A model generated the notes under the pieces. The model saw only the letters and a list, made by a program, of their open reading frames with translations. It did not search any database and was not told the origin of the DNA. A stretch of DNA of 64,000 bases, from positions 1 to 64,000 of the forward strand of contig JALGVJ010000010.1 of the NCBI GenBank assembly GCA_029838195.1, given 5' to 3'. The translations under genes were made by a program, and so were the position numbers. Below are positions 1 to 64,000 of the stretch, in pieces (the first letter of the stretch is position 1; each line of letters starts with the position of its first letter). Source of the stretch: Promethearchaeota archaeon. GTDB taxonomy: Archaea; Asgardarchaeota; Lokiarchaeia; Sigyniarchaeales; SOKP01.

Positions 1-392
1 ATTTTTCGATACATTAATATATAATAGATCGTTATGTTTTTTCAACTTTTTAGTGGTTTTGTCGCCAATCTTAGAGCTGGAGCGTGGTAACTGAGATTAA
101 TTTGCTACCTCATATTTTTTTTATACTCGTGTTCATGATTAAGGATTTATTAGATATAAAAAGTGATATTTTCTTTAAATTTATATGAAAAATGTTGATT
201 TTGAATCCAAACAAGATCAAGTCTTAGATTATTGAAGGCCCCTAAAAATAGGGATAAATATATATTCACGATTTTTAATGTATTTCTTGCAAGAAATTTT
301 TATTATAAAATTAAAAATATTTTTATAGATTCACATCAAAATAATCTTTTGTAAGAATCGATTCCTCTATAAAAAGGGATAGAGCGGAAGAA

Positions 393-3335
393 GTGAATTC
401 ATTAATTTTAAATACTAAAGAGATTAAGGAATTAATCAAATTTGGCAAGCATGCAGAGGCCGCTGAAAAATTATTTTCAATATTAGAGGAAACTAAAAAT
501 TATCAGAATAAAGATCTCTTATATGCCGCATTATCTCTCTTAAATTTAATCAGCGATAAATCACCATCTATTTCTTTACGAGCGGCTAAAACTGTTCAAT
601 ATTTTATTAATGACATTAATTCATGGATAAGATTAGTTAGCTTGGAAATATTGTATCAAATTTCTAAATATCGTCCAAATTTACTTATTGATCTGATAGA
701 CAAGATTAGAGCCCGCATGTATGATAGAGATGTTCCGGTTCGGCGATTAGCGGTAAAAATAATGGGATCTTTAATCTTATCATTACACATTGACATTAAT
801 GATTTACGAATTCTAATTGAAGAATATACGGAGAAATTATTAGACAATGATTGGAAAGTAAAATTACAAGCGATCAAGACCATTAAAACCATTTTAAATG
901 AAGATTATACGAAAATCCCTGATCTAGAACCTCTTTTATCCATCGTGATAATCAATCTAAGAGATGAAGATGAAGATGTGGCGAGAGCTTCTGCAGAATT
1001 GTTAAAATTAATTGGAACTTATTTCCTTTCTAAAGAAAAAATTTTGCACGTGCTTTTAAACTTGTTATATAATGAAGAAACAGAGGTTAAAGAACACGTT
1101 ATTAAGTTATTTGGGGAGATCGGGAAGGAAAAATCTTCTGAAATCATTCCTTTCATTCCAAAATTGATCAACTTATTAAAAGAGCCGGAATATTCGCTTC
1201 AAATGAGAGCCATAGAAGCCCTCGTGGATATTGGGAAAAATAATTTTGATCAAATATGGTCTAATTTGATTAATTCATTAGATTTGGGAGATCAAGAATT
1301 TCGAAATAATCTCATAAATACCTTGTATCACTTATGCGAAACTAATTTAGATAAGATACTTCCTCGCATATTTGAGGAAATAGAGAATCCCTCAGAAAAT
1401 ATTCGAAAATCCATTTCTCTCGTGTTAAAACGATTATTTGATGAGCATCCAACCGAAATCAATACCGAAATTGCGAAAATATTTTATAAATTAGAATCTA
1501 AATTTTGGAGGAAACGACAAGAAGCCATTCATTTACTTTTAAACTTGTTTTTCATTCTCAAGGATGAGAAATTGGCTATATGGATTTTGATCGAATTCAA
1601 TGAAGCCTTAAAAAAAGAAAAAGATTATGATGTAAAAAAAGAAATTATTAATTGTATGGAAAAAATTACTGCATCATTTAAAGATATCCCCCAAAAATTA
1701 GAAGAAATTTATACTCAAATTGCTCTCTTAAAAGAAGGAATAAAGAGATTTCAGCGAATGCCCGCTCAATTTCGAGAACGCTTGAGTTTTTACGTAAATA
1801 AATTCAAGTTTAATAAGACGGAAATTCAGTTGAAGAGAATGCATGATCATATCATGAAAAGAATCAAGGTGTTCGATGAAAACGTGAAAAAATTTGAGTA
1901 TAAATATCTGAGCATTGATTTATTTGAGGAATGGGAAGAAACCAGAGTACAAATTATTGAAGAATTGAATATCATTAGGGAATTTATTTCTGACATGTGT
2001 GAAGTAAAAAAAAAAGAATTCCTTACTGAATTACAAGATAAAATCGCTTTCTTGGAAAAAAAAATTGAAGTGCTTAGAGTAAAATTCGACCATGTAAAGA
2101 ATTATAAATTTCGATTAAATTTATACATGGCATTAACGGAAACAGAATTGGAAAATGATTTGGAAGAAAAATTAACCTTGATGATGGATATTAGAAAGCA
2201 TTTATTCAATCTCGATGGAGATATCAGAGAATTATTGATTCAAAATCTAGAATTTAGTGATATCTTTAATGATTTAATAAAAAAATGGATTGAGCTCAAG
2301 ATTGAAATTCAAAAATATCTTTCCGAGTTTGAACGACAAATAAAAACCATGAAACATAAAGTGCTCACCCATTATCTTAAATTAAAAAATAAACCCCATG
2401 TGTTAGGGGAAAATAAAATTAATGGCTTGGATAAAGAATTAACTCTCCAAATACTTCAAGGCCATTTTCAATCAGTGATTTCTCAAGCAATTAATGAAGT
2501 TAAAAAGTTTAATGAAAACCATAAAGGTCTGAAAGTTAAATTGAATTTTTTAATAAAAAAGAGGGAATATGTTCAAGTAAAAAAATTGATTGAATTAAAT
2601 TCTACTCAAATTCAAAATTTCATTCAAGAAATAGATGCTAGAATTGATGAAATTATTGGAAAAGACGAGATTTTTGAAAAAAGCAACGGGTTTACCTTAT
2701 TCATTCGTCCTTATCTTATTCGATGGAATAAATGGAAGGATAAATTATTATCCAAATCGAAAAAATTCATGGAAATGAGCATGGAAAGATTATATTTGAG
2801 TCAAATCAAGTATTATTTAAACATTATCAATCCTATCGACCTAGAATTTTTATCCTCTTATATAGGATTACAACCAGGCCATATGAAAAAATTAATTATC
2901 GCTTTCATCAATAATGGCAAATTGAATGCCAAAATTATAAAAAATTCTCTTTATTCCCAAGAAATCAATAATGATTTTCTTGAATCGAAACCCATCACGC
3001 TACAAAAACAATTAAAAAAAGTGGGAGATGAGATACAAGGCTACTTTAAATTAATGAATCCTTCCTCTCTCGTTTATCAAGATATACAAGTCATGCTTCA
3101 AATTCCTTCAATTTTAAAACTTAAAAAAGAAATCAGCTATCCTAAAATCTTTTATTTGAATGATCTAAAACAAGGAAAGAGTTTTGAATTTAATTATGTT
3201 TTTCTCATGGATAAAGAATCGAAAAAAACTCTTACTACCATGGACTCACAAGAAATCATTTTAAATATTTATTACAAGGATCCTTTTAATATTAGTCATG
3301 AAAAATCCGAAAAAATCTCTATCCTCATTCCGTGA
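393..3335 (+). CDS. Large HEAT/ARM-repeat protein with coiled-coil, PCI-like winged helix and C-terminal Ig-like (adaptin appendage-like) domain
   Basis: GTG start. Repeated HEAT motifs (DRDVPVRRLAV, DNDWKVKLQAI, DEDEDVARASA). PCI-like segment IDLEFLSSYIGL..MKKLIIAFINNGKLNAKI. C-terminal FKLMNPSSLVYQDIQVMLQIPSILKL beta-sandwich pattern. Confidence 0.75.
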   Translation: MNSLILNTKEIKELIKFGKHAEAAEKLFSILEETKNYQNKDLLYAALSLLNLISDKSPSISLRAAKTVQYFINDINSWIRLVSLEILYQISKYRPNLLIDLIDKIRARMYDRDVPVRRLAVKIMGSLILSLHIDINDLRILIEEYTEKLLDNDWKVKLQAIKTIKTILNEDYTKIPDLEPLLSIVIINLRDEDEDVARASAELLKLIGTYFLSKEKILHVLLNLLYNEETEVKEHVIKLFGEIGKEKSSEIIPFIPKLINLLKEPEYSLQMRAIEALVDIGKNNFDQIWSNLINSLDLGDQEFRNNLINTLYHLCETNLDKILPRIFEEIENPSENIRKSISLVLKRLFDEHPTEINTEIAKIFYKLESKFWRKRQEAIHLLLNLFFILKDEKLAIWILIEFNEALKKEKDYDVKKEIINCMEKITASFKDIPQKLEEIYTQIALLKEGIKRFQRMPAQFRERLSFYVNKFKFNKTEIQLKRMHDHIMKRIKVFDENVKKFEYKYLSIDLFEEWEETRVQIIEELNIIREFISDMCEVKKKEFLTELQDKIAFLEKKIEVLRVKFDHVKNYKFRLNLYMALTETELENDLEEKLTLMMDIRKHLFNLDGDIRELLIQNLEFSDIFNDLIKKWIELKIEIQKYLSEFERQIKTMKHKVLTHYLKLKNKPHVLGENKINGLDKELTLQILQGHFQSVISQAINEVKKFNENHKGLKVKLNFLIKKREYVQVKKLIELNSTQIQNFIQEIDARIDEIIGKDEIFEKSNGFTLFIRPYLIRWNKWKDKLLSKSKKFMEMSMERLYLSQIKYYLNIINPIDLEFLSSYIGLQPGHMKKLIIAFINNGKLNAKIIKNSLYSQEINNDFLESKPITLQKQLKKVGDEIQGYFKLMNPSSLVYQDIQVMLQIPSILKLKKEISYPKIFYLNDLKQGKSFEFNYVFLMDKESKKTLTTMDSQEIILNIYYKDPFNISHEKSEKISILIP

Positions 3336-3473
3336 CTTAAAATAATGCGCATTAATAAGAAATAAATGAAAAAACTTTACCCCAAAGTGGATTGTAAACT
3401 CAAGGAATTTAATCATCATCAAAAAAATAAAAGGAAATTAGAAGCGATGTAAAAAAATTACTTTAAATATTTT

Positions 3474-3580
3474 TTATTTTATTGATATACCCCATTCCAC
3501 GCAATATTTTGCTGATATGGGATTACTTGCTTCACAATGAGGATAATATTTTATACACCAAGGATTACATAATTTTTAAC
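3474..3580 (-). pseudogene. Decayed zinc-ribbon gene remnant
   Basis: The minus frame reads KYYPHCEASNPISAKYCVEWGISIK*, a CPxC-x10-CxxCG ribbon with two Cys replaced by TAT/TGG. Stops lie upstream and there is no start. Confidence 0.5.
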
Positions 3581-3759
3581 TGAGGGTATAAGATATTTCT
3601 CAGGTGGTTGAGTTTCTTTCGGATAACTATACCTTTGAAGTTCAATATAAATACTTGCTAGTTTTATTGCTTTTGCTTTTTCATAAAATTAATTATTTTT
3701 TACTCCATGTTAATTCATTTAAATTAATTTGATCTATCGAGCCCTTCGATAATACCTAA

Positions 3760-3777
3760 CGAAAGCCTTAATAAATA
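3760..3777 (+). promoter_or_regulatory. Candidate archaeal BRE/TATA promoter upstream of selD
   Basis: CGAAAG followed by CCTTAATAAATA resembles BRE+TATA. Confidence 0.3.
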
Positions 3778-3973
3778 CTCGGCATTATTTTCATTACAAT
3801 TAATTTAAATTTTATCGATAAATTTAAAATGAATATACGCACGGAAACAAGGTTATTCATGGGAATCGAGATTAATAGAGTCAAGAATATGGGAATTGAG
3901 AATAACGAGAAAATAAAATTTTAAAAAAATTATAAATAATTGTTTAAATATTAATTAAAAAATGAGGTGCAAA

Positions 3974-4996
3974 ATGGAAGAAAAATATAGACTAACCCAA
4001 CAAGTAAAAATTCACGGATGAAGCTGTAAACTTGGTCAAAAGAATCTTCAAGATTTATTGAATAAAGTAAAATTGGATGCAAATGCCGAAGACTCTGCTG
4101 TCATTCCCGTTCCAAACTCAGAATTAGTTTTGGTCAAAAATATTGATATACTTACACCAATCGTTGATGAACCAGAAATCATGGGCCAAATCGCAGCATG
4201 TAACGTTACTAACGATATTTTTGCGATGAATGTACCAGAAATTTCAGGCATGTTAGTATTTCTTGCGATTCAAACAAATACTCCGGAGGAAATTGCAGAA
4301 GGGTTATTAAAAGGAGTAAAGACTTTCTTGGAAACTAAAATTAACTCTAAAATTGTGGGAGGGCATACAATTTACTGCGAATGGCCATTAATAGGAGGAG
4401 AAGCCTCCGGGTTTGTTCACGAAAAGGCGATTATCCCTAAAGGTGGAGTAAAAAGAGGAGATCAATTAATTTTAACAAAACCCATGGGCATTCAAGCCAT
4501 CACTGCGGCCTATAGACTCCAAAAAGAGTTTCCCGAAATGCTAGAAAATTATTCTCTAAAAGAACTACAAAATTCAATAGATTTAGCCATTAGCCTCATG
4601 ACTACTTCCAATCAAGGAGTTGTTAAAGCCATTCATTCATTCGAGGATTTTTCTTTCATTCATGCCATGACTGATATTACGGGTTTTGGATTGGCGGGAC
4701 ACGTACGTGAAATGCTTCAAGATTCCCCCCTTTCAGCTACTATCTACACGATTCCTTCTATAAAACTTGCAAAAGAATTATCCAATGAATTCGGCTATGC
4801 TTTTGATGAATGCTTGTGTCATGAAACTGCTGGAGGCATGATAATGGCTGTTGATCCTTCTAAAGCGGAAGAATTTAGCGAAAAGTTAAAGAAAAAAGGT
4901 ATCTCTAATTGGAACGTAGGTGAAATTGATAAAATAAAAGCCGGAGTCGTGCGCATTTCTGAACATGCTGAAAATATAGAAATTTCTAAATATTAA
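3974..4996 (+). CDS. selD: Selenophosphate synthetase (selenide, water dikinase), selenocysteine-containing
   Basis: ATG at 3974 after SD-like GAGGTG is in frame with ORF 4058. It reads MEEKYRLTQQVKIHG-U(TGA 4019-4021)-SCKLG. SelD motifs present: EDSAV, NDIFAM, GGHT, LTKPMG, TDITGFGLAGH, ETAGG. Confidence 0.95.
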
Positions 4997-5063
4997 AGAT
5001 GCCTTTGATATAAACTTTAAATTTTAGAGTTTATGGAGGATTCCACTCGCAAGGTGGCATCTT
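4996..5063 (+). promoter_or_regulatory. SECIS-like element in the selD 3' UTR
   Basis: AAGATGCC/GGCATCTT outer helix. TGA(5006-5008)...GA(5036-5037) core flanks the ATAAACT/AGTTTAT helix with an A/T-rich apical loop. Confidence 0.75.
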
Positions 5064-5157
5064 AATTCGTGCTTTTCTATTAATTTTGAATCTTTCACTT
5101 TTTATTTAAATTTCACGTATTAAATTAATCTAAATCAAACACGTTATTGACCATCAT

Positions 5158-5949
5158 TTAATATTCTTTCAGCTTACCATTAAGCTCCAAGACAATCTTT
5201 TTCATTTTTTCAATAACTTCATCAACTAATTGTTCGCCGTTTTCCACATTAAAACACGTTATAGAAAGCTCAACCTCAATAGATAATCCTACCTTTGGAT
5301 GTGTTTTAATCCAGAGTTGTGGATACTCCTTTTCTAACCTCGTGACATGAGGAGCAATCTGGGATTCTCCAATACCCATGAATATGAAGCCTTTTTGAAT
5401 GAATTGCTCCTTTTTTTCTTTAAGCATGGGGAGGATGGAATTCTTAAACATGGCTTTCATTTCCATTGGAACTCCGGGAAGACAGAAGATTTGCGTTTTT
5501 CCAACTTTCAATTTCACACCAGGCGCTGTTCCCCTGATATTTTTTAAAGGAATGCTTCCCCTTGGAAGATATGCCATTTTCTCTCTTTCGGGAGTCATTC
5601 CTTGGAGTTTCAAGATACCTTGCTTATAAGCATTTTCATATGCTTTTTCAATGCTTCTACGTGCTTCTAAGTTTAATATTAATTTTCGATTTAACGCTTT
5701 TGCAACACCTTTTAAAGTCATATCATCAAAAGTAGGACCCAGCCCGCCTGATATTATTAGCACATCTGGTTGCCTCTCTAAAATACTGCGCAAAGTACTT
5801 GATATGTCATCCAAATCATCTCCTATTGTTGTAATTCTACGCACGTGATGTCCATGTTTCGTTATTCTTTTAGCCATCCAATTGGAATTCGTGTCTTGAG
5901 TTTTACCGATTAAGATTTCGTTTCCAATGATGAGCAGTTCAACATTCAT
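5158..5949 (-). CDS. cinA: Competence/damage-inducible protein CinA N-terminal (molybdopterin-binding-like) family
   Basis: IGNEILIGKTQDTNS, SGGLGPTFDDMT, GTAPG, LPGVPMEM. Confidence 0.9.
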   Translation of the reverse strand: MNVELLIIGNEILIGKTQDTNSNWMAKRITKHGHHVRRITTIGDDLDDISSTLRSILERQPDVLIISGGLGPTFDDMTLKGVAKALNRKLILNLEARRSIEKAYENAYKQGILKLQGMTPEREKMAYLPRGSIPLKNIRGTAPGVKLKVGKTQIFCLPGVPMEMKAMFKNSILPMLKEKKEQFIQKGFIFMGIGESQIAPHVTRLEKEYPQLWIKTHPKVGLSIEVELSITCFNVENGEQLVDEVIEKMKKIVLELNGKLKEY

Positions 5950-6523
5950 TTTTAAAAAACAGAAGGCTAAATTTTTAAAAGTTAATAATTAAAATCTTCT
6001 TTTTATCTTTAATTTTATAAGTTTACTTCAAGATGGATAATAAAACATTTGAAGTTCATTGCATGATAAACTATTTTAACTCTCAATGAGATTTCTTCAT
6101 TCTTTTGATAAAAAAAGCCTATTTTGGTGCTATTTTGCATCTAGATCCGGCGTTGTTCTCTTTTATAAAAAAAAGTCTCCTCCTTCCTTTATCATCATCG
6201 AGTATTTTTCATTTTTAAGATATATTTTTTAAAAGAGAGAAGCATGTTAAAACGGGGTTTAAGCAATGGAAAAAAATATGGCGAGAACGTGCAATTAAAA
6301 AATATCTCGCATATGAAAAGCAACGTAAATCCTGAAATCATTATTTTGCGTGTGAATATTAATCGAGAAACAAGGTTCATGGTCCAATATTGAACAATGA
6401 GATTCTCCAAAAATTCTTATATGTATTATAATGTTTTATCACAAAGGCTCTTATGGAAAACTGAATTAGATCTTTTTATAATACAATTTTAACAAGCAAA
6501 TAAATTAAGGATGGGATAAGATC

Positions 6524-7207
6524 ATGAAAATTGTTATTTTTGCTCCTCATCCGGATGACGAAATTTATGGATGTGGAGGGAGTATTTTGAAATGGATGGA
6601 AGAAGATCATGATTTAGAAATTATCTATGTTACAGATAACCGCGTTCTCATCTCGTGGGGGAGAGCTAATAATCAATTAATAGAAGAAGAGGCAAAGGAT
6701 TTTATTAATTTGACTGAAGAAGAAGTTGCTCAGATAGCATTAAAAGAAGCGGAAGATGCAGCGAAAGCTTTTGGTTTTAAAAAGGATAAAGTTCATCTCT
6801 TTAAATTTCATGATCAAGAAGCCATGAATAATGTAGAGAAAGGCATGGAATTAGCCAAACCCATAATTAAAGATGCAGCTAGAATTGTCTTACCAAGTAA
6901 TAATAATAATCACGTGGATCACCAAGCAACTCACTTAATTGCTAAGAATGCTGCGAAAGAGCTGAACCTGACCATGACAGAATTTTATGTATATGCGATT
7001 TATAACGTGCTAAAAGCTCCCAGGGAAAAGCAAGTTAAGATTAATATTGTCCCATATCGCGATAAACTTTACGAAATAATGAAGAATTATAAGACTCAAT
7101 TGTGTTTAAAAGATACGAGAGTGGGCTGGGAGACCCTAAAGAGGAAACGTAGCGAAAGGTTTGGTGTTTTTCATTTCGAAGACATGAATCAGTATTATAA
7201 TTTTTAA
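6524..7207 (+). CDS. PIG-L/LmbE family deacetylase
   Basis: APHPDDE..GCGG and HVDH metal motifs. Confidence 0.9.
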   Translation: MKIVIFAPHPDDEIYGCGGSILKWMEEDHDLEIIYVTDNRVLISWGRANNQLIEEEAKDFINLTEEEVAQIALKEAEDAAKAFGFKKDKVHLFKFHDQEAMNNVEKGMELAKPIIKDAARIVLPSNNNNHVDHQATHLIAKNAAKELNLTMTEFYVYAIYNVLKAPREKQVKINIVPYRDKLYEIMKNYKTQLCLKDTRVGWETLKRKRSERFGVFHFEDMNQYYNF

Positions 7208-7941
7208 TTTAATTCAGTACCACAATTTTTACACGTTTTTGAGCCCGGAGGGTTTCTATGACCGCAAGCAAAACATACTACCTCGCCCGTTTCAGTTTTT
7301 TCATCTAATTCAATTTTTACTTCTCCGACTGTAGGTTCTGATGAGGTGGTTCCCTTTTTTTCTGTTTTTTGAGGCTTTAAAAGCTCTGTTTCATCACTTT
7401 TTTTGATTAATTTTTCAATATACGCCGCATCATGGGGAGTAACGATTTTAAACTCTTTTGGAGCTTCAATTTCTTTAAAACCATTTGGGATCTTTTTGCT
7501 TTCAGATCCTTCCATTTGGACTGATGGGTGTTCATTTTTGGTTTGAGCCTCCTTTTTAATACTTGGTTGATTCGAATCAAGAAAATCATGGTTAACTTCC
7601 ATTTCTTGTTTAACCTCTTTTTCTGAAGCAGATAGCTCGTCAATCTCTTCAATGAGTGGTGTTTCTTTGGATCCTATTGATATTTCTTCTTCTGGAATGG
7701 GCATGGAAGCCGCCGTGGCCTTTAATTTTAAATCTTTTACATGATCAATGATTTGTTCGGTTTTTTTAATTAACATGGCTTTAAATTTAAACTCAATATC
7801 ACTCCGTTTTGAGGCTTGCAATGCCAATTCTGAGATTTCTAACCATCGCTTTATGGCGTCTTGCAATTCTCCATGATTCTCAAGTCTTTTAGCCGTTGCT
7901 ATTTTATCTTTAAGGATTTTATTAAATCGTGCTACATCCAT
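7204..7941 (-). CDS. MIT-domain protein with acidic linker and C-terminal zinc ribbon
   Basis: Three-helix pattern AKRLENHGELQDAIKRW...LIKKTEQIIDHVKDLK. C-terminal CFACG..CKNCG. Confidence 0.65.
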   Translation of the reverse strand: MDVARFNKILKDKIATAKRLENHGELQDAIKRWLEISELALQASKRSDIEFKFKAMLIKKTEQIIDHVKDLKLKATAASMPIPEEEISIGSKETPLIEEIDELSASEKEVKQEMEVNHDFLDSNQPSIKKEAQTKNEHPSVQMEGSESKKIPNGFKEIEAPKEFKIVTPHDAAYIEKLIKKSDETELLKPQKTEKKGTTSSEPTVGEVKIELDEKTETGEVVCFACGHRNPPGSKTCKNCGTELN

Positions 7942-8276
7942 TCTTGAAGTATCCTCATTTAATTTTGATCCAATTAAGAAGAAAAAGAAATTTCATCTAT
8001 TAATTTCTATGTGTTCAAAACCATTTTATTAAATTTTTAGAAGAAAATTATTTTAGGAGAGAATTTTTAAATTAATCGGGTTTTTATCAAGCTTCTTTCT
8101 TTAATTCAGATACATTTTTTTCCATAACTATAGACGATTACAGCCATATTGATGAATTAATCGCTCGATTTGAATCTCGCCTGGATATTACTATATAATA
8201 ATTTTTTCAAGAAATTGTAAGACGTTATGTGGAATTATTCGATTTTCAACAAAATGAGAAGTAATAAAAAAAAATA

Positions 8277-10160
8277 TTAATATAAATCTTTCAGAGTAAA
8301 TTCTAAACTTAACTCCATTAATGTCTTCTTTAGAGGATATCCCGTTTCTGGATTCCATCCCATTTTTTTACAATATCCCTTGTAATCTCCAACATAATCA
8401 ATCGTGATACCTTTCCATGGCCCTCGTTCAAATGGAGGGTCTCCAATTGATCTGCCTGGTAACTTATTTCTTGCTATAGTGATTCCTTCTCGAATCGTAA
8501 AGGCTTGCCGTAATGTTTGAATTCGCATGCCACATTCAAGTAATTCTTCCATGGATATGTCCCATCCCGTAAGCGCATTTAAGAATTTTAATAAGGGATA
8601 AGATTGGATGTCCCATGAAAACCAACAGATCCCCAAGCTATTTGTTGATTGGGTTAGACACGTTATTCTTTTCATTGCTTCATGCCTGCTACTTGATCCC
8701 ATTTTTTCGAGACCTTTCGGCAAGGTAAATCCTTCATATAAATCTCCATCTTTTACGGGTGATGTGAGGTACCAATCTAAGCTTGCTGCTGTATGGCGTC
8801 CTGGTGTTGGGTCAAAAGAATACGTCATTCCGAGGGAGGGATAAATCTTAGGATCATGCATGGGAAGTTCTTGTCCTAACGAATGAATGGCGTATTTTTC
8901 GCTTCCTTTCCCTATTTTTTGTGAGGCACGTTTAACGCCATCTGCCAAAATATCTCCAATCCCCTCTCTATTAATGATCTTGTTTACCAATTGTATAATT
9001 GCTTCCGAATTTCCCCAGTTGAGTTCAAGCCCATCAGTATCTTCTTTAGTGAGAATCCCTTTTTCATAACATTCAAGAGCAAATGAAATAATTCCTCCGG
9101 TAGAAATGGTATCTATTCCGGCGCGATTGCACGTGTCATTAAGCTTAAAAATGGCCATTAAATCATCATTTAAGAGTAAAGATCCAAACGCAGAACATGT
9201 TTCATATTCCGGCAAGTGCATTTCCGTAATTCCCAGCTCTTCTATTTTCATGATAGCTCCACATTGTATTGGGCACGAAAAGCATCCATAATCCTTAACC
9301 TTGTATTCTTGAATTTTTTCTCCGGAGATTTTTTCCAATTTATTCTCGGGAAAATGATCCTCCGGATTTCCACTCCAATTCTTTATTGGGCTGTCCCCAA
9401 TTTTTCCTGCTGATACTATGTTTGAGGTAGTTCCAAATTCCCTCCATGTTTTGATCCTTGTCTCGTTCCTAATGGCATTAAAGGACTCATGATATTTTTT
9501 TATCAATGCTTTTAACTCGCTTTCTCGAGCAATCGGTATCTTACTTGTTCCTTTTAAAACGAGGGCTTTTAAATTTTTAGAGCCCATGACCGCTCCGAAG
9601 CCAGACCTGCCTGCAGCTCTTCCCAAATCATTAATAATGGCGGATACGAGCGAAAGGTTTTCTCCTGCTGGGCCTATACAAGCAACCCTTACATTTCCGT
9701 GCTTTTTTTTTAATTTTTGTTCCGTTTGCATGCAATCCAATCCCCAAAGTCCAGTCGCGTTTATAATCTCTTTTTGATCGTCTTTAATCAGTATATAGAC
9801 GGGGTTATCTGCTTTTCCTTCAATTAAAATCCCATCATATCCGCATTTTTTAATTTCGGGTCCGAAATATCCTCCCGCATTAGAATCTCCCCACGTTTCC
9901 GTAAGGGGCGATTTTCCCGCCACCATGTAACGTCCCGTAAAAGGAATGGACGTGCCGGTAAAAAGTCCCGGAAAAAAACCAAAAATGACTTCCGGGTCAA
10001 GAGCAGCAATTCTTGCCGGCATCCTTTCATAGATCAGCTTGCAAGCCAAGCCGTATCCTCCAAAATATTGGAGATAATCCGTTTCGGGGATTTCAAGTTC
10101 TTGAATTTCTTTATTGGAGAGATTTATTAACAAAACCTTGCCAAAATACCCTTGCTTCAT
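8277..10160 (-). CDS. aor: Tungsten-type aldehyde:ferredoxin oxidoreductase
   Basis: KSPLT, IGPAGEN, AAGRSGFGAVMGSKNLKA, CFSCPIQC, PEYET, GIDTISTG. Confidence 0.93.
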   Translation of the reverse strand: MKQGYFGKVLLINLSNKEIQELEIPETDYLQYFGGYGLACKLIYERMPARIAALDPEVIFGFFPGLFTGTSIPFTGRYMVAGKSPLTETWGDSNAGGYFGPEIKKCGYDGILIEGKADNPVYILIKDDQKEIINATGLWGLDCMQTEQKLKKKHGNVRVACIGPAGENLSLVSAIINDLGRAAGRSGFGAVMGSKNLKALVLKGTSKIPIARESELKALIKKYHESFNAIRNETRIKTWREFGTTSNIVSAGKIGDSPIKNWSGNPEDHFPENKLEKISGEKIQEYKVKDYGCFSCPIQCGAIMKIEELGITEMHLPEYETCSAFGSLLLNDDLMAIFKLNDTCNRAGIDTISTGGIISFALECYEKGILTKEDTDGLELNWGNSEAIIQLVNKIINREGIGDILADGVKRASQKIGKGSEKYAIHSLGQELPMHDPKIYPSLGMTYSFDPTPGRHTAASLDWYLTSPVKDGDLYEGFTLPKGLEKMGSSSRHEAMKRITCLTQSTNSLGICWFSWDIQSYPLLKFLNALTGWDISMEELLECGMRIQTLRQAFTIREGITIARNKLPGRSIGDPPFERGPWKGITIDYVGDYKGYCKKMGWNPETGYPLKKTLMELSLEFTLKDLY

Positions 10161-10532
10161 TACACCACTTAACCATGTTGTTGATTGAAAAAAGATATTA
10201 ATGATAGAAAAAAGATATCACTTGTTAAAGCATTTTACATTAAAATAACAAAGTGAATCATGGATTCTTAATAAGACTTAAACATTAAAAATATTAAAAA
10301 TGAGATCATGTCCAATAGTTCTTCTCACGATTTTCCTTCATTTTTTCAGTCTCTTTTAAATTTTAACTTATCTCTCTTATTTTACTTGATACCCGAATAA
10401 TTGAAAATTCCCTCTTTCCAAAAACGGATTAAAATCGCTTTCCACGCGTGAAAAAAAGTCGAACCTTTATATCCCTTCAGAAATTATTAAAAAATGCAAT
10501 TATATAATTAAAAAAAAAAAAGAAATATTATC

Positions 10533-11717
10533 ATGATAAACATTAAAGATGTAGAACATGTAGTCGCATATAAAGATCCGGAGTTAGCTCACGCTTGTAA
10601 TCAAGGCAGTTTAATTCTATTGCAAAATGGTGAACTCTTATTAGGCTTCAACGAAGAAAGATATCCTGTTCATGCAGATAGTGGTCAAGCTTGTTTCATT
10701 AAATCAAAAGATGGAGGAAAAACGTGGGATCCTTCTACCAAAAAAATAGTTTGGCCTTATACTGAATTTCAAGGCAATTGGGACTGTGCCTTCGCCCAAT
10801 TATCTGATGGCACGATAATCATGCACTCGCGCGTGTGCCATTTCCTCGCACCACGAGGCATCAAATATGAAGGAGACCAGATTCTCGGAATGCCCCCGCC
10901 AGGGATGCCAGAACGATTAAAAAGGCAAACGGGATACGTGGTATTTAAATCAAAAGATAATGGAAATACTTGGATGGGGCCTATCGAAGTTAATACGAGT
11001 CCTATTGCGAGCTCGTCATGGTCACCTTATGCTTGTGGAGGCTCTGGCGCAGGACATGTTATTGAACTTCCGGATAAAGGATTATTAATGCCCTTAGAGG
11101 GTACAATCTCCCAAGAAGCAGAACCAGGAATGGGACCTGAACCGACCCGTTGTTTTTTGTTGAGATCAGATGATGGCGGTGATAATTGGGAATATTGGTC
11201 TACTGTAGCCTATGATCCTGCGGGTATTATTAGTTTTATGGAGCCCGGCATGACCCGTCTCAACGATGGAAAATTAATTTGCTTGATGCGAACGCAACAT
11301 AAGCCAAAGCGGCAAGATAACTTATGGTTTACGTGGTCGGATGATGATGGCATCACGTGGGCCCCTCCCAAGAGAACATCCTTGTGGGGATATCCGGCGG
11401 CCGTCAAGCAATTAAGAGATGGACGCGTATTAGCAGTATATAGTTATAGAAAGGCACCATGGGGTGTACGGGGATGCATATCTGACGATGGCTTAATATG
11501 GGATATAAAGAATGAGTTTATCATTAGGGAAGGTGGCGTTCCAGAACCCGTGCTTGGCGAAACCCTGCAAGATGCATTAATAATGATGCAATATTGGCAT
11601 ATAGGATACCCAACTGTGGCTCAATTAGAGGATGAGACGATTGTAGTTGCTTATCATGAATATAGCCAAGATGAGCATCCTCTCCATTACATGATGGTCA
11701 CGCGCTTCAAGCTTTAA
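10533..11717 (+). CDS. BNR/Asp-box beta-propeller, sialidase-family protein
   Basis: Asp boxes SKDGGKTW, SKDNGNTW, SDDGGDNW, SDDDGITW, SDDGLIW. C-terminal GYP. No RIP motif. Confidence 0.8.
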   Translation: MINIKDVEHVVAYKDPELAHACNQGSLILLQNGELLLGFNEERYPVHADSGQACFIKSKDGGKTWDPSTKKIVWPYTEFQGNWDCAFAQLSDGTIIMHSRVCHFLAPRGIKYEGDQILGMPPPGMPERLKRQTGYVVFKSKDNGNTWMGPIEVNTSPIASSSWSPYACGGSGAGHVIELPDKGLLMPLEGTISQEAEPGMGPEPTRCFLLRSDDGGDNWEYWSTVAYDPAGIISFMEPGMTRLNDGKLICLMRTQHKPKRQDNLWFTWSDDDGITWAPPKRTSLWGYPAAVKQLRDGRVLAVYSYRKAPWGVRGCISDDGLIWDIKNEFIIREGGVPEPVLGETLQDALIMMQYWHIGYPTVAQLEDETIVVAYHEYSQDEHPLHYMMVTRFKL

Positions 11718-11847
11718 TTTTTGGATTCAAATCCTTCATAAAATTGAATTTTCTTTTTTTTTTAAAAATATCCAAGATACTTTCCAGAACATTCCAAAAC
11801 TAAATATAGAATTCATGATTTTAATTCCCATAATACCATAAAATAGG

Positions 11848-12507
11848 ATGATAATGTTCGATTTTACCAGATTTGAAATAATTGATATTTCTTACACGGT
11901 AATTCCCGGTGAAGATCCGGATCGTCCTTTTGCGATCCAAAAAGCTCTTTTGCAAGATTATACTTTTCGATATGATATATTAAAGACGCATTCACACGTG
12001 GGAACGCACGTAGAAGTAGGGGCTCATTTTTATGAAGGGGGCAAGACTATAACGGATATACCCTTGGATAGATTTCATGGTCCTGGCGTATTATTACCCG
12101 TTAGAGAAATGGTGGTAACGGAGGAATATTGCGAAGGTATTCTTGAAGGGAAAATAAAGGAGGGAGACATCATCGTGATTCGAAATGATACGGGGATAAA
12201 ATTGTCAAAACAACAGATATATTTAGAAGGGGAAGAAAAATTGCCTAAATTAACACCAAGTGCTGCCAAGTGGATGGTACGATACAAGCCGAAATTATTA
12301 GTCTTAGATTTTATACGTTTTGGGGAAGATATTGAGGAAACGCGACAATTTCATGATATTTTAATGAGTCAAGGCACTTGGTTCGTGGAATTCGTGGATA
12401 ATTTGGACAAGATCACGCGCGATCGATTTTATGTAATGGCATTGCCCTATAAAGTTCAAGGATTAGACAGCAGTTTTTGTAGAGCAATTATAATTCAAGA
12501 AAAATAA
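11848..12507 (+). CDS. Cyclase family (kynurenine formamidase-like) metal-dependent hydrolase
   Basis: HVGTHVEVGAHF (HxGTHxDxPxH variant) and ALPYKVQGLDSSFCRA. Confidence 0.85.
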   Translation: MIMFDFTRFEIIDISYTVIPGEDPDRPFAIQKALLQDYTFRYDILKTHSHVGTHVEVGAHFYEGGKTITDIPLDRFHGPGVLLPVREMVVTEEYCEGILEGKIKEGDIIVIRNDTGIKLSKQQIYLEGEEKLPKLTPSAAKWMVRYKPKLLVLDFIRFGEDIEETRQFHDILMSQGTWFVEFVDNLDKITRDRFYVMALPYKVQGLDSSFCRAIIIQEK

Positions 12508-12519
12508 GGTAGATTTAAA

Positions 12520-13611
12520 ATGGTTTTTTCTTTTTTAGAAAAACAAGACCTATTTTTTTCCCGGACTGAAGGATATCATACCTATCGAATTCCGGCCATG
12601 GTGGTGTCCACGAAAGGAACTATTCTTGTCTTTGCTGAAGCGAGGAAATTGGATAGTGATTGGGCACCTAGTTCCATCGTAATGAAACGCAGTCATGATG
12701 GGGGAATTTCATGGGAACCCATGAGAACCCTTGTATCTGATGATAAAAAGCCTATGCATAATCCCGTGCCAATTGTATCGAATAAGTCTAACACGATTCA
12801 TTTCCTTTATTGTAATAATTATAAGAAAGCCTTTTACATGCAAAGTGATGATGATGGAGGCACTTTCACGGAACCACGAGAAATAACGGACGTATTTGAA
12901 TCTTTTAAATCAAAATATAAATTTCGAATTCTTGCAACTGGTCCGGGGCATGGAATTCAGCTTAAAAATGGTCGCCTCATCGTTCCGGTATGGCTTGCGC
13001 GCCGGCACATCCATAGACCTTCCGTAATTTCCGTGATTTATTCTGATGATGAGGGAGATACATGGCACGCAGGTGAAATCATTTTAGGCTCCCTCGTGAA
13101 TCCAAGTGAATCCCAAGCAGTACAATTAGCTAATGGAGATGTTTTATTAAACATTCGAAATGAAACTGAAATTAGTAGGAGAGCCATATCTATTAGTAAG
13201 AATGGAGCAACTGATTGGAGTGAACCCGTGTTCGATCATGCATTACTTGAGCCAACTTGTCAAGCAAGCATCATCCGCTTTACTCTTCAAGAAAAAGAAG
13301 GGAAGAATAGAATTCTCTTCTCAAATCCGGATTCTCTTGAAGGGGAACCGGGCGTGTTCAATATTCGACCTCGAAGAAATCTTACAATTAAAATGAGTTA
13401 TGACGAATGTAAAACTTGGGCTTTCAGTAAAGTTTTAGAAAAAGGAGTAGCTGGATATTCTGACCTTGCGATTGGAAAAGATTATACTATTTATTGTTTT
13501 TATGAGAGAGGCAGTGCATCGGGAAGTGATTTTGATACATCATTTCTCTGTCTTGCCCGATTTAATATAGAATGGCTCACGGATGGAAAAGACACGATCA
13601 ATTTTTCATGA
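12520..13611 (+). CDS. Exo-alpha-sialidase (GH33)
   Basis: YRIP motif, FAEAR, multiple Asp boxes, GPGHGIQL, GYSDL. Confidence 0.88.
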   Translation: MVFSFLEKQDLFFSRTEGYHTYRIPAMVVSTKGTILVFAEARKLDSDWAPSSIVMKRSHDGGISWEPMRTLVSDDKKPMHNPVPIVSNKSNTIHFLYCNNYKKAFYMQSDDDGGTFTEPREITDVFESFKSKYKFRILATGPGHGIQLKNGRLIVPVWLARRHIHRPSVISVIYSDDEGDTWHAGEIILGSLVNPSESQAVQLANGDVLLNIRNETEISRRAISISKNGATDWSEPVFDHALLEPTCQASIIRFTLQEKEGKNRILFSNPDSLEGEPGVFNIRPRRNLTIKMSYDECKTWAFSKVLEKGVAGYSDLAIGKDYTIYCFYERGSASGSDFDTSFLCLARFNIEWLTDGKDTINFS

Positions 13612-13615
13612 ATTT

Positions 13616-15007
<1,392 letters not shown>

Positions 15008-15347
15008 CTATTTTTAATTCGAGTTATAAAAACAAATTTTCTAAATGAATAAAAAATTTCTTTTCTTTACACTAACATTAAAAAAGAAATGACAAATTTC
15101 ACAGATTTAAGGTTCTTGAAATCTTTTTTCTTTCCCAAAAGCAATGATTCCAATAAGAAGGGATTCAACAAGATGTCTTATCTAATGAGAAGTGAAGTGT
15201 TTTATCAACACCCTAAATCATTTTAATGAACTTTATTAAAGATCATATCTTCTTTTTTTTTTTTAAAAAGGAAAAGAGACAAATTTTGGATGAATTCATT
15301 GCTAATTTACCATTATTATTATAAATAAATTATCATCTTATATTATC

Positions 15348-17240
15348 GTGCCAATCACTCCTCTTTCTCGTGCTGAAATAGAATCTATTAAGCAAGATTT
15401 ACGTTCAAATGGATGGCATTCCAAGGCCACCATGAACCACGAGCTACGCTTTAGCTTGAAAAGAAATAATGTCATTACTCTTGCTATCAAAATTCCACTC
15501 AGGCTAGCGATTAAAACGGAGATTCCCGTTGAAATCGTGAAATTTCATTTGTCCATAACTTGGCAATTTTGGAATTTAAACACCATCATGAGCACTTTCC
15601 TTCAAGATTTAAGAAGGAACTTGGAACAGCTGAAAGAGGAAGTGAAAATTGATTTTAATTTCTCTCAAGAAGAACAAGACTCGAAATTGATAGAACTTTT
15701 CAATGACGTAATGCCCGAGCCTCTAAAAGAAGAAGATGAGCGGACGTTTCTAAATCGCCTTCGAATTGCCATGCTAAATAATGAAACTCTTTGTCATGAA
15801 ATTCCTGATGAGATCCTCCAAGTAATCGTGACCGTGATTGAGAAATTAGGACTTTCTTCCTCCTTCAAGATCCCTTGGGAATTAAAAAAAGGAATTGCCC
15901 GTTTTCGCATTTCGGATCTCTTGATCTTTTCTAATGAAGAAACGGAATATTTTTTATTAGAAAAGGATGGATACATGACATATTTTAAAGATATTTATTA
16001 CCAAGAAAAATTTTACATGAGGGCTTTTTTTGAAAGCTTTTTCCTCCCCTTCTTCCTCTCCTTTTATGAAAAAAAAGAATTTGGAGAACAGATTCAAATT
16101 TTCTTAGAAAACTGGATAATATTCTGTAGAATGCTCCTAAACACTCTCTTCAAACTCGTGGATTCTCTCTCCATCAATTATAATGAATTCGTGCAATTCC
16201 ATCCCGAAAAAGAATTATTAAGCAATAAATTTGAGGATAATCGAAATAATTTTCCCTTTTCTGCCCTATACCACGAGACTCTCTTCCAAAAAGAACTATC
16301 TTCTATACAAAATGAACTTTTAATCGCTCCTCCAACCAATTTCAAGGTAATGCAATCCATTACTTTTCTCGTCGAAGCAAAGGACTTGATAGAATCCCTG
16401 AAATTTAAAGACGCTTTAAAACTTTTAGAAGAAGCCGCACAAATATTTAAAAAGCATGATCAAGTAAAACTTCTTCTCTCCACCTATTTTTTGCTAGCTA
16501 AAATTTATAAAATCCTAAGGCAATACAATATCTCCTTAAAATATCTGAAAAATTCATTTGAATTAACGAAAACCGGGAAAATCCCCATTAATCTTATCCT
16601 TAAGGTTCATCATAAATTAGGAAAGTTGTATTTCCTATTAAATCGCCCTGAAGAAGCTCTCTATCACCTCAATATCCTCGTTAATTTCTCCGAACATGAA
16701 AAACAATTCGCCGTTCCAGTGAAATATTTAGGACATGCTTATCTCTTGCTAGGAATTATCCATTCCCGCAAAAAAAATGTAGCACAGTCAAAAACATGCT
16801 TCAAAAAAGCTAAAGAATTAGGAAAAATCCATCCCGTGACATTTGTGAAATTGTTTCTATTCCGAATTAAAGAATTCTCGAAAAATAATAAAATCTCTCA
16901 AGCCCTTAAATATATTAACGCCCTATTTACTTCAGAAGAAATTAACATTGAAAATCCCGATTATATCGATTATTACATTGATATTTTATTTGAACTCGCA
17001 CGAATTTATATTTACCACAGAAAAAGTAAGAAAAAGGCCCTTCAAGTACTCTTAAAACTTAATAAAATCCTCAAGAACATGAGATCTTCCGTAAAAAAAA
17101 TCGAATTTACCGTTCAATGGAATGTATTGATGGGCTCTTATTTTAAATTCTTTGAAAATGATGAACATGAATTCAAAAAACATTTATTAAAAAGCGAACA
17201 ACTAAAAGAAAAATTAAGAAAAATCGGTGTCATGCAATAA
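15348..17240 (+). CDS. Tetratricopeptide-repeat protein with uncharacterised N-terminal region
   Basis: TPR-like helices in the C-terminal half (HHKLGKLYFLLNRPEEALYHL, AYLLLGIIHS...SKTCFKKA). Confidence 0.7.
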   Translation: MPITPLSRAEIESIKQDLRSNGWHSKATMNHELRFSLKRNNVITLAIKIPLRLAIKTEIPVEIVKFHLSITWQFWNLNTIMSTFLQDLRRNLEQLKEEVKIDFNFSQEEQDSKLIELFNDVMPEPLKEEDERTFLNRLRIAMLNNETLCHEIPDEILQVIVTVIEKLGLSSSFKIPWELKKGIARFRISDLLIFSNEETEYFLLEKDGYMTYFKDIYYQEKFYMRAFFESFFLPFFLSFYEKKEFGEQIQIFLENWIIFCRMLLNTLFKLVDSLSINYNEFVQFHPEKELLSNKFEDNRNNFPFSALYHETLFQKELSSIQNELLIAPPTNFKVMQSITFLVEAKDLIESLKFKDALKLLEEAAQIFKKHDQVKLLLSTYFLLAKIYKILRQYNISLKYLKNSFELTKTGKIPINLILKVHHKLGKLYFLLNRPEEALYHLNILVNFSEHEKQFAVPVKYLGHAYLLLGIIHSRKKNVAQSKTCFKKAKELGKIHPVTFVKLFLFRIKEFSKNNKISQALKYINALFTSEEINIENPDYIDYYIDILFELARIYIYHRKSKKKALQVLLKLNKILKNMRSSVKKIEFTVQWNVLMGSYFKFFENDEHEFKKHLLKSEQLKEKLRKIGVMQ

Positions 17241-17259
17241 TATCCCGTTATTAAATTCT

Positions 17260-17463
17260 TTAGGCACCAAACCTGGAACGCCTAGCTCCAAGACTATCAG
17301 GCTGGCCTGCGTATTTTCTCTGAATGACTCTTTTAATGTAAAGATCTCTAAATCGCATTCTCGGTGGCTTCTTAGGAACGGCATTTACACCACTCTTGCT
17401 AATCTTAGGCGTTTGCTGGCGCACTTTTCCCGCTTTAGTTAAACTACCATGAGAACCGGGCAT
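17260..17463 (-). CDS. rps30e: 30S ribosomal protein S30e (eS30)
   Basis: SHGSLTKAGKVRQQTPKI signature. Confidence 0.96.
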   Translation of the reverse strand: MPGSHGSLTKAGKVRQQTPKISKSGVNAVPKKPPRMRFRDLYIKRVIQRKYAGQPDSLGARRSRFGA

Positions 17464-17882
17464 TTTGGCTCACTTACTCTTTTTTGATAATTTTTATAAA
17501 TTATTTTCTTTAATTTTGAAAATAATTATTATATTATGAATTTTTTCGTTTGATATGTGGTTTTTAAATTATTATTAAAAAAAAGCCAGAATAACATCTC
17601 ATTTAAAACCTAAAATTTCAAATTACTAGCAATTAAAACACCAAGAAAAACCATGAAAATATGTTCATTTTTCTTGTTCTTTTAAAATATTATTCTTGAA
17701 AAATAGATATATCATAAAATTTCTTCGGGCTTTATTTGAAAGTGGTTAAAATTTCGATTTAATTGATTTTCGTTTCTCATGAATTATGATTAAAGATTGG
17801 ACTCCTTATAATTTAATATGTTTGGACCTATTTTATACCATGAGCTTAATGTGTTAAATAACATGTATAAAAATTTTTTACC

Positions 17883-18044
17883 ATGACCGGTGAAAAAAGT
17901 AAAACAAATAAAGAAGTATTTGATAAAGAAGACGTGAAAATCCTCATCGGAGAAAAATTAATCACCTGTTTTGCATGCGGTGAAAGAATCGATAAAAATT
18001 CCGAAATTTGCCCTTTTTGTAATACCAAGCAAAATATTAAATGA
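17883..18044 (+). CDS. 53-aa zinc-ribbon microprotein (not in ORF track)
   Basis: MTGEKSKT...ITCFACGERIDKNSEICPFCNTKQNIK*, with an intact double CxxC. Confidence 0.75.
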   Translation: MTGEKSKTNKEVFDKEDVKILIGEKLITCFACGERIDKNSEICPFCNTKQNIK

Positions 18045-18414
18045 TCATGACACTAAATCAACTTACCCCGCCAATATTTCGAAATTGACACAATCCATTG
18101 AACATTTAATCATCTCAGAACGTGCTTGTTCATTGGCATTCCGCTTGTTTTAGTTTAAATAAGATCTTATTAAATAAAGGTATTTCATTTCATGGCTCGT
18201 GAAAAGTGGAGCATGACATGTTTGAATTTTAATTTTCGATGGTTCTATTCCTAATTTCCACGTGCCATCCTCCGACTGATTCTTAAACCCCCATTAATTC
18301 TCATGATGAGAAAAAATGCATTCAAAAGATTACATGTAAAAAATTTCGTGCATCTTGGGTTCGCATAATACTTTTATCTCATAAAAGAAAATCTCTTGAA
18401 AATAAAAAAAAGGA

Positions 18415-18555
18415 TGGGAACTGAGGGATTTGAACCCCCGACCAACAGGTTTCTGCTCGGAAATTGCTTGCCGAAGGGATCTGGAGCCTTGCGGTCAAGA
18501 GCATGAATAAATCATTCTCTATAATTGCCGCGATACCGAGCTTCGCCAAGTTCCC
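18415..18555 (-). tRNA. tRNA-Trp(CCA) with two introns (29/30: 18489-18525; 37/38: 18451-18480)
   Basis: Acceptor GGGAACT/AGTTCCC+A, D stem GCGA/TCGC, T arm GGGGG-TTCAAAT-CCCTC. After splicing, the anticodon arm is GCAGG-CTCCAGA-CCTGT. BHB-like junctions. Confidence 0.9.
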
Positions 18556-18755
18556 GCAAATTTACCAATTCCCGCCAAATTCCTGTAATTTTTTAACATC
18601 TTTGAAACATGTCTTGAATCCGAGGTAAGTCATACCCATCATTTTCAAGCTTTCAAACTTGATATTAATTAATACCCCATTATATTTGAGTTTAATCAAA
18701 GTAATAAAAAGAATCCTACTCAAGAACTTTCATTAATTTTCCAACAAATTCAAAT

Positions 18756-19220
18756 ATGATTAAAAAAATTTTTACTTTAGAGATGAATAAAGAACGATTA
18801 ATGCGATATAAAGCAAAATTGAATTATTTAGAAAATACCATTGGAAATTTAGAAGAATGGACTGGAGATATTAATCATGAATATTTTGTTAACGAATTAA
18901 ATTTACAAAAAAAATACGGTATTTATCATGCTTTCCAAATTGCGGTAGAAATCATTACGGATATAACAGCGATGATCGTTAAGGACGAAAAGACCATGCC
19001 TAAAGATGATTATTCAAATATTTCTATTCTCGTGAAAAAGAAAATCATAGACCCTTTAAGCGGTAAGAATTTAAAAGAAGCGAATGGATTAAGAAACAGA
19101 ATAGTACATGATTATAATGGTTTAAATGATTCTATCGCATATGAACGCATGATAATTCTTATTAAAAGTTTTAAAACTTTTTTAAAAGATGTAAATCAAT
19201 GGTTAATAAAAAACTCTTAA
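18756..19220 (+). CDS. HEPN (DUF86/HepT-like) ribonuclease toxin
   Basis: RNRIVH (Rx4H) followed by DY. Confidence 0.9.
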   Translation: MIKKIFTLEMNKERLMRYKAKLNYLENTIGNLEEWTGDINHEYFVNELNLQKKYGIYHAFQIAVEIITDITAMIVKDEKTMPKDDYSNISILVKKKIIDPLSGKNLKEANGLRNRIVHDYNGLNDSIAYERMIILIKSFKTFLKDVNQWLIKNS

Positions 19221-19597
19221 AGCAAATAAGAAAAGATTTTACAAGAGTTATAAAAACTAAGAAAATCTTAGGAATTCTCTTATATGGTTCACGTGTTAAT
19301 AATATGGAAACTAATAGAAGTGATATTGATATTTGCGTTGTAGCACCTGAAGAGAACGATGTGGAATTATTGTCATTCATTTTACAAAGTGTAAACGTGA
19401 CCTTGAGAAAATATGATGTGAGATTATTTAATGAATTGCCCCTTTATATAAAAATTCAAGTGATTGAACGAGGTATTTTAATTTGTTCGCCAAACAAATT
19501 CGATCTCTACGAATATTTCTATATCTATCGAAAATTATGGAATGATCAAAAACACCGACAAGAGGTTTCCAGAGAAGATTTACTTTCTCTTGAATGA
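19199..19597 (+). CDS. Minimal nucleotidyltransferase (MntA-like) antitoxin
   Basis: LYGS...SDIDICV. Overlaps the HEPN gene. Confidence 0.9.
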   Translation: MVNKKLLKQIRKDFTRVIKTKKILGILLYGSRVNNMETNRSDIDICVVAPEENDVELLSFILQSVNVTLRKYDVRLFNELPLYIKIQVIERGILICSPNKFDLYEYFYIYRKLWNDQKHRQEVSREDLLSLE

Positions 19598-19848
19598 TTA
19601 TAACTTCATTCCTTGTTTAAGAATTATTTGAATTTTAAAAGATGCGTACTTATTATCATTTAATCTATATCAGACTATTATTTTAAGAAGAATTTATTTA
19701 ATCCATGAAACAGATGTTCGGTTGATTTTTCCTTGATTTCGAACTGATCTAGGAAAAAAAACAAATGATTTAAATACAAGTTTCATCATATTAATATTAG
19801 TAAACATCTTATTGATATTAAAACATAAAAAAAAGGTCCCCTCTATTC

Positions 19849-19965
19849 ATGTGCTCCTATAACATGTACTGGCAAGGGAAAAAACTTGAGCCTCAAGAGG
19901 CAGATGAGCCATCCTTTCCTCAAGAGGAGCTGGTTCCCGAGCTAAACAAGCCTACTTTTAATTAA
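19849..19965 (+). CDS. Possible 38-aa small protein
   Basis: GC-elevated open frame MCSYNMYWQGKKLEPQEADEPSFPQEELVPELNKPTFN*, followed by a T-run terminator-like tract. Confidence 0.35.
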   Translation: MCSYNMYWQGKKLEPQEADEPSFPQEELVPELNKPTFN

Positions 19966-20101
19966 ATCTTTTCTTTTTTTTCATTTCTTTATCATTAATA
20001 GCTCAAATCCCTTTTTTAACGAATTTTACTCATTATTTGCAATTTTTTTGATGAAAAATCAATGAAAAATTATAAATAAGAGGCTCGATAAAATTACTAT
20101 T

Positions 20102-20923
20102 ATGCCACTTGTAGATGTAAATGATATAAAAATATATTATGAAATCCATGGTGAAGGAGAGCCGGTCATTCTCCACCACGGCTATGGTGCCACGGCAAAA
20201 ATCTGGATTGGCCAAATTGGAGAGCTTTCAAAACATTTCAAAGCAATTACTTTAGATTGCCGAAGTTCTGGCCGTTCTGATCATCCTACTGAGCCCTATA
20301 CACTAGATACGCTTGTAGAAGACCTGAAAGGGTTAATGGATGCGTTAAATATTCAAAAAACACATTTAATCGGGCAATCAATGGGCGGCTGGATTTCTCA
20401 AAATTTTGTATTGAAATATCCGGAGCGCGTGAATAAGCTCGTCTTAATTGGTACAAACTACACAGGAGCTGGAATACAATTTATGAAAAACGCCATGATC
20501 AATAATTACGAGCTTCAAAAGAAGGATAAGCTTCAAGCATATTGGAATTATGCGAAATTAACACATTATCGGCAGTATATAAAAGAGATGCAGGCAGATT
20601 TGAAAAAGAAATTTTATGGGCTATGGAGCGCAGAGGATTTGATAAATGAACTAACAGAAAATCACATGACACCTCAAGACTATGAATTATTAGCTAAAGC
20701 CATAGAAAAACATGACGTGACGGATAGATTATCGGAAATAAAAGCTCCAACTTTACTGATTGCTAGTTCGCACGACAAATTATCTCCTAAATCGGTCATG
20801 GAAGAAATTCATCAAGGCATTCCAAATAGTCGATTAGAAATAATCAATAAGACTGCTCATCATGTTTTTCTTGAAGCGGCGCCGCAGGTAAATCAATTAA
20901 TCATTGATTTTTTAAAGTCGTGA
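20102..20923 (+). CDS. Alpha/beta hydrolase
   Basis: HHG oxyanion loop, GQSMGG nucleophile elbow, catalytic D and H. Confidence 0.92.
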   Translation: MPLVDVNDIKIYYEIHGEGEPVILHHGYGATAKIWIGQIGELSKHFKAITLDCRSSGRSDHPTEPYTLDTLVEDLKGLMDALNIQKTHLIGQSMGGWISQNFVLKYPERVNKLVLIGTNYTGAGIQFMKNAMINNYELQKKDKLQAYWNYAKLTHYRQYIKEMQADLKKKFYGLWSAEDLINELTENHMTPQDYELLAKAIEKHDVTDRLSEIKAPTLLIASSHDKLSPKSVMEEIHQGIPNSRLEIINKTAHHVFLEAAPQVNQLIIDFLKS

Positions 20924-21255
20924 ACCCTCCGAAAACCGTCCACGCGTTAATCAATCGAGAATCTTGGGTTATTAATCTTCACTTAGAGTAAAAAGAATAT
21001 TAATAGCAAGTGAATCAATAAAATCCATGATGGGATCACAATATAAGGAAATAGAATGGGTCATGGTTAAATTTTTCGAGGGTAAAAATAAATTTTAAAA
21101 AATTTTTTTCCATTTATAATGACTTTTCATAGAAATGAACAAATTTATATTAATCAATTTTTATTATTTAATAAATAAAGCGAGGATTTTGTCGCTCAAA
21201 AGGATAAATTCTTTTAAATGAATCATTTCTTTTCATCTTTCTATATCGGTATAAA

Positions 21256-21429
21256 ATGACGGAACTCATGCCTCAAAAGGTAAAAATCAGCTCAACTTTA
21301 AAAACGTGCGAAAAATGCGGAAACCTGATGGTAAATAGAGTTATCATCATAAAAAATGGTAAGGGCATCAAGGAGAGACAAAAAATTTATCAGTGCATCG
21401 TGTGCCGTCATTGGATACCTAAAAAATAA
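21256..21429 (+). CDS. 57-aa zinc-ribbon microprotein (TFIIS-C-like spacing; not in ORF track)
   Basis: MTELMPQKVKISSTLKTCEKCGNLMVNRVIIIKNGKGIKERQKIYQCIVCRHWIPKK*. Alternative start at 21268. Confidence 0.7.
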   Translation: MTELMPQKVKISSTLKTCEKCGNLMVNRVIIIKNGKGIKERQKIYQCIVCRHWIPKK

Positions 21430-21606
21430 TATTTCCTCCTATTTTTTGTTTCTGGCTTTCTCATGCTATTTTTCTTTCTATCTGATATTAAAGAAGGCGA
21501 AAAGATCGTTTGATTTAAGTGTTTTATTATTTATTAAAAAATGGTTCAGTATTTTTTTTATACATGACGAATTTGTTTATAATGGACATGCGGAGGGAAT
21601 AACTGA

Positions 21607-23010
21607 ATGGTGAAAATTGCTATTGTCGGAGCAGGTGCTGCTGGACTTTTCGCTGCTAATGAATTAGGTAAAACAAAAGACAGCAACCTTGAAATTCATG
21701 TATTCGAACAAGGAGCGGAAGTAAACAAGCGATTTTGTCCTCTAAAAAATGGATATGCTTGTGCGCAATGCTTTCCTTGCAAAATAATGAGTGGCATTGG
21801 CGGAGCAGGGCTTTTCTCATCGGGTATTTTAAATCTTCACAAGCATATTGGAGGAAATTTAGAAGAATTATGTAATAAAGCACGATTAAATGTAGAAGAG
21901 ATAATAAAACAAATTGATGATTTCTTTTTAGAGCATGGAGCACCTCCTACTCTGTTTGACCCTCATGAGAATGGAAAAAAGCTCCATGAGTTAAAAAGAA
22001 GATGTGCTGCCGTGGATGTGAGGTTTATCCCCATAAGACAAAGACTAATTGGCTCAGAAAACACTCCTAAGGTCATAAAATCCATTCAAAAATTCTTAGA
22101 AAATGATCTAGGAATTCAAATTTTTCCCAATCGAGAAGTAATCTCGTTTGATAAGGAGAGGCGACTGACCTTTAAGGATGGGAAAACCGAACAATTCGAT
22201 TACATCCTTTTCGCTCCTGGTCGATGGGGGATGATTTGGCTTGCTAATCAATGTGAAATAAACGGCATCAAGACCTTTCATGAACCCCTTGATATCGGCG
22301 TGCGAGTAGAAGTGCCTTCCATTATCTTGGAAGAGATTTGCGAAGAAATCCAACGGGATCCTAAATTCCATATCATCACGCCTACTTATAATGATTTCAT
22401 CCGAACGTTCTGCGTGAATCATAAAGGCTATGTAGTAAAAGAAACGTATGAAGAAAAAATCGTGGGTGTTAATGGACATCAATTAAAGAAGGATGGGGAT
22501 TCAGAAAATAGCAATTTTGCTTTTCTAATTCGGCAGTTTTTAACAAGCCCCTTGGAGGATACGACGGAGTATGGTAGATCCATATCTAAGCAAACTTCGA
22601 TTTTAGGAGGATATAAGCCTTTAATCCAAACATTAGGAGATTTACGGAGTGGGCATCGTTCAAGGGCGTCATTAATTAGTCGGAACCTTGTTCAGCCGAC
22701 GCTTCGGGATGCCACCCCAGGAGACATTGCCATGGCGTTTCCTTATCGTTTTATAGTAGATATTTTAGAAGGGTTAAAAATCTTAGATAAAATCATTCCA
22801 GGAGTTAATAATGCGAGCACGCTCATATATGCTCCGGAATTCAAGCGAAGTGCGAAAAGAATTGATACGAATGAATTCTTGGAATCAAGAGCAATTAAAA
22901 ACATGTTTTTTGCAGGCGATGGTGCCGGCATCTCACGAGGCATCATAGGAGCTGCCGTGACGGGCATAATTGCTGCGTGTGGAATTTTAAGAAAGCTTCA
23001 TTTGGAATAG
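21607..23010 (+). CDS. Uncharacterised NAD(P)/FAD-dependent oxidoreductase
   Basis: GAGAAG dinucleotide fold, GIGGAGLFS, DIGVRVE, AGDGAGISRG. Confidence 0.85.
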   Translation: MVKIAIVGAGAAGLFAANELGKTKDSNLEIHVFEQGAEVNKRFCPLKNGYACAQCFPCKIMSGIGGAGLFSSGILNLHKHIGGNLEELCNKARLNVEEIIKQIDDFFLEHGAPPTLFDPHENGKKLHELKRRCAAVDVRFIPIRQRLIGSENTPKVIKSIQKFLENDLGIQIFPNREVISFDKERRLTFKDGKTEQFDYILFAPGRWGMIWLANQCEINGIKTFHEPLDIGVRVEVPSIILEEICEEIQRDPKFHIITPTYNDFIRTFCVNHKGYVVKETYEEKIVGVNGHQLKKDGDSENSNFAFLIRQFLTSPLEDTTEYGRSISKQTSILGGYKPLIQTLGDLRSGHRSRASLISRNLVQPTLRDATPGDIAMAFPYRFIVDILEGLKILDKIIPGVNNASTLIYAPEFKRSAKRIDTNEFLESRAIKNMFFAGDGAGISRGIIGAAVTGIIAACGILRKLHLE

Positions 23011-23559
23011 AGAGCTCACGTGTCTTGCTCTTTCTTAACATGGGAAAATTTATGTGTCTAATTTAGTTGAATGGTTTTTTTTAAACCGTTTTCTTGCTTA
23101 TTTTTTCCCTCCACGGAACTTAGCCATGAATGAAATCTGCTCGACTTTTTTAAGCATTCATTAAGTACTAAATTTTTTACTCCAAAAAGTAATTCCTTAA
23201 TATGTTTCTAATTTTCAATCAAAATGAAAGTATCATTATACTTATACGATAATGCTAGCAAGCGGATAAAAAATTAAGAATAAAATATTTAAAGAAATTC
23301 CCATGATTTCAATACAGAAAAAAACATGTTTAATTCTATAAATTAAAGGGGTTTCTATAAAGTATAGTGAATTAGGATTTTATGGCATGTGAAAATAAAT
23401 ATTTATCTTGATATTATTTTTTAATTAAATAATAAGATGAATATAAAAAATATTACGAATGAAAAACTTCTTTTACCTCTCGTTCCTAATGGATGTTCTT
23501 TAAAAATTTTTATCCATCACTTTAAATACAATCAAATATTTTTCATGAGAAGTTGAATC

Positions 23560-23970
23560 ATGGTAAAAGTACAATTAACAGTCAAAATGGATATTGAAAT
23601 TAAAAGCATCGAAATCTCTCACTTGGCCAAGCTCGATGCCTCTTCTATCAATCGACTCCTCCATGAAATCAAAAAACAAATCCAACACCTCTTCCCCTAT
23701 GAAATCCGGGTGCGTGAACGCCACACCAGTGGATTGCGATGGTGTCCCTACTGTAAGAAAGAATTCAATGGCTCTAAAGGTTTGAATCTCCATATCACGA
23801 AGGCTCATTCGGATAAAAGAAAAACTCCTGCAATTCTCTTTTTATCTGCTCACAAAATTAAGATCAATAAGGTGCCTTACCTTTACATTTTACTCGAAAA
23901 CATCAGTGATAAGAGCTCCCAAAAAATCATGAAAATTAAATTACCACGCAAGAATAAAAATAATCTCTAA
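23560..23970 (+). CDS. C2H2 zinc-finger protein
   Basis: CPYCKKEFNGSKGLNLHITKAH matches C-x2-C-x3-F-x5-L-x2-H-x4-H. Confidence 0.75.
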   Translation: MVKVQLTVKMDIEIKSIEISHLAKLDASSINRLLHEIKKQIQHLFPYEIRVRERHTSGLRWCPYCKKEFNGSKGLNLHITKAHSDKRKTPAILFLSAHKIKINKVPYLYILLENISDKSSQKIMKIKLPRKNKNNL

Positions 23971-24861
23971 TATTTTAGACGGGTATCATGAAATTTTAGT
24001 TTCACATTTCCAATCGCTTTTCTAACACGTTTAAGATTAACTGTTCTTATGAATTGACCTCTTTCCTTCCCAATTCTCATGATTTTTTCTTTATATATCA
24101 CGTGTTCGGGATGATAAACTCCTTTTTTAAAAGCTTAAAAATCATGCTTTCAAATTTTCAAATTTTCAAATTTTTTTTTCTTGTTCGTACTCCTCTCAAG
24201 AACTTCCAATAAAAAAGAAATTTTTTTTAAATTAAATATTATTATTTAATCATAATGGAAGAGATCTATAGGATTTCACATTGGATTTCGCCCTCAGCCG
24301 ATCTTTTAAAAATATTAATCTGGTCGGCTAAATCTTACTTTTTTTCACATATTTAGTCCGTATAGTTCTCTTCCTTTCCTTTTTCCTTTTTTCAAACACG
24401 GTTAAGGAAAAATTAAATTCAAGAATTCATGAAAGTAATGGACTTTTATTTAGTATAGTTTATTTTAGATTTCTCTTCACTTCTAATATTATAAGATGAT
24501 ATTGTTTTTATAAGTATTTTTTTATTTTTCAAAATTCTTTCTTTATTAAATCAAAAAACGTACAAAATTAGGTTTAATCATTATATTTCATTAGGTATTG
24601 AGTATTTTAAAATTAAAAGGAAATGAGAGAAAAGAGACTTTATTTTAATTATTTTTTGTTATTTTTATTTTATTTTTTTGTCATTAATAGCAATTAGAAT
24701 AAATGCTTTCTTTTTAATTATCAGTGGAGTAGGTCATAATATATTTCCAATTTTAGATTGAAGAATATTATTCTTTTATTTTTTAGAAATACTTGTTTAT
24801 CTTCTCCTAATCTTGAGTGTTTATTTAAAAAACAGATTAATTTGTTTTAACTGGTTAAAAA

Positions 24862-25671
24862 TTATTTTTCGAGAAGCTCCTCAATTCTTAATTTTAACCC
24901 ATCTTCCGCTGCGATGACTTTTTTGATATTAGTATGTTGTTGAAATTTTTTTACTTGACTTGGCACGCGATTAATATCAGTACGAGGTCCATCCATGTAA
25001 GAGCCGAAGTGAGTGAGGATGAGGCAATCAAGGGGAGGGTTAATTTTATTAAGATACGGAAGGACTTGGTCCGTGCAAAGATGTCGCTTGCACGTGATAT
25101 TATCGGGACGTAAGAGATTCAATACTAGGATATTTACGTTATTATATTGTTCTGAAAAGCCGGGAAAGACCATGGTATCGCTGGTGAGGGCGATGGAGTA
25201 ATCCTCGAGGATAAATTTCACGCCAAAACCTCCGATCTGTGCGTGCTTAACGCTAGTTCCAATAATAGTAATGTTATTATCGTGGTGATAGATATCACCA
25301 GCTTTGAATTCAATGATTTTTTGGAGCATGTTGAGGTGATATTGAGGAACATGTTCAAGCATGTCTTTTGTCGTGATGAGAACGCCTTTCTTGTAATAGT
25401 TATAATTTTTATCGTGGAAATTTTTACGAGATGATTCAATAATTGCGCAAAGATCATTGTAATGGTCGACGTGGGAATGTGTTACGATAAACAATTCCGT
25501 CTTCAGTGGATCTTCCTTGTATTGATTGATACGAACGATGGCACCGGGTCCCGGATCGATGTGGGCTTGAACTCCGTTGACTTTAAATAAGATCCCTCCG
25601 GTAGCGCGATGCTGAGTTCTGACGTGATGTCGGCCTCCGCCGGTTCCCAGAAAGACGATCTCATCATTCAT
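24862..25671 (-). CDS. Metallo-beta-lactamase fold hydrolase
   Basis: FLGTGGG, IDPGPG, THSHVDH, SDT, LTHF. Confidence 0.9.
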   Translation of the reverse strand: MNDEIVFLGTGGGRHHVRTQHRATGGILFKVNGVQAHIDPGPGAIVRINQYKEDPLKTELFIVTHSHVDHYNDLCAIIESSRKNFHDKNYNYYKKGVLITTKDMLEHVPQYHLNMLQKIIEFKAGDIYHHDNNITIIGTSVKHAQIGGFGVKFILEDYSIALTSDTMVFPGFSEQYNNVNILVLNLLRPDNITCKRHLCTDQVLPYLNKINPPLDCLILTHFGSYMDGPRTDINRVPSQVKKFQQHTNIKKVIAAEDGLKLRIEELLEK

Positions 25672-25929
25672 GATGGAATATAGTAAAGATAATTGTTGTT
25701 GAAGGATAAAAAGAGTACAAGGGAAAAATTTTTTTCTATATTTTTAGGGGCAAGAGAAATATGGAGTCAAGAGAAATGATAGATTGGGGTGCAATAGGAA
25801 GGAGGGAAATTAAAGAAGAGATAAAATGAGAATGGAAAAAAATAAGAAGAAGGAAGAAAAGAAAAGAAGAAGAGAAGGAAGAGATAAAAAAAGTAAAGGT
25901 AAATCTTCGGGTTAATAGGTGAAGATTTT

Positions 25930-28125
25930 TCATTTTCTAAATTCTTTTAGAGTAAGAGCATCAATTTTGGAGAGAATATCATTTAATTCTATTTTTAATT
26001 TATTTTGGAGTTGGAATTTTGAAAAGTGGCTATTATTAGTACTTAGGAAGCGGTTGATAACGGTTCTTGCAATCATTTCCCCTTTTCTTCCCAGCATGGC
26101 TAATTGCACGTGGGATTTATCTTGCGGATTGAACAATTTAATAGGAAGTTCAAATGGGATTTTAAAAATATGGCGTGAGCTTTTTCTGAGTTTAATTTGT
26201 TCTGTCATGACATTCGAGTTGAGAATCGCAGAGAGGTAATAAGCTTCATCGAGCGAGGGCGGAGTATAAAAGCTCAGATCCCCTGTTATTAAAAAATCTC
26301 CTTGGACCACGGCAGCGTTAAGGTTGGAGCCTGAATTGTTATAAACAACTTTAAATTGAGCCATTTGTCTCTGATTAATTAATTTATTCCATCGATTTAG
26401 ATTATCCATTAAACATTCATGAGATGTAGTAATTTTTTTCTTTTCCAAATAGATTTTATTGATGAACTCATGGAATTTTTTAGAATGGGGGAGAAGGGCT
26501 TCGGGTTGATAGGATAAGTCGTGCTTGTTGAGAGGGAGAAACACGTGATAACCATCAAAAATGTAGAATTTAACTAATTCCGTGCTTTTAATTACCTTGA
26601 AAATGTATTGGGGCTCTATTTTCCAAGAGATATATTCTTTTTTATTCCAGGGAGGTTTAGCTTTTAAAAAGATGCGATCATCAGGGTGGATTTCGACTAA
26701 GGAATCACTTAATTTTTCAAAGGATACGAATATGAGATTTCTTGGATTTAGATCTGCCCCTTTATGAAATTTTTTTTTATAACTGCTTTCTTCATTGGGG
26801 ATTAAAAAACGGGCATGTTGCTTTAATATTAGTTTTTTCACACGTGAATTTTTTTTTTTTCCATCCCTTCGGGCATCATAAGGGATCAAGCTATCAACGC
26901 TTACAAGTGTTAGGTTAATATTTGAAAAATAATAAAAATCATCCGTGTTGTTTTTCTTTTGATAATGGTAAATAGGAATTTCCCCATTGACAAGTTTTTT
27001 ATCTTCCTCATTACCGTTAGCCTTCCGGGCGAAAAGGCAAATAAAATTAATATTAAATAGTTTTCTAATTTGTTCATCAAAACTCCAAACTTTTAAATCT
27101 TTAAAACCATGGAAATTTCGAAAACGAGACGCATGAGAACCCGTGAGGATTCCTCGTGGCATGACAAAAAAGAGTTTACCACCTTCCTTCATGAATAATT
27201 CTCTTGCTTGATAAAAAAAAATGGTTGCAAGTTCAAGGTTTAAAATATTTTTAGGAGCGGGTTTAACATTTAATTTACCGGCTAAATGTTTTAAGTATTC
27301 TTGTTGATGCGGATCTTCTATATCTCGATAGGTAAGCCAAGGTGGATTCCCGATGACTAAATTAAACTGATGTTTAAGATGAGTGGGAAAATCTCTTAAT
27401 ACATCCATTTTAAAAATATTTAAAGGAATTTCTAAAGGCAGTTCTCTTAGGAGATAAAGCAAGTTTAATTTAGCTAAAAACACTGAAAGGGGATTGATAT
27501 CACATCCGTAAAGGAAGCGTAAAGCTTCTAATTTAGCAGATAAATTAAGGGGACTAGATAAAATTTTTTTAACAATTTCTATCAAGAAATTGGCCGTTCC
27601 AAGACATGGATCCAGTACCTTTTCTCCAATTTTATATGTTTCTTTAACCATTTTTTTTGCGATAAAAGGTGGGGTATAAAATTCCCCCGTAGTATGTCTT
27701 ATTTTTTTTGAAAGAAGATCTTGGAGTAGATAATCAAAATAATATTCTGGCTGGAGAGATGATTTTTTTAATTCAATGAATATTTTTTTAATTGAATTCC
27801 GGAATGAAATTTCTTTTATTTTATATTTAAGTAGGGTAAGAGCTGGTGAAAAATAAGAGTTTAGTTCTTGAGACTCACTTTTCAGGAACTGATTTTTAGT
27901 TACTAAAAATTCATGAACGAATTGATGGGCTAATGAATATATTATCAAATGGAGGGCATATAATTCAAGGTTAACTTGAGAAGCTCCGTACATGCTTTTA
28001 AAAGCCTTACTCCAATCCCTAAAGAAAGTGGTTGATGGAATATCATGCTCCATTAAGGAAAGTGTAATAAATCTTATTAGAGCTTTCTTATTTTCCAAAA
28101 AATTGTTGTTTCTTAAAAATTTCAA
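25930..28125 (-). CDS. N6-adenine (amino) DNA methyltransferase with C-terminal target-recognition region, Eco57I/type IIG-like
   Basis: GEFYTP, VLDPCLGTANF (motif I), VIGNPPW (motif IV), YYLSAILNS. Confidence 0.88.
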   Translation of the reverse strand: MKFLRNNNFLENKKALIRFITLSLMEHDIPSTTFFRDWSKAFKSMYGASQVNLELYALHLIIYSLAHQFVHEFLVTKNQFLKSESQELNSYFSPALTLLKYKIKEISFRNSIKKIFIELKKSSLQPEYYFDYLLQDLLSKKIRHTTGEFYTPPFIAKKMVKETYKIGEKVLDPCLGTANFLIEIVKKILSSPLNLSAKLEALRFLYGCDINPLSVFLAKLNLLYLLRELPLEIPLNIFKMDVLRDFPTHLKHQFNLVIGNPPWLTYRDIEDPHQQEYLKHLAGKLNVKPAPKNILNLELATIFFYQARELFMKEGGKLFFVMPRGILTGSHASRFRNFHGFKDLKVWSFDEQIRKLFNINFICLFARKANGNEEDKKLVNGEIPIYHYQKKNNTDDFYYFSNINLTLVSVDSLIPYDARRDGKKKNSRVKKLILKQHARFLIPNEESSYKKKFHKGADLNPRNLIFVSFEKLSDSLVEIHPDDRIFLKAKPPWNKKEYISWKIEPQYIFKVIKSTELVKFYIFDGYHVFLPLNKHDLSYQPEALLPHSKKFHEFINKIYLEKKKITTSHECLMDNLNRWNKLINQRQMAQFKVVYNNSGSNLNAAVVQGDFLITGDLSFYTPPSLDEAYYLSAILNSNVMTEQIKLRKSSRHIFKIPFELPIKLFNPQDKSHVQLAMLGRKGEMIARTVINRFLSTNNSHFSKFQLQNKLKIELNDILSKIDALTLKEFRK

Positions 28126-28376
28126 TTCTTGATATCCCTTCTTAAAATTTTAAAAAGTTTATCCAGATATTATTTTACATGCATGTTAAAAAGATTTCCA
28201 AGTAATTGATAATATAAAGGCATCTTTAAAAAAATAGTTTTAAATACCATGATTATGTTAATTCCATTATATTATATAATTGAAATGGTTTATTTATTTC
28301 AATTAACCAATCAATTCCATCTTTCTGAAGATATTGAGTTCCATTAATAGCATTTAATAAAACCCCCTAAGAATGT

Positions 28377-28988
28377 ATGATTATTGAAAAATCTAAAATA
28401 TCAAAAAATTTTCAAAACGGAATTTATTTTTCTTGTCATCAATGCGGCACGTGTTGCCGAGGCTTAAACGAGGGGGAAGTTTACATCTATTTAGATGATA
28501 TCAATCGACTCATAAAATTTTTAAGGAAAAAAGGAAAACATTACACGCAAAAAAGTTTCGCAAGAAAGTACCTTAAAATTACATCCCAAGGAATGTTCTG
28601 GAAAGATTCCACTTCTTCGAAGAAAGGGAGGATCTATAACTTGGACACTTTAGGGTTAAAATTCACAGGAGATGATGATCATTGTTATTTTCTAAGCGAA
28701 GATAATACTTGTATGGTTCATGAAGCCCGGCCCTTCCAATGTCGGGCCTTTCCAATTGGTTGGAACATGCTCATGAATAATTATACTAACTTGCGAGAAT
28801 ATTCAAAAAAATGTCCTGGTTTAAAAGGCACATTAGAAAATAAGGGCAAATATTATTCTAAAGAAGAAATCATTAAATGGACCCAAAAAGAATTTGAAAT
28901 GGAATATAATTATTTCTTAGCCATGAAAAAAAATGGATTTGACATTTTTAAGGTATATAAATTTCTACCACGAGATATAGAATGTTGA
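28377..28988 (+). CDS. YkgJ family CxxCxxCC cysteine-cluster protein
   Basis: CHQCGTCC...CYFL...CMVHEARPFQCRAFP...CPG. Confidence 0.9.
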   Translation: MIIEKSKISKNFQNGIYFSCHQCGTCCRGLNEGEVYIYLDDINRLIKFLRKKGKHYTQKSFARKYLKITSQGMFWKDSTSSKKGRIYNLDTLGLKFTGDDDHCYFLSEDNTCMVHEARPFQCRAFPIGWNMLMNNYTNLREYSKKCPGLKGTLENKGKYYSKEEIIKWTQKEFEMEYNYFLAMKKNGFDIFKVYKFLPRDIEC

Positions 28989-29219
28989 GTGGTGTTAATG
29001 AATTCTTGTATTCATTCGTATAAAATTATTTAAAGATATAACTCTTTTTTCTCAAATCTTTAGATTATAAATAAAGAACGAAGTTCAGTTTTATTATGCA
29101 ATCGATAATATATTTTTCTTGAAAACATTTTAATCAACTGTAATTAGATACTAAATATACTAAAATTAATTATCATTTTTCCATATCATCACGACCAATT
29201 TGAGAGAGAATTAAAGAAC

Positions 29220-31610
29220 ATGAAGATCGGGCTATTTGTTTGCCATTGTGGCAAAAATATTTCGGGAACCATCGATATTGATGAGCTAATGAATTATTTC
29301 AAGCAAGTTCCGGATGTAATCATATTTGAAGATCAATATTTATGTTCTGAATTAGGGTTAAATAAGATCATTGAACAAGTGCAAGAAAAGAAGATTGAAA
29401 GAATAGTTATTGCGGCTTGCTCTCTTAAATTACATGGATTATTATTTCAAAAAACGATTGAAAGAGCAGGAATTAACCGTTTCTTAATTTCTTTCGCAAA
29501 CATCCGCGAGCAAAACTCTTGGGTTCATTCTGACAATCCTAAAAAAGCTACTAAGAAGGCGATTGATCAAATTAAGATGGCAATCGAACATGTAAAGCTT
29601 TTGGAGCCATTAGAAGTAAATAAAGCATCCATCACGCCTTCTGTTTTAGTAATTGGAGGGGGCGTTGCCGGGATTAAAGCAGCTCTCTTGGTAGCGGATG
29701 CGGGATATAAAGTATATTTGGTAGAAAGAGAACCCACGATCGGAGGGCACATGGCATTATTTGATAAGACATTTCCGACTTTAGATTGCTCTATTTGTGT
29801 TCTTGGACCGCTCATGACGGAGGTAAAAGATCATCCTAATATTGAGTTATTAACATATTCAGAAGTAAAAAAAGTTGATGGATTTATAGGGAATTTTGAG
29901 GTCTCCATTCTGAAAAAGCCCCGATATATCGTAGAGGAAAATTGCGTAGGATGTTTTGATATTTGTAGAGAGGTGTGCCCTATTGAAATAAATAGCAGTT
30001 TTTTCCCAAGAAAAGCCATTGATGTACCATATCCTCAAGCCATTCCCCTTTATCCCACGATCATAGAAGAAGCTTGTATAGGATGTAAAGCGTGTGAACA
30101 AGCTTGTGATAGAGACGCTATAGATTTTGATCAAGAGCCGAAAGAGCTAAAAATTCAAGTGGGATGCATCATCGTTGCAACAGGATATGATACTTTTGAT
30201 CCGTCCTTATTAGGAGAACTGAATTATCACAAATATCCTAATGTCATCACGACCATGGAGTTAGAGCGATTATTAAATAATGATGGTCCTACTAAGGGAA
30301 GAGTAATAGTACCTTCAAATGGCCTTCCACCTAAAACAGTTTCATTTATCCTCTGTGTGGGCTCGCGAAACAAAAAAATTCATAGGGAATATTGTTCCCA
30401 AGTTTGTTGTAATGTAGCGATAAAACAAGCTGTTTTAATAAAAAAAGAATATCCGGACGTGAACATTAACATTTTTTATAATGATATAAGAGCCGTGGGT
30501 AAAAACTGTGAAGAATTTTATAATAGAGCTAGGGAGCAATTTGGAATTCGGTTTATAAAGAGTAATATATCCACCATCTTGAAACACGATACCATGGATA
30601 AACTGGTTATAAGAGGAGAAGATATCATCGAGGATAGAATTTTTGAAAGTTTGACAGATTTAGCCGTTTTAGCCGTAGGGATCGAGCCTGCAAGAGGTTC
30701 GGATGAATTAAGCCAAATTTTAAATATTTCTCAAGATCCTAACGGCTTTCTGTTAGAACGACATTTAAAAATGAAACCCTCGGAAACCTCTGTTAGTGGA
30801 ATTTACATTGCGGGAGCTATTCAAGGCCCTAAAGATATCCCCAATAGCATTTCGCAAGCAGAAAGTGCTGCTGCTAAAGCTATAGCTTTAATTTCAAGAG
30901 GAGAGATTGAATTAGATCCTTATATCGTTCGTTACATTAAAGAAAAATGCACTCTTTGTAGATTATGCGAAAATATTTGCGCTTTTAATGCGATAACCAT
31001 CAAGGAAAATCAATTATATTTAACTAATGCTAATTGCACTGGATGTGGGGCGTGTGCCGCCATGTGTCCTGAAAACGCGCTCTACATTCCTGGCTTCAAA
31101 AAAGAGCAGTTCTCTTCACAATTAAAATCATTATTAGAGAAGAAAAGCGAGTATCCACTGATCGTGGGATTTTTATGCAATTGGTGTGCCTATGCGGGAG
31201 CGGATTTGGCGGGCACCAGCAAATTAACATATCCAACTAACATCAGAACATTAAGAGTGATGTGTACGGCGATGATAGATCCCGCCCTTGTACTTGAAGC
31301 TTTCTTTCAAGGAGCTGATGGTGTTCTAATTGCTGGCTGTTATGAGCAAGACTGTCATTATAATACGGGTTTCATTAAAGCAAAAACGAGATATGAAAGT
31401 ATTCGGGAAATCTTAGCAGAAGCAGGGATCAACGAAAAACGAGTTAGAATTGAGAGCATTTCGGCAGGGGAGGGAGAAAAACTCGCACGAATAGTAAAGG
31501 AATTCAAGGAAGAACTCATTAGACTGGGACCCCTTACCCCTCATGAATACGAAAGGATGGTACAAGTTCCCGAAAAAATGAAAGAATCTGCCCGACTAGA
31601 TGAAATATGA
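29220..31610 (+). CDS. hdrA: Heterodisulfide reductase subunit A fused to MvhD
   Basis: VCHCGKNI, ANIREQ, GGGVAG, FPTLDCSIC, ferredoxin motifs, then FLCNWCAYAGAD...RVMC...GADGV..GC...DCHY (MvhD). Confidence 0.93.
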   Translation: MKIGLFVCHCGKNISGTIDIDELMNYFKQVPDVIIFEDQYLCSELGLNKIIEQVQEKKIERIVIAACSLKLHGLLFQKTIERAGINRFLISFANIREQNSWVHSDNPKKATKKAIDQIKMAIEHVKLLEPLEVNKASITPSVLVIGGGVAGIKAALLVADAGYKVYLVEREPTIGGHMALFDKTFPTLDCSICVLGPLMTEVKDHPNIELLTYSEVKKVDGFIGNFEVSILKKPRYIVEENCVGCFDICREVCPIEINSSFFPRKAIDVPYPQAIPLYPTIIEEACIGCKACEQACDRDAIDFDQEPKELKIQVGCIIVATGYDTFDPSLLGELNYHKYPNVITTMELERLLNNDGPTKGRVIVPSNGLPPKTVSFILCVGSRNKKIHREYCSQVCCNVAIKQAVLIKKEYPDVNINIFYNDIRAVGKNCEEFYNRAREQFGIRFIKSNISTILKHDTMDKLVIRGEDIIEDRIFESLTDLAVLAVGIEPARGSDELSQILNISQDPNGFLLERHLKMKPSETSVSGIYIAGAIQGPKDIPNSISQAESAAAKAIALISRGEIELDPYIVRYIKEKCTLCRLCENICAFNAITIKENQLYLTNANCTGCGACAAMCPENALYIPGFKKEQFSSQLKSLLEKKSEYPLIVGFLCNWCAYAGADLAGTSKLTYPTNIRTLRVMCTAMIDPALVLEAFFQGADGVLIAGCYEQDCHYNTGFIKAKTRYESIREILAEAGINEKRVRIESISAGEGEKLARIVKEFKEELIRLGPLTPHEYERMVQVPEKMKESARLDEI

Positions 31611-32143
31611 GTCCTTATTCATTAATTCATGAAGCTCTAACATTCATGGGAAAAAAACATGGTAATCAATTGAGAAAAGATGGGAAAACACCCTACATCA
31701 TTCATCCCATGCGAGTCTTTATTCTTTTAAGGTGGGCGGGGTATTCTGAATTTATGGATGAGAATATGATGGTTGCCGCCTTATTACATGATATTTTAGA
31801 AGATACGGATACTACATCTGGAGAAATTGAAGAAAAATTCGGTCCCGAGATATTTTCTATCGTAATGGAACTAACCAGACCTAAAGGAATGAAAAAAGAA
31901 CAATGGCTAAAATCTTTTGAGACATGCTCAAGAGAGGCAAAAATCATTAAATTAGCCGATAGAATTGATAACCTTATCGATTTGAAGGGCAATCATCTGT
32001 CTAAGAATTGGAAATATTCTTATGCTAAACAAGGAGAAATCATTTTGAAAACGTGTGGCGATGCGGATAAAAAATTAGCCTTGGAATTAAAACGGTGGAT
32101 TCAAGACATTTTAAACGAAAATAACGATATGTCTCCCATTTAA
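31607..32143 (+). CDS. HD-domain (p)ppGpp hydrolase-like (Mesh1/SpoT-HD) protein
   Basis: HGNQLRKDGKTPYIIHP, AALLHDILEDT, IKLADRIDNL. Confidence 0.88.
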   Translation: MSPYSLIHEALTFMGKKHGNQLRKDGKTPYIIHPMRVFILLRWAGYSEFMDENMMVAALLHDILEDTDTTSGEIEEKFGPEIFSIVMELTRPKGMKKEQWLKSFETCSREAKIIKLADRIDNLIDLKGNHLSKNWKYSYAKQGEIILKTCGDADKKLALELKRWIQDILNENNDMSPI

Positions 32144-32197
32144 ATCTCATGGATTCTTTATCAAGTTTTTATTTCATTCCTTCTTTTTAATAGATTA

Positions 32198-33478
32198 ATG
32201 AAAATAAGAGCAATAACGTTCGGCATAAGAGTACCCTTTTTTAAAGATATTACTACTTTTGAATCCATGATTTCTAAGAGATTAACCTATCTCTCAGAAA
32301 TTCACCAGACTTTACGCACGGTATTTGAAAAAAATCATCTTGAGGTTGAGACCGTAAGAATTTGTACTCAACCAATGATTTCTAGTGAAAATAATATGAG
32401 AAGGTTTCTAAATAGAATGCAAGATGTTCACGAGTTCAACGAGAAAATAGAAATCTTACAAGAAAAATGTAATGCCCATGGATTTCACTATTTTGCTTCT
32501 TGCGCGATGTTAGCAGACCAAGTTATTAATATTAAGAAATGTGAAGCGTTTCTTACTTCTACTCTTCCCTCAACATTAAAAACCTTCGATAATTTTTTTA
32601 CTTCTTTGCAAATCAGTTCAACAGCAAATGGATTAAATTTAAAGGGATTAAAATATTGCTGTAAAATAATAAAAAGCTTGGCTCATCCCAATCCATTTAA
32701 TAATCTAAAATTTTGTGTATCCTCCAACGTACCGCCAAATACTCCCTTTTTTCCCGCCGCATATCACGCTTCGGAACATGCGAAATTTTCCCTGGCATTA
32801 GAAATGGCAGATGAAGTGGTAAAAATTTTTGAGAATTATACTTCTCTGACCTTGGTACAACAAGAGTTAAGAAAGAAATTTAATGAAATTTACAATGAAT
32901 TAATTAAAATCTGTGAAAATGGCGCTAAAAAATCGAATGTTAAATTTCATGGCATTGATTTTTCTCCTGCACCCTATCCCACCCTAGAAAAAAGCATAGG
33001 AACTGCGATTGAGAAATTAAATTTTGATCACTTTGGATGCCGAGGATCATTAATTGGAATTGCATTGATTAAAAGTTGCATTCCGAAAAAAGAAAAAGTA
33101 ATTGGATTTTCTGGTTTCATGCAACCAGTTCTTGAAGATTTTATCATTTCAAAAAGGGTAAGTGAAGGAAAAATTTCCCTTGAAGCTCTTTTATTAAATT
33201 CTGCTATATGTGGAACGGGACTGGATTGCATACCCTTACCCCATGATATATCTGAGAGAGAACTCTTTTATATATTGTTAGATCTCTGTACTCTTTCCAT
33301 ATCTTTAAATAAACCTTTAACGGCGAGATTGATGCCAATTAAAGGTAAATTATCGGGAGATGAGGTGGATTTTGATTTTGAATATTTTGCAAAATCAAAA
33401 GTCATGAACGTTCCTCGGCTGATGGATATTAAAAAAAGTGACTTGTTTTATCAAAACGATGACTTTTTCAAATTTTAG
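32198..33478 (+). CDS. DUF711 (UPF0210) family protein
   Basis: MKIRAIT, PFFPAAYH, GFSGFMQPVLED, SAICGTGLDCIPLP, KPLTARLMP. Confidence 0.85.
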   Translation: MKIRAITFGIRVPFFKDITTFESMISKRLTYLSEIHQTLRTVFEKNHLEVETVRICTQPMISSENNMRRFLNRMQDVHEFNEKIEILQEKCNAHGFHYFASCAMLADQVINIKKCEAFLTSTLPSTLKTFDNFFTSLQISSTANGLNLKGLKYCCKIIKSLAHPNPFNNLKFCVSSNVPPNTPFFPAAYHASEHAKFSLALEMADEVVKIFENYTSLTLVQQELRKKFNEIYNELIKICENGAKKSNVKFHGIDFSPAPYPTLEKSIGTAIEKLNFDHFGCRGSLIGIALIKSCIPKKEKVIGFSGFMQPVLEDFIISKRVSEGKISLEALLLNSAICGTGLDCIPLPHDISERELFYILLDLCTLSISLNKPLTARLMPIKGKLSGDEVDFDFEYFAKSKVMNVPRLMDIKKSDLFYQNDDFFKF

Positions 33479-33588
33479 GAATAAAATTTTAAATCATCCT
33501 TGCTTATTTCCATGGGATTAATTTAATTATTTAAATGCGTTCATGTATAATAATAATAGAATTAATCAACTGAATTAGGGTTAAAAAA

Positions 33589-34038
33589 ATGAAAAGCAAA
33601 CCTCATTTTAAAAAGGCGGTAGATTATTTTGAAATGATTTTAGAACCAAATTTTGATGCTCCAGACTCACCTTTAGGTAAAATTAAAAAAAACATCATCA
33701 ATGCCAACAATCTTTATGAAGAAATGCTCCAAGAAATTAATAATTTAAGAGATGTTTTATTAAATTATTCAATTAAAGAGCAAGACTCCATGAGTCCAAA
33801 AGAAAAAGAATTATTTCATAAATTTATGACATTCTACGCTACGTGTCCCATTTGCAATAAAAAGAATCACCAAAACTATCTGAAAAGGTTTTATTTTAGT
33901 GATGATCCTAATATCATGCAAATTAAAAATGCGTTAATTAAACTCATGATGATGGAGCCTCAAGAATCTTGGATTCATGTAGGAATTCCATGTTGTGAGT
34001 GTCATGATAAATATTTTAAAGGAATAAATCACGAATGA
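33589..34038 (+). CDS. Hypothetical zinc-binding protein
   Basis: CPIC...GIPCCEC. Confidence 0.65.
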   Translation: MKSKPHFKKAVDYFEMILEPNFDAPDSPLGKIKKNIINANNLYEEMLQEINNLRDVLLNYSIKEQDSMSPKEKELFHKFMTFYATCPICNKKNHQNYLKRFYFSDDPNIMQIKNALIKLMMMEPQESWIHVGIPCCECHDKYFKGINHE

Positions 34039-34057
34039 GCAGAACACGAGAATCAAT

Positions 34058-34432
34058 TCATAAATACTCAATAATTTTTCCTGCTTGAGTTATCTCATAC
34101 TTTACCTCGTCATTTTCATTTTTCTCTTTAATGCAGAGTGCTTTAACAAGAAAATCAAGGTTATATTGAAAAGTATTCTCATCAATCTCGATGCCATTCT
34201 GCTTCATATAAGCATATAAATCTCCTTTTAAAATGCTTTTCTCCCTATTCACTTTTTCTAACATTTTTCGCCGAATGGGATGATTAACGGCTTTTAAATA
34301 GAGACCATGATAATATCGTGAACCTTCCACGGTCTTAAGATATTCCTCAATATTCTCATAATTTCTAAATTCAAACTCATCTGACATCTCTTTCAAGTAA
34401 TTGAAGGATGTGCACAAATTAAATTTTTTCAT
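34058..34432 (-). CDS. ArsR-like winged-helix protein (probable start at MSDEF)
   Basis: KAVNHPIRRKML...YNLDFL...YEITQAGK. Confidence 0.75.
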   Translation of the reverse strand: MKKFNLCTSFNYLKEMSDEFEFRNYENIEEYLKTVEGSRYYHGLYLKAVNHPIRRKMLEKVNREKSILKGDLYAYMKQNGIEIDENTFQYNLDFLVKALCIKEKNENDEVKYEITQAGKIIEYL

Positions 34433-34694
34433 GTTGTTTTTCGCATTCCTTGTAAAAAAATCAGAAGAAAATTGCTCAATTTACCCCATGATTTAATGAG
34501 ATAATGATTTTGGAATACAAATCAAGTGTTAAAAATGCATAGTAAGTTTGCTTATAGAAACGAAGATGTATAAAAATAGTGAGTGTTCCTCCTCTTTTTT
34601 ATGAATTTTCATAAAGAAAATAGGAAATTATTTTACAATTTATTTCTTATTCTTACTCGAAAATCTAATAAATTTTAGAGGTTGTCATGTTAAA

Positions 34695-35759
34695 ATGGAT
34701 ATAAATGAAATAAAAAGTTTAATTGGACCTGAAGAAGCAACGGATCTCCTAACACATAAATGCGTGGGCATTCCCAAGGATAAGATACATCTCCCTGGCC
34801 CAGATTACATCGAACGTGTCTGGGAACACTCAGATAGAAATAATCGCGTATTAAATAACATGCATAGATTATTCAATTCTTGTGGACGTTTGGCAGGAAC
34901 CGGTTATCTCTCCATTTTACCCGTGGATCAAGGCGTCGAACATTCTGCTTCCGCCAGTTTTGCCCCCAATCCTCTCTATTTTGATCCAGAAAACATTATT
35001 AAATTAGCCATTGAAGGAGGATGCAACGCCGTGGCCTCGACTCTAGGCATCCTTGGATCCGTAGCCCGACGATACGCCAGGAAAATTCCCTTTATCATGA
35101 AAATCAATCATAACGAGTTGCTGACTAAACCAGAATTATCTGACCAAACCTTATTTGCCAGTGTCGAACAAGCATTCAAGATGGGTGCTGCAGCAGTAGG
35201 AGCAACAATTTATTTTGGCTCTCCTGAAAGTAGACGCCAGATAAAAGAGGTAAGCGAAGCTTTTGAATATGCCCATGAATTAGGATTGGTCTGCATTTTA
35301 TGGTGCTATTTACGCAATAAGAAGGAGTTCATCAAAGATGGGAAAGATTATCACACGTCTAATGATTTAGAAAGCCAAGCTAACTATTTAGGTGCAACAA
35401 TTGAAGCAGATATCATCAAACAAAAAATTTCCACCACTAATAGAGGATTTTTAGAATTAAATTTCGGAAAAACGGATAAATTAGTATATGAAAAACTAGC
35501 CACGGATCATCCCTTAGAATGGAATAGGTATCAAGTAGCCAATTGTTTCATGGGAAGAGTTGGTTTAATAAATTCAGGAGGCGAATCTGGTAAGACAGAT
35601 CTAGCAGATGCCGTGAGAGCAGCAATCATTAACAAGCGAGCTGGAGGGATGGGCCTTATATTGGGCCGAAAAGCTTTCAAGAAGTCAATGACTGAAGGAA
35701 TTAAAATTCTAAATGCCGTCCAAGATGTTTACTTGAACAAGGATATAACTATCGCATGA
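34695..35759 (+). CDS. fbaB: Class I fructose-bisphosphate aldolase (FbaB/DhnA type)
   Basis: [56 protein letters not shown]. Confidence 0.95.
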
Positions 35760-36004
35760 AGTATTTAATTATTTCACATTTTATTTTTAAGATTGCTAAC
35801 GAGTATTTAATCCCATCTTTCCTCTTATTTATTTTTTAGTTCATGAAAAAGGAACTCTTTTTATCCTAATTTATTTAATAAAAGCATTAATCATTAGTTT
35901 TTATAAAAACTGGACTATGCAAATTATTAAAAGATTAGATTACATTACCTTTATAGATATAGAAAAAATAACTCAAATTTAAAATTATAATGTGAGATTG
36001 AATC

Positions 36005-36799
36005 ATGGGAAAAAATAATGATTTTTATCCTGATCCAAAAAAAAATCCTTATCGTGTTCAACCAGGATATTCTCCCTCCAAGCCATTTCCACCTCAAACT
36101 CCACCGATTCCCTCCACTTCTTCTCAACAAGGCATTAACTTTGATATTCTACGATTATGCCCTAAATGTGGGAAAATAATCAAAATTTCATATAAATTTT
36201 GTAAATTTTGTGGTTTAAACTTGAGTGAGATCCCATCGTTGAAAGATTCTGATGACATTTCCAAGCAGTTGGCTCTTACAGCAATTACCGACCCAGAGTC
36301 ATCAGTAAGAAAAGAAGCGGTTGATACATTGGGTAATTTCAAGGAGTTTTCAGTTTTAGGGGTCTTGACCCATGTACTTCTGAATGATCCTGATGAGAAT
36401 GTAAGAAAAGTTGCGGCGCACGAGCTTGGCGAGCTCGCACACCTTATTTCACTTGATCCATTGACTGCCGCGTTAAAGGATCAATCTCCTAAGGTCAGAA
36501 AGGAAGCTATTGAAGGATTGAAAAAAATTAGAGAAAAAATTAAACCCAAAGAAAAGGAAAAAGAAGAGATAAAAGAAAAAATTAAAGAAAACTCAAGTCC
36601 TACCATTTCAGAACAAAATTTTAACTCAATTCCGAAAATAATGGATGAGCCTAAAGAAATAGAACTAGAAGAAGTCCCGCTAAAAGACACGGATGAGAAT
36701 AAAAAAAGTGAAAATAATCTCGATTTGGAACCAATTGGCGGGGAAAAAGAGACCAAATTGAAAGAAAAAGACGTAGATGAATTACTTGATGAGATATAA
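36005..36799 (+). CDS. Zinc-ribbon + HEAT-repeat protein with Pro-rich N-terminus and acidic tail
   Basis: CPKCG..CKFCG, then DPESSVRKEAV, DPDENVRKVAA, DQSPKVRKEAI. Confidence 0.8.
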   Translation: MGKNNDFYPDPKKNPYRVQPGYSPSKPFPPQTPPIPSTSSQQGINFDILRLCPKCGKIIKISYKFCKFCGLNLSEIPSLKDSDDISKQLALTAITDPESSVRKEAVDTLGNFKEFSVLGVLTHVLLNDPDENVRKVAAHELGELAHLISLDPLTAALKDQSPKVRKEAIEGLKKIREKIKPKEKEKEEIKEKIKENSSPTISEQNFNSIPKIMDEPKEIELEEVPLKDTDENKKSENNLDLEPIGGEKETKLKEKDVDELLDEI

Positions 36800-36928
36800 T
36801 TAAATTTTAATGTTCTTTAATAATTCCCTCAAATTATTACCTCAAATTATTATACAATTTTTTCAGAGAAAATAATGAACCATCAATTTTGGTGATGATG
36901 GCTCTTATTTTCATGAAAAATAGTGATT

Positions 36929-38101
36929 CTATGCTTTAGGGATTTCTGGTAATTTTCTTTTTTTAGGAGTGCCTACTCTTTCTTTCTCTTTCTCATTCTT
37001 GAGCACGTTTTCAATAATCTCAATAATCTCGCCTTTTTTTGCTTTGGTAGGCAATTCAATCTTCCTTTCTTTTGCGAAAAGCTTGAGCTCTTTTACTGTC
37101 ATGGGACTAAGATCAAGAGAATTCTTATTGTCGTTTTTAGAATCTCCATTATCCGATGAAGTGGTATCTTTATCACTTACTTTTTCCCTAGTAATTATTT
37201 CGACCGCTTCTACGATGCCTTTATCATCATTAAAATACACGCGAAATAAATGATCATCCAATTCTACCATGTTTTTTGGAAGTGTTTTTAAAGGTTCCCA
37301 TTCCGTTTCTTCCACGTCTTTACCGAACACGTTTACTTTTTTGAAAACAGGAGCATAAAGCTGGTTTCCTAAAATTAAATTTTGTCGCTTATGGTTTTGA
37401 GGAATCTCCGATTTAAGAATCCGGTCTAAAAGCCGTTTTTTATCTTCTTCAAAGAGACCCCCAAAATTCTTACTTTCCTTTCCCGTCGGATAAGGGATGT
37501 ACGTGCGGGTAGGAGGAGGGGTAGTGCGAGCAGGAGAAGGTTTCTTACGCTCCATTGGAGTAATGTTTTTTTTAGAAATTGATATATCTTGCAAGGCTGA
37601 CACATCGATCTTTTGACCCGTCTTCTTCTCTATTTCTTGAAGTGCTGGCGAAAAATATGGCTCAGATTCAGCCTTACCACCGATCTCTTTTGATTCAACG
37701 ACTTTTCCTAAAGCCTCTCCCCGTTCCTTTTCGATGTTGCGAACATATCTCATATCTGCCAGTCGTTCTGTTACTTCCATCGACTTGAGACCAAATGCCC
37801 TTAAAAATTCTTCAACTTCATCTCCTTGGTCCACACTAACGATTTTACACCTATGAAACGCAGCCTCTTTTACTAACTCCTCTTGTAGAGCACTCGCAAT
37901 CCTTGAACTGATGAATCTTTTTCTTACGGGAGATTTTGCTCCTTTCCAAATATAAATTCTTCTGAGTTCTTCCTTCACGATTATAAAAACTTCTTCAGGA
38001 TGTAATATATTTTCTAATTCTTCTTCCGATACGGCTAATCGCACTCTCTCGCCTGTTTCTGAAATGCCAAATACCATGAAATAATCGTACGAGTCGGACA
38101 T
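36929..38101 (-). CDS. Single-gelsolin-domain protein with C-terminal HeH/SAP-like domain
   Basis: LHPEEVFII...IYIWKGAKS...IVSVDQGDEVEEFLRAF gelsolin pattern. LSPMTVKELKLFAKERKIELPTKAKKGEIIEII helix-extension-helix pattern. Confidence 0.82.
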   Translation of the reverse strand: MSDSYDYFMVFGISETGERVRLAVSEEELENILHPEEVFIIVKEELRRIYIWKGAKSPVRKRFISSRIASALQEELVKEAAFHRCKIVSVDQGDEVEEFLRAFGLKSMEVTERLADMRYVRNIEKERGEALGKVVESKEIGGKAESEPYFSPALQEIEKKTGQKIDVSALQDISISKKNITPMERKKPSPARTTPPPTRTYIPYPTGKESKNFGGLFEEDKKRLLDRILKSEIPQNHKRQNLILGNQLYAPVFKKVNVFGKDVEETEWEPLKTLPKNMVELDDHLFRVYFNDDKGIVEAVEIITREKVSDKDTTSSDNGDSKNDNKNSLDLSPMTVKELKLFAKERKIELPTKAKKGEIIEIIENVLKNEKEKERVGTPKKRKLPEIPKA

Positions 38102-38283
38102 GTTCTTCTTTTAATCTAGCATTTGTAATATTAATAATTTCACTCCATTCAGGTTTTTATTAAACTGCTTAATAGAGATTTTTACTTATTTTATATCATT
38201 ACAATAATTTTTTAAAAATTTATATTTATCTGAAAAAAAAGATCGTTAAAAAAATTCAATTTAAATTAGAAAATATTACAATT

Positions 38284-38964
38284 CTATTTTGTATCATGAA
38301 GTACGTTGTCTATGGAAAGTACAAAGCCCAAAAGAATTCTGCGGTCGGTTTCATTATCCAAAATTCTAAGTGCATACGTATCTTTAAAGTCAAATATCCC
38401 TCCTAAAAAGATATCTCTCCATTTATCAGCTTTTTCTATTTCTGCGACGATTTTTCCCGTAGATAAATCCTTGATCTTAAAAGAAAAACCCATGAAATTA
38501 CCTTGTGCCTCATACCATTCGTTTCCTTCCGGATCTTCCAAATAAAATTTCGGTCTGAAAAAGGATAATATTTTTTTCTTAATACGAGCAATAAGATTCC
38601 CTTCAGCGTCTTTTAAATCTTGAGCTCCTCGCGCAGATATGATTTTTGCATGTATGGACGCAGCAACTGTACCATCGAGTTCTAATAATTCCACTTTCTT
38701 TCGAATACTAAAGATTTTTCTTTTCATTTTTCCAATGACTTGGTTGTTCTCATCTAGAATATCTCCACTTCCCCAGTCCCAATATTTTTCCTTCAAGATG
38801 TAATAATTTCTATTCAGGGAAAACAAGCCTTCTTGGGGAGAAATTTGGCTTGGTTTCGGACTAGCTTGCGGGGGCGTTGTACCACCTTTTAATTGGGCAC
38901 CACATTGTTCGCAAAAATTTTGATCAGCGGAGCGCAGTTTTGCGCCACATGACGGACAGAACAA
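38284..38964 (-). CDS. Zinc ribbon + LURP-one/scramblase (tubby-like) domain protein
   Basis: FCPSCG..FCEQCG. Repeated D..GN.I motifs, GNFMGFSFKI, DTYAL, C-terminal hydrophobic helix ending SID. Confidence 0.8.
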   Translation of the reverse strand: MFCPSCGAKLRSADQNFCEQCGAQLKGGTTPPQASPKPSQISPQEGLFSLNRNYYILKEKYWDWGSGDILDENNQVIGKMKRKIFSIRKKVELLELDGTVAASIHAKIISARGAQDLKDAEGNLIARIKKKILSFFRPKFYLEDPEGNEWYEAQGNFMGFSFKIKDLSTGKIVAEIEKADKWRDIFLGGIFDFKDTYALRILDNETDRRILLGFVLSIDNVLHDTK

Positions 38965-39225
38965 TTGTAATCAACTCTTTACAATAATATTTATTAATAA
39001 ATTAAAGAAATTATACTCTTAAATTATTTTGTACTTAAAAAATAAATGCAGTTTTTTGGATAATACTATTTATTAATGAATTTGAGGGGTATTTTTGATT
39101 TGTCTCATCATATTATTAAATTAGAGTCCATCTTTAATACTGATGGAATGAAAACAAAAGGTTATTTTATTTACGAGCAATACTTTTAATTATGAGCATG
39201 ATGTAATGGATCGTGAATATTAAAA

Positions 39226-40017
39226 ATGGCTAGCATGAACGATTTATTAAAATTAAAGGATTACGTGACGTTGACCGGAACGACATTAGGAGTTATAGCT
39301 CTCATCATTGGGGCGTCTGGAGGAAGAGAAAGCATTTCTTTGGCATTTTTTCTGCTCGTCATTACCCTAGGAACGGATTTATTAGATGGGTGGATTGCTC
39401 GTAAGATGAATACGGTCAATGAAATTGGGATTCAACTTGATTCCTTGAGCGATTCTCTTACTTTTGGAATAGCGCCAGGAATTTTGATTTTTATAGCATT
39501 TCAGAGGGGAGAATTATTTGATCTCATTCTTATAGTGGGATGCATTTGTTTTGTTTTAGGAGCGATATTGAGGTTAGCAAGGTTTAATATTTCAAAAACA
39601 CCGGGATACGTGGGTGTTCCCGTACCCATAACTGCCTTGATGATAATTTGCTTTTTTTATAGTAATTTTTTCTATTTTCTTGCCATGATTAGTGAGAATC
39701 CTAGTGAATCTGTGCCTTCCTTTCCTCTTATTTCTTATTATATTCTTCCCTTCTTGCTCATATTGATGGGTTGGTTAAATATTACCACGCGCGTTAAATT
39801 TGGAAAGAAAGGAAAGGAAATTTATATATTGTTTTTAGTGGGAGCTCCATTAGCACCTATATTAGGAATAATTGGCTTGTTAAGGCCAGGACCTGCAATT
39901 TCTTTAATAATTTCTGGATTCTTTTTCGGTTCCTTAATAATACAATTTGGTATTATTATAAAGGGTTTACTTAAAAAAAAACCAGAAAAAGAGTTATCTG
40001 AAAAAATCAAAGAGTAA
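39226..40017 (+). CDS. CDP-alcohol phosphatidyltransferase (PssA/archaetidylserine synthase-like)
   Basis: DLLDGWIARK...GIQLDSLSD.LTFGIAP, LRLARFN, GVPVP. Confidence 0.9.
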   Translation: MASMNDLLKLKDYVTLTGTTLGVIALIIGASGGRESISLAFFLLVITLGTDLLDGWIARKMNTVNEIGIQLDSLSDSLTFGIAPGILIFIAFQRGELFDLILIVGCICFVLGAILRLARFNISKTPGYVGVPVPITALMIICFFYSNFFYFLAMISENPSESVPSFPLISYYILPFLLILMGWLNITTRVKFGKKGKEIYILFLVGAPLAPILGIIGLLRPGPAISLIISGFFFGSLIIQFGIIIKGLLKKKPEKELSEKIKE

Positions 40018-40023
40018 GGGATT

Positions 40024-41529
40024 CTATTGAATGTTCAATTTTTTTTTCCATTGTTCTATATTAGAGATGATGAGTTCAATATCTTCTTCATTTAGTTGTG
40101 TTTCTGATCCTTTAAATTGATTGATGATCCGACCGATCTGGTGGAGCGTGACAGAGAATCCTTTTTCTTCCAAAATTTTATCAGCAATTCCTTGTAATTG
40201 TCTACTAAAATCATTACTTTTTAAGTTTTTTAGATTCTTAACTAAATTATTAAACATCATCCCGATAGATTCTGGTTCTTTTTTTACTTCTGTTTTAGGT
40301 ACTTCTTTTTCAACTAAAACTAAATCATGGGAACTGACACTGGGTTTCAAGGGAGGCGGCGGTTCTTCCTTTTTTAGAGCCTCTAACTTTTTAACCGTAG
40401 GACGAGGCGCTGAAAATTTGATGGAGGCTGGTTTTACTTTAGCTTCTGGTCTCTCTTTTTTTGGGGGAATATGTGGTCTTTCAATCTCTTCTTTTTGAAG
40501 GGTTGGTACTTCCTCCTTTTTTAGCGGCACTTTTTTACTCGTTAATTTTCTCAGGTAATCCGAGAGCAGGAGTGTTATTGGTTCATTCAATCCAATTATA
40601 TCTTTTATTGATTTATCTAATAATGAAGACATCGTGGAAAGTATTCCTTGTTTCAAGGTTTTGATGTTTTTCTCGTCCGTTTCCTCATGTGATTTCAGAA
40701 GAGAACTGATGCGATTCAATTTTAATTCGAAATCATTCAATAGATTTAACAAGATTAATTTCAAATCTGTTTGATATTGTACGGATTGCACGAGTAACTG
40801 TTCAAACGTGCCTTTATTCCGTTCGTTCTCTACTGCAATCTTGATTTGCTGCGCATTATTTACCAAGATTTCATTAAATTTAATTTTTAATTGTTGTTCC
40901 ACTTCATTCAAGAAATCTTCTTTATTTTTTTTTAAGTCATGATGATTCATAAGGGTACTAATGATAGATCTCAAATCAGTAATCGTTTGATCTATGGTTT
41001 TACTTGATGGTTTAAGATGTCCCGTGATGGTTTTTACTAATTGTTCTTGTTGATTTTTCATTTGAGTATTAAGTTGATTTAGTTTTACCACCAAATCATC
41101 CACGTCTTTTTTTTGAACAATACTGAGAGATTCATAATCCTTAAAAATTTCGGTGAAAGGTTGGTGGAGAGTCTCATTTTTTTCAGCTTCATGGCTATCT
41201 ATGATTTTTTGGAAAGATTTATCAAAATGTTCCATTATTCGGGAATGAATCGAGGAAAGGTTTGAAGCAATGTTCTTATAATATTTATTGATTAACTCGA
41301 GAGGAGGATTAGGCATGAACACTTCGGGGCGAGAATGGTCGTCTCCTTTAATAGGAACTAGAAGATTATTATCCATTAATTCTTCAATAACAGAGTTGAA
41401 TTGTTCTTCTGGTAAATCCGGGAGATATTTTTTTAAATCTCCTTGTTTTAATGAAGGTAATCCAATAATCCGAGAGTATAAGTTTATCCCCTCTTTTGAA
41501 ATTCGGGAATTTTTTAAAAATTCTTCCAT
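40024..41529 (-). CDS. TrmB-like winged helix + long coiled-coil protein
   Basis: N-terminal wHTH pattern (INLYSRII...IEELMDNNLLV...FMPNPP), heptad-rich middle, Pro/Lys/Glu linker, helical C-terminal domain. Confidence 0.6.
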   Translation of the reverse strand: MEEFLKNSRISKEGINLYSRIIGLPSLKQGDLKKYLPDLPEEQFNSVIEELMDNNLLVPIKGDDHSRPEVFMPNPPLELINKYYKNIASNLSSIHSRIMEHFDKSFQKIIDSHEAEKNETLHQPFTEIFKDYESLSIVQKKDVDDLVVKLNQLNTQMKNQQEQLVKTITGHLKPSSKTIDQTITDLRSIISTLMNHHDLKKNKEDFLNEVEQQLKIKFNEILVNNAQQIKIAVENERNKGTFEQLLVQSVQYQTDLKLILLNLLNDFELKLNRISSLLKSHEETDEKNIKTLKQGILSTMSSLLDKSIKDIIGLNEPITLLLSDYLRKLTSKKVPLKKEEVPTLQKEEIERPHIPPKKERPEAKVKPASIKFSAPRPTVKKLEALKKEEPPPPLKPSVSSHDLVLVEKEVPKTEVKKEPESIGMMFNNLVKNLKNLKSNDFSRQLQGIADKILEEKGFSVTLHQIGRIINQFKGSETQLNEEDIELIISNIEQWKKKLNIQ

Positions 41530-41668
41530 TCAAGATCTTCTCATGGTTAAATGACTTTAATTAAGTACTTAAATGTCAATTAATAATAATAAATCTATCG
41601 TACCCCCCATTAAATATATCTTATCTTAGTACTTATTTTATTTATAAACTATATGCAATGATTTTTAT

Positions 41669-43063
41669 ATGCGTGGTCATTTAGAAGACGTGTTTTTTTA
41701 TTTGGATTTATCTAAAGAATTATTGAAGAAAAAGGATATCAAAAAAGCAATTAAATTCTATATTGAAGAAAAGAATAAAACAAGTAATCTAGGGCTATAT
41801 GGTATTTTTTTGTTCCAAAAGGATGGTAATCCTGTATTTATAACTAATAAAAGAGATCCAGAAGTACTGTTGAATGCCATTGAAGAAAATTGGAAAAATA
41901 GATTCACGGAACAGAGTTATTTTGAAAATGGCTTATTCTATATCTTTTCTTATATCGCAGAAACCATTCGAGAGCAATCCAAGTTTAATCGTGTTATTAT
42001 AATCACGGACACACCCAGCGATTTAAATGAGGAATACCAAGAAGCCTTGTTTAATTTAGTGGCTAAAATACGATTATTCCCGACCTTCGTCGATATTATT
42101 CGTGTCTCTGAAAAAAATCAAAGATTGTTCAAAGATGACGTGAAATTGAACATGCTAGCAAGGGATACAAAAGGAGGCATCTTTTATGTTCATGATAAAA
42201 ACGAATTTTTTGCCACTATGAAAAAATTAGTAAAGAACAAACAACTCATCTCAACTTTCGCCAGTGAACCTGATAAAATCGAAATCACAAAAGAGGATTA
42301 TGTTTTCTATAGTAAATTAGCTAAAAAATTGAGTCTTATAGATCCTCAAGAAGAAGCGGATTGCTTTTTCTGTCATGATACTGTTTGTCCTATTTGCGAA
42401 AACGTAGAAGATATTCCTTTAAAATGCCCTGATTGCAAAACAACTTTTCATAATTGCTGTATCATTAATCATGCCCTTCATCATAATATTGGCATTCCAA
42501 ATATCTTTCGTTGCCCGAATCCTAATTGTGACGTGCTCTTGCAGGTCAGGGCTGAAGAATTTATGGAACTTTCAGATACAACAAAGACCCCAACCTCCAT
42601 CGATGAATATCTTGAAGGCGAACAAGGTGAAAACATGATTCCTCAAGATGAATCACGGCCTTCTCTTCACTTCGATAACTCCTTAAAAGTTGAAAAATGG
42701 GTGAAGAGTGAAGAAGAAGAAACTAACACTCTTAGTATCGAAAATAGCCATGAAGAAACCTTAAAAGCTGATGTGATACAAGAAAGACATATCAGAATAG
42801 GTGGATTTTTTGGACCCGTTTTCAAGGTGAAAAAAATTGGAGATAAAATCATTTATGAACGCGCAAGTCAAACTAATAAGAATGAGTCAAAAGCCATGAT
42901 GAGAGACATCTCATCTCCAAGATCGACTTATTGGAGTCCTTCGAGAGATAAAACACGTGAAAACCGAACTAAAGTCGTGATATGTTCCGTCTGTGGAACT
43001 CAAGTCAAAATGAAAAATGAAGGCCAAAAATTTTGCCCTACTTGTGGTGAAAAACTTTTCTAA
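41669..43063 (+). CDS. vWA + RING-like (C4HC3-type) + C-terminal zinc-ribbon protein, paralog A
   Basis: vWA strands FFYLDLS, RVIIITD, VDIIRV, LARDTKGGIFY. CFFC..CPIC..CPDC...FHNCC..CPNPNC. Terminal CSVC..CPTC. Confidence 0.8.
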   Translation: MRGHLEDVFFYLDLSKELLKKKDIKKAIKFYIEEKNKTSNLGLYGIFLFQKDGNPVFITNKRDPEVLLNAIEENWKNRFTEQSYFENGLFYIFSYIAETIREQSKFNRVIIITDTPSDLNEEYQEALFNLVAKIRLFPTFVDIIRVSEKNQRLFKDDVKLNMLARDTKGGIFYVHDKNEFFATMKKLVKNKQLISTFASEPDKIEITKEDYVFYSKLAKKLSLIDPQEEADCFFCHDTVCPICENVEDIPLKCPDCKTTFHNCCIINHALHHNIGIPNIFRCPNPNCDVLLQVRAEEFMELSDTTKTPTSIDEYLEGEQGENMIPQDESRPSLHFDNSLKVEKWVKSEEEETNTLSIENSHEETLKADVIQERHIRIGGFFGPVFKVKKIGDKIIYERASQTNKNESKAMMRDISSPRSTYWSPSRDKTRENRTKVVICSVCGTQVKMKNEGQKFCPTCGEKLF

Positions 43064-43282
43064 ATTTAAATTTTTATTGAGTATAACATTGGAAACAACC
43101 ATGCTTCAAATCTTATTTATTGTATTTTTTTCTAGAGCTTCAATTTAACTTTCTCTCTTAATTTCTTTTCCTTATAATGTATTATTCGTAAAAAAAATTT
43201 TTTGATGGCTTAAAAATAAATAGCTAATTTCCCTTATTCATATTATAGATTTTAGAATATTTCGCATCTTAAAGAAACCATC

Positions 43283-44593
43283 ATGGTTGCGTCGATAAGA
43301 AAAGAAGAGATCATCTTTTTCATTAATTTAATCACGGATTATCTTCCGAAGAAAACAATATTAAAAAGCTTGCGAAATTTTATACGAGAAAAAAAAAAAT
43401 ATAGTTTAAGTAATCCCAGTTCTTTTGGCTTAGTATTATTCCAGCAAGATAGCGATCCGATTGCCATTTATGATGAACCAAATGAAGTAAAAATCCTCGA
43501 ACTTCTTGATCATGCTTGGGAATCTCGAGAAATGGAAAAAAATTCGTTTGAAAACGGATTATTCGAAATTCTCTCTTATGTTTTCAGAAAAGGAAGAGAA
43601 ATTAAAAATGTTTACCGAGTTCTCGTGATCTCTGATGCTGCAAGCACGCGCTCAGATGAGTATTACAATGCAGCGTATGAATTAATTATTAAAGCTAAAT
43701 ATTTTGATACCATTATAGATGTTATTCGTGTAGGAGACACCACTTTTTATGAAGATGAAATTCGCTTAAAAGTAATAACATCGGAATCTAATGGCGGATT
43801 GTTTTTCTGTGATGCCAAGCAATTTGATATAGTGCTTAGTTCCTTAATCCAAAGGAAATCGGAATTCCCTATTATCCAACCAACGAGAGAGGATCTAGAA
43901 AAAATGATGGAAGATAAAACATTTTACGAGAAACTCGCGGTAGATCTCATTTCTTTAGATATAGATGATGAAAGAATCTGTAGTATTTGTCAAAAAGAAA
44001 TCTGTGCCATCTGTGAATTAAATTCGGATGATTTAAGTAAGTGTTTTAATTGCGGAGCTAAATTCCATTCTTGCTGTATTACCGAATATGCCATTGCAAA
44101 TAATATTGGACTAAAGCATATCTTTAGATGCCCTAATTGTGAAACCCTTTTAAAAATTGATGAAGAATTCGCTAAAATACTATATACAGAAAAATTTGAA
44201 GAAGATATGGAAGAAAAAATTGAAAATAAAGTAGTCGAGAAAGAAATAATTGAAAATGAATTACAAGTTAATGAGAGTGGACAAGTGAAAGAAAATATAA
44301 TTAAATCCGAACTTGAAGAGGAAAAACCTCCCGAAACTCCGCAAAAAGTTGAAGAGGAAGTGATTGAGGAAAAAGAAATTACCGTTGGAGGGTATTTTGG
44401 ACCAAGAGTTAAAGTTAAAACAAAAAAGCAATTAAAAATTAAAGAGTTAGAAGAGCCCCTCCAAGAAGAAAATATTCCTGTTAGAAAGTCCATAACGTCT
44501 TTAAAGCCTCCTAGCAAGGTTAAAATTTGCCCAATTTGTGGCGCTAATATTTTTAACTCTTTTAAATGTAATAATTGTGGATATCGTTTCTAA
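43283..44593 (+). CDS. vWA + RING-like + C-terminal zinc-ribbon protein, paralog B
   Basis: Colinear with paralog A: FENGLF, RVLVISD, IDVIRV, SNGGLFF, CSIC..CAIC..CFNC..FHSCC..IFRCPNC, CPIC..CNNC. Confidence 0.8.
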   Translation: MVASIRKEEIIFFINLITDYLPKKTILKSLRNFIREKKKYSLSNPSSFGLVLFQQDSDPIAIYDEPNEVKILELLDHAWESREMEKNSFENGLFEILSYVFRKGREIKNVYRVLVISDAASTRSDEYYNAAYELIIKAKYFDTIIDVIRVGDTTFYEDEIRLKVITSESNGGLFFCDAKQFDIVLSSLIQRKSEFPIIQPTREDLEKMMEDKTFYEKLAVDLISLDIDDERICSICQKEICAICELNSDDLSKCFNCGAKFHSCCITEYAIANNIGLKHIFRCPNCETLLKIDEEFAKILYTEKFEEDMEEKIENKVVEKEIIENELQVNESGQVKENIIKSELEEEKPPETPQKVEEEVIEEKEITVGGYFGPRVKVKTKKQLKIKELEEPLQEENIPVRKSITSLKPPSKVKICPICGANIFNSFKCNNCGYRF

Positions 44594-44713
44594 AAATTGA
44601 TTTTCTTTTTTTTTCCTTCATTTTTTTCAAAATCATCTTTTCAATCAAGTCAATTTTAAAATTAAAAATATCTTAATCAATCATAATTATTATAGTGAAT
44701 TTAATATTTAATA

Positions 44714-45286
44714 ATGGAGCTCACACCTCGCAAGATACTCGAGGATTTGAAGAAGAATCTCATGAATGAGAAAATGGCAATGGATTTGTTAATTTATTTT
44801 TTAGAACATGTGAATGATGATGAGATACGGGTAGAAAGTTTAAAAGCAATTAAAAAGATCAACTATTCTAATGAAAAGCTATTTGCACTTTTAGAATATT
44901 TGATGATTTCAGATATTAAAGAAGAAATTAGAAAGCTCTCCTTTAATATCCTCGTGAGCAAGTTTCCAAAAGAGAAAATTATTAAACCGCTTTTATATGC
45001 TATTCAACACGAGAAGAATGCATTATTAATACAACTAGTTGATTACTTAGCAAAAGTTAACGGTTTTTTATGTAAAATTTCCTTAGTTAAAAAACTCTTA
45101 TCGTTAGAATCGGCATGTTTAGAATACTTCCAAGATTATTCTTACTTGATGCGTCAATCTTTAGAGGAATTACAATTGATTCTCTTGAGATATTTATTCA
45201 ACAAATCTTCTGAATCCTTGTATTTTCATAGAAGAAAAATTGTTCTTGCCTTAGACGAACAAGATCTTGATCTTTTTATAAAATGA
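44714..45286 (+). CDS. Short HEAT-repeat protein
   Basis: DDEIRVESLKAI, SDIKEEIRKLSFNIL. Confidence 0.65.
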   Translation: MELTPRKILEDLKKNLMNEKMAMDLLIYFLEHVNDDEIRVESLKAIKKINYSNEKLFALLEYLMISDIKEEIRKLSFNILVSKFPKEKIIKPLLYAIQHEKNALLIQLVDYLAKVNGFLCKISLVKKLLSLESACLEYFQDYSYLMRQSLEELQLILLRYLFNKSSESLYFHRRKIVLALDEQDLDLFIK

Positions 45287-45292
45287 GGAAGA

Positions 45293-45570
45293 TTACTCAA
45301 GGAATGTAATTTTAACATTAAGTGCTCGTCCTTCTTGAATTAATTGGGTTTCAAGTTCGCCGGGAGAAATGCGTGCTCCTTACACGATGGCAGAATAATA
45401 TACGGTTTTCTGATCTTTTTCTAAAACGTTCCCCTCACCATGAATGATGGAGAATCATAATTCTCCTAAAATAGATGCTATTTGTCCTAACGCACCAAGA
45501 ACATCCTCAATGGATATTTCAAGTTTTAATACTTGCTGATTTTCAACCCACCCTAATGAGCTGCATGATC
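45293..45570 (-). pseudogene. ACT-domain gene remnant
   Basis: LKLEISIEDVLGALGQIASILGEL*FSIIHGEG...SAIV*GARISPGELETQL...VKITFLE*, with in-frame TGA (45455-45457) and TAA (45380-45382). Confidence 0.7.
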
Positions 45571-45616
45571 TTTATTACTTTTACTTCTGAGTTCCTTTTA
45601 TTTTATAATCTTGCCA

Positions 45617-46924
45617 TTAAAAGGTGATTAAGTCAATACCCAACAATGATGCTAATCTCATTAATTTACTTCCATGGGTTCCACGAGCAATGATCCAATG
45701 ATGTCCTAAGCCGGCCTCTTCCACGATGTTTAAAAAATCTGGGATGCTTACCGGTAATCTCACCTTAATGGGATTTCCAGGAAAGATGAGCTCTGTTTCA
45801 AGAGCTACTCCCTCTAAAACACCCATTCTATAAGTCCCCTTTCTCCCGACTAGATTTGCCATTGTCACTTTACCGGTTTGAGAAGGAAAAAGAACACAAG
45901 TCCCTTTATTTGCTAAACGTACGTGTGCCAATTCAATAGCCCGTGGCGAGCTTGCTAATTTAAAAGAACCGCATCCACAATGACTACCTAATAAACAATT
46001 TTCTTGTTCAAAAAAATATAATAAATCTATGTTATGAACGGGCTCACCTGAAAATTTCATGAGAATATACATTAAGATTAATGAATTGAGATCTCCTTCA
46101 CATGCGCCAGGAATTCCCTCATCAGCTAAAAGGCTGAAAGCAAGGCACGCTTCCCCCATGTGAGAGGGATAACATTGAATCGTGATCCCACTCCATTGTC
46201 CGGATTCGATTATCTCTTTTAAGGCAAAATAATTTTTTATTGCCATTATTCCATCAGTATCCGTAATTGAAATCTTTCCTACTCGAGATTTTATTTCTTC
46301 CCAAGTGCTCATTACCATGACATCAGTGAATTTCTTAGATATTTCACGGAATTTCTCAAATGCAATGGATTCAACCCTCGGACCGATTATTTCTCGAATG
46401 GAAAATTCATCACATGCTACTTCTAACATGCCTTGAGTTCGAGTGCCAATTTGACCTAATCGTATCCTTTTCAATTGATTCCTCAAAGCAACACATTGAG
46501 CATATTCCATGATTTTTTGAAGGGCTCTCTCATCCTCGCCGTAAACGAAAATGCATTCTTTCCCTAATTCTTTAAAAATCATGTTAAATTGCTGACCACC
46601 GCATAAACTCCCGGCATGAAGATGAGAATACGTCCAAAAAATATAAGGCACTTCACATTCTGAAAAGATTTCGAGTAGAAGTTCATCGGAACTCCATGTA
46701 GCAAGTTTTAAGCATGCTACATCTACCCCAACTTGTTTAAATTTCCTTCCGACTTTAATTGCTGAGTTTAAATCTTTAATTAGATCATCGGCTACAACAA
46801 TTTCAAGGTCTTTTTTTGAGGTTAATATTGCTTTTCCATTTTCAAAGATCTCTTGAGCCATATCGGCGTTCTCTTCAAATGGATGGAAGATCACGGCAAA
46901 TCCAATTTTTGGAATAATTTTCAT
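45617..46924 (-). CDS. L-fucose/L-arabinose isomerase family protein
   Basis: GSLCG, ACEGD, SHCG, GLGHHW. Confidence 0.85.
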   Translation of the reverse strand: MKIIPKIGFAVIFHPFEENADMAQEIFENGKAILTSKKDLEIVVADDLIKDLNSAIKVGRKFKQVGVDVACLKLATWSSDELLLEIFSECEVPYIFWTYSHLHAGSLCGGQQFNMIFKELGKECIFVYGEDERALQKIMEYAQCVALRNQLKRIRLGQIGTRTQGMLEVACDEFSIREIIGPRVESIAFEKFREISKKFTDVMVMSTWEEIKSRVGKISITDTDGIMAIKNYFALKEIIESGQWSGITIQCYPSHMGEACLAFSLLADEGIPGACEGDLNSLILMYILMKFSGEPVHNIDLLYFFEQENCLLGSHCGCGSFKLASSPRAIELAHVRLANKGTCVLFPSQTGKVTMANLVGRKGTYRMGVLEGVALETELIFPGNPIKVRLPVSIPDFLNIVEEAGLGHHWIIARGTHGSKLMRLASLLGIDLITF

Positions 46925-47121
46925 GATACCTCTTTTCTCTTTTTAACAATTTAGATGATTTTATTAAAGAAATTTAAATTTTAAAAATAATTAATGATAC
47001 TCGAAATAAGTAAGCTATTAAATATCACACACACATCCTTTATGTTTTTAGTAACTCTTTTAAAGAATTATTCATTAAAAAAGTAGTAAAAAAATTAAAA
47101 CATCAGAAAAAGTGATGGAAA

Positions 47122-47907
47122 ATGGATAATTTTGCCATGGTACGAAATTTTGATCAAGCCGGATATTATGAAACACGCATGATCTTACTGATTTTTGCCT
47201 TAGCCTTATCTCTTTATTTCATGACTAAAAAAAAGGATAAAAATTATATTGTTATTTTTCTTAGCTCCGCTATTTTCTTCAGTATCGTAGAATTAATCAT
47301 GACAATTTTGGGGATGAGAGCAGAAAATTGGACTATTTCGATTTTTGGCTTAATAATTCCCTCTTATTTAACGTGGATTGTCCAAGGCTTTGGTGAAGGG
47401 TGTATTTATGGAGTCTCTGGATTTTTATTCTTAGACATGTATTTAAAGAGAGCAGATAAAACCGAATATAATTTACGCCGAAATTTATTCATTGTCGATA
47501 TGGTGCTAGTTTTTGGTTGCTCCATTATTATTGGAATTGTAGCCTATAAGAGACCCATAACTTCGGTGAGGCCCATGTTTGGCGTGGTTCAATTTCTATA
47601 TTTAACGTCCGTCATCATCATAAGTATTATTTTAGCAAAATTTTATGGAGGTCCAGGTTTCTTTAAGATGCTTGCTTATTATTTATTAGGATCCTTTCTT
47701 TTTATAGTCATTAATCTTGAATTCTTGCAGTTCATCGATGTAAGATATATTGGTGTATTAAGAGAGGACGGAACGGTTGTAAAAGCAAATCTTGGATATC
47801 AGATTCTTATCATGGTTTATTCCTATTTATACGAAATTACCCTTCCACGAGCCCATTATCTCGTTGTCCCAGTCGCTTTAGGTCTTATTAAACTTGAGAA
47901 AAAATGA
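47122..47907 (+). CDS. Hypothetical multi-pass membrane protein
   Basis: About 7 hydrophobic segments. Confidence 0.7.
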   Translation: MDNFAMVRNFDQAGYYETRMILLIFALALSLYFMTKKKDKNYIVIFLSSAIFFSIVELIMTILGMRAENWTISIFGLIIPSYLTWIVQGFGEGCIYGVSGFLFLDMYLKRADKTEYNLRRNLFIVDMVLVFGCSIIIGIVAYKRPITSVRPMFGVVQFLYLTSVIIISIILAKFYGGPGFFKMLAYYLLGSFLFIVINLEFLQFIDVRYIGVLREDGTVVKANLGYQILIMVYSYLYEITLPRAHYLVVPVALGLIKLEKK

Positions 47908-48150
47908 GAAATTATTTTCATGATATTATTTCACATATTTTCATTAAGATATAACAATTTTTATTATATTCAATCAAATCTTAACAAGGCTGAATTATAT
48001 TATTAGCCAACATTAATCCTTTAATTATTTTTCTCTCATTGGTTAATCTTCTCTTATTAAATTCATTCAATAGATTCAAGAAAAATTCTTCATTTCAATT
48101 CTTATTAAATACAACTTACACGTGTAAAAATTATCATAAATCGTTAAAAA

Positions 48151-49164
48151 ATGTTTAAAAAACCAAGAGTTTTATCTTATGGATTAGGTGTAATAGGAAA
48201 GAAAATTCTTAAGCAACTTCTTTCCACGGATAGATTTGAAGTAGTCGGGGCTATTGATATTAATAAAGAGATCGTGGGAAAAGATCTCGGGGATGTATTA
48301 AAGTTAGGAAAAAAGCTAAATGTAATTATTTCTAACGATCCTGAAAGTGAACTCTCAGAAAAAAAACCCGATATCGTCATTCACACCACGCAATCCTATC
48401 TAAGGCAGGTTTATTCCCAATTAGAAGGCATTGTTAAAAAAGGCGTGAATGTTATTTCTACTTGTGAAGAATTAGCAAATCCATACATCTCTTCTCCTAA
48501 TTTAGCAGCAAAACTCGATGTCATGGCAAAACAAAAAAATGTTTCTATATTAGGCACGGGGATTAATCCGGGATTTTTAATGGATTACCTTCCCCTAGTA
48601 TTAACGGGACCTTGTGCTCGAGTGGATAAAATTGAGGTAATAAGACAGATTAATGCCTCAACCAGGCGATTACCTTTTCAAAAGAAAATCGGAGCAGGAT
48701 TAACTCGAGAAGAATTTGTTCTTAAAATAAAAGAAGGAAGCATCACTGGGCATGTTGGACTTGAACAATCGCTGGCCATGATTGCTGCGGGCTTAAATTG
48801 GAAATTAGAACAGATTGAAATCGAAGAAAGTAAACCAATAATTTCTGAAGAGGGCGTTTCAAGTGAATTCCTCAAAGTTAAAGCTGGAGATGCTTGTGGC
48901 CTTACTCAAAAAGCACGGGGCTTCATGAAAGGGGAGGAAAAAATTTCATTGGATTTTAGAGCATGGTTGGGCGCACCAGAAGAATTTGATTCAATCACTA
49001 TCACGGGAGTTCCAAGTTTTACTCAAAAAATAATACCTTGCGTGCAAGGAGATATTGGAACGGTTTCCATGATAATTAATTCCATTCCTCGAATAATTGA
49101 CGCTCATCCGGGATTAATTCTAATGAAAGATCTTCCTCCGCCCATTTCACTTTCAGGACTATAA
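48151..49164 (+). CDS. Dihydrodipicolinate reductase-like / 2,4-diaminopentanoate dehydrogenase family NAD(P) oxidoreductase
   Basis: YGLGVIG, NVISTCEE, LGTGINPGFLMD, GHVGL. Confidence 0.85.
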   Translation: MFKKPRVLSYGLGVIGKKILKQLLSTDRFEVVGAIDINKEIVGKDLGDVLKLGKKLNVIISNDPESELSEKKPDIVIHTTQSYLRQVYSQLEGIVKKGVNVISTCEELANPYISSPNLAAKLDVMAKQKNVSILGTGINPGFLMDYLPLVLTGPCARVDKIEVIRQINASTRRLPFQKKIGAGLTREEFVLKIKEGSITGHVGLEQSLAMIAAGLNWKLEQIEIEESKPIISEEGVSSEFLKVKAGDACGLTQKARGFMKGEEKISLDFRAWLGAPEEFDSITITGVPSFTQKIIPCVQGDIGTVSMIINSIPRIIDAHPGLILMKDLPPPISLSGL

Positions 49165-49216
49165 AAACGATAAAAATGATAACAGGGAACTAAAAAAATA
49201 AGAGAAAATTTATTTG

Positions 49217-49666
49217 TTAATCGTTTTTTACCTTTTTATCTATTTTTAATCTAAATCGGGCAAATATCGTAAGAATTACTCCGAGAAAGCCATAACTTCC
49301 ATTAAGGATTCCAAGAAAAATTCCGAACAGATCAGAAAGTAAAGATCCTGCTATTAAACTCGTGGTAATAAAAATTAATAGCCCTATTGACCCCATTCCT
49401 GCTCCTAATCCGATTATGAATTTACCTAAACGATATTGATTTAATGTAATTATAAGGGCTCCACCAATAACAGAAATCCCTCCCCCCGTTGCTATGATGG
49501 AGAAGATTAGAAGTATGATTGAAAATGTTAAAGCGGATTCTGGACCGATAATGCTGGATGCTATTCCGAATATTAAAATAAAAAAAGATACATTGCCCAC
49601 GATGGAACTGATAAGCATTAAAATTCCGCCAATAATGCATGTAATTATCCATTTTTTATTTTCCAA
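49217..49666 (-). CDS. Gly-rich four-TM membrane protein
   Basis: Four hydrophobic Gly-rich segments, TTG start. Confidence 0.65.
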   Translation of the reverse strand: MENKKWIITCIIGGILMLISSIVGNVSFFILIFGIASSIIGPESALTFSIILLIFSIIATGGGISVIGGALIITLNQYRLGKFIIGLGAGMGSIGLLIFITTSLIAGSLLSDLFGIFLGILNGSYGFLGVILTIFARFRLKIDKKVKND

Positions 49667-49869
49667 GGGGTAATCCCTCTTGAATTATTTATCATTTAAT
49701 CTTTTTAACTATGATATATTTAGTCATTTTTCATTAAAAATTTTAAAGGAGAAAATTTTTTTCTCCTTCACCATGAATTTTTGTAATGATATTTTTTTTG
49801 TGAACTTATTTTTACATAATTTGAAGCTTATGAAAGTAATAAATTGGAAAAAAAAGAATAGGAGTAAGA

Positions 49870-50649
49870 ATGAAAAGTGATGACATGACAAAAAATAAAG
49901 AAACCGTTGGAGCCAATTCCATAATAGGAATTCTAGGTGGCATGGGCCCAGAAGCGACAGTCTATCAATACCAATTAATTGTGAAACATACCCCCGTATC
50001 TAAAGATCAAGACCATGTTCCAACCATTATATATTCAAATCCATTAATTCCAGACCGCACCGAAAGTATTCTTACTAATTCGCATGAAAAAATAATAAAA
50101 GAACTCATCAAAACGGCTAAAGTATTAGAATCCGCAGGAGCCAGTTTTATTATCATTCCATGCAATACTGCTCACTATTATTTAGAGCATGTTCAAAAAG
50201 CCATTTCCATTCCGATTATTGACATGATTCAAATTACAGCAGAAAAAGTAAATCAAGACTTTGATAATTCAGACAAAAAAAAGAGAGAATATCGGATTGG
50301 ATTATTAGCAACTAATGGAGTTATTAAAACACGAATATATCATGAAAAATTTAAAACTCATGAAATGCAGATTTTAACGCCTAATGATGAAGACCAAGAA
50401 AAACTCATGAATATCATCCACGATATTAAAATAAATGGAATTAAAAATAGCTTAAAAAAAGATTGTATCCGAATTATAAATAATTTACAAGATAAATATC
50501 CCCTAAGCCACGTGATATTAGGATGTACGGAATTACCCTTACTTTTTCAAGGAAATAATAAAATCAACCAAACCTTGCTAATAAATCCGATGGAAATTTT
50601 GGCAAAACATCTTATAATTAATATCAAGGGAAAAATAAAAGAAAGTTGA
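49870..50649 (+). CDS. Aspartate/glutamate racemase family (aspartate racemase-like)
   Basis: GILGGMGPEAT, PDRT, PCNTAH, LGCTEL two-Cys motifs. Confidence 0.92.
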   Translation: MKSDDMTKNKETVGANSIIGILGGMGPEATVYQYQLIVKHTPVSKDQDHVPTIIYSNPLIPDRTESILTNSHEKIIKELIKTAKVLESAGASFIIIPCNTAHYYLEHVQKAISIPIIDMIQITAEKVNQDFDNSDKKKREYRIGLLATNGVIKTRIYHEKFKTHEMQILTPNDEDQEKLMNIIHDIKINGIKNSLKKDCIRIINNLQDKYPLSHVILGCTELPLLFQGNNKINQTLLINPMEILAKHLIINIKGKIKES

Positions 50650-50923
50650 AAAAATTAAAAAATTCTCGTTCAAAATCTAAAATTAACTATAAGATGGCCA
50701 AAATTCTACTTTTAATTAAAGTTCCCGGAGGATATATTACATGACGATTGGAATTTTCCTCTCGTTAAAATCTATCCTAAGAAAAATCATAATTAAAACA
50801 CGTTATAGGCATCCCGGATTATTAAAGCGTGTCATTTCTAGTTGTCTTTTTTTGCCTTTAATTCTTTTTATTATTATTCAATACATTCTAATGAGAAATA
50901 AAAATAATTTTGGAAATAGAAAA

Positions 50924-51892
50924 ATGGTTGAATATGCGGATATTTTAGAAGCTTATCAAAGAATTAAAACTGAAATAAACAAAACCCCAGTAATGACCTC
51001 AAGAACATTAAATGCAATGGTGAATGCTAAAGTTTTTCTTAAATGTGAAAATTTTCAGAGAATTGGAGCTTTTAAAATGAGAGGAGCATTTAATGCCATT
51101 TCTCAATTGACAGAAGAAGAAAAAAAGCGCGGGGTAATTGCTCATTCCAGTGGAAATCATGCGCAAGCCGTGGCGTTAGCTGCGAATTTGCTCGGGGTCA
51201 AAGCTACAATTGTAATGCCTTCTACCTCTCCAAAAGTTAAAGTTAATGCCACGAGGGATACTTATGGAGCAGAAGTTGTGTTTTGTGACCCTACAATAAA
51301 AGCGAGAAGTGAAACAGCTCAAAAATTAATTGAGCAACATGGGTATACGCTCATTCATCCTTATGATAATGAGGACGTCATTGCGGGTGCTGGAACTGCT
51401 GCCCTTGAATTATTTGACCAAGTTAATGGATTACAAATGGTTTTTGCTCCCGTAGGAGGTGGAGGACTCTTGAGCGGAACCTCCTTGTTCGTGAAAGGAT
51501 ATAATAAAGAAATTAAAGTTATTGGAGTTGAACCAAAAAATGTAGACGACGCATATCGTTCCTTTATATCGGGTAAAATTGAGGTAAATGAAACGACAAA
51601 TTCCATTGCGGATGGATTGCTGACCAATTTGAGTGAATTAACTTTCAGCATTATCAAAAAGAATGTTGATCAAATCATTACTGTTTCTGAACGAGAGATA
51701 CTCAATGCCATGCGCTTTGCTTGGGAGAGAATGAAAATTATTATCGAGCCTTCGGGAGCATGCTCGTTAGCAGGCGTAATGTCTAAACAAATACCCGTTG
51801 AAAACAAAAAAATTGGCGTGATAATAACCGGAGGCAATGTGGATTTAACTGACTTTTTCAATCTTCTAGAAAATAAAATTTCAAATTTTTAA
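50924..51892 (+). CDS. PLP-dependent threonine/serine dehydratase or serine racemase
   Basis: Probable start is ATG 50924 (MVEYADI). KCENFQRIGAFKMRGA, SSGNHAQ, PVGGGGLLSG, EPSGA, TGGNVD. No regulatory ACT domain. Confidence 0.9.
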   Translation: MVEYADILEAYQRIKTEINKTPVMTSRTLNAMVNAKVFLKCENFQRIGAFKMRGAFNAISQLTEEEKKRGVIAHSSGNHAQAVALAANLLGVKATIVMPSTSPKVKVNATRDTYGAEVVFCDPTIKARSETAQKLIEQHGYTLIHPYDNEDVIAGAGTAALELFDQVNGLQMVFAPVGGGGLLSGTSLFVKGYNKEIKVIGVEPKNVDDAYRSFISGKIEVNETTNSIADGLLTNLSELTFSIIKKNVDQIITVSEREILNAMRFAWERMKIIIEPSGACSLAGVMSKQIPVENKKIGVIITGGNVDLTDFFNLLENKISNF

Positions 51893-51911
51893 TTTCTTAT
51901 TTTGGAAGATA

Positions 51912-53090
51912 ATGACATTAAAATTATATTGGAAAACACCTTACAAATCAGAATTTCAAGCACGCGTGAAATCCATTTCAGAAAAAGGGCTTCTCCTTGA
52001 TAAAACGTTATTTTATCCCCAAGGAGGAGGACAGAAATGTGATAAAGGAGTACTCTTTAAAAAAACAAAAACGGTTCCCGTTTTAAGAGTAATTCAAGAA
52101 GATAAAGATATTTATCATCAAATTCCTATTCCCGATTTAAATCATTTTAACGTTGGGGATGAGATTAAAGGCAAAATCGATTGGGAATATCGTTTTGGTT
52201 TAATGAAAGCTCATTCTTCACAACACGTGTTTTCCGCCGTGCTATATAATCATTTCAAAATTTCTACTACTAAAGTTTTTATTAATTCTGAGGAAGTATC
52301 CATTCATTTTGATAAAAACATCACAATTGAGCAATTAAAAGCCGCATTAAAGAAGGTAAATGAAATTTGCATTTCCAAAAATCATTTAATAACTTCCAAA
52401 ATTTTAAGCCCTTCGGAAGTCATGAACTTGACAAATAAAATAAGAGGACACATTCCTGATAAAAAAACGCTCCGGCTAATTGAAATAGATGAGGTGGATA
52501 AAACTTTCTGCGGAGGAACTCATGTTAAAAATACTATTGAAATTGGACCACTTTTCATCCATGAGTTTAAAAAAGGAAGAGAAATTAAATATTACCTGGG
52601 AAAGAAAGCTTCAGATCTTCTTTCCGTGATTAATGCTGATTTATTGGATTTAACAAATCAATTAAATAACCCCCTCACGGAATTAAAATACTTGATATCC
52701 AAGAGATTTGAACAAAATGAAGCCTTAAAACGAGAAAAAATAAAAATATTATCTCAACTTTTTAAAAAATGTGCAACCCATCCCGACCAAACCATACATG
52801 ACATTAAACTATCCATAATAGAATCGGATCTAGAAAGCATCATGCTCAATAAGATGATGAAAGAATTTCCTCCTGAGCACGTGCTTATTTTGATATTAAA
52901 TGAAAATAAAATTAAAATTTTATCAACCAGCGAAAAAATAACGGCAAACGTGCTCATGCAACAATTATTAAAAAAATTTAAAGGTAGAGGGGGAGGGTCT
53001 CCTTCACAAGCTCAAGGTAAATTAAAAAATTTCCCAGTAGATTTAAGTTCTGAAGTTATAAATATCATTAATTTCTTACTAGGGTCTTAA
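51912..53090 (+). CDS. alaX: AlaX alanyl-tRNA editing protein with C-terminal DHHA1 domain
   Basis: TLFYPQGGGQ, HSSQH, CGGTH, GRGGGSPSQAQG. Confidence 0.88.
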   Translation: MTLKLYWKTPYKSEFQARVKSISEKGLLLDKTLFYPQGGGQKCDKGVLFKKTKTVPVLRVIQEDKDIYHQIPIPDLNHFNVGDEIKGKIDWEYRFGLMKAHSSQHVFSAVLYNHFKISTTKVFINSEEVSIHFDKNITIEQLKAALKKVNEICISKNHLITSKILSPSEVMNLTNKIRGHIPDKKTLRLIEIDEVDKTFCGGTHVKNTIEIGPLFIHEFKKGREIKYYLGKKASDLLSVINADLLDLTNQLNNPLTELKYLISKRFEQNEALKREKIKILSQLFKKCATHPDQTIHDIKLSIIESDLESIMLNKMMKEFPPEHVLILILNENKIKILSTSEKITANVLMQQLLKKFKGRGGGSPSQAQGKLKNFPVDLSSEVINIINFLLGS

Positions 53091-53391
53091 TTCCTGATTT
53101 TTTTCAAATATGATAAAATGTTCCAAAAAAGACATGCTCTTATTTATTTATATTTTATGATTCCATTGAATCGGTATTAATTATCTCTTTTTCTCTTGAT
53201 GATTTATTTATTATCTTGATATTACCTGAAAAAATAAAATTTCATGGAAATTTTTTCAAAAGTATTAATATTTAATATTACTCGTTTAAAATTTAATGAG
53301 AAGTTTAATAATAAAAATATGAACTTGGATACTGAAAAAATCAAAGATTATTAAAAAAAAACAAAAGAGTTATTTAAATATTATTCATTGG

Positions 53392-54810
53392 TTAGTGGAG
53401 ATCTTTCTCATGTAATTGATGTTCTAACCACGCTTTCTTCTCTCCCTTAATATCATAAGTTAGCGCAAATAAAAGCGTGAAAAGCGCTGTAGATATCATG
53501 GGGATTATGGCAAAAGTGAGGATTATTCCTAATTCTGCTAAGGGCGTTTGCATTCCTTTTCCTATAGGAGCTGCGGCATTAAATCCCGTGATATCGTGAA
53601 TGAATACCATGAAAAACGTGAATACGATGATTCCTAATCTTCCAAAGAAAATATAAATGCCAACATAGACACTAGAATCTCTCTTTCCCGTTTGTATGGA
53701 TAAACTATCTAGTGCTTCTGACAAAATAGGTGCTAGCATGCTCCATAAGGCCGCATTTCCGAAACCCGTGATGAAGATGAAGATATAAGCCGTATTTACA
53801 TCCCTAATAAACACCAATGGCAACGTAGTCATGCTTTCCAAGAACCCACCGAGGACAGCTGTCTTATAGAAACCTATCTTTTTAGAAATCCAAGTAAAAA
53901 TGGGCACGCAAACGAATTGTCCGATAATGAAAAATACATAAATTAAAGTTAGCTCTGACGCCGGAACGCCTAATATCCACTTGGCGTAATAATTCACGCC
54001 CCCTATAACGAACAAGTCCCACATCTTATTTCCAAAATAAAATAAAATATATCCGAGGAAGGCTTTGTTGCTCAAGGCAATTTTGAGCGATTTGAAGAAT
54101 GGATCTTGTTTGACCATGCCTTGCTGAACTTCTAAAGCTTTTCGAGCGGGATCTTCTCTAGCACCATAGATAACAACCAAACCTGCCACAACACCGATAA
54201 GAAGTATGACAGCTGCCATTTCAGCGTATGATTCCACGACATCATATTCATATATATTAGGAGGTAAAAGAGTTCCTATGATAACGCTAAATATGGCTAA
54301 TATAAGCTTAAACATGTTTCCCTTGCGCTTAGCATCATCCGTTCGAAATTTCTCCGGAAACATCCCATACCACGCACAGAAAAAAGCTGAATAACACGTG
54401 TCAGCAAGGCAGAGCATCGTGCACATCCAAAAGAATAATCCAATGGGACCTAAGGTGCGTGGAGGCGCAAAAAGGAGGAAATAAAAGACATACATGGGAA
54501 TGAGCATGGTAGCAATCCATGGAAATCGTTTTCCGTACTTTCCCCACCAAGATCTGGGTGTTTCCTCAATGTATCCAATGATGGGGTCATTCACGGCGTT
54601 CCATATGGCAAATACCACGTTTGCAATTATCAAGAAGATGCCCGGCAATAGGAGTTCCGTTTCATAGAAGAAAAAATATAAGCCTGCGAATGCATTTCCT
54701 ACGAGTTCAAAGCCAAAAGCGCCAAAGCTAAAACTAATCATGGACTTTAAAGAAGTATGCCATTCAGCCCAATCATCTAGTTTTTTAATATCTTGTTGTT
54801 CACTTGTCAT
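53392..54810 (-). CDS. MFS glycoside-pentoside-hexuronide (MelB-like) transporter
   Basis: WNAVNDPIIG, GKRFPW, about 12 TM segments. Confidence 0.9.
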   Translation of the reverse strand: MTSEQQDIKKLDDWAEWHTSLKSMISFSFGAFGFELVGNAFAGLYFFFYETELLLPGIFLIIANVVFAIWNAVNDPIIGYIEETPRSWWGKYGKRFPWIATMLIPMYVFYFLLFAPPRTLGPIGLFFWMCTMLCLADTCYSAFFCAWYGMFPEKFRTDDAKRKGNMFKLILAIFSVIIGTLLPPNIYEYDVVESYAEMAAVILLIGVVAGLVVIYGAREDPARKALEVQQGMVKQDPFFKSLKIALSNKAFLGYILFYFGNKMWDLFVIGGVNYYAKWILGVPASELTLIYVFFIIGQFVCVPIFTWISKKIGFYKTAVLGGFLESMTTLPLVFIRDVNTAYIFIFITGFGNAALWSMLAPILSEALDSLSIQTGKRDSSVYVGIYIFFGRLGIIVFTFFMVFIHDITGFNAAAPIGKGMQTPLAELGIILTFAIIPMISTALFTLLFALTYDIKGEKKAWLEHQLHEKDLH

Positions 54811-54937
54811 GTTATATAATCCCTATTCTCCATGAAAATTGAACGGTGATTAATAAATTTTCATATCATATTTAAACTTAATTAATTAATCATCATTTAA
54901 TTAACTAAACTTTAAAAAATAGAGAGTATGACTTGTC

Positions 54938-56362
54938 ATGGAACAAACAAACAAAAAAAAAATACCCGAAAAAAAAATAGAAAGACTTCCCTTATTTTTA
55001 AATAACACGGAAATTGCCAAGGAAACAATAGAATTTCTCCAAAACAGCATCCAAATTAATACCACCAATCCGCCAGGCAATGAAATTGCTTTAGCCCGCT
55101 TCATACAAGAGAAATTTGAAAATGAAAATAATCCACGCATAAAAACCAAATTAATCGAGACCAGACCTTCGCGAGGAAATTTAATAGTCACGGTTGAGGG
55201 GGCTGATCCAAAAAATAATCCTATTTGGGGTTTTGCTTCGCATTTAGACGTGGTTCCTGTTAGTGAGGATGAGCATTGGGACCATCCCCCTTTTTCAGGG
55301 GAGCTCGTGCAATTAGAACACGATCAATTCATTTGGGGGCGAGGAGCATTTGACATGAAACAAATTGGAGTAGCTCATGCAATGGGGCTAATAGTTCTCT
55401 TGCGAGAGGGATTTCAACCAAGAGGAACGATAAAACTGATCTATGAAGCGGATGAAGAGAGAGGCGGGGAAGAAGGAATGGCCATTTTAATGGAAGAGTA
55501 TTGGGATGACATGAAGGTGGATTATTTAATTACAGAGGGAGGAGGATATAAACTTCCCACGGGGCGAGATTTTGCCATTCAAACAGGAGAAAAGGGAAAA
55601 TGCCAGACATTAATTAGAGCAACAGGCGTAGCGGGTCATGGATCTACGCCAGATCCTTATGAAAAGTTTGCAATTTATAAGATAGTAAAAATTCTGGAGA
55701 AAATTCGTAAGAAAAAACGTAAAATTTACATGCTAAAAGAATACAAGCAACTTATTGATGCTGCTTCCTTGCCCACGTTATTAAAAATATTATTAAAGAG
55801 AAAAAGGATGGTTCGAAAAATCCTCTCTCTTGCCTCAAAACTTACTCATGAACCTTTTGATAAATTTTTCATTCCCATGTTAACGGATACCATCGCACCC
55901 ACTATTATTCGTGCGGGCAATAAAGTTAACGTGATCAGTCCCACAGCAGAGCTCTCATTAGATATAAGGGTATTACCCGGTCATGACCGTGAATTCATTT
56001 ATAATAAATTAGAAAAAATCATTGGAAAGAAACTTTTTCGAGAATTGGAATTAGAGTCAATTGATTATGCGTTAGCCACAACCTCTCCCATTAACACGAT
56101 CCTTTATGATAAAATTCAAGCGACTTTAGAAGAGATGTATCCTGGTGCCAATTTAGTACCCATTTTAGATACAGGAGGGTCTGATATGAAGCATTTACGC
56201 AAAAAAGATATTCCTTGCTATGGCTTTTCTTTATTATTGAAAGATCCGGACCTCACCTATGATGATTTGGTGGGCATGTCCCATGCTCCTAATGAGCGCA
56301 TTTCTGTGACTAATCTCATGCTTGCAACGGAATTTACTTATCGACTCATGAAAAAATTATGA
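54938..56362 (+). CDS. M20/M25/M40 metallopeptidase/amidohydrolase
   Basis: SHLDVVP, GRGAFDMK, ADEE, EGG, GHGS, HAPNE. Confidence 0.92.
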   Translation: MEQTNKKKIPEKKIERLPLFLNNTEIAKETIEFLQNSIQINTTNPPGNEIALARFIQEKFENENNPRIKTKLIETRPSRGNLIVTVEGADPKNNPIWGFASHLDVVPVSEDEHWDHPPFSGELVQLEHDQFIWGRGAFDMKQIGVAHAMGLIVLLREGFQPRGTIKLIYEADEERGGEEGMAILMEEYWDDMKVDYLITEGGGYKLPTGRDFAIQTGEKGKCQTLIRATGVAGHGSTPDPYEKFAIYKIVKILEKIRKKKRKIYMLKEYKQLIDAASLPTLLKILLKRKRMVRKILSLASKLTHEPFDKFFIPMLTDTIAPTIIRAGNKVNVISPTAELSLDIRVLPGHDREFIYNKLEKIIGKKLFRELELESIDYALATTSPINTILYDKIQATLEEMYPGANLVPILDTGGSDMKHLRKKDIPCYGFSLLLKDPDLTYDDLVGMSHAPNERISVTNLMLATEFTYRLMKKL

Positions 56363-56573
56363 GTTAACCGATTTTATTTGTAATAATTTTTTAGTCGTTG
56401 TTTTTTCATGTTTCGCTATCGTGGGCCTCCTCTTAGAAATAATTCTATTTTTTTTAATTAATTAATGATATTACGAGCTTAGAGGGGGGTAATCTTTAGA
56501 GAAATTAAGGTTCATGAATCCAACTCAAGTGAAAATGAAAAAGAAAAAATCGAAAAAAAGAATTTAAATATGC

Positions 56574-57077
56574 TCACGCTACCATTTCCGTTTTTTGAAT
56601 TTCGAAACCTTTCCCACAATACTCGCAATACACGCGTCCGCGAGAGTTTAAAAACTCCTTCATTTTTAACGTAAATTTTGCGCCACATTCATTACAAAAC
56701 TTAATTTGAGAGTCAATTTTCTGTTTTTTTATTAAAGTGGAATGTACTTCGGTAGGTGATTGGATTTTTTGTTGATGAGGATGATCAGGTTGATGAGCTC
56801 CTTGATCAAATATCATGCGATAAATACCCTTGCTTAATCTAAGTAAGAGATGCCCGACTTCCTTTAATAAATAATACAAACCTTTCAATAGATAATAGAC
56901 GACATATCCAAGTCCCAATATAATGTAAAAAATTAACGCAAAAATTAAAGCAAGAATTGCCATGATGCTTAAAACTATTAGAACTTGACCAAAAAGCGGT
57001 AGGCTAAAATACCAGTCAGCTAATTGCTCTCCAGTCATGCTATATTCTCCTAATTGGAAAAAAATCATATCAGACAT
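56574..57077 (-). CDS. Membrane-anchored zinc-ribbon protein
   Basis: Hydrophobic N-terminal region and C-terminal FCNECG...YCEYCG. Confidence 0.7.
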   Translation of the reverse strand: MSDMIFFQLGEYSMTGEQLADWYFSLPLFGQVLIVLSIMAILALIFALIFYIILGLGYVVYYLLKGLYYLLKEVGHLLLRLSKGIYRMIFDQGAHQPDHPHQQKIQSPTEVHSTLIKKQKIDSQIKFCNECGAKFTLKMKEFLNSRGRVYCEYCGKGFEIQKTEMVA

Positions 57078-57326
57078 TATATTACCTCTTATTCGTGATT
57101 ATTGACATGTATTTTTCTTATATTTTAAACATTTTTCTTCGATAATAAAAAAATTGGAGTCCAATTTTTAAAAACTCTCGATTTTATCGATATTTTCCAT
57201 GAATGCTTATATTCATACCAAGAAATTCCTTATAATAAGGAAGTAAAATAATTAAATGATATTTAATTATCTTTTTTTTATTCATCATGAATTTTTCAAA
57301 TTTTAAACAATTTAAATAACCTTTTC

Positions 57327-58061
57327 ATGAAAATGGATACAATTAGAATTGATGAAATGAATTGGGTGGATATCAAGGAAAAAATTGAAAGGGGATATAC
57401 AACGGTGATATTTGGAGTAGGATCTACTGAACAACATGGGCCTTCCTTACCAGAGCAAACGGATGCATTACAAGCGGATAGATTCGCAAATCTAATTGCT
57501 CGTGAACTTGGCAAAGCATTACAAGCCCCTACGATTTCCGTTGGGTTTTCTGAATATCATTTAAACTTTCCAGGTACCATTTCCCTTCGTGAATCGATAT
57601 TAACCGCAGTAGTTGAGGATTATATTAGTAGTTTGGCTGGACATGGATTTAAAAATATTGTTATTTATGTTTCGCATGGAGGGAATGAAGAATCCGTGAA
57701 AAAAGCCATCGCTAACATGCAAAATAAATTTCCTCACATCAAAATGATTTATTATTATACTCAAGACATTTATCCGGCCATTCGAGCTATGGGGCAAAAA
57801 TATGGATTAACCGTTGGCGAGATAGGTTCGCATGCGGGAGATATGGAAGCCTCAATAATGCTATATTTAGCACCAGAATTGGTTAAAAAAGAACGATTAG
57901 TAAAAGGATTAACAAAAGTAATTACACCCAGGTTGAGGAAAAAATTTCGAGCTGAAGGGTTCAATGCCATAACGGAAAATGATGTTGTTGGAGATCAAAC
58001 AAAAGCTTTGGCAGAAAAAGGCTTCGACAGAAAAAGGAAGGAAGTCATTGGACATCAATGA
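57327..58061 (+). CDS. Creatininase/creatinine amidohydrolase family, with altered C-terminus
   Basis: GSTEQHGPSLP..TD, SEYH..FPGT, SHGGN, HAGDME. A 16-bp tandem duplication lies at 58005-58036. Confidence 0.88.
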   Translation: MKMDTIRIDEMNWVDIKEKIERGYTTVIFGVGSTEQHGPSLPEQTDALQADRFANLIARELGKALQAPTISVGFSEYHLNFPGTISLRESILTAVVEDYISSLAGHGFKNIVIYVSHGGNEESVKKAIANMQNKFPHIKMIYYYTQDIYPAIRAMGQKYGLTVGEIGSHAGDMEASIMLYLAPELVKKERLVKGLTKVITPRLRKKFRAEGFNAITENDVVGDQTKALAEKGFDRKRKEVIGHQ

Positions 58062-58322
58062 TTTGCCTCGTCCTCCATCTCATTAAAATTAAAACGTAGA
58101 AATGTAAATTTTTTTATTTTTATAATTATAATTAAATGAATAAATGAATTAATTCCGGCTTTCAAAAATTCACTCGCGTTTAATTTATTAAGAAGATTTA
58201 GAAATTTGTGTGCCTCATTCTTTTTTTATTTATTCTATCTTTTTCAATAATATATGATTTATATTGCTCAATCATAATTTATGAGCTTCTAATTAATGAA
58301 GTACGCAAATTAAAGCAAATGT

Positions 58323-58745
58323 TTGATTTACATGTATGATGATTTAAAAGAATTTCAGAATAAGAAATATAGCGGGATGAAAATAGGAAATTCTCATTCA
58401 TGGCATTATTCCAATGGAAGATGGTATGAAACAAAAAAAACTCCGGATGAATGGGAAATTAATTTTGAATGCGTGAAGAAACGCATGAATCCTGCTCCAT
58501 TTAATTCCGGTGCAAAAATTGGAACAAAATATCATTGGTATATACTTGCTGACCAATTTGCCATTAAATTAGATCCGAATTCTTACATGACAATAATGAG
58601 GGGTGTGAAATTTAAAATTGGGCACAAGCGCCCTCATTGGAAGAAATTTAGTTATGAATACCCCCAACAACTTAGTTATAAAGAACGAATTATCAATATT
58701 TTAGAAGAGACTTTAAAAAGATTAAAAAATGATTTTTCATGTTAG
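58323..58745 (+). CDS. Hypothetical protein
   Basis: Aromatic-rich globular ORF (YSGMKIGNSHSWHY...YHWYILADQ). Family not named with confidence. Confidence 0.65.
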   Translation: MIYMYDDLKEFQNKKYSGMKIGNSHSWHYSNGRWYETKKTPDEWEINFECVKKRMNPAPFNSGAKIGTKYHWYILADQFAIKLDPNSYMTIMRGVKFKIGHKRPHWKKFSYEYPQQLSYKERIINILEETLKRLKNDFSC

Positions 58746-58995
58746 ACGAATTGAAAATCATTTTTACATGTTATCCTAAGTGCCGCGAAAATGGATGAGA
58801 TGTTATATTATTGATCATGGCAAATTTTTTGATATTTTAATTTAACTTGTAAAGAGATTTGAAATCATCGCATATTTCAAGAATTCAAATAGTCTATGAA
58901 TATTTTCGTGAACTCTCCTTGAACCTTAAAAATCTTTCACGAAAATGTAAAAAGTAAGAAAAAAAATTATCGAAATGCTATTAATTTATTTAATT

Positions 58996-59649
58996 TTATT
59001 TATTCCCTATTTTTTCATGAAATATATTTATTGCCACTAACGTGATCCAAGCTTCTGCTATATAAATTGCTATGAATTCCATGAAAAAATTCCATCCTCC
59101 CGGAAGATCGATAAAAATTAAGATAACACTCATCAAACCCGTTAAAAAACCAAAATAAGCAATGGATTTTTTAAATTTTGGGTGGGTTAAAAGCACACCA
59201 TTAATGAAAAATTCTGCTACAATTATGCTTGTAAAAATTACCATGCTCCAGAAAGCGTGAGTTTCTCCAAAATCCTCTGAAAATATTCCATTCATTACCA
59301 AACCAATGCCCGCAAGTATCCCAAAAAATTGCGCAATGTATAATACAAGGTTTTTGAGTTTATTGTCCATGTAGAAAACGTATAAACCTCCGGTAAATAA
59401 TATTATCGTTAATCCCATCCAAACTTGTCCTGTATTATAGAATTGTGCTCCTAATGGGCTATTATAAAAATTGCGCGTGGGATGAAGGGTAGTTCTTCCC
59501 AGATCGCTATGATAATTCGTGAATGGACTAAAAGGAGGGACCTCAGAAGGCCATAAAAGATAGGCGGGAATATTAAAAAAAAGATCCGTACACCACATTA
59601 GCAGAGTGGCAAGCACGGATAAAGGCCATTTAAAAGGATTTTTTTCCAT
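58996..59649 (-). CDS. DUF998-like membrane protein
   Basis: NYHSDLG, GIFSED...H, about 6 TM segments. Confidence 0.7.
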   Translation of the reverse strand: MEKNPFKWPLSVLATLLMWCTDLFFNIPAYLLWPSEVPPFSPFTNYHSDLGRTTLHPTRNFYNSPLGAQFYNTGQVWMGLTIILFTGGLYVFYMDNKLKNLVLYIAQFFGILAGIGLVMNGIFSEDFGETHAFWSMVIFTSIIVAEFFINGVLLTHPKFKKSIAYFGFLTGLMSVILIFIDLPGGWNFFMEFIAIYIAEAWITLVAINIFHEKIGNK

Positions 59650-59917
59650 AATATCTTCACGGTGTTAAAATTGTTTTATAATATTGTAGTAATAACATGA
59701 GCTAAATGAAAAGTCTATGAATAGTGATAGAATTAAAATAATAAAAATACTTTTTCTTCCCTTCAACACCCACCACGGGATGGCTGATTTTCATTAAATA
59801 ATCTTGCTCATTTAATAATTTGAAATCTTTCAATTAAAAATGAAGCTTCTTTTGGTGGGAATTTATATTATTTTTAACATTGTATCAAATATTAAAACTA
59901 AAAATTTAACTTGAAAA

Positions 59918-60637
59918 ATGTTTTGTACTATAGAAGGTATTAAAATTCCGCTTGTAATGACCGGAAGCTCCACATTTGTCGGTTCTGCTCAATTTGGAAA
60001 AAATGCCCGGATTTATCGGAAGAAGTTTTTAAAAAACACGGAAGCAATGTTGGAAATTTTAAAAGCTAGTTATCAAGCAGGAGGAAGAGGGTTTCACGTG
60101 GTGGATGCTGGCAAAATCGTGGAGGCGGCAAAAATAATGCTTGAAACCCATAATGATTACGTCGTAATTGGTTCTACTTTTCCCGGCCCAGATCCCTTGA
60201 TTGAGAATTTAATTGCTATCGGAGCAAAAATAATTTTCATTCATGCAAGTGCTGCGGACAGAAAAGATCAAAGATTAAATGCACTCATTGAGGAAATATC
60301 TTCTCGTGGAGTTCATATTGGGTTAGCTGTTCATAATGCTATATCCACATTAACCTATGCTTTTGAGAATCTACCTGATATTAAAACCTTTTTGACGCCA
60401 TTCAATAAAGCAGGACTTTACATGGGTTATAAGGAACAATTAGAACAGTTAATCGATCAAAAAAAAGACTGTTTCTTCATCGGAATGAAGACCATGGCTG
60501 CGGGAAAATTAAATCCAGAAGAGGCATTTGATTATATTTCCAAACATAATATTTGTGCGGCGACCATCGGAATGGTAACTCTCGAAGAAGCTACCATTAC
60601 GACGAAAATGGCATTAGAAATGTTTTCAAAAAAATAG
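59918..60637 (+). CDS. Aldo/keto-reductase-like TIM-barrel protein (degenerate)
   Basis: GSSTF..., PFNKAG, IGMKTMAAGKL.PEEAF. Confidence 0.6.
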   Translation: MFCTIEGIKIPLVMTGSSTFVGSAQFGKNARIYRKKFLKNTEAMLEILKASYQAGGRGFHVVDAGKIVEAAKIMLETHNDYVVIGSTFPGPDPLIENLIAIGAKIIFIHASAADRKDQRLNALIEEISSRGVHIGLAVHNAISTLTYAFENLPDIKTFLTPFNKAGLYMGYKEQLEQLIDQKKDCFFIGMKTMAAGKLNPEEAFDYISKHNICAATIGMVTLEEATITTKMALEMFSKK

Positions 60638-60687
60638 TTTTATTCTTCTTTTTTTTTAGAAAAAGATTGAATTTTGAATTTTGAATT

Positions 60688-61595
60688 TTAGCTAAGTAAT
60701 TCAAAAATATCCTTGATTTTTGGTTTAATATGGCTCTTCTTTCCAAAGCGGTTTAAAATCCACCAACAACTCACGCAATAAGTTGTCACGTAATCAATAT
60801 CATCTCGATTAAAATCCTTCATTCTTTTATTCGCAATGGCCTCTATAATATCCGTTCGATGTTGATAGCCGATACCTCCTCCACAACACCAATGGGGCAC
60901 GTTGGCTATTTTATATCCACTTTTTTTCATGATTTCCTCAACTTGTTTATCGAGGTCGGGAAATCCGCGATTTTTTAATTGGCATAAATGTTGGAATGCA
61001 ACCGTTCCTGATTTTTTGGTTTGGCTGGGTCTTAAATAATCCGTGATATATTTTATCTCAACATTTTTTAATTCGGGGCAATAATAATTTGCATATAAAT
61101 AAAAACAAGCGGGACAAAGGCAAATTATCCTCTTGAACTGAGAGAAAATCTCCAAGTTTTCTTTTTTACACGTGTCAATCTCGACAGTAGAGCCCGAGAC
61201 ATGCCATGTTCGGTATATCGTGGAATTCGAATGGTAGAAAGGCACCCCATGAAGAAAAGTGTATCAGATTTTTTTGGAATGCCCTCTGGAATTCTAATGC
61301 GCATGGTATTGGAGGGATAAGGAGTTCGATATTTTTTAAAATACTCTTGCATTTGTTCCCATCCCTCGAACGATTTCACTTGTTTTAGATATTCTCTTTT
61401 TAGCTGGATTCTCTCTTCTTCAGTTGGGCATTCACCGCAATGTACGCAATTATAGAGTTTCTTAAAATCTTCCGGAACAAACTTGATTTGGTCTACATGT
61501 TTAATCATGTCTTTAATATCTTCATCCTTGATGAAATTCTCGGGATCAATTTCTTTGGTAGGATAATTTTTTCTTCCGGGAATTCTTTCATTCAC
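60688..61595 (-). pseudogene. Fe-S/CCG-domain oxidoreductase (HdrD/GlpC-like), disrupted
   Basis: The 5' part (CVHCGECP, FFMGC) and 3' part (CPAC, QHLCQL, CCGGG, YCVSC) are in different frames. The junction is near 61200-61210 and the first CCG motif is absent. Confidence 0.8.
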
Positions 61596-61951
61596 TTTAG
61601 CTCATCTATTCTCTTAAAATTTCAAGGCATTTTTAAATATTATTCTTCTTTTTAATAAATCGACGATAACAATCAATATTTAACTCAGGAAATTTATTTT
61701 TTTTTAAAGAGGCTTCTTAAAAATCGAGAAGTTTATTTTCGTGCTTTACTCTCATTTTTATACGTAAGTAAAATTAAGCTCTTTTTTGGTATACATCGCG
61801 CAGTCCTTTAGAATAAATAGGGTTATAAATTTAAAATGAATTAATGAAGAGGTTCCAACGGATGAAATAATATTTAACATTAAAAGAGGGAAACAAATTT
61901 CAGGAAAATAAGAAAGGAAAATTCGTAGGATACTTGGTTAAGTTTCAACTT

Positions 61952-62281
61952 TCATTTATAATCTTCTCGTGTAGGGCTAAAAATTTCTACGACTTCACTA
62001 TATTCTAACATCTTAGCACCATGCTTTTCAAAAGAATCAAATACGTAGCTATCACCTTCTTTTGCTATAAATTCCCCCTTTTCCGTAATGAATTTTATTT
62101 TTCCCTTTAAAACATAACCAATTTGATGCGCCTCATGATCATGAAGGGGAATTTCCGCATCTTTTTCGAGAATGAAAAAACAAGACATCACGGTGTCATT
62201 ATAAGCTAACGTTTTTCGATAAACACCTTCGAGCATTTTTACCATATCTACACCATCCTTATTGATCGGACCTTTTATCAT
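61952..62281 (-). CDS. Cupin-domain protein
   Basis: PLHDHEAHQIGYVLKG...GDSY....EKH, FSPTREDY. Confidence 0.9.
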   Translation of the reverse strand: MIKGPINKDGVDMVKMLEGVYRKTLAYNDTVMSCFFILEKDAEIPLHDHEAHQIGYVLKGKIKFITEKGEFIAKEGDSYVFDSFEKHGAKMLEYSEVVEIFSPTREDYK

Positions 62282-62690
62282 TTTATTCCCTTTTTTATTT
62301 TTTTTAATTTTCTCTATTTATCATGTAATTTAAAATTTCTTAGTTCAAGAAAATCACGAGGGCTTTCAAGGTTATGGCCATTCATTTTCGTGGGAATAAG
62401 TTGATAGTAATATCTCTAACTATTATGGAACCGTGATATCATTATTCGAAATGGAACTTTAATTGATGTAACTGGAAATCCACCATGTTCCGCAGAAATG
62501 GGAATAAAATCCTCGGATTTAAAAAATTCTTCAACTATATTTTTCACTATATATTCCAATTTTAACCGGGATCCCCGAAAAATTAGAGAGGATGAAAAAT
62601 AAAAAAATTAGGAAACTTCATGCCTACAATGCTTATATATTTTAAGGATTTTAAATTAAAATTAATAATATTTTTTCTTAAGGGGGTACC

Positions 62691-63263
62691 ATGCGAGAAT
62701 TGAAATTTTTTATTAAACCTTTGAAATTCTCTGATATAATTTTTGATTCTAACGTGTTTTCCTATTGTAAAAATGAAAAATTCACATGTCCGAATTATGG
62801 TCATTCTTGGGCATGTCCTCCGGCTTCTACTTCTTTAGAAAGGGAGTTTTCGCACTATAAACACTTTTATCTAATAGGTGTAAAATTAAATTTAGATAAA
62901 TATATTAAGCGCTTGCAAAAGAAATTTCCAAAAAAAAAAAGAGAACGTTTGATTAATGAATTATATAGAAAAAAAATCCTCGAGCGCGAATTGAACAATT
63001 TTATCATAACTTTTTTAGAAAAAAAGAAAGAAAAACACGAAAACTTTTTTATACTATGGGCAGGGTCGTGCGATACATGTGAACTTGAAGGAAAAAGGTG
63101 CACTTATGAGGAAAATGAGCCTTGTCGCTATCCCGAGAAAATGAAACGTGGAATGACCTCTGCTGGAATAAACACGGTTGAAACCGTAAAAAGATTTGGA
63201 TTAAATCTTAACTGGAAAAATGAAAAATACACCTACCGATTTGGATTAGCGTGTTTTAATTAA
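62691..63263 (+). CDS. DUF2284 family metal-binding protein
   Basis: C..CPNYGHSWACPP, AGSCDTC..C..PCRYP...SAGIN. Confidence 0.85.
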   Translation: MRELKFFIKPLKFSDIIFDSNVFSYCKNEKFTCPNYGHSWACPPASTSLEREFSHYKHFYLIGVKLNLDKYIKRLQKKFPKKKRERLINELYRKKILERELNNFIITFLEKKKEKHENFFILWAGSCDTCELEGKRCTYEENEPCRYPEKMKRGMTSAGINTVETVKRFGLNLNWKNEKYTYRFGLACFN

Positions 63264-63333
63264 AAATTTTTGATTAAGCATTTTTCCCTTTTCTTAAGAT
63301 ATATTACTCCTATTAAATTATCTTTATTTGAAA

Positions 63334-64000
63334 ATGCAATCTTCGAGTATCTACCAAGAATTAAAAGAGAAACCATTTAACAAGGCGGATATCCCATTAT
63401 ATCGATTATATTGTCATGGATTTCGCTCTGGAGGATATGTAGATGTCATCAATAGAGAAATCAACCGCATGAGAAGGGAGAGACTGGATTTAAAAGAGTT
63501 CGATGCCTTATTTAATGCCCAAATCGCGCTTGAAAAAATTTTAACTTTGCGGGAAGAGCCCATCCCCATTGATAAACATGTAGTACGACGATTTCTTCAT
63601 TATGACTCTCTCCATGAAAGAGCTTCAAAGCATTTAAAGGAAGCTGGAAAACAATATAAAGAAATAAAAAGATTACACCAGATTTTCATCGAGATTTTTA
63701 GAAAAATTAAGAATAGTGGAGGGTATTTTATCATTAATTGGTTAGATCCTTTTTTATTAAACCATGGTGCTCTTGATCTTCCTGATCAAGGATTGAAAAT
63801 TATTCAAGGAGTTTTTGCTGATAATTTTAGTTTAAATCATGCCGTGGTTTCTCCGGGATGTTCATTCTATCACGACCATGCACATCTTTGGGAATTTCAT
63901 TTTATTGATCATTATAGTAAGGAATTACTTTATGAACATTTTCGGGCGGGAAAAAAATTTAAAATCATCGGTAATGACATCATCTCAATGGGACCTACCA
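63334..64000 (+). CDS. Partial hypothetical protein, possibly with a cupin-like domain, running off the window end
   Basis: Open from ATG 63334 (MQSSSIYQELK) to the window end. HDHAHLWEFHF resembles cupin motif 1. Confidence 0.65.
   Translation, partial: MQSSSIYQELKEKPFNKADIPLYRLYCHGFRSGGYVDVINREINRMRRERLDLKEFDALFNAQIALEKILTLREEPIPIDKHVVRRFLHYDSLHERASKHLKEAGKQYKEIKRLHQIFIEIFRKIKNSGGYFIINWLDPFLLNHGALDLPDQGLKIIQGVFADNFSLNHAVVSPGCSFYHDHAHLWEFHFIDHYSKELLYEHFRAGKKFKIIGNDIISMGPT

Follow-up and report, generated by a model that had tools for sequence, protein, structure and literature searches.

The gene at 393-3335 on the forward strand of the window (the whole 64,000-nucleotide stretch of DNA analysed here) encodes P0001, a real and strongly conserved Asgard-archaeal protein of four modules: a HEAT-repeat trunk, a bundle of long helices, a winged helix and an Ig-like sandwich. 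We favor the explanation, with a probability of roughly 0.55, that P0001 is a lineage-restricted Asgard interaction scaffold of several domains, which are also in use elsewhere in Asgard archaea and were brought together by shuffling. The first-pass annotation had placed the same four parts in a single chain, correctly so, as AlphaFold2 models and Pfam HEAT matches concur, and had taken the whole for a coat- or adaptor-like scaffold carrying a PCI domain; the modular scaffold layout survives our analysis, which does not establish P0001 as a true adaptin or a true PCI-complex subunit. The gene and its parts are as follows.

393..3335, (+): P0001, whole gene, stop codon included (ORF list and translation; more than 120 full-length relatives)
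393..1682, (+): HEAT-repeat solenoid, residues 1-430, about 11 helical hairpins (Pfam HEAT, HEAT_2 and Cnd1 above cut-offs; AlphaFold2)
1683..2687, (+): predicted bundle of long amphipathic helices, residues 431-765 (AlphaFold2 model)
2688..2840, (+): predicted long helix, residues 766-811, leading into the winged helix, as in DDRGK1 (both AlphaFold2 models)
2841..2957, (+): winged helix of putative PCI/DDRGK/UFL1 type, residues 817-855
2997..3323, (+): Ig-like beta-sandwich, GAE/adaptin-C2 type by predicted fold, residues 869-977, without a platform subdomain

Conservation and distribution of P0001

The reading frame is intact, begins with GTG and encodes 980 aa, and the peptide strings previously quoted from it are found in the translation. 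More than 120 full-length relatives share 50-68% identity with P0001, and because their alignments to it cover 96-100% of the protein (99-100% in most cases), the called GTG start is supported. Mean column identity in the family is 71% (n = 52 relatives), and conservation in the family alignment is roughly equal in all four regions; P0001 is therefore a single protein selected along its whole length and not a chance ORF.

P0001 is lineage-restricted, being confined to one Lokiarchaeial order and to distant copies in Sigynarchaeota. A single, full-length copy was found in 74 of the 75 genomes sampled from that order; for two sister families, the counts of sampled genomes with a full-length copy are 68/68 and 6/7. 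Very distant copies were found in a Sigynarchaeota MAG, and there are full-length relatives at 15-18% identity to P0001, one of them from Sigynarchaeota. Within the sampled genomes, the winged-helix and Ig cassette of the P0001 type occurs only within P0001 proteins.

The trunk and the long helices

The trunk of P0001 is a generic HEAT solenoid. The full-length AlphaFold2 model (mean pLDDT 81.8) has 23 short helices in residues 2-428, and Pfam HEAT (50.7 bits; cut-off 23.5), HEAT_2 (47.7 bits; cut-off 27.7) and, just over its cut-off of 26.4, Cnd1 (27.2 bits) match P0001, so that the expectation of about 10 HEAT repeats at 520-1680 was borne out, with ~11 hairpins at nt 393-1682. The trunk does not appear to be specifically that of an adaptin. 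In fold searches, adaptins rank below or level with Integrator, CAND1, karyopherins, PP2A-A and designed ARM proteins, and Adaptin_N (PF01602) does not match P0001 at E≤1. That model is not specific here, because two other HEAT proteins encoded in this genome, one an unrelated PBS-type protein and the other 1116 aa long, score above its cut-off; Cnd1 and PDS5 matches are equally non-specific on the HEAT proteins of the genome. The W-L-F-G-E-I-G motif (residues 238-244) is invariant or nearly so in the family alignment. We rejected it as a form of the adaptin 'WIIGEY' signature because A-L-G-E-I-G is the ordinary consensus of the HEAT/PBS-lyase repeat and because profile alignments to adaptins put the two motifs apart.

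The trunk is followed in the full-length model by nine long helices of 14-67 residues each (residues 432-811), and pLDDT is mostly 75-90 throughout these helices and the winged helix (432-855). The hydrophobic periodicity of this middle region is closer to 3.6 than to 3.5 residues. A profile search against the PDB returned only noise (keratin, 0.021; SbcD_C and similar), a member-by-member search of Pfam gave nothing meaningful, and nothing usable came from a feature search of the ESM Atlas. As judged by the PDB and Pfam sequence searches, these ~380 residues of long helices appear to be family-specific, with no detectable relatives.

The winged-helix and Ig cassette

A separate AlphaFold2 model of residues 760-980 (pLDDT 82.7) gave the same two C-terminal domains. 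The winged helix at nt 2841-2957, with a conserved N-P-I motif (residues 813-815) just upstream, falls within 2790-2960, where a PCI winged helix had been proposed. PF01399 (PCI) reached 14.8, 17.6 and 19.0 bits on P0001, under the cut-off of 22 bits, but it was the top Pfam match in 50 of 52 close relatives (E≤1, best E 4.3e-6) and was among the matches in 6 of 10 distant relatives, ranking first in 4; weak PF01399 matches also occurred in all 14 control genomes. Paf67 (eIF3L family) matched 34 of the 52 close relatives, the recurring Pfam matches across the family being PCI, Paf67, DDRGK and E3_UFM1_ligase, and a profile search of the PDB put the winged helices of eIF3E, eIF3L and CSN2 first (E 0.009-0.2). 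Fold matches to CSN3 (86 residues) and PCID2 (78 residues) take in the preceding helix, and the unrelated winged helices of NiaR, Z-alpha and ScpB are within 1-2 Z of the best fold matches. The canonical context of a PCI domain is missing. Whereas PCI subunits of eIF3 (e, l), CSN and the proteasome lid have TPR-like repeats upstream and a C-terminal bundle helix, both are absent in the models of P0001: the HEAT solenoid ends ~385 residues upstream, a single 46-residue helix (766-811) with other long helices before it directly precedes the winged helix, and a short linker and then the Ig sandwich follow it. The PCI-like DDRGK1 also has a long helix leading into its winged helix. Thus the proposal of a PCI winged helix stands insofar as the family-wide matches to PF01399, eIF3 and CSN2 are weak but consistent, and falls short in the score and context of P0001 itself; we describe the domain as PCI/DDRGK/UFL1-like, an assignment that is weakly but consistently supported.

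The terminal sandwich consists of eight strands in the AlphaFold2 model (residues 869-977). Its best fold matches are the GAE domains of alpha-adaptin, GGA, gamma-COP and BBS9, and both VIA lists for the sandwich are led by GAE and appendage domains. TRAP-beta, the MG domains of alpha-2-macroglobulin and a pilin lie within 1-2 Z of these matches, and in the ESM Atlas CARDB clusters match the sandwich equally well; the comparison of CARDB with appendage folds, named earlier as a possible refutation, thus came out in favor of neither. Alpha_adaptinC2 did not reach the Pfam threshold on P0001, and gave sub-threshold matches in four relatives, with a value of 5.6e-4 for one distant relative; a search of the PDB by sequence with the sandwich profile found nothing significant (beta-arrestin, E 0.28). 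The platform (TBP-like) subdomain is absent, as the protein ends 3 residues past the last sandwich strand in the models; the ears of gamma-adaptin and GGA also lack it, whereas those of alpha, beta and gamma-COP have it. BBS9 of the BBSome differs in having a beta-propeller rather than a HEAT trunk, and its GAE domain is 12% identical to the sandwich without a sequence-level signal. The models therefore support an adaptin-ear-like sandwich at the level of fold only, and that part of the first-pass annotation holds to the same extent.

The pairing of these two domains has a precedent. In Asgard ESCRT-I-like proteins, winged helices of the PCI/UFL1 type adjoin adaptin-like Ig domains (PMC10936438; 10.1101/2020.10.19.343400), and such cassettes are read as interaction and cargo-recognition modules (PMC10936438). 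The genome studied here has a member of this Vps28-fusion family (P0272, contig 54), with a PCI match of 65.5 bits (as compared to 15-19 bits for P0001), an Ig region, VPS28 (PF03997) and a Zn ribbon. With hhalign, the winged-helix profile of P0001 matched the Vps28-fusion family at 86.9% (P 4e-6) and the Ig profile at 72.8% (P 3e-5), moderate probabilities (73-87%) against a target family that is low in diversity; against a single Vps28-fusion sequence the value was 63.5%. The top ESM Atlas row was the Promethearchaeota DDRGK/UFL1/PCI cluster, which is this family. In both cases, and in the same organisms, a PCI/UFL1-type winged helix is directly followed by an adaptin/GAE-like Ig sandwich. 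The remainder differs: Vps28-fusion proteins run from a Zn ribbon through an array of DDRGK-UFL1-like winged helices and the Ig domain to Vps28-C, whereas P0001 has one winged helix, and in place of the Zn ribbon and Vps28-C it has a 430-residue HEAT trunk and a 380-residue helical bundle; neither PF03997 nor a Zn-ribbon model matched it at E≤1. On profile similarity, the cassette of P0001 probably shares ancestry with that of the Asgard Vps28-fusion proteins, so the winged-helix and Ig pairing is not new. The first-pass annotation had not known the domain combination from eukaryotes; it is the fusion of the cassette to a HEAT trunk that appears undescribed.

Possible function and competing explanations

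By analogy, the HEAT trunk may hold one or more partner proteins, with the helical bundle serving as a rigid spacer; the winged helix would dock onto other winged-helix proteins, nucleic acid being a less likely partner, and the terminal sandwich would bind short peptide motifs in the manner of adaptin and GGA ears. Such a protein would work adaptor-like, with trunk and ear, outside the AP/COPI and PCI-complex families, and we infer an adaptor-like interaction hub, for which protein sorting or ESCRT, ubiquitin-like modification and translation are candidate pathways. A narrower version, in which P0001 of Lokiarchaeia and Sigynarchaeota is a single-chain trunk-plus-ear adaptor that selects cargo together with Arf-like GTPases or ESCRT-I-like partners, seems to us quite improbable. 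If it were true, P0001 would either represent a surviving relative of the AP/COPI large-subunit ancestor or mean that archaea had arrived at the adaptor principle independently, and it would be the first Asgard protein with an adaptin-like trunk and an adaptin-like ear in one polypeptide; published surveys report adaptin-type domains in Asgard archaea solely in isolation or joined to ESCRT-I components (PMC10307638; PMC10936438).

True proto-adaptin descent, with trunk and ear inherited from the AP/COPI large-subunit ancestor and a role as membrane coat or cargo adaptor with Arf-like GTPases, is unlikely. The best natural PDB match of the family profile is AP-3 delta (3.4e-17; residues 8-316 against 70-389), followed by AP-1/2 beta (about 1e-15), many relatives carry precomputed Adaptin_N matches, and the ear matches and the single Alpha_adaptinC2 value given above point the same way. 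However, the non-specificity of Adaptin_N, its failure on P0001 itself and the ranking of other ARM/HEAT proteins in fold searches weaken the case for the trunk, which has 430 residues as compared to about 600 in AP/COPI-F large subunits, and a structured helical region and winged helix stand where those subunits have a flexible, largely disordered hinge; the missing platform also counts against such descent. AP complexes have sigma and mu partners, yet a search of this 96.6%-complete genome for sigma-adaptin (PF01217) gave no match, as did its control, which likewise matched nowhere, and the mu-homology model (PF00928) matched one doubtful gene at 22.3 bits, below its cut-off of 31.6. Longin or small-GTPase neighbors, the check that had been proposed for an adaptor, were sought at five orthologous loci and none was found. 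Finally, the family is found in Lokiarchaeia and Sigynarchaeota and not in the Heimdall lineages, which are placed nearest eukaryotes (PMC10307638). An eIF3-like or eIF2-associated translation-initiation scaffold acting with aIF2 is very doubtful as well, although eIF3E and eIF3L/Paf67 are the closest sequence relatives of the winged helix and the neighborhood offers a weak lead: in the sister family, a bona fide aIF2-gamma lies 0.04-2 kb from the P0001 orthologue in 6/6 gene-carrying sampled genomes and 3 metagenomic contigs, in three arrangements (divergent, tandem, or downstream after SelD). As these genomes are closely related, their counts are not independent, and no such linkage is seen in the family to which the window belongs, where aIF2-gamma lies on another contig than P0001 in this genome and is not within 10 kb of the orthologue in three other loci. 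The aIF2-gamma of P0001-carrying lineages has an N-terminal extension of 70-110 residues, which we rejected as a co-occurrence marker because long frames are also found in three Asgard families without P0001. The eIF3 similarities are themselves marginal, and neither an MPN partner nor another eIF3-like gene was seen nearby.

There is only a slim chance that P0001 belongs, as a subunit, to a PCI-type complex that resembles the proteasome lid or COP9 signalosome and is tied to Asgard ubiquitin/UFM1-like systems. The recurrence of PCI, DDRGK and E3_UFM1_ligase matches in the family would fit such a role, as would fold matches to CSN3, PCID2 and a lid subunit that include the helix before the winged helix, and the other PCI-positive proteins of the genome (P0272, a 1349-aa protein on contig 19 and a 375-aa frame on contig 3) could be partners. 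Against this, P0001 is under the PF01399 cut-off in a setting where every control genome has weak matches, the TPR-like repeat and bundle helix are absent and an Ig domain follows the winged helix, no MPN partner is evident for P0001, and no proteasome or ubiquitin genes are adjacent in the window or at orthologous loci. Least probable, and by our reckoning hardly to be expected, is a role on chromatin or DNA as a HEAT protein of the HAWK/condensin-Cnd1 kind, with a winged helix that would bind DNA or an SMC/kleisin partner. The Cnd1 score, one relative named PDS5 by NCBI, a PDS5 match at another locus, the ScpB, MarR-type and Z-alpha winged helices among the fold matches, a net charge of +8 on the winged-helix segment, and the position of the Sigynarchaeota-type copies, which are flanked by a gene for a DUF87 (HerA-like) ATPase and by a DHH/DHHA1 gene, are consistent with it; but Cnd1 and PDS5 do not discriminate among the HEAT proteins of this genome, SMC or kleisin neighbors were not seen, and the winged helices that match best are of protein-binding types (DDRGK1, PCI).

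We thus return to a lineage-restricted interaction scaffold. Asgard archaea are searched for forerunners of eukaryotic trafficking machinery, and the P0001 family unites a solenoid trunk and an ear-type sandwich in one conserved, near-universal protein of a cultivable archaeal order, and so offers a definite candidate for an adaptor-like hub in archaea, one that can be put to the test. The labels 'adaptin' and 'PCI' are weak, as Adaptin_N and PF01399 match non-specifically on HEAT and winged-helix proteins of this genome, and caution is therefore in order with any list of eukaryotic signature proteins that relies on such matches. The window begins at base 1 of its contig; the genes around P0001 and its orthologues include SelD, aIF2-gamma and metabolic genes, with no sorting machinery. 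In two Loki loci, the gene for NOG1, a GTPase and ribosome-biogenesis factor, lies 3-10 kb upstream of the P0001 orthologue.

A conserved four-module protein

The gene for the HEAT protein is an uninterrupted open frame of 980 codons with a GTG start, lying in DNA of 26–29% G+C. The first-pass annotation had placed several domains in this one protein, and we consider the layout confirmed because Pfam matches, two agreeing AlphaFold2-type models, and similar conservation (roughly equal across all four regions) support it. HEAT, HEAT_2, and Cnd1 (the last marginal) exceeded Pfam thresholds within residues 100–290, and a PCI match at residues 794–849 was below threshold. The full-length model took 48 aligned relatives as input (mean pLDDT 81.8), and a separate model of residues 760–980 (pLDDT 82.7) agreed with it.

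The gene and the regions of its product (AlphaFold2 full-length model)
window:393-3335 (+), HEAT protein P0001
residues 2-428, ∼11 HEAT hairpins (23 short helices)
residues 432-811, nine long helices, the longest of 67 residues
residues 817-855, winged helix
between winged helix and sandwich, short low-confidence linker
residues 869-977, eight-stranded sandwich

The long helices have a hydrophobic periodicity nearer 3.6 than 3.5 residues and seem to be packed into an amphipathic bundle, not wound as a classical coiled coil.

More than 120 relatives of 945–1023 residues were recovered by word-indexed search, sharing 50–68% identity over 96–100% (mostly 99–100%) of the query; all source-named matches were Asgard (Promethearchaeota) MAGs, and the names were “HEAT repeat domain-containing protein” or “hypothetical”. 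An exhaustive HMMER search across 1.84 billion cluster representatives extended the set to full-length relatives with as little as 15–33% identity. One distant full-length relative is labeled Candidatus Sigynarchaeota; very divergent copies thus occur in at least one Asgard class besides Lokiarchaeia. When the family profile was run against 300 sampled genomes of the phylum, all 68 from the window's family had a full-length match, as did 6 of 7 from a sister family in the same order; the rest of the sample had no full-length match, the HEAT portion alone being partially matched. The C-terminal 221 residues, used as a separate query, matched only inside the HEAT protein, once per genome. The gene is thus single-copy and near-universal in one Lokiarchaeial order.

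Trunk and C-terminal sandwich compared with adaptins

By sequence, using the family profile, the top natural PDB match of the trunk was AP-3 delta (3.4e-17, a single stretch of ∼310 residues), with AP-1/2 beta next to it among the best (∼1e-15), and adaptins matched 3–6 orders of magnitude better than SF3B1, PP2A-A, CAND1, or Integrator-4. Fold comparison gave no adaptin preference (Foldseek matches included Integrator, CAND1, karyopherins, and PP2A-A), and the Pfam model Adaptin_N had no match in the HEAT protein. Adaptin_N is non-specific in these genomes, its cut-off being passed by two other HEAT proteins of the window's genome on which Cnd1, PDS5, and Arm were also matched:

L056:1862-3208 (+), 448-residue PBS-lyase-type HEAT protein
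L055:935-4285 (+), 1116-residue HEAT protein

On an archaeal HEAT protein, an Adaptin_N label is therefore not diagnostic, and we class the trunk simply as a HEAT solenoid of generic type. Many genomes of the window's family carry frames of ∼1120 aa like the second of these two proteins.

The best Foldseek match of the sandwich was a bacterial FixG-related Ig domain, followed in order by mu2, the alpha-adaptin ear, GGA GAE domains, the gamma ear, BBSome subunits, and TRAP.

Fold match scores of the sandwich
BBS9 GAE (2.3 A, 100 residues), 11.9
TRAP-beta, 11.4
alpha-adaptin ear, 11.0
GGA2 GAE, 10.8
Mfa5 pilin, 10.6
gamma-COP, 10.5
mu2, about 10.3
alpha-2-macroglobulin MG domains, about 10

ESM Atlas matches included CARDB clusters at TM 0.42–0.54. 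Alpha_adaptinC2 was matched, below threshold, in four relatives only (best 5.6e-4), and the sandwich profile found no match in the PDB by sequence. Its fold is best called GAE/adaptin-C2-like. The adaptin-ear-like domain originally proposed stands as a fold-level resemblance to GAE and ear domains rather than as demonstrated homology; TRAP-beta, MG, and pilin domains score close behind or level, and CARDB clusters match equally well.

The winged helix and the Asgard Vps28-fusion family

Of 52 close relatives, 50 matched PF01399 (best 4.3e-6) and 34 matched Paf67 (eIF3L family); among ten distant relatives PCI was matched in six, in four as the top match, and DDRGK or E3_UFM1_ligase was matched in others. 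The leading PDB sequences for the family profiles were eIF3E (0.009), eIF3L (0.019), and CSN2 (0.2). PF01399 was also weakly matched in 14 of 14 control genomes. Support for a winged helix of PCI type, as first annotated, is weak in any one sequence but consistent across the family. Against PCI membership stand those control matches, the score of P0001 itself (15–19 bits against a cut-off of 22), and the absence of both flanking elements, TPR-like repeats ahead of the winged helix and a bundle helix behind it.

The top ESM Atlas row was a Promethearchaeota cluster annotated DDRGK / E3 UFM1 ligase / PCI, whose member in the window's genome is P0272:

L052:1285-3645 (-), contig 54, 786 aa; Zn ribbon, winged-helix array, Ig region, VPS28 C-terminal domain

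Its winged-helix array matches PCI (65.5 bits), E3_UFM1_ligase, and DDRGK, and its Ig region weakly matches GAE_BBS1. The protein corresponds to the ESCRT-I-like fusion reported by Liu et al. (10.1101/2020.10.19.343400) and by Makarova et al. (PMC10936438). Archaea are already known to pair a PCI-like winged helix with an adaptin-like Ig domain. Because profile-profile comparison with 108 members of the Vps28-fusion family gave 86.9% (P 4e-6) for the winged helix and 72.8% (P 3e-5) for the Ig domain, this cassette is probably common to both families. We found no description in the literature of a HEAT trunk joined to it; Asgard AP-type domains are “not fused to each other” according to Eme et al. 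(PMC10307638).

Elsewhere in the genome, a 1349-aa protein (L054:7-4056 (+), contig 19) has PCI as its sole Pfam match (22.7 bits, residues 1191–1251), right at the cut-off, and a second, weak PCI-like stretch in the genome scan.

Gene context and candidate roles

The window starts at contig base 1, and the neighborhood is readable only downstream of the HEAT gene, where there are SelD-type AIR-synthase-family, CinA-like, PIG-L deacetylase, Zn-ribbon protein, and aldehyde:ferredoxin oxidoreductase genes. The SelD-like gene (window:3974-4996 (+)) is immediately 3′, an adjacency kept in both families of the order (window, L003/L004, L006, L039-L041, L043). In the sister family, a genuine aIF2-gamma, passing the NCBIfam equivalog cut-off and carrying an N-terminal extension of 70–107 residues, adjoins the HEAT gene in 6 of 6 sampled gene-bearing genomes and three metagenomic contigs, in divergent, tandem (∼50–60 bp gap), or 2 kb downstream arrangement. 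Sigynarchaeota-type copies have other neighbors (a DUF87 ATPase, two small ORFs, and a DHH/DHHA1 gene). The coat reading had called for longin or small-GTPase neighbors in orthologous loci; no longin, small-GTPase, ESCRT, or proteasome gene was adjacent in any locus inspected. Given the aIF2-gamma linkage and the missing sorting genes, gene context offers one weak lead, to translation, and nothing for a coat.

We infer that the HEAT protein works as an adaptor-like hub: the trunk would hold partners, the helical bundle would space them apart, the winged helix would dock onto other winged-helix proteins, and the sandwich would read short motifs. The coat- or adaptor-like scaffold of the first-pass annotation is partly supported, with trunk and ear-like sandwich in one chain, but because the protein is without the hinge and platform subdomain that define adaptins, and no specific trunk signal or sigma partner was seen, we do not file it as one, and a true proto-adaptin is unlikely. 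The sigma search gave no match in the window's genome, the control for the same model likewise being without a match. An aIF2/eIF3-like translation scaffold would suit the sister-family linkage and the eIF3 matches of the winged helix; with that linkage gone in the window's own family, and long aIF2-gamma frames occurring also in Asgard families that lack the HEAT protein, we regard it as quite improbable. Family-wide PCI matches notwithstanding, membership in a PCI complex is very unlikely, and the protein is not filed as a PCI subunit because it scores below threshold and lacks both flanking elements. Least credible is a HAWK-like chromatin protein, Cnd1 being marginal here and matched also on the two other HEAT proteins. 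The family belongs among the known Asgard multidomain “eukaryotic-signature” scaffolds and is directly testable in cultured Lokiarchaeia.

Several further loci were recorded:

G000:C62:36367-36981 (-), window's genome, mu-homology (Adap_comp_sub) match, 22.3 bits against a cut-off of 31.6, in a 706-aa open frame
L006:12700-14265, L007:6404-7861 (-), L008:818-2317, and G000:C42:125369-126598 (-), aIF2-gamma genes of the order
L050:3081-9636 and L051:5172-12140, separate conserved block holding the Sigynarchaeota-type copies
window:7204-7941 (-), 245-aa protein with a C-terminal Zn-ribbon match only, a few kb downstream of the HEAT gene
window:15348-17240 (+), 630-aa TPR protein, likewise downstream of the HEAT gene

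The aIF2-gamma proteins of the order clear the equivalog cut-off narrowly (515–572 bits against 514.5) and have 70–110 additional N-terminal residues, similar long frames occurring in Asgard families f16, f24, and f27. Five members of the window's family (genomes G019, G030, G071, G113, G117) have an aIF2-gamma match that starts only at model position 15–19, within a short open frame of 396–418 aa; the N-terminus may be encoded in a different frame, sit behind an intron, or be misassembled. In the Sigynarchaeota-type block, the upstream gene encodes 522–588 aa (DUF87 in the P0165 loci, no Pfam match in L051), and downstream are the two small ORFs, DHH/DHHA1, and, where the product was scannable, a GH38 mannosidase. 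Counterparts of the 245-aa Zn-ribbon and 630-aa TPR proteins occupy similar positions in L003 and L005.
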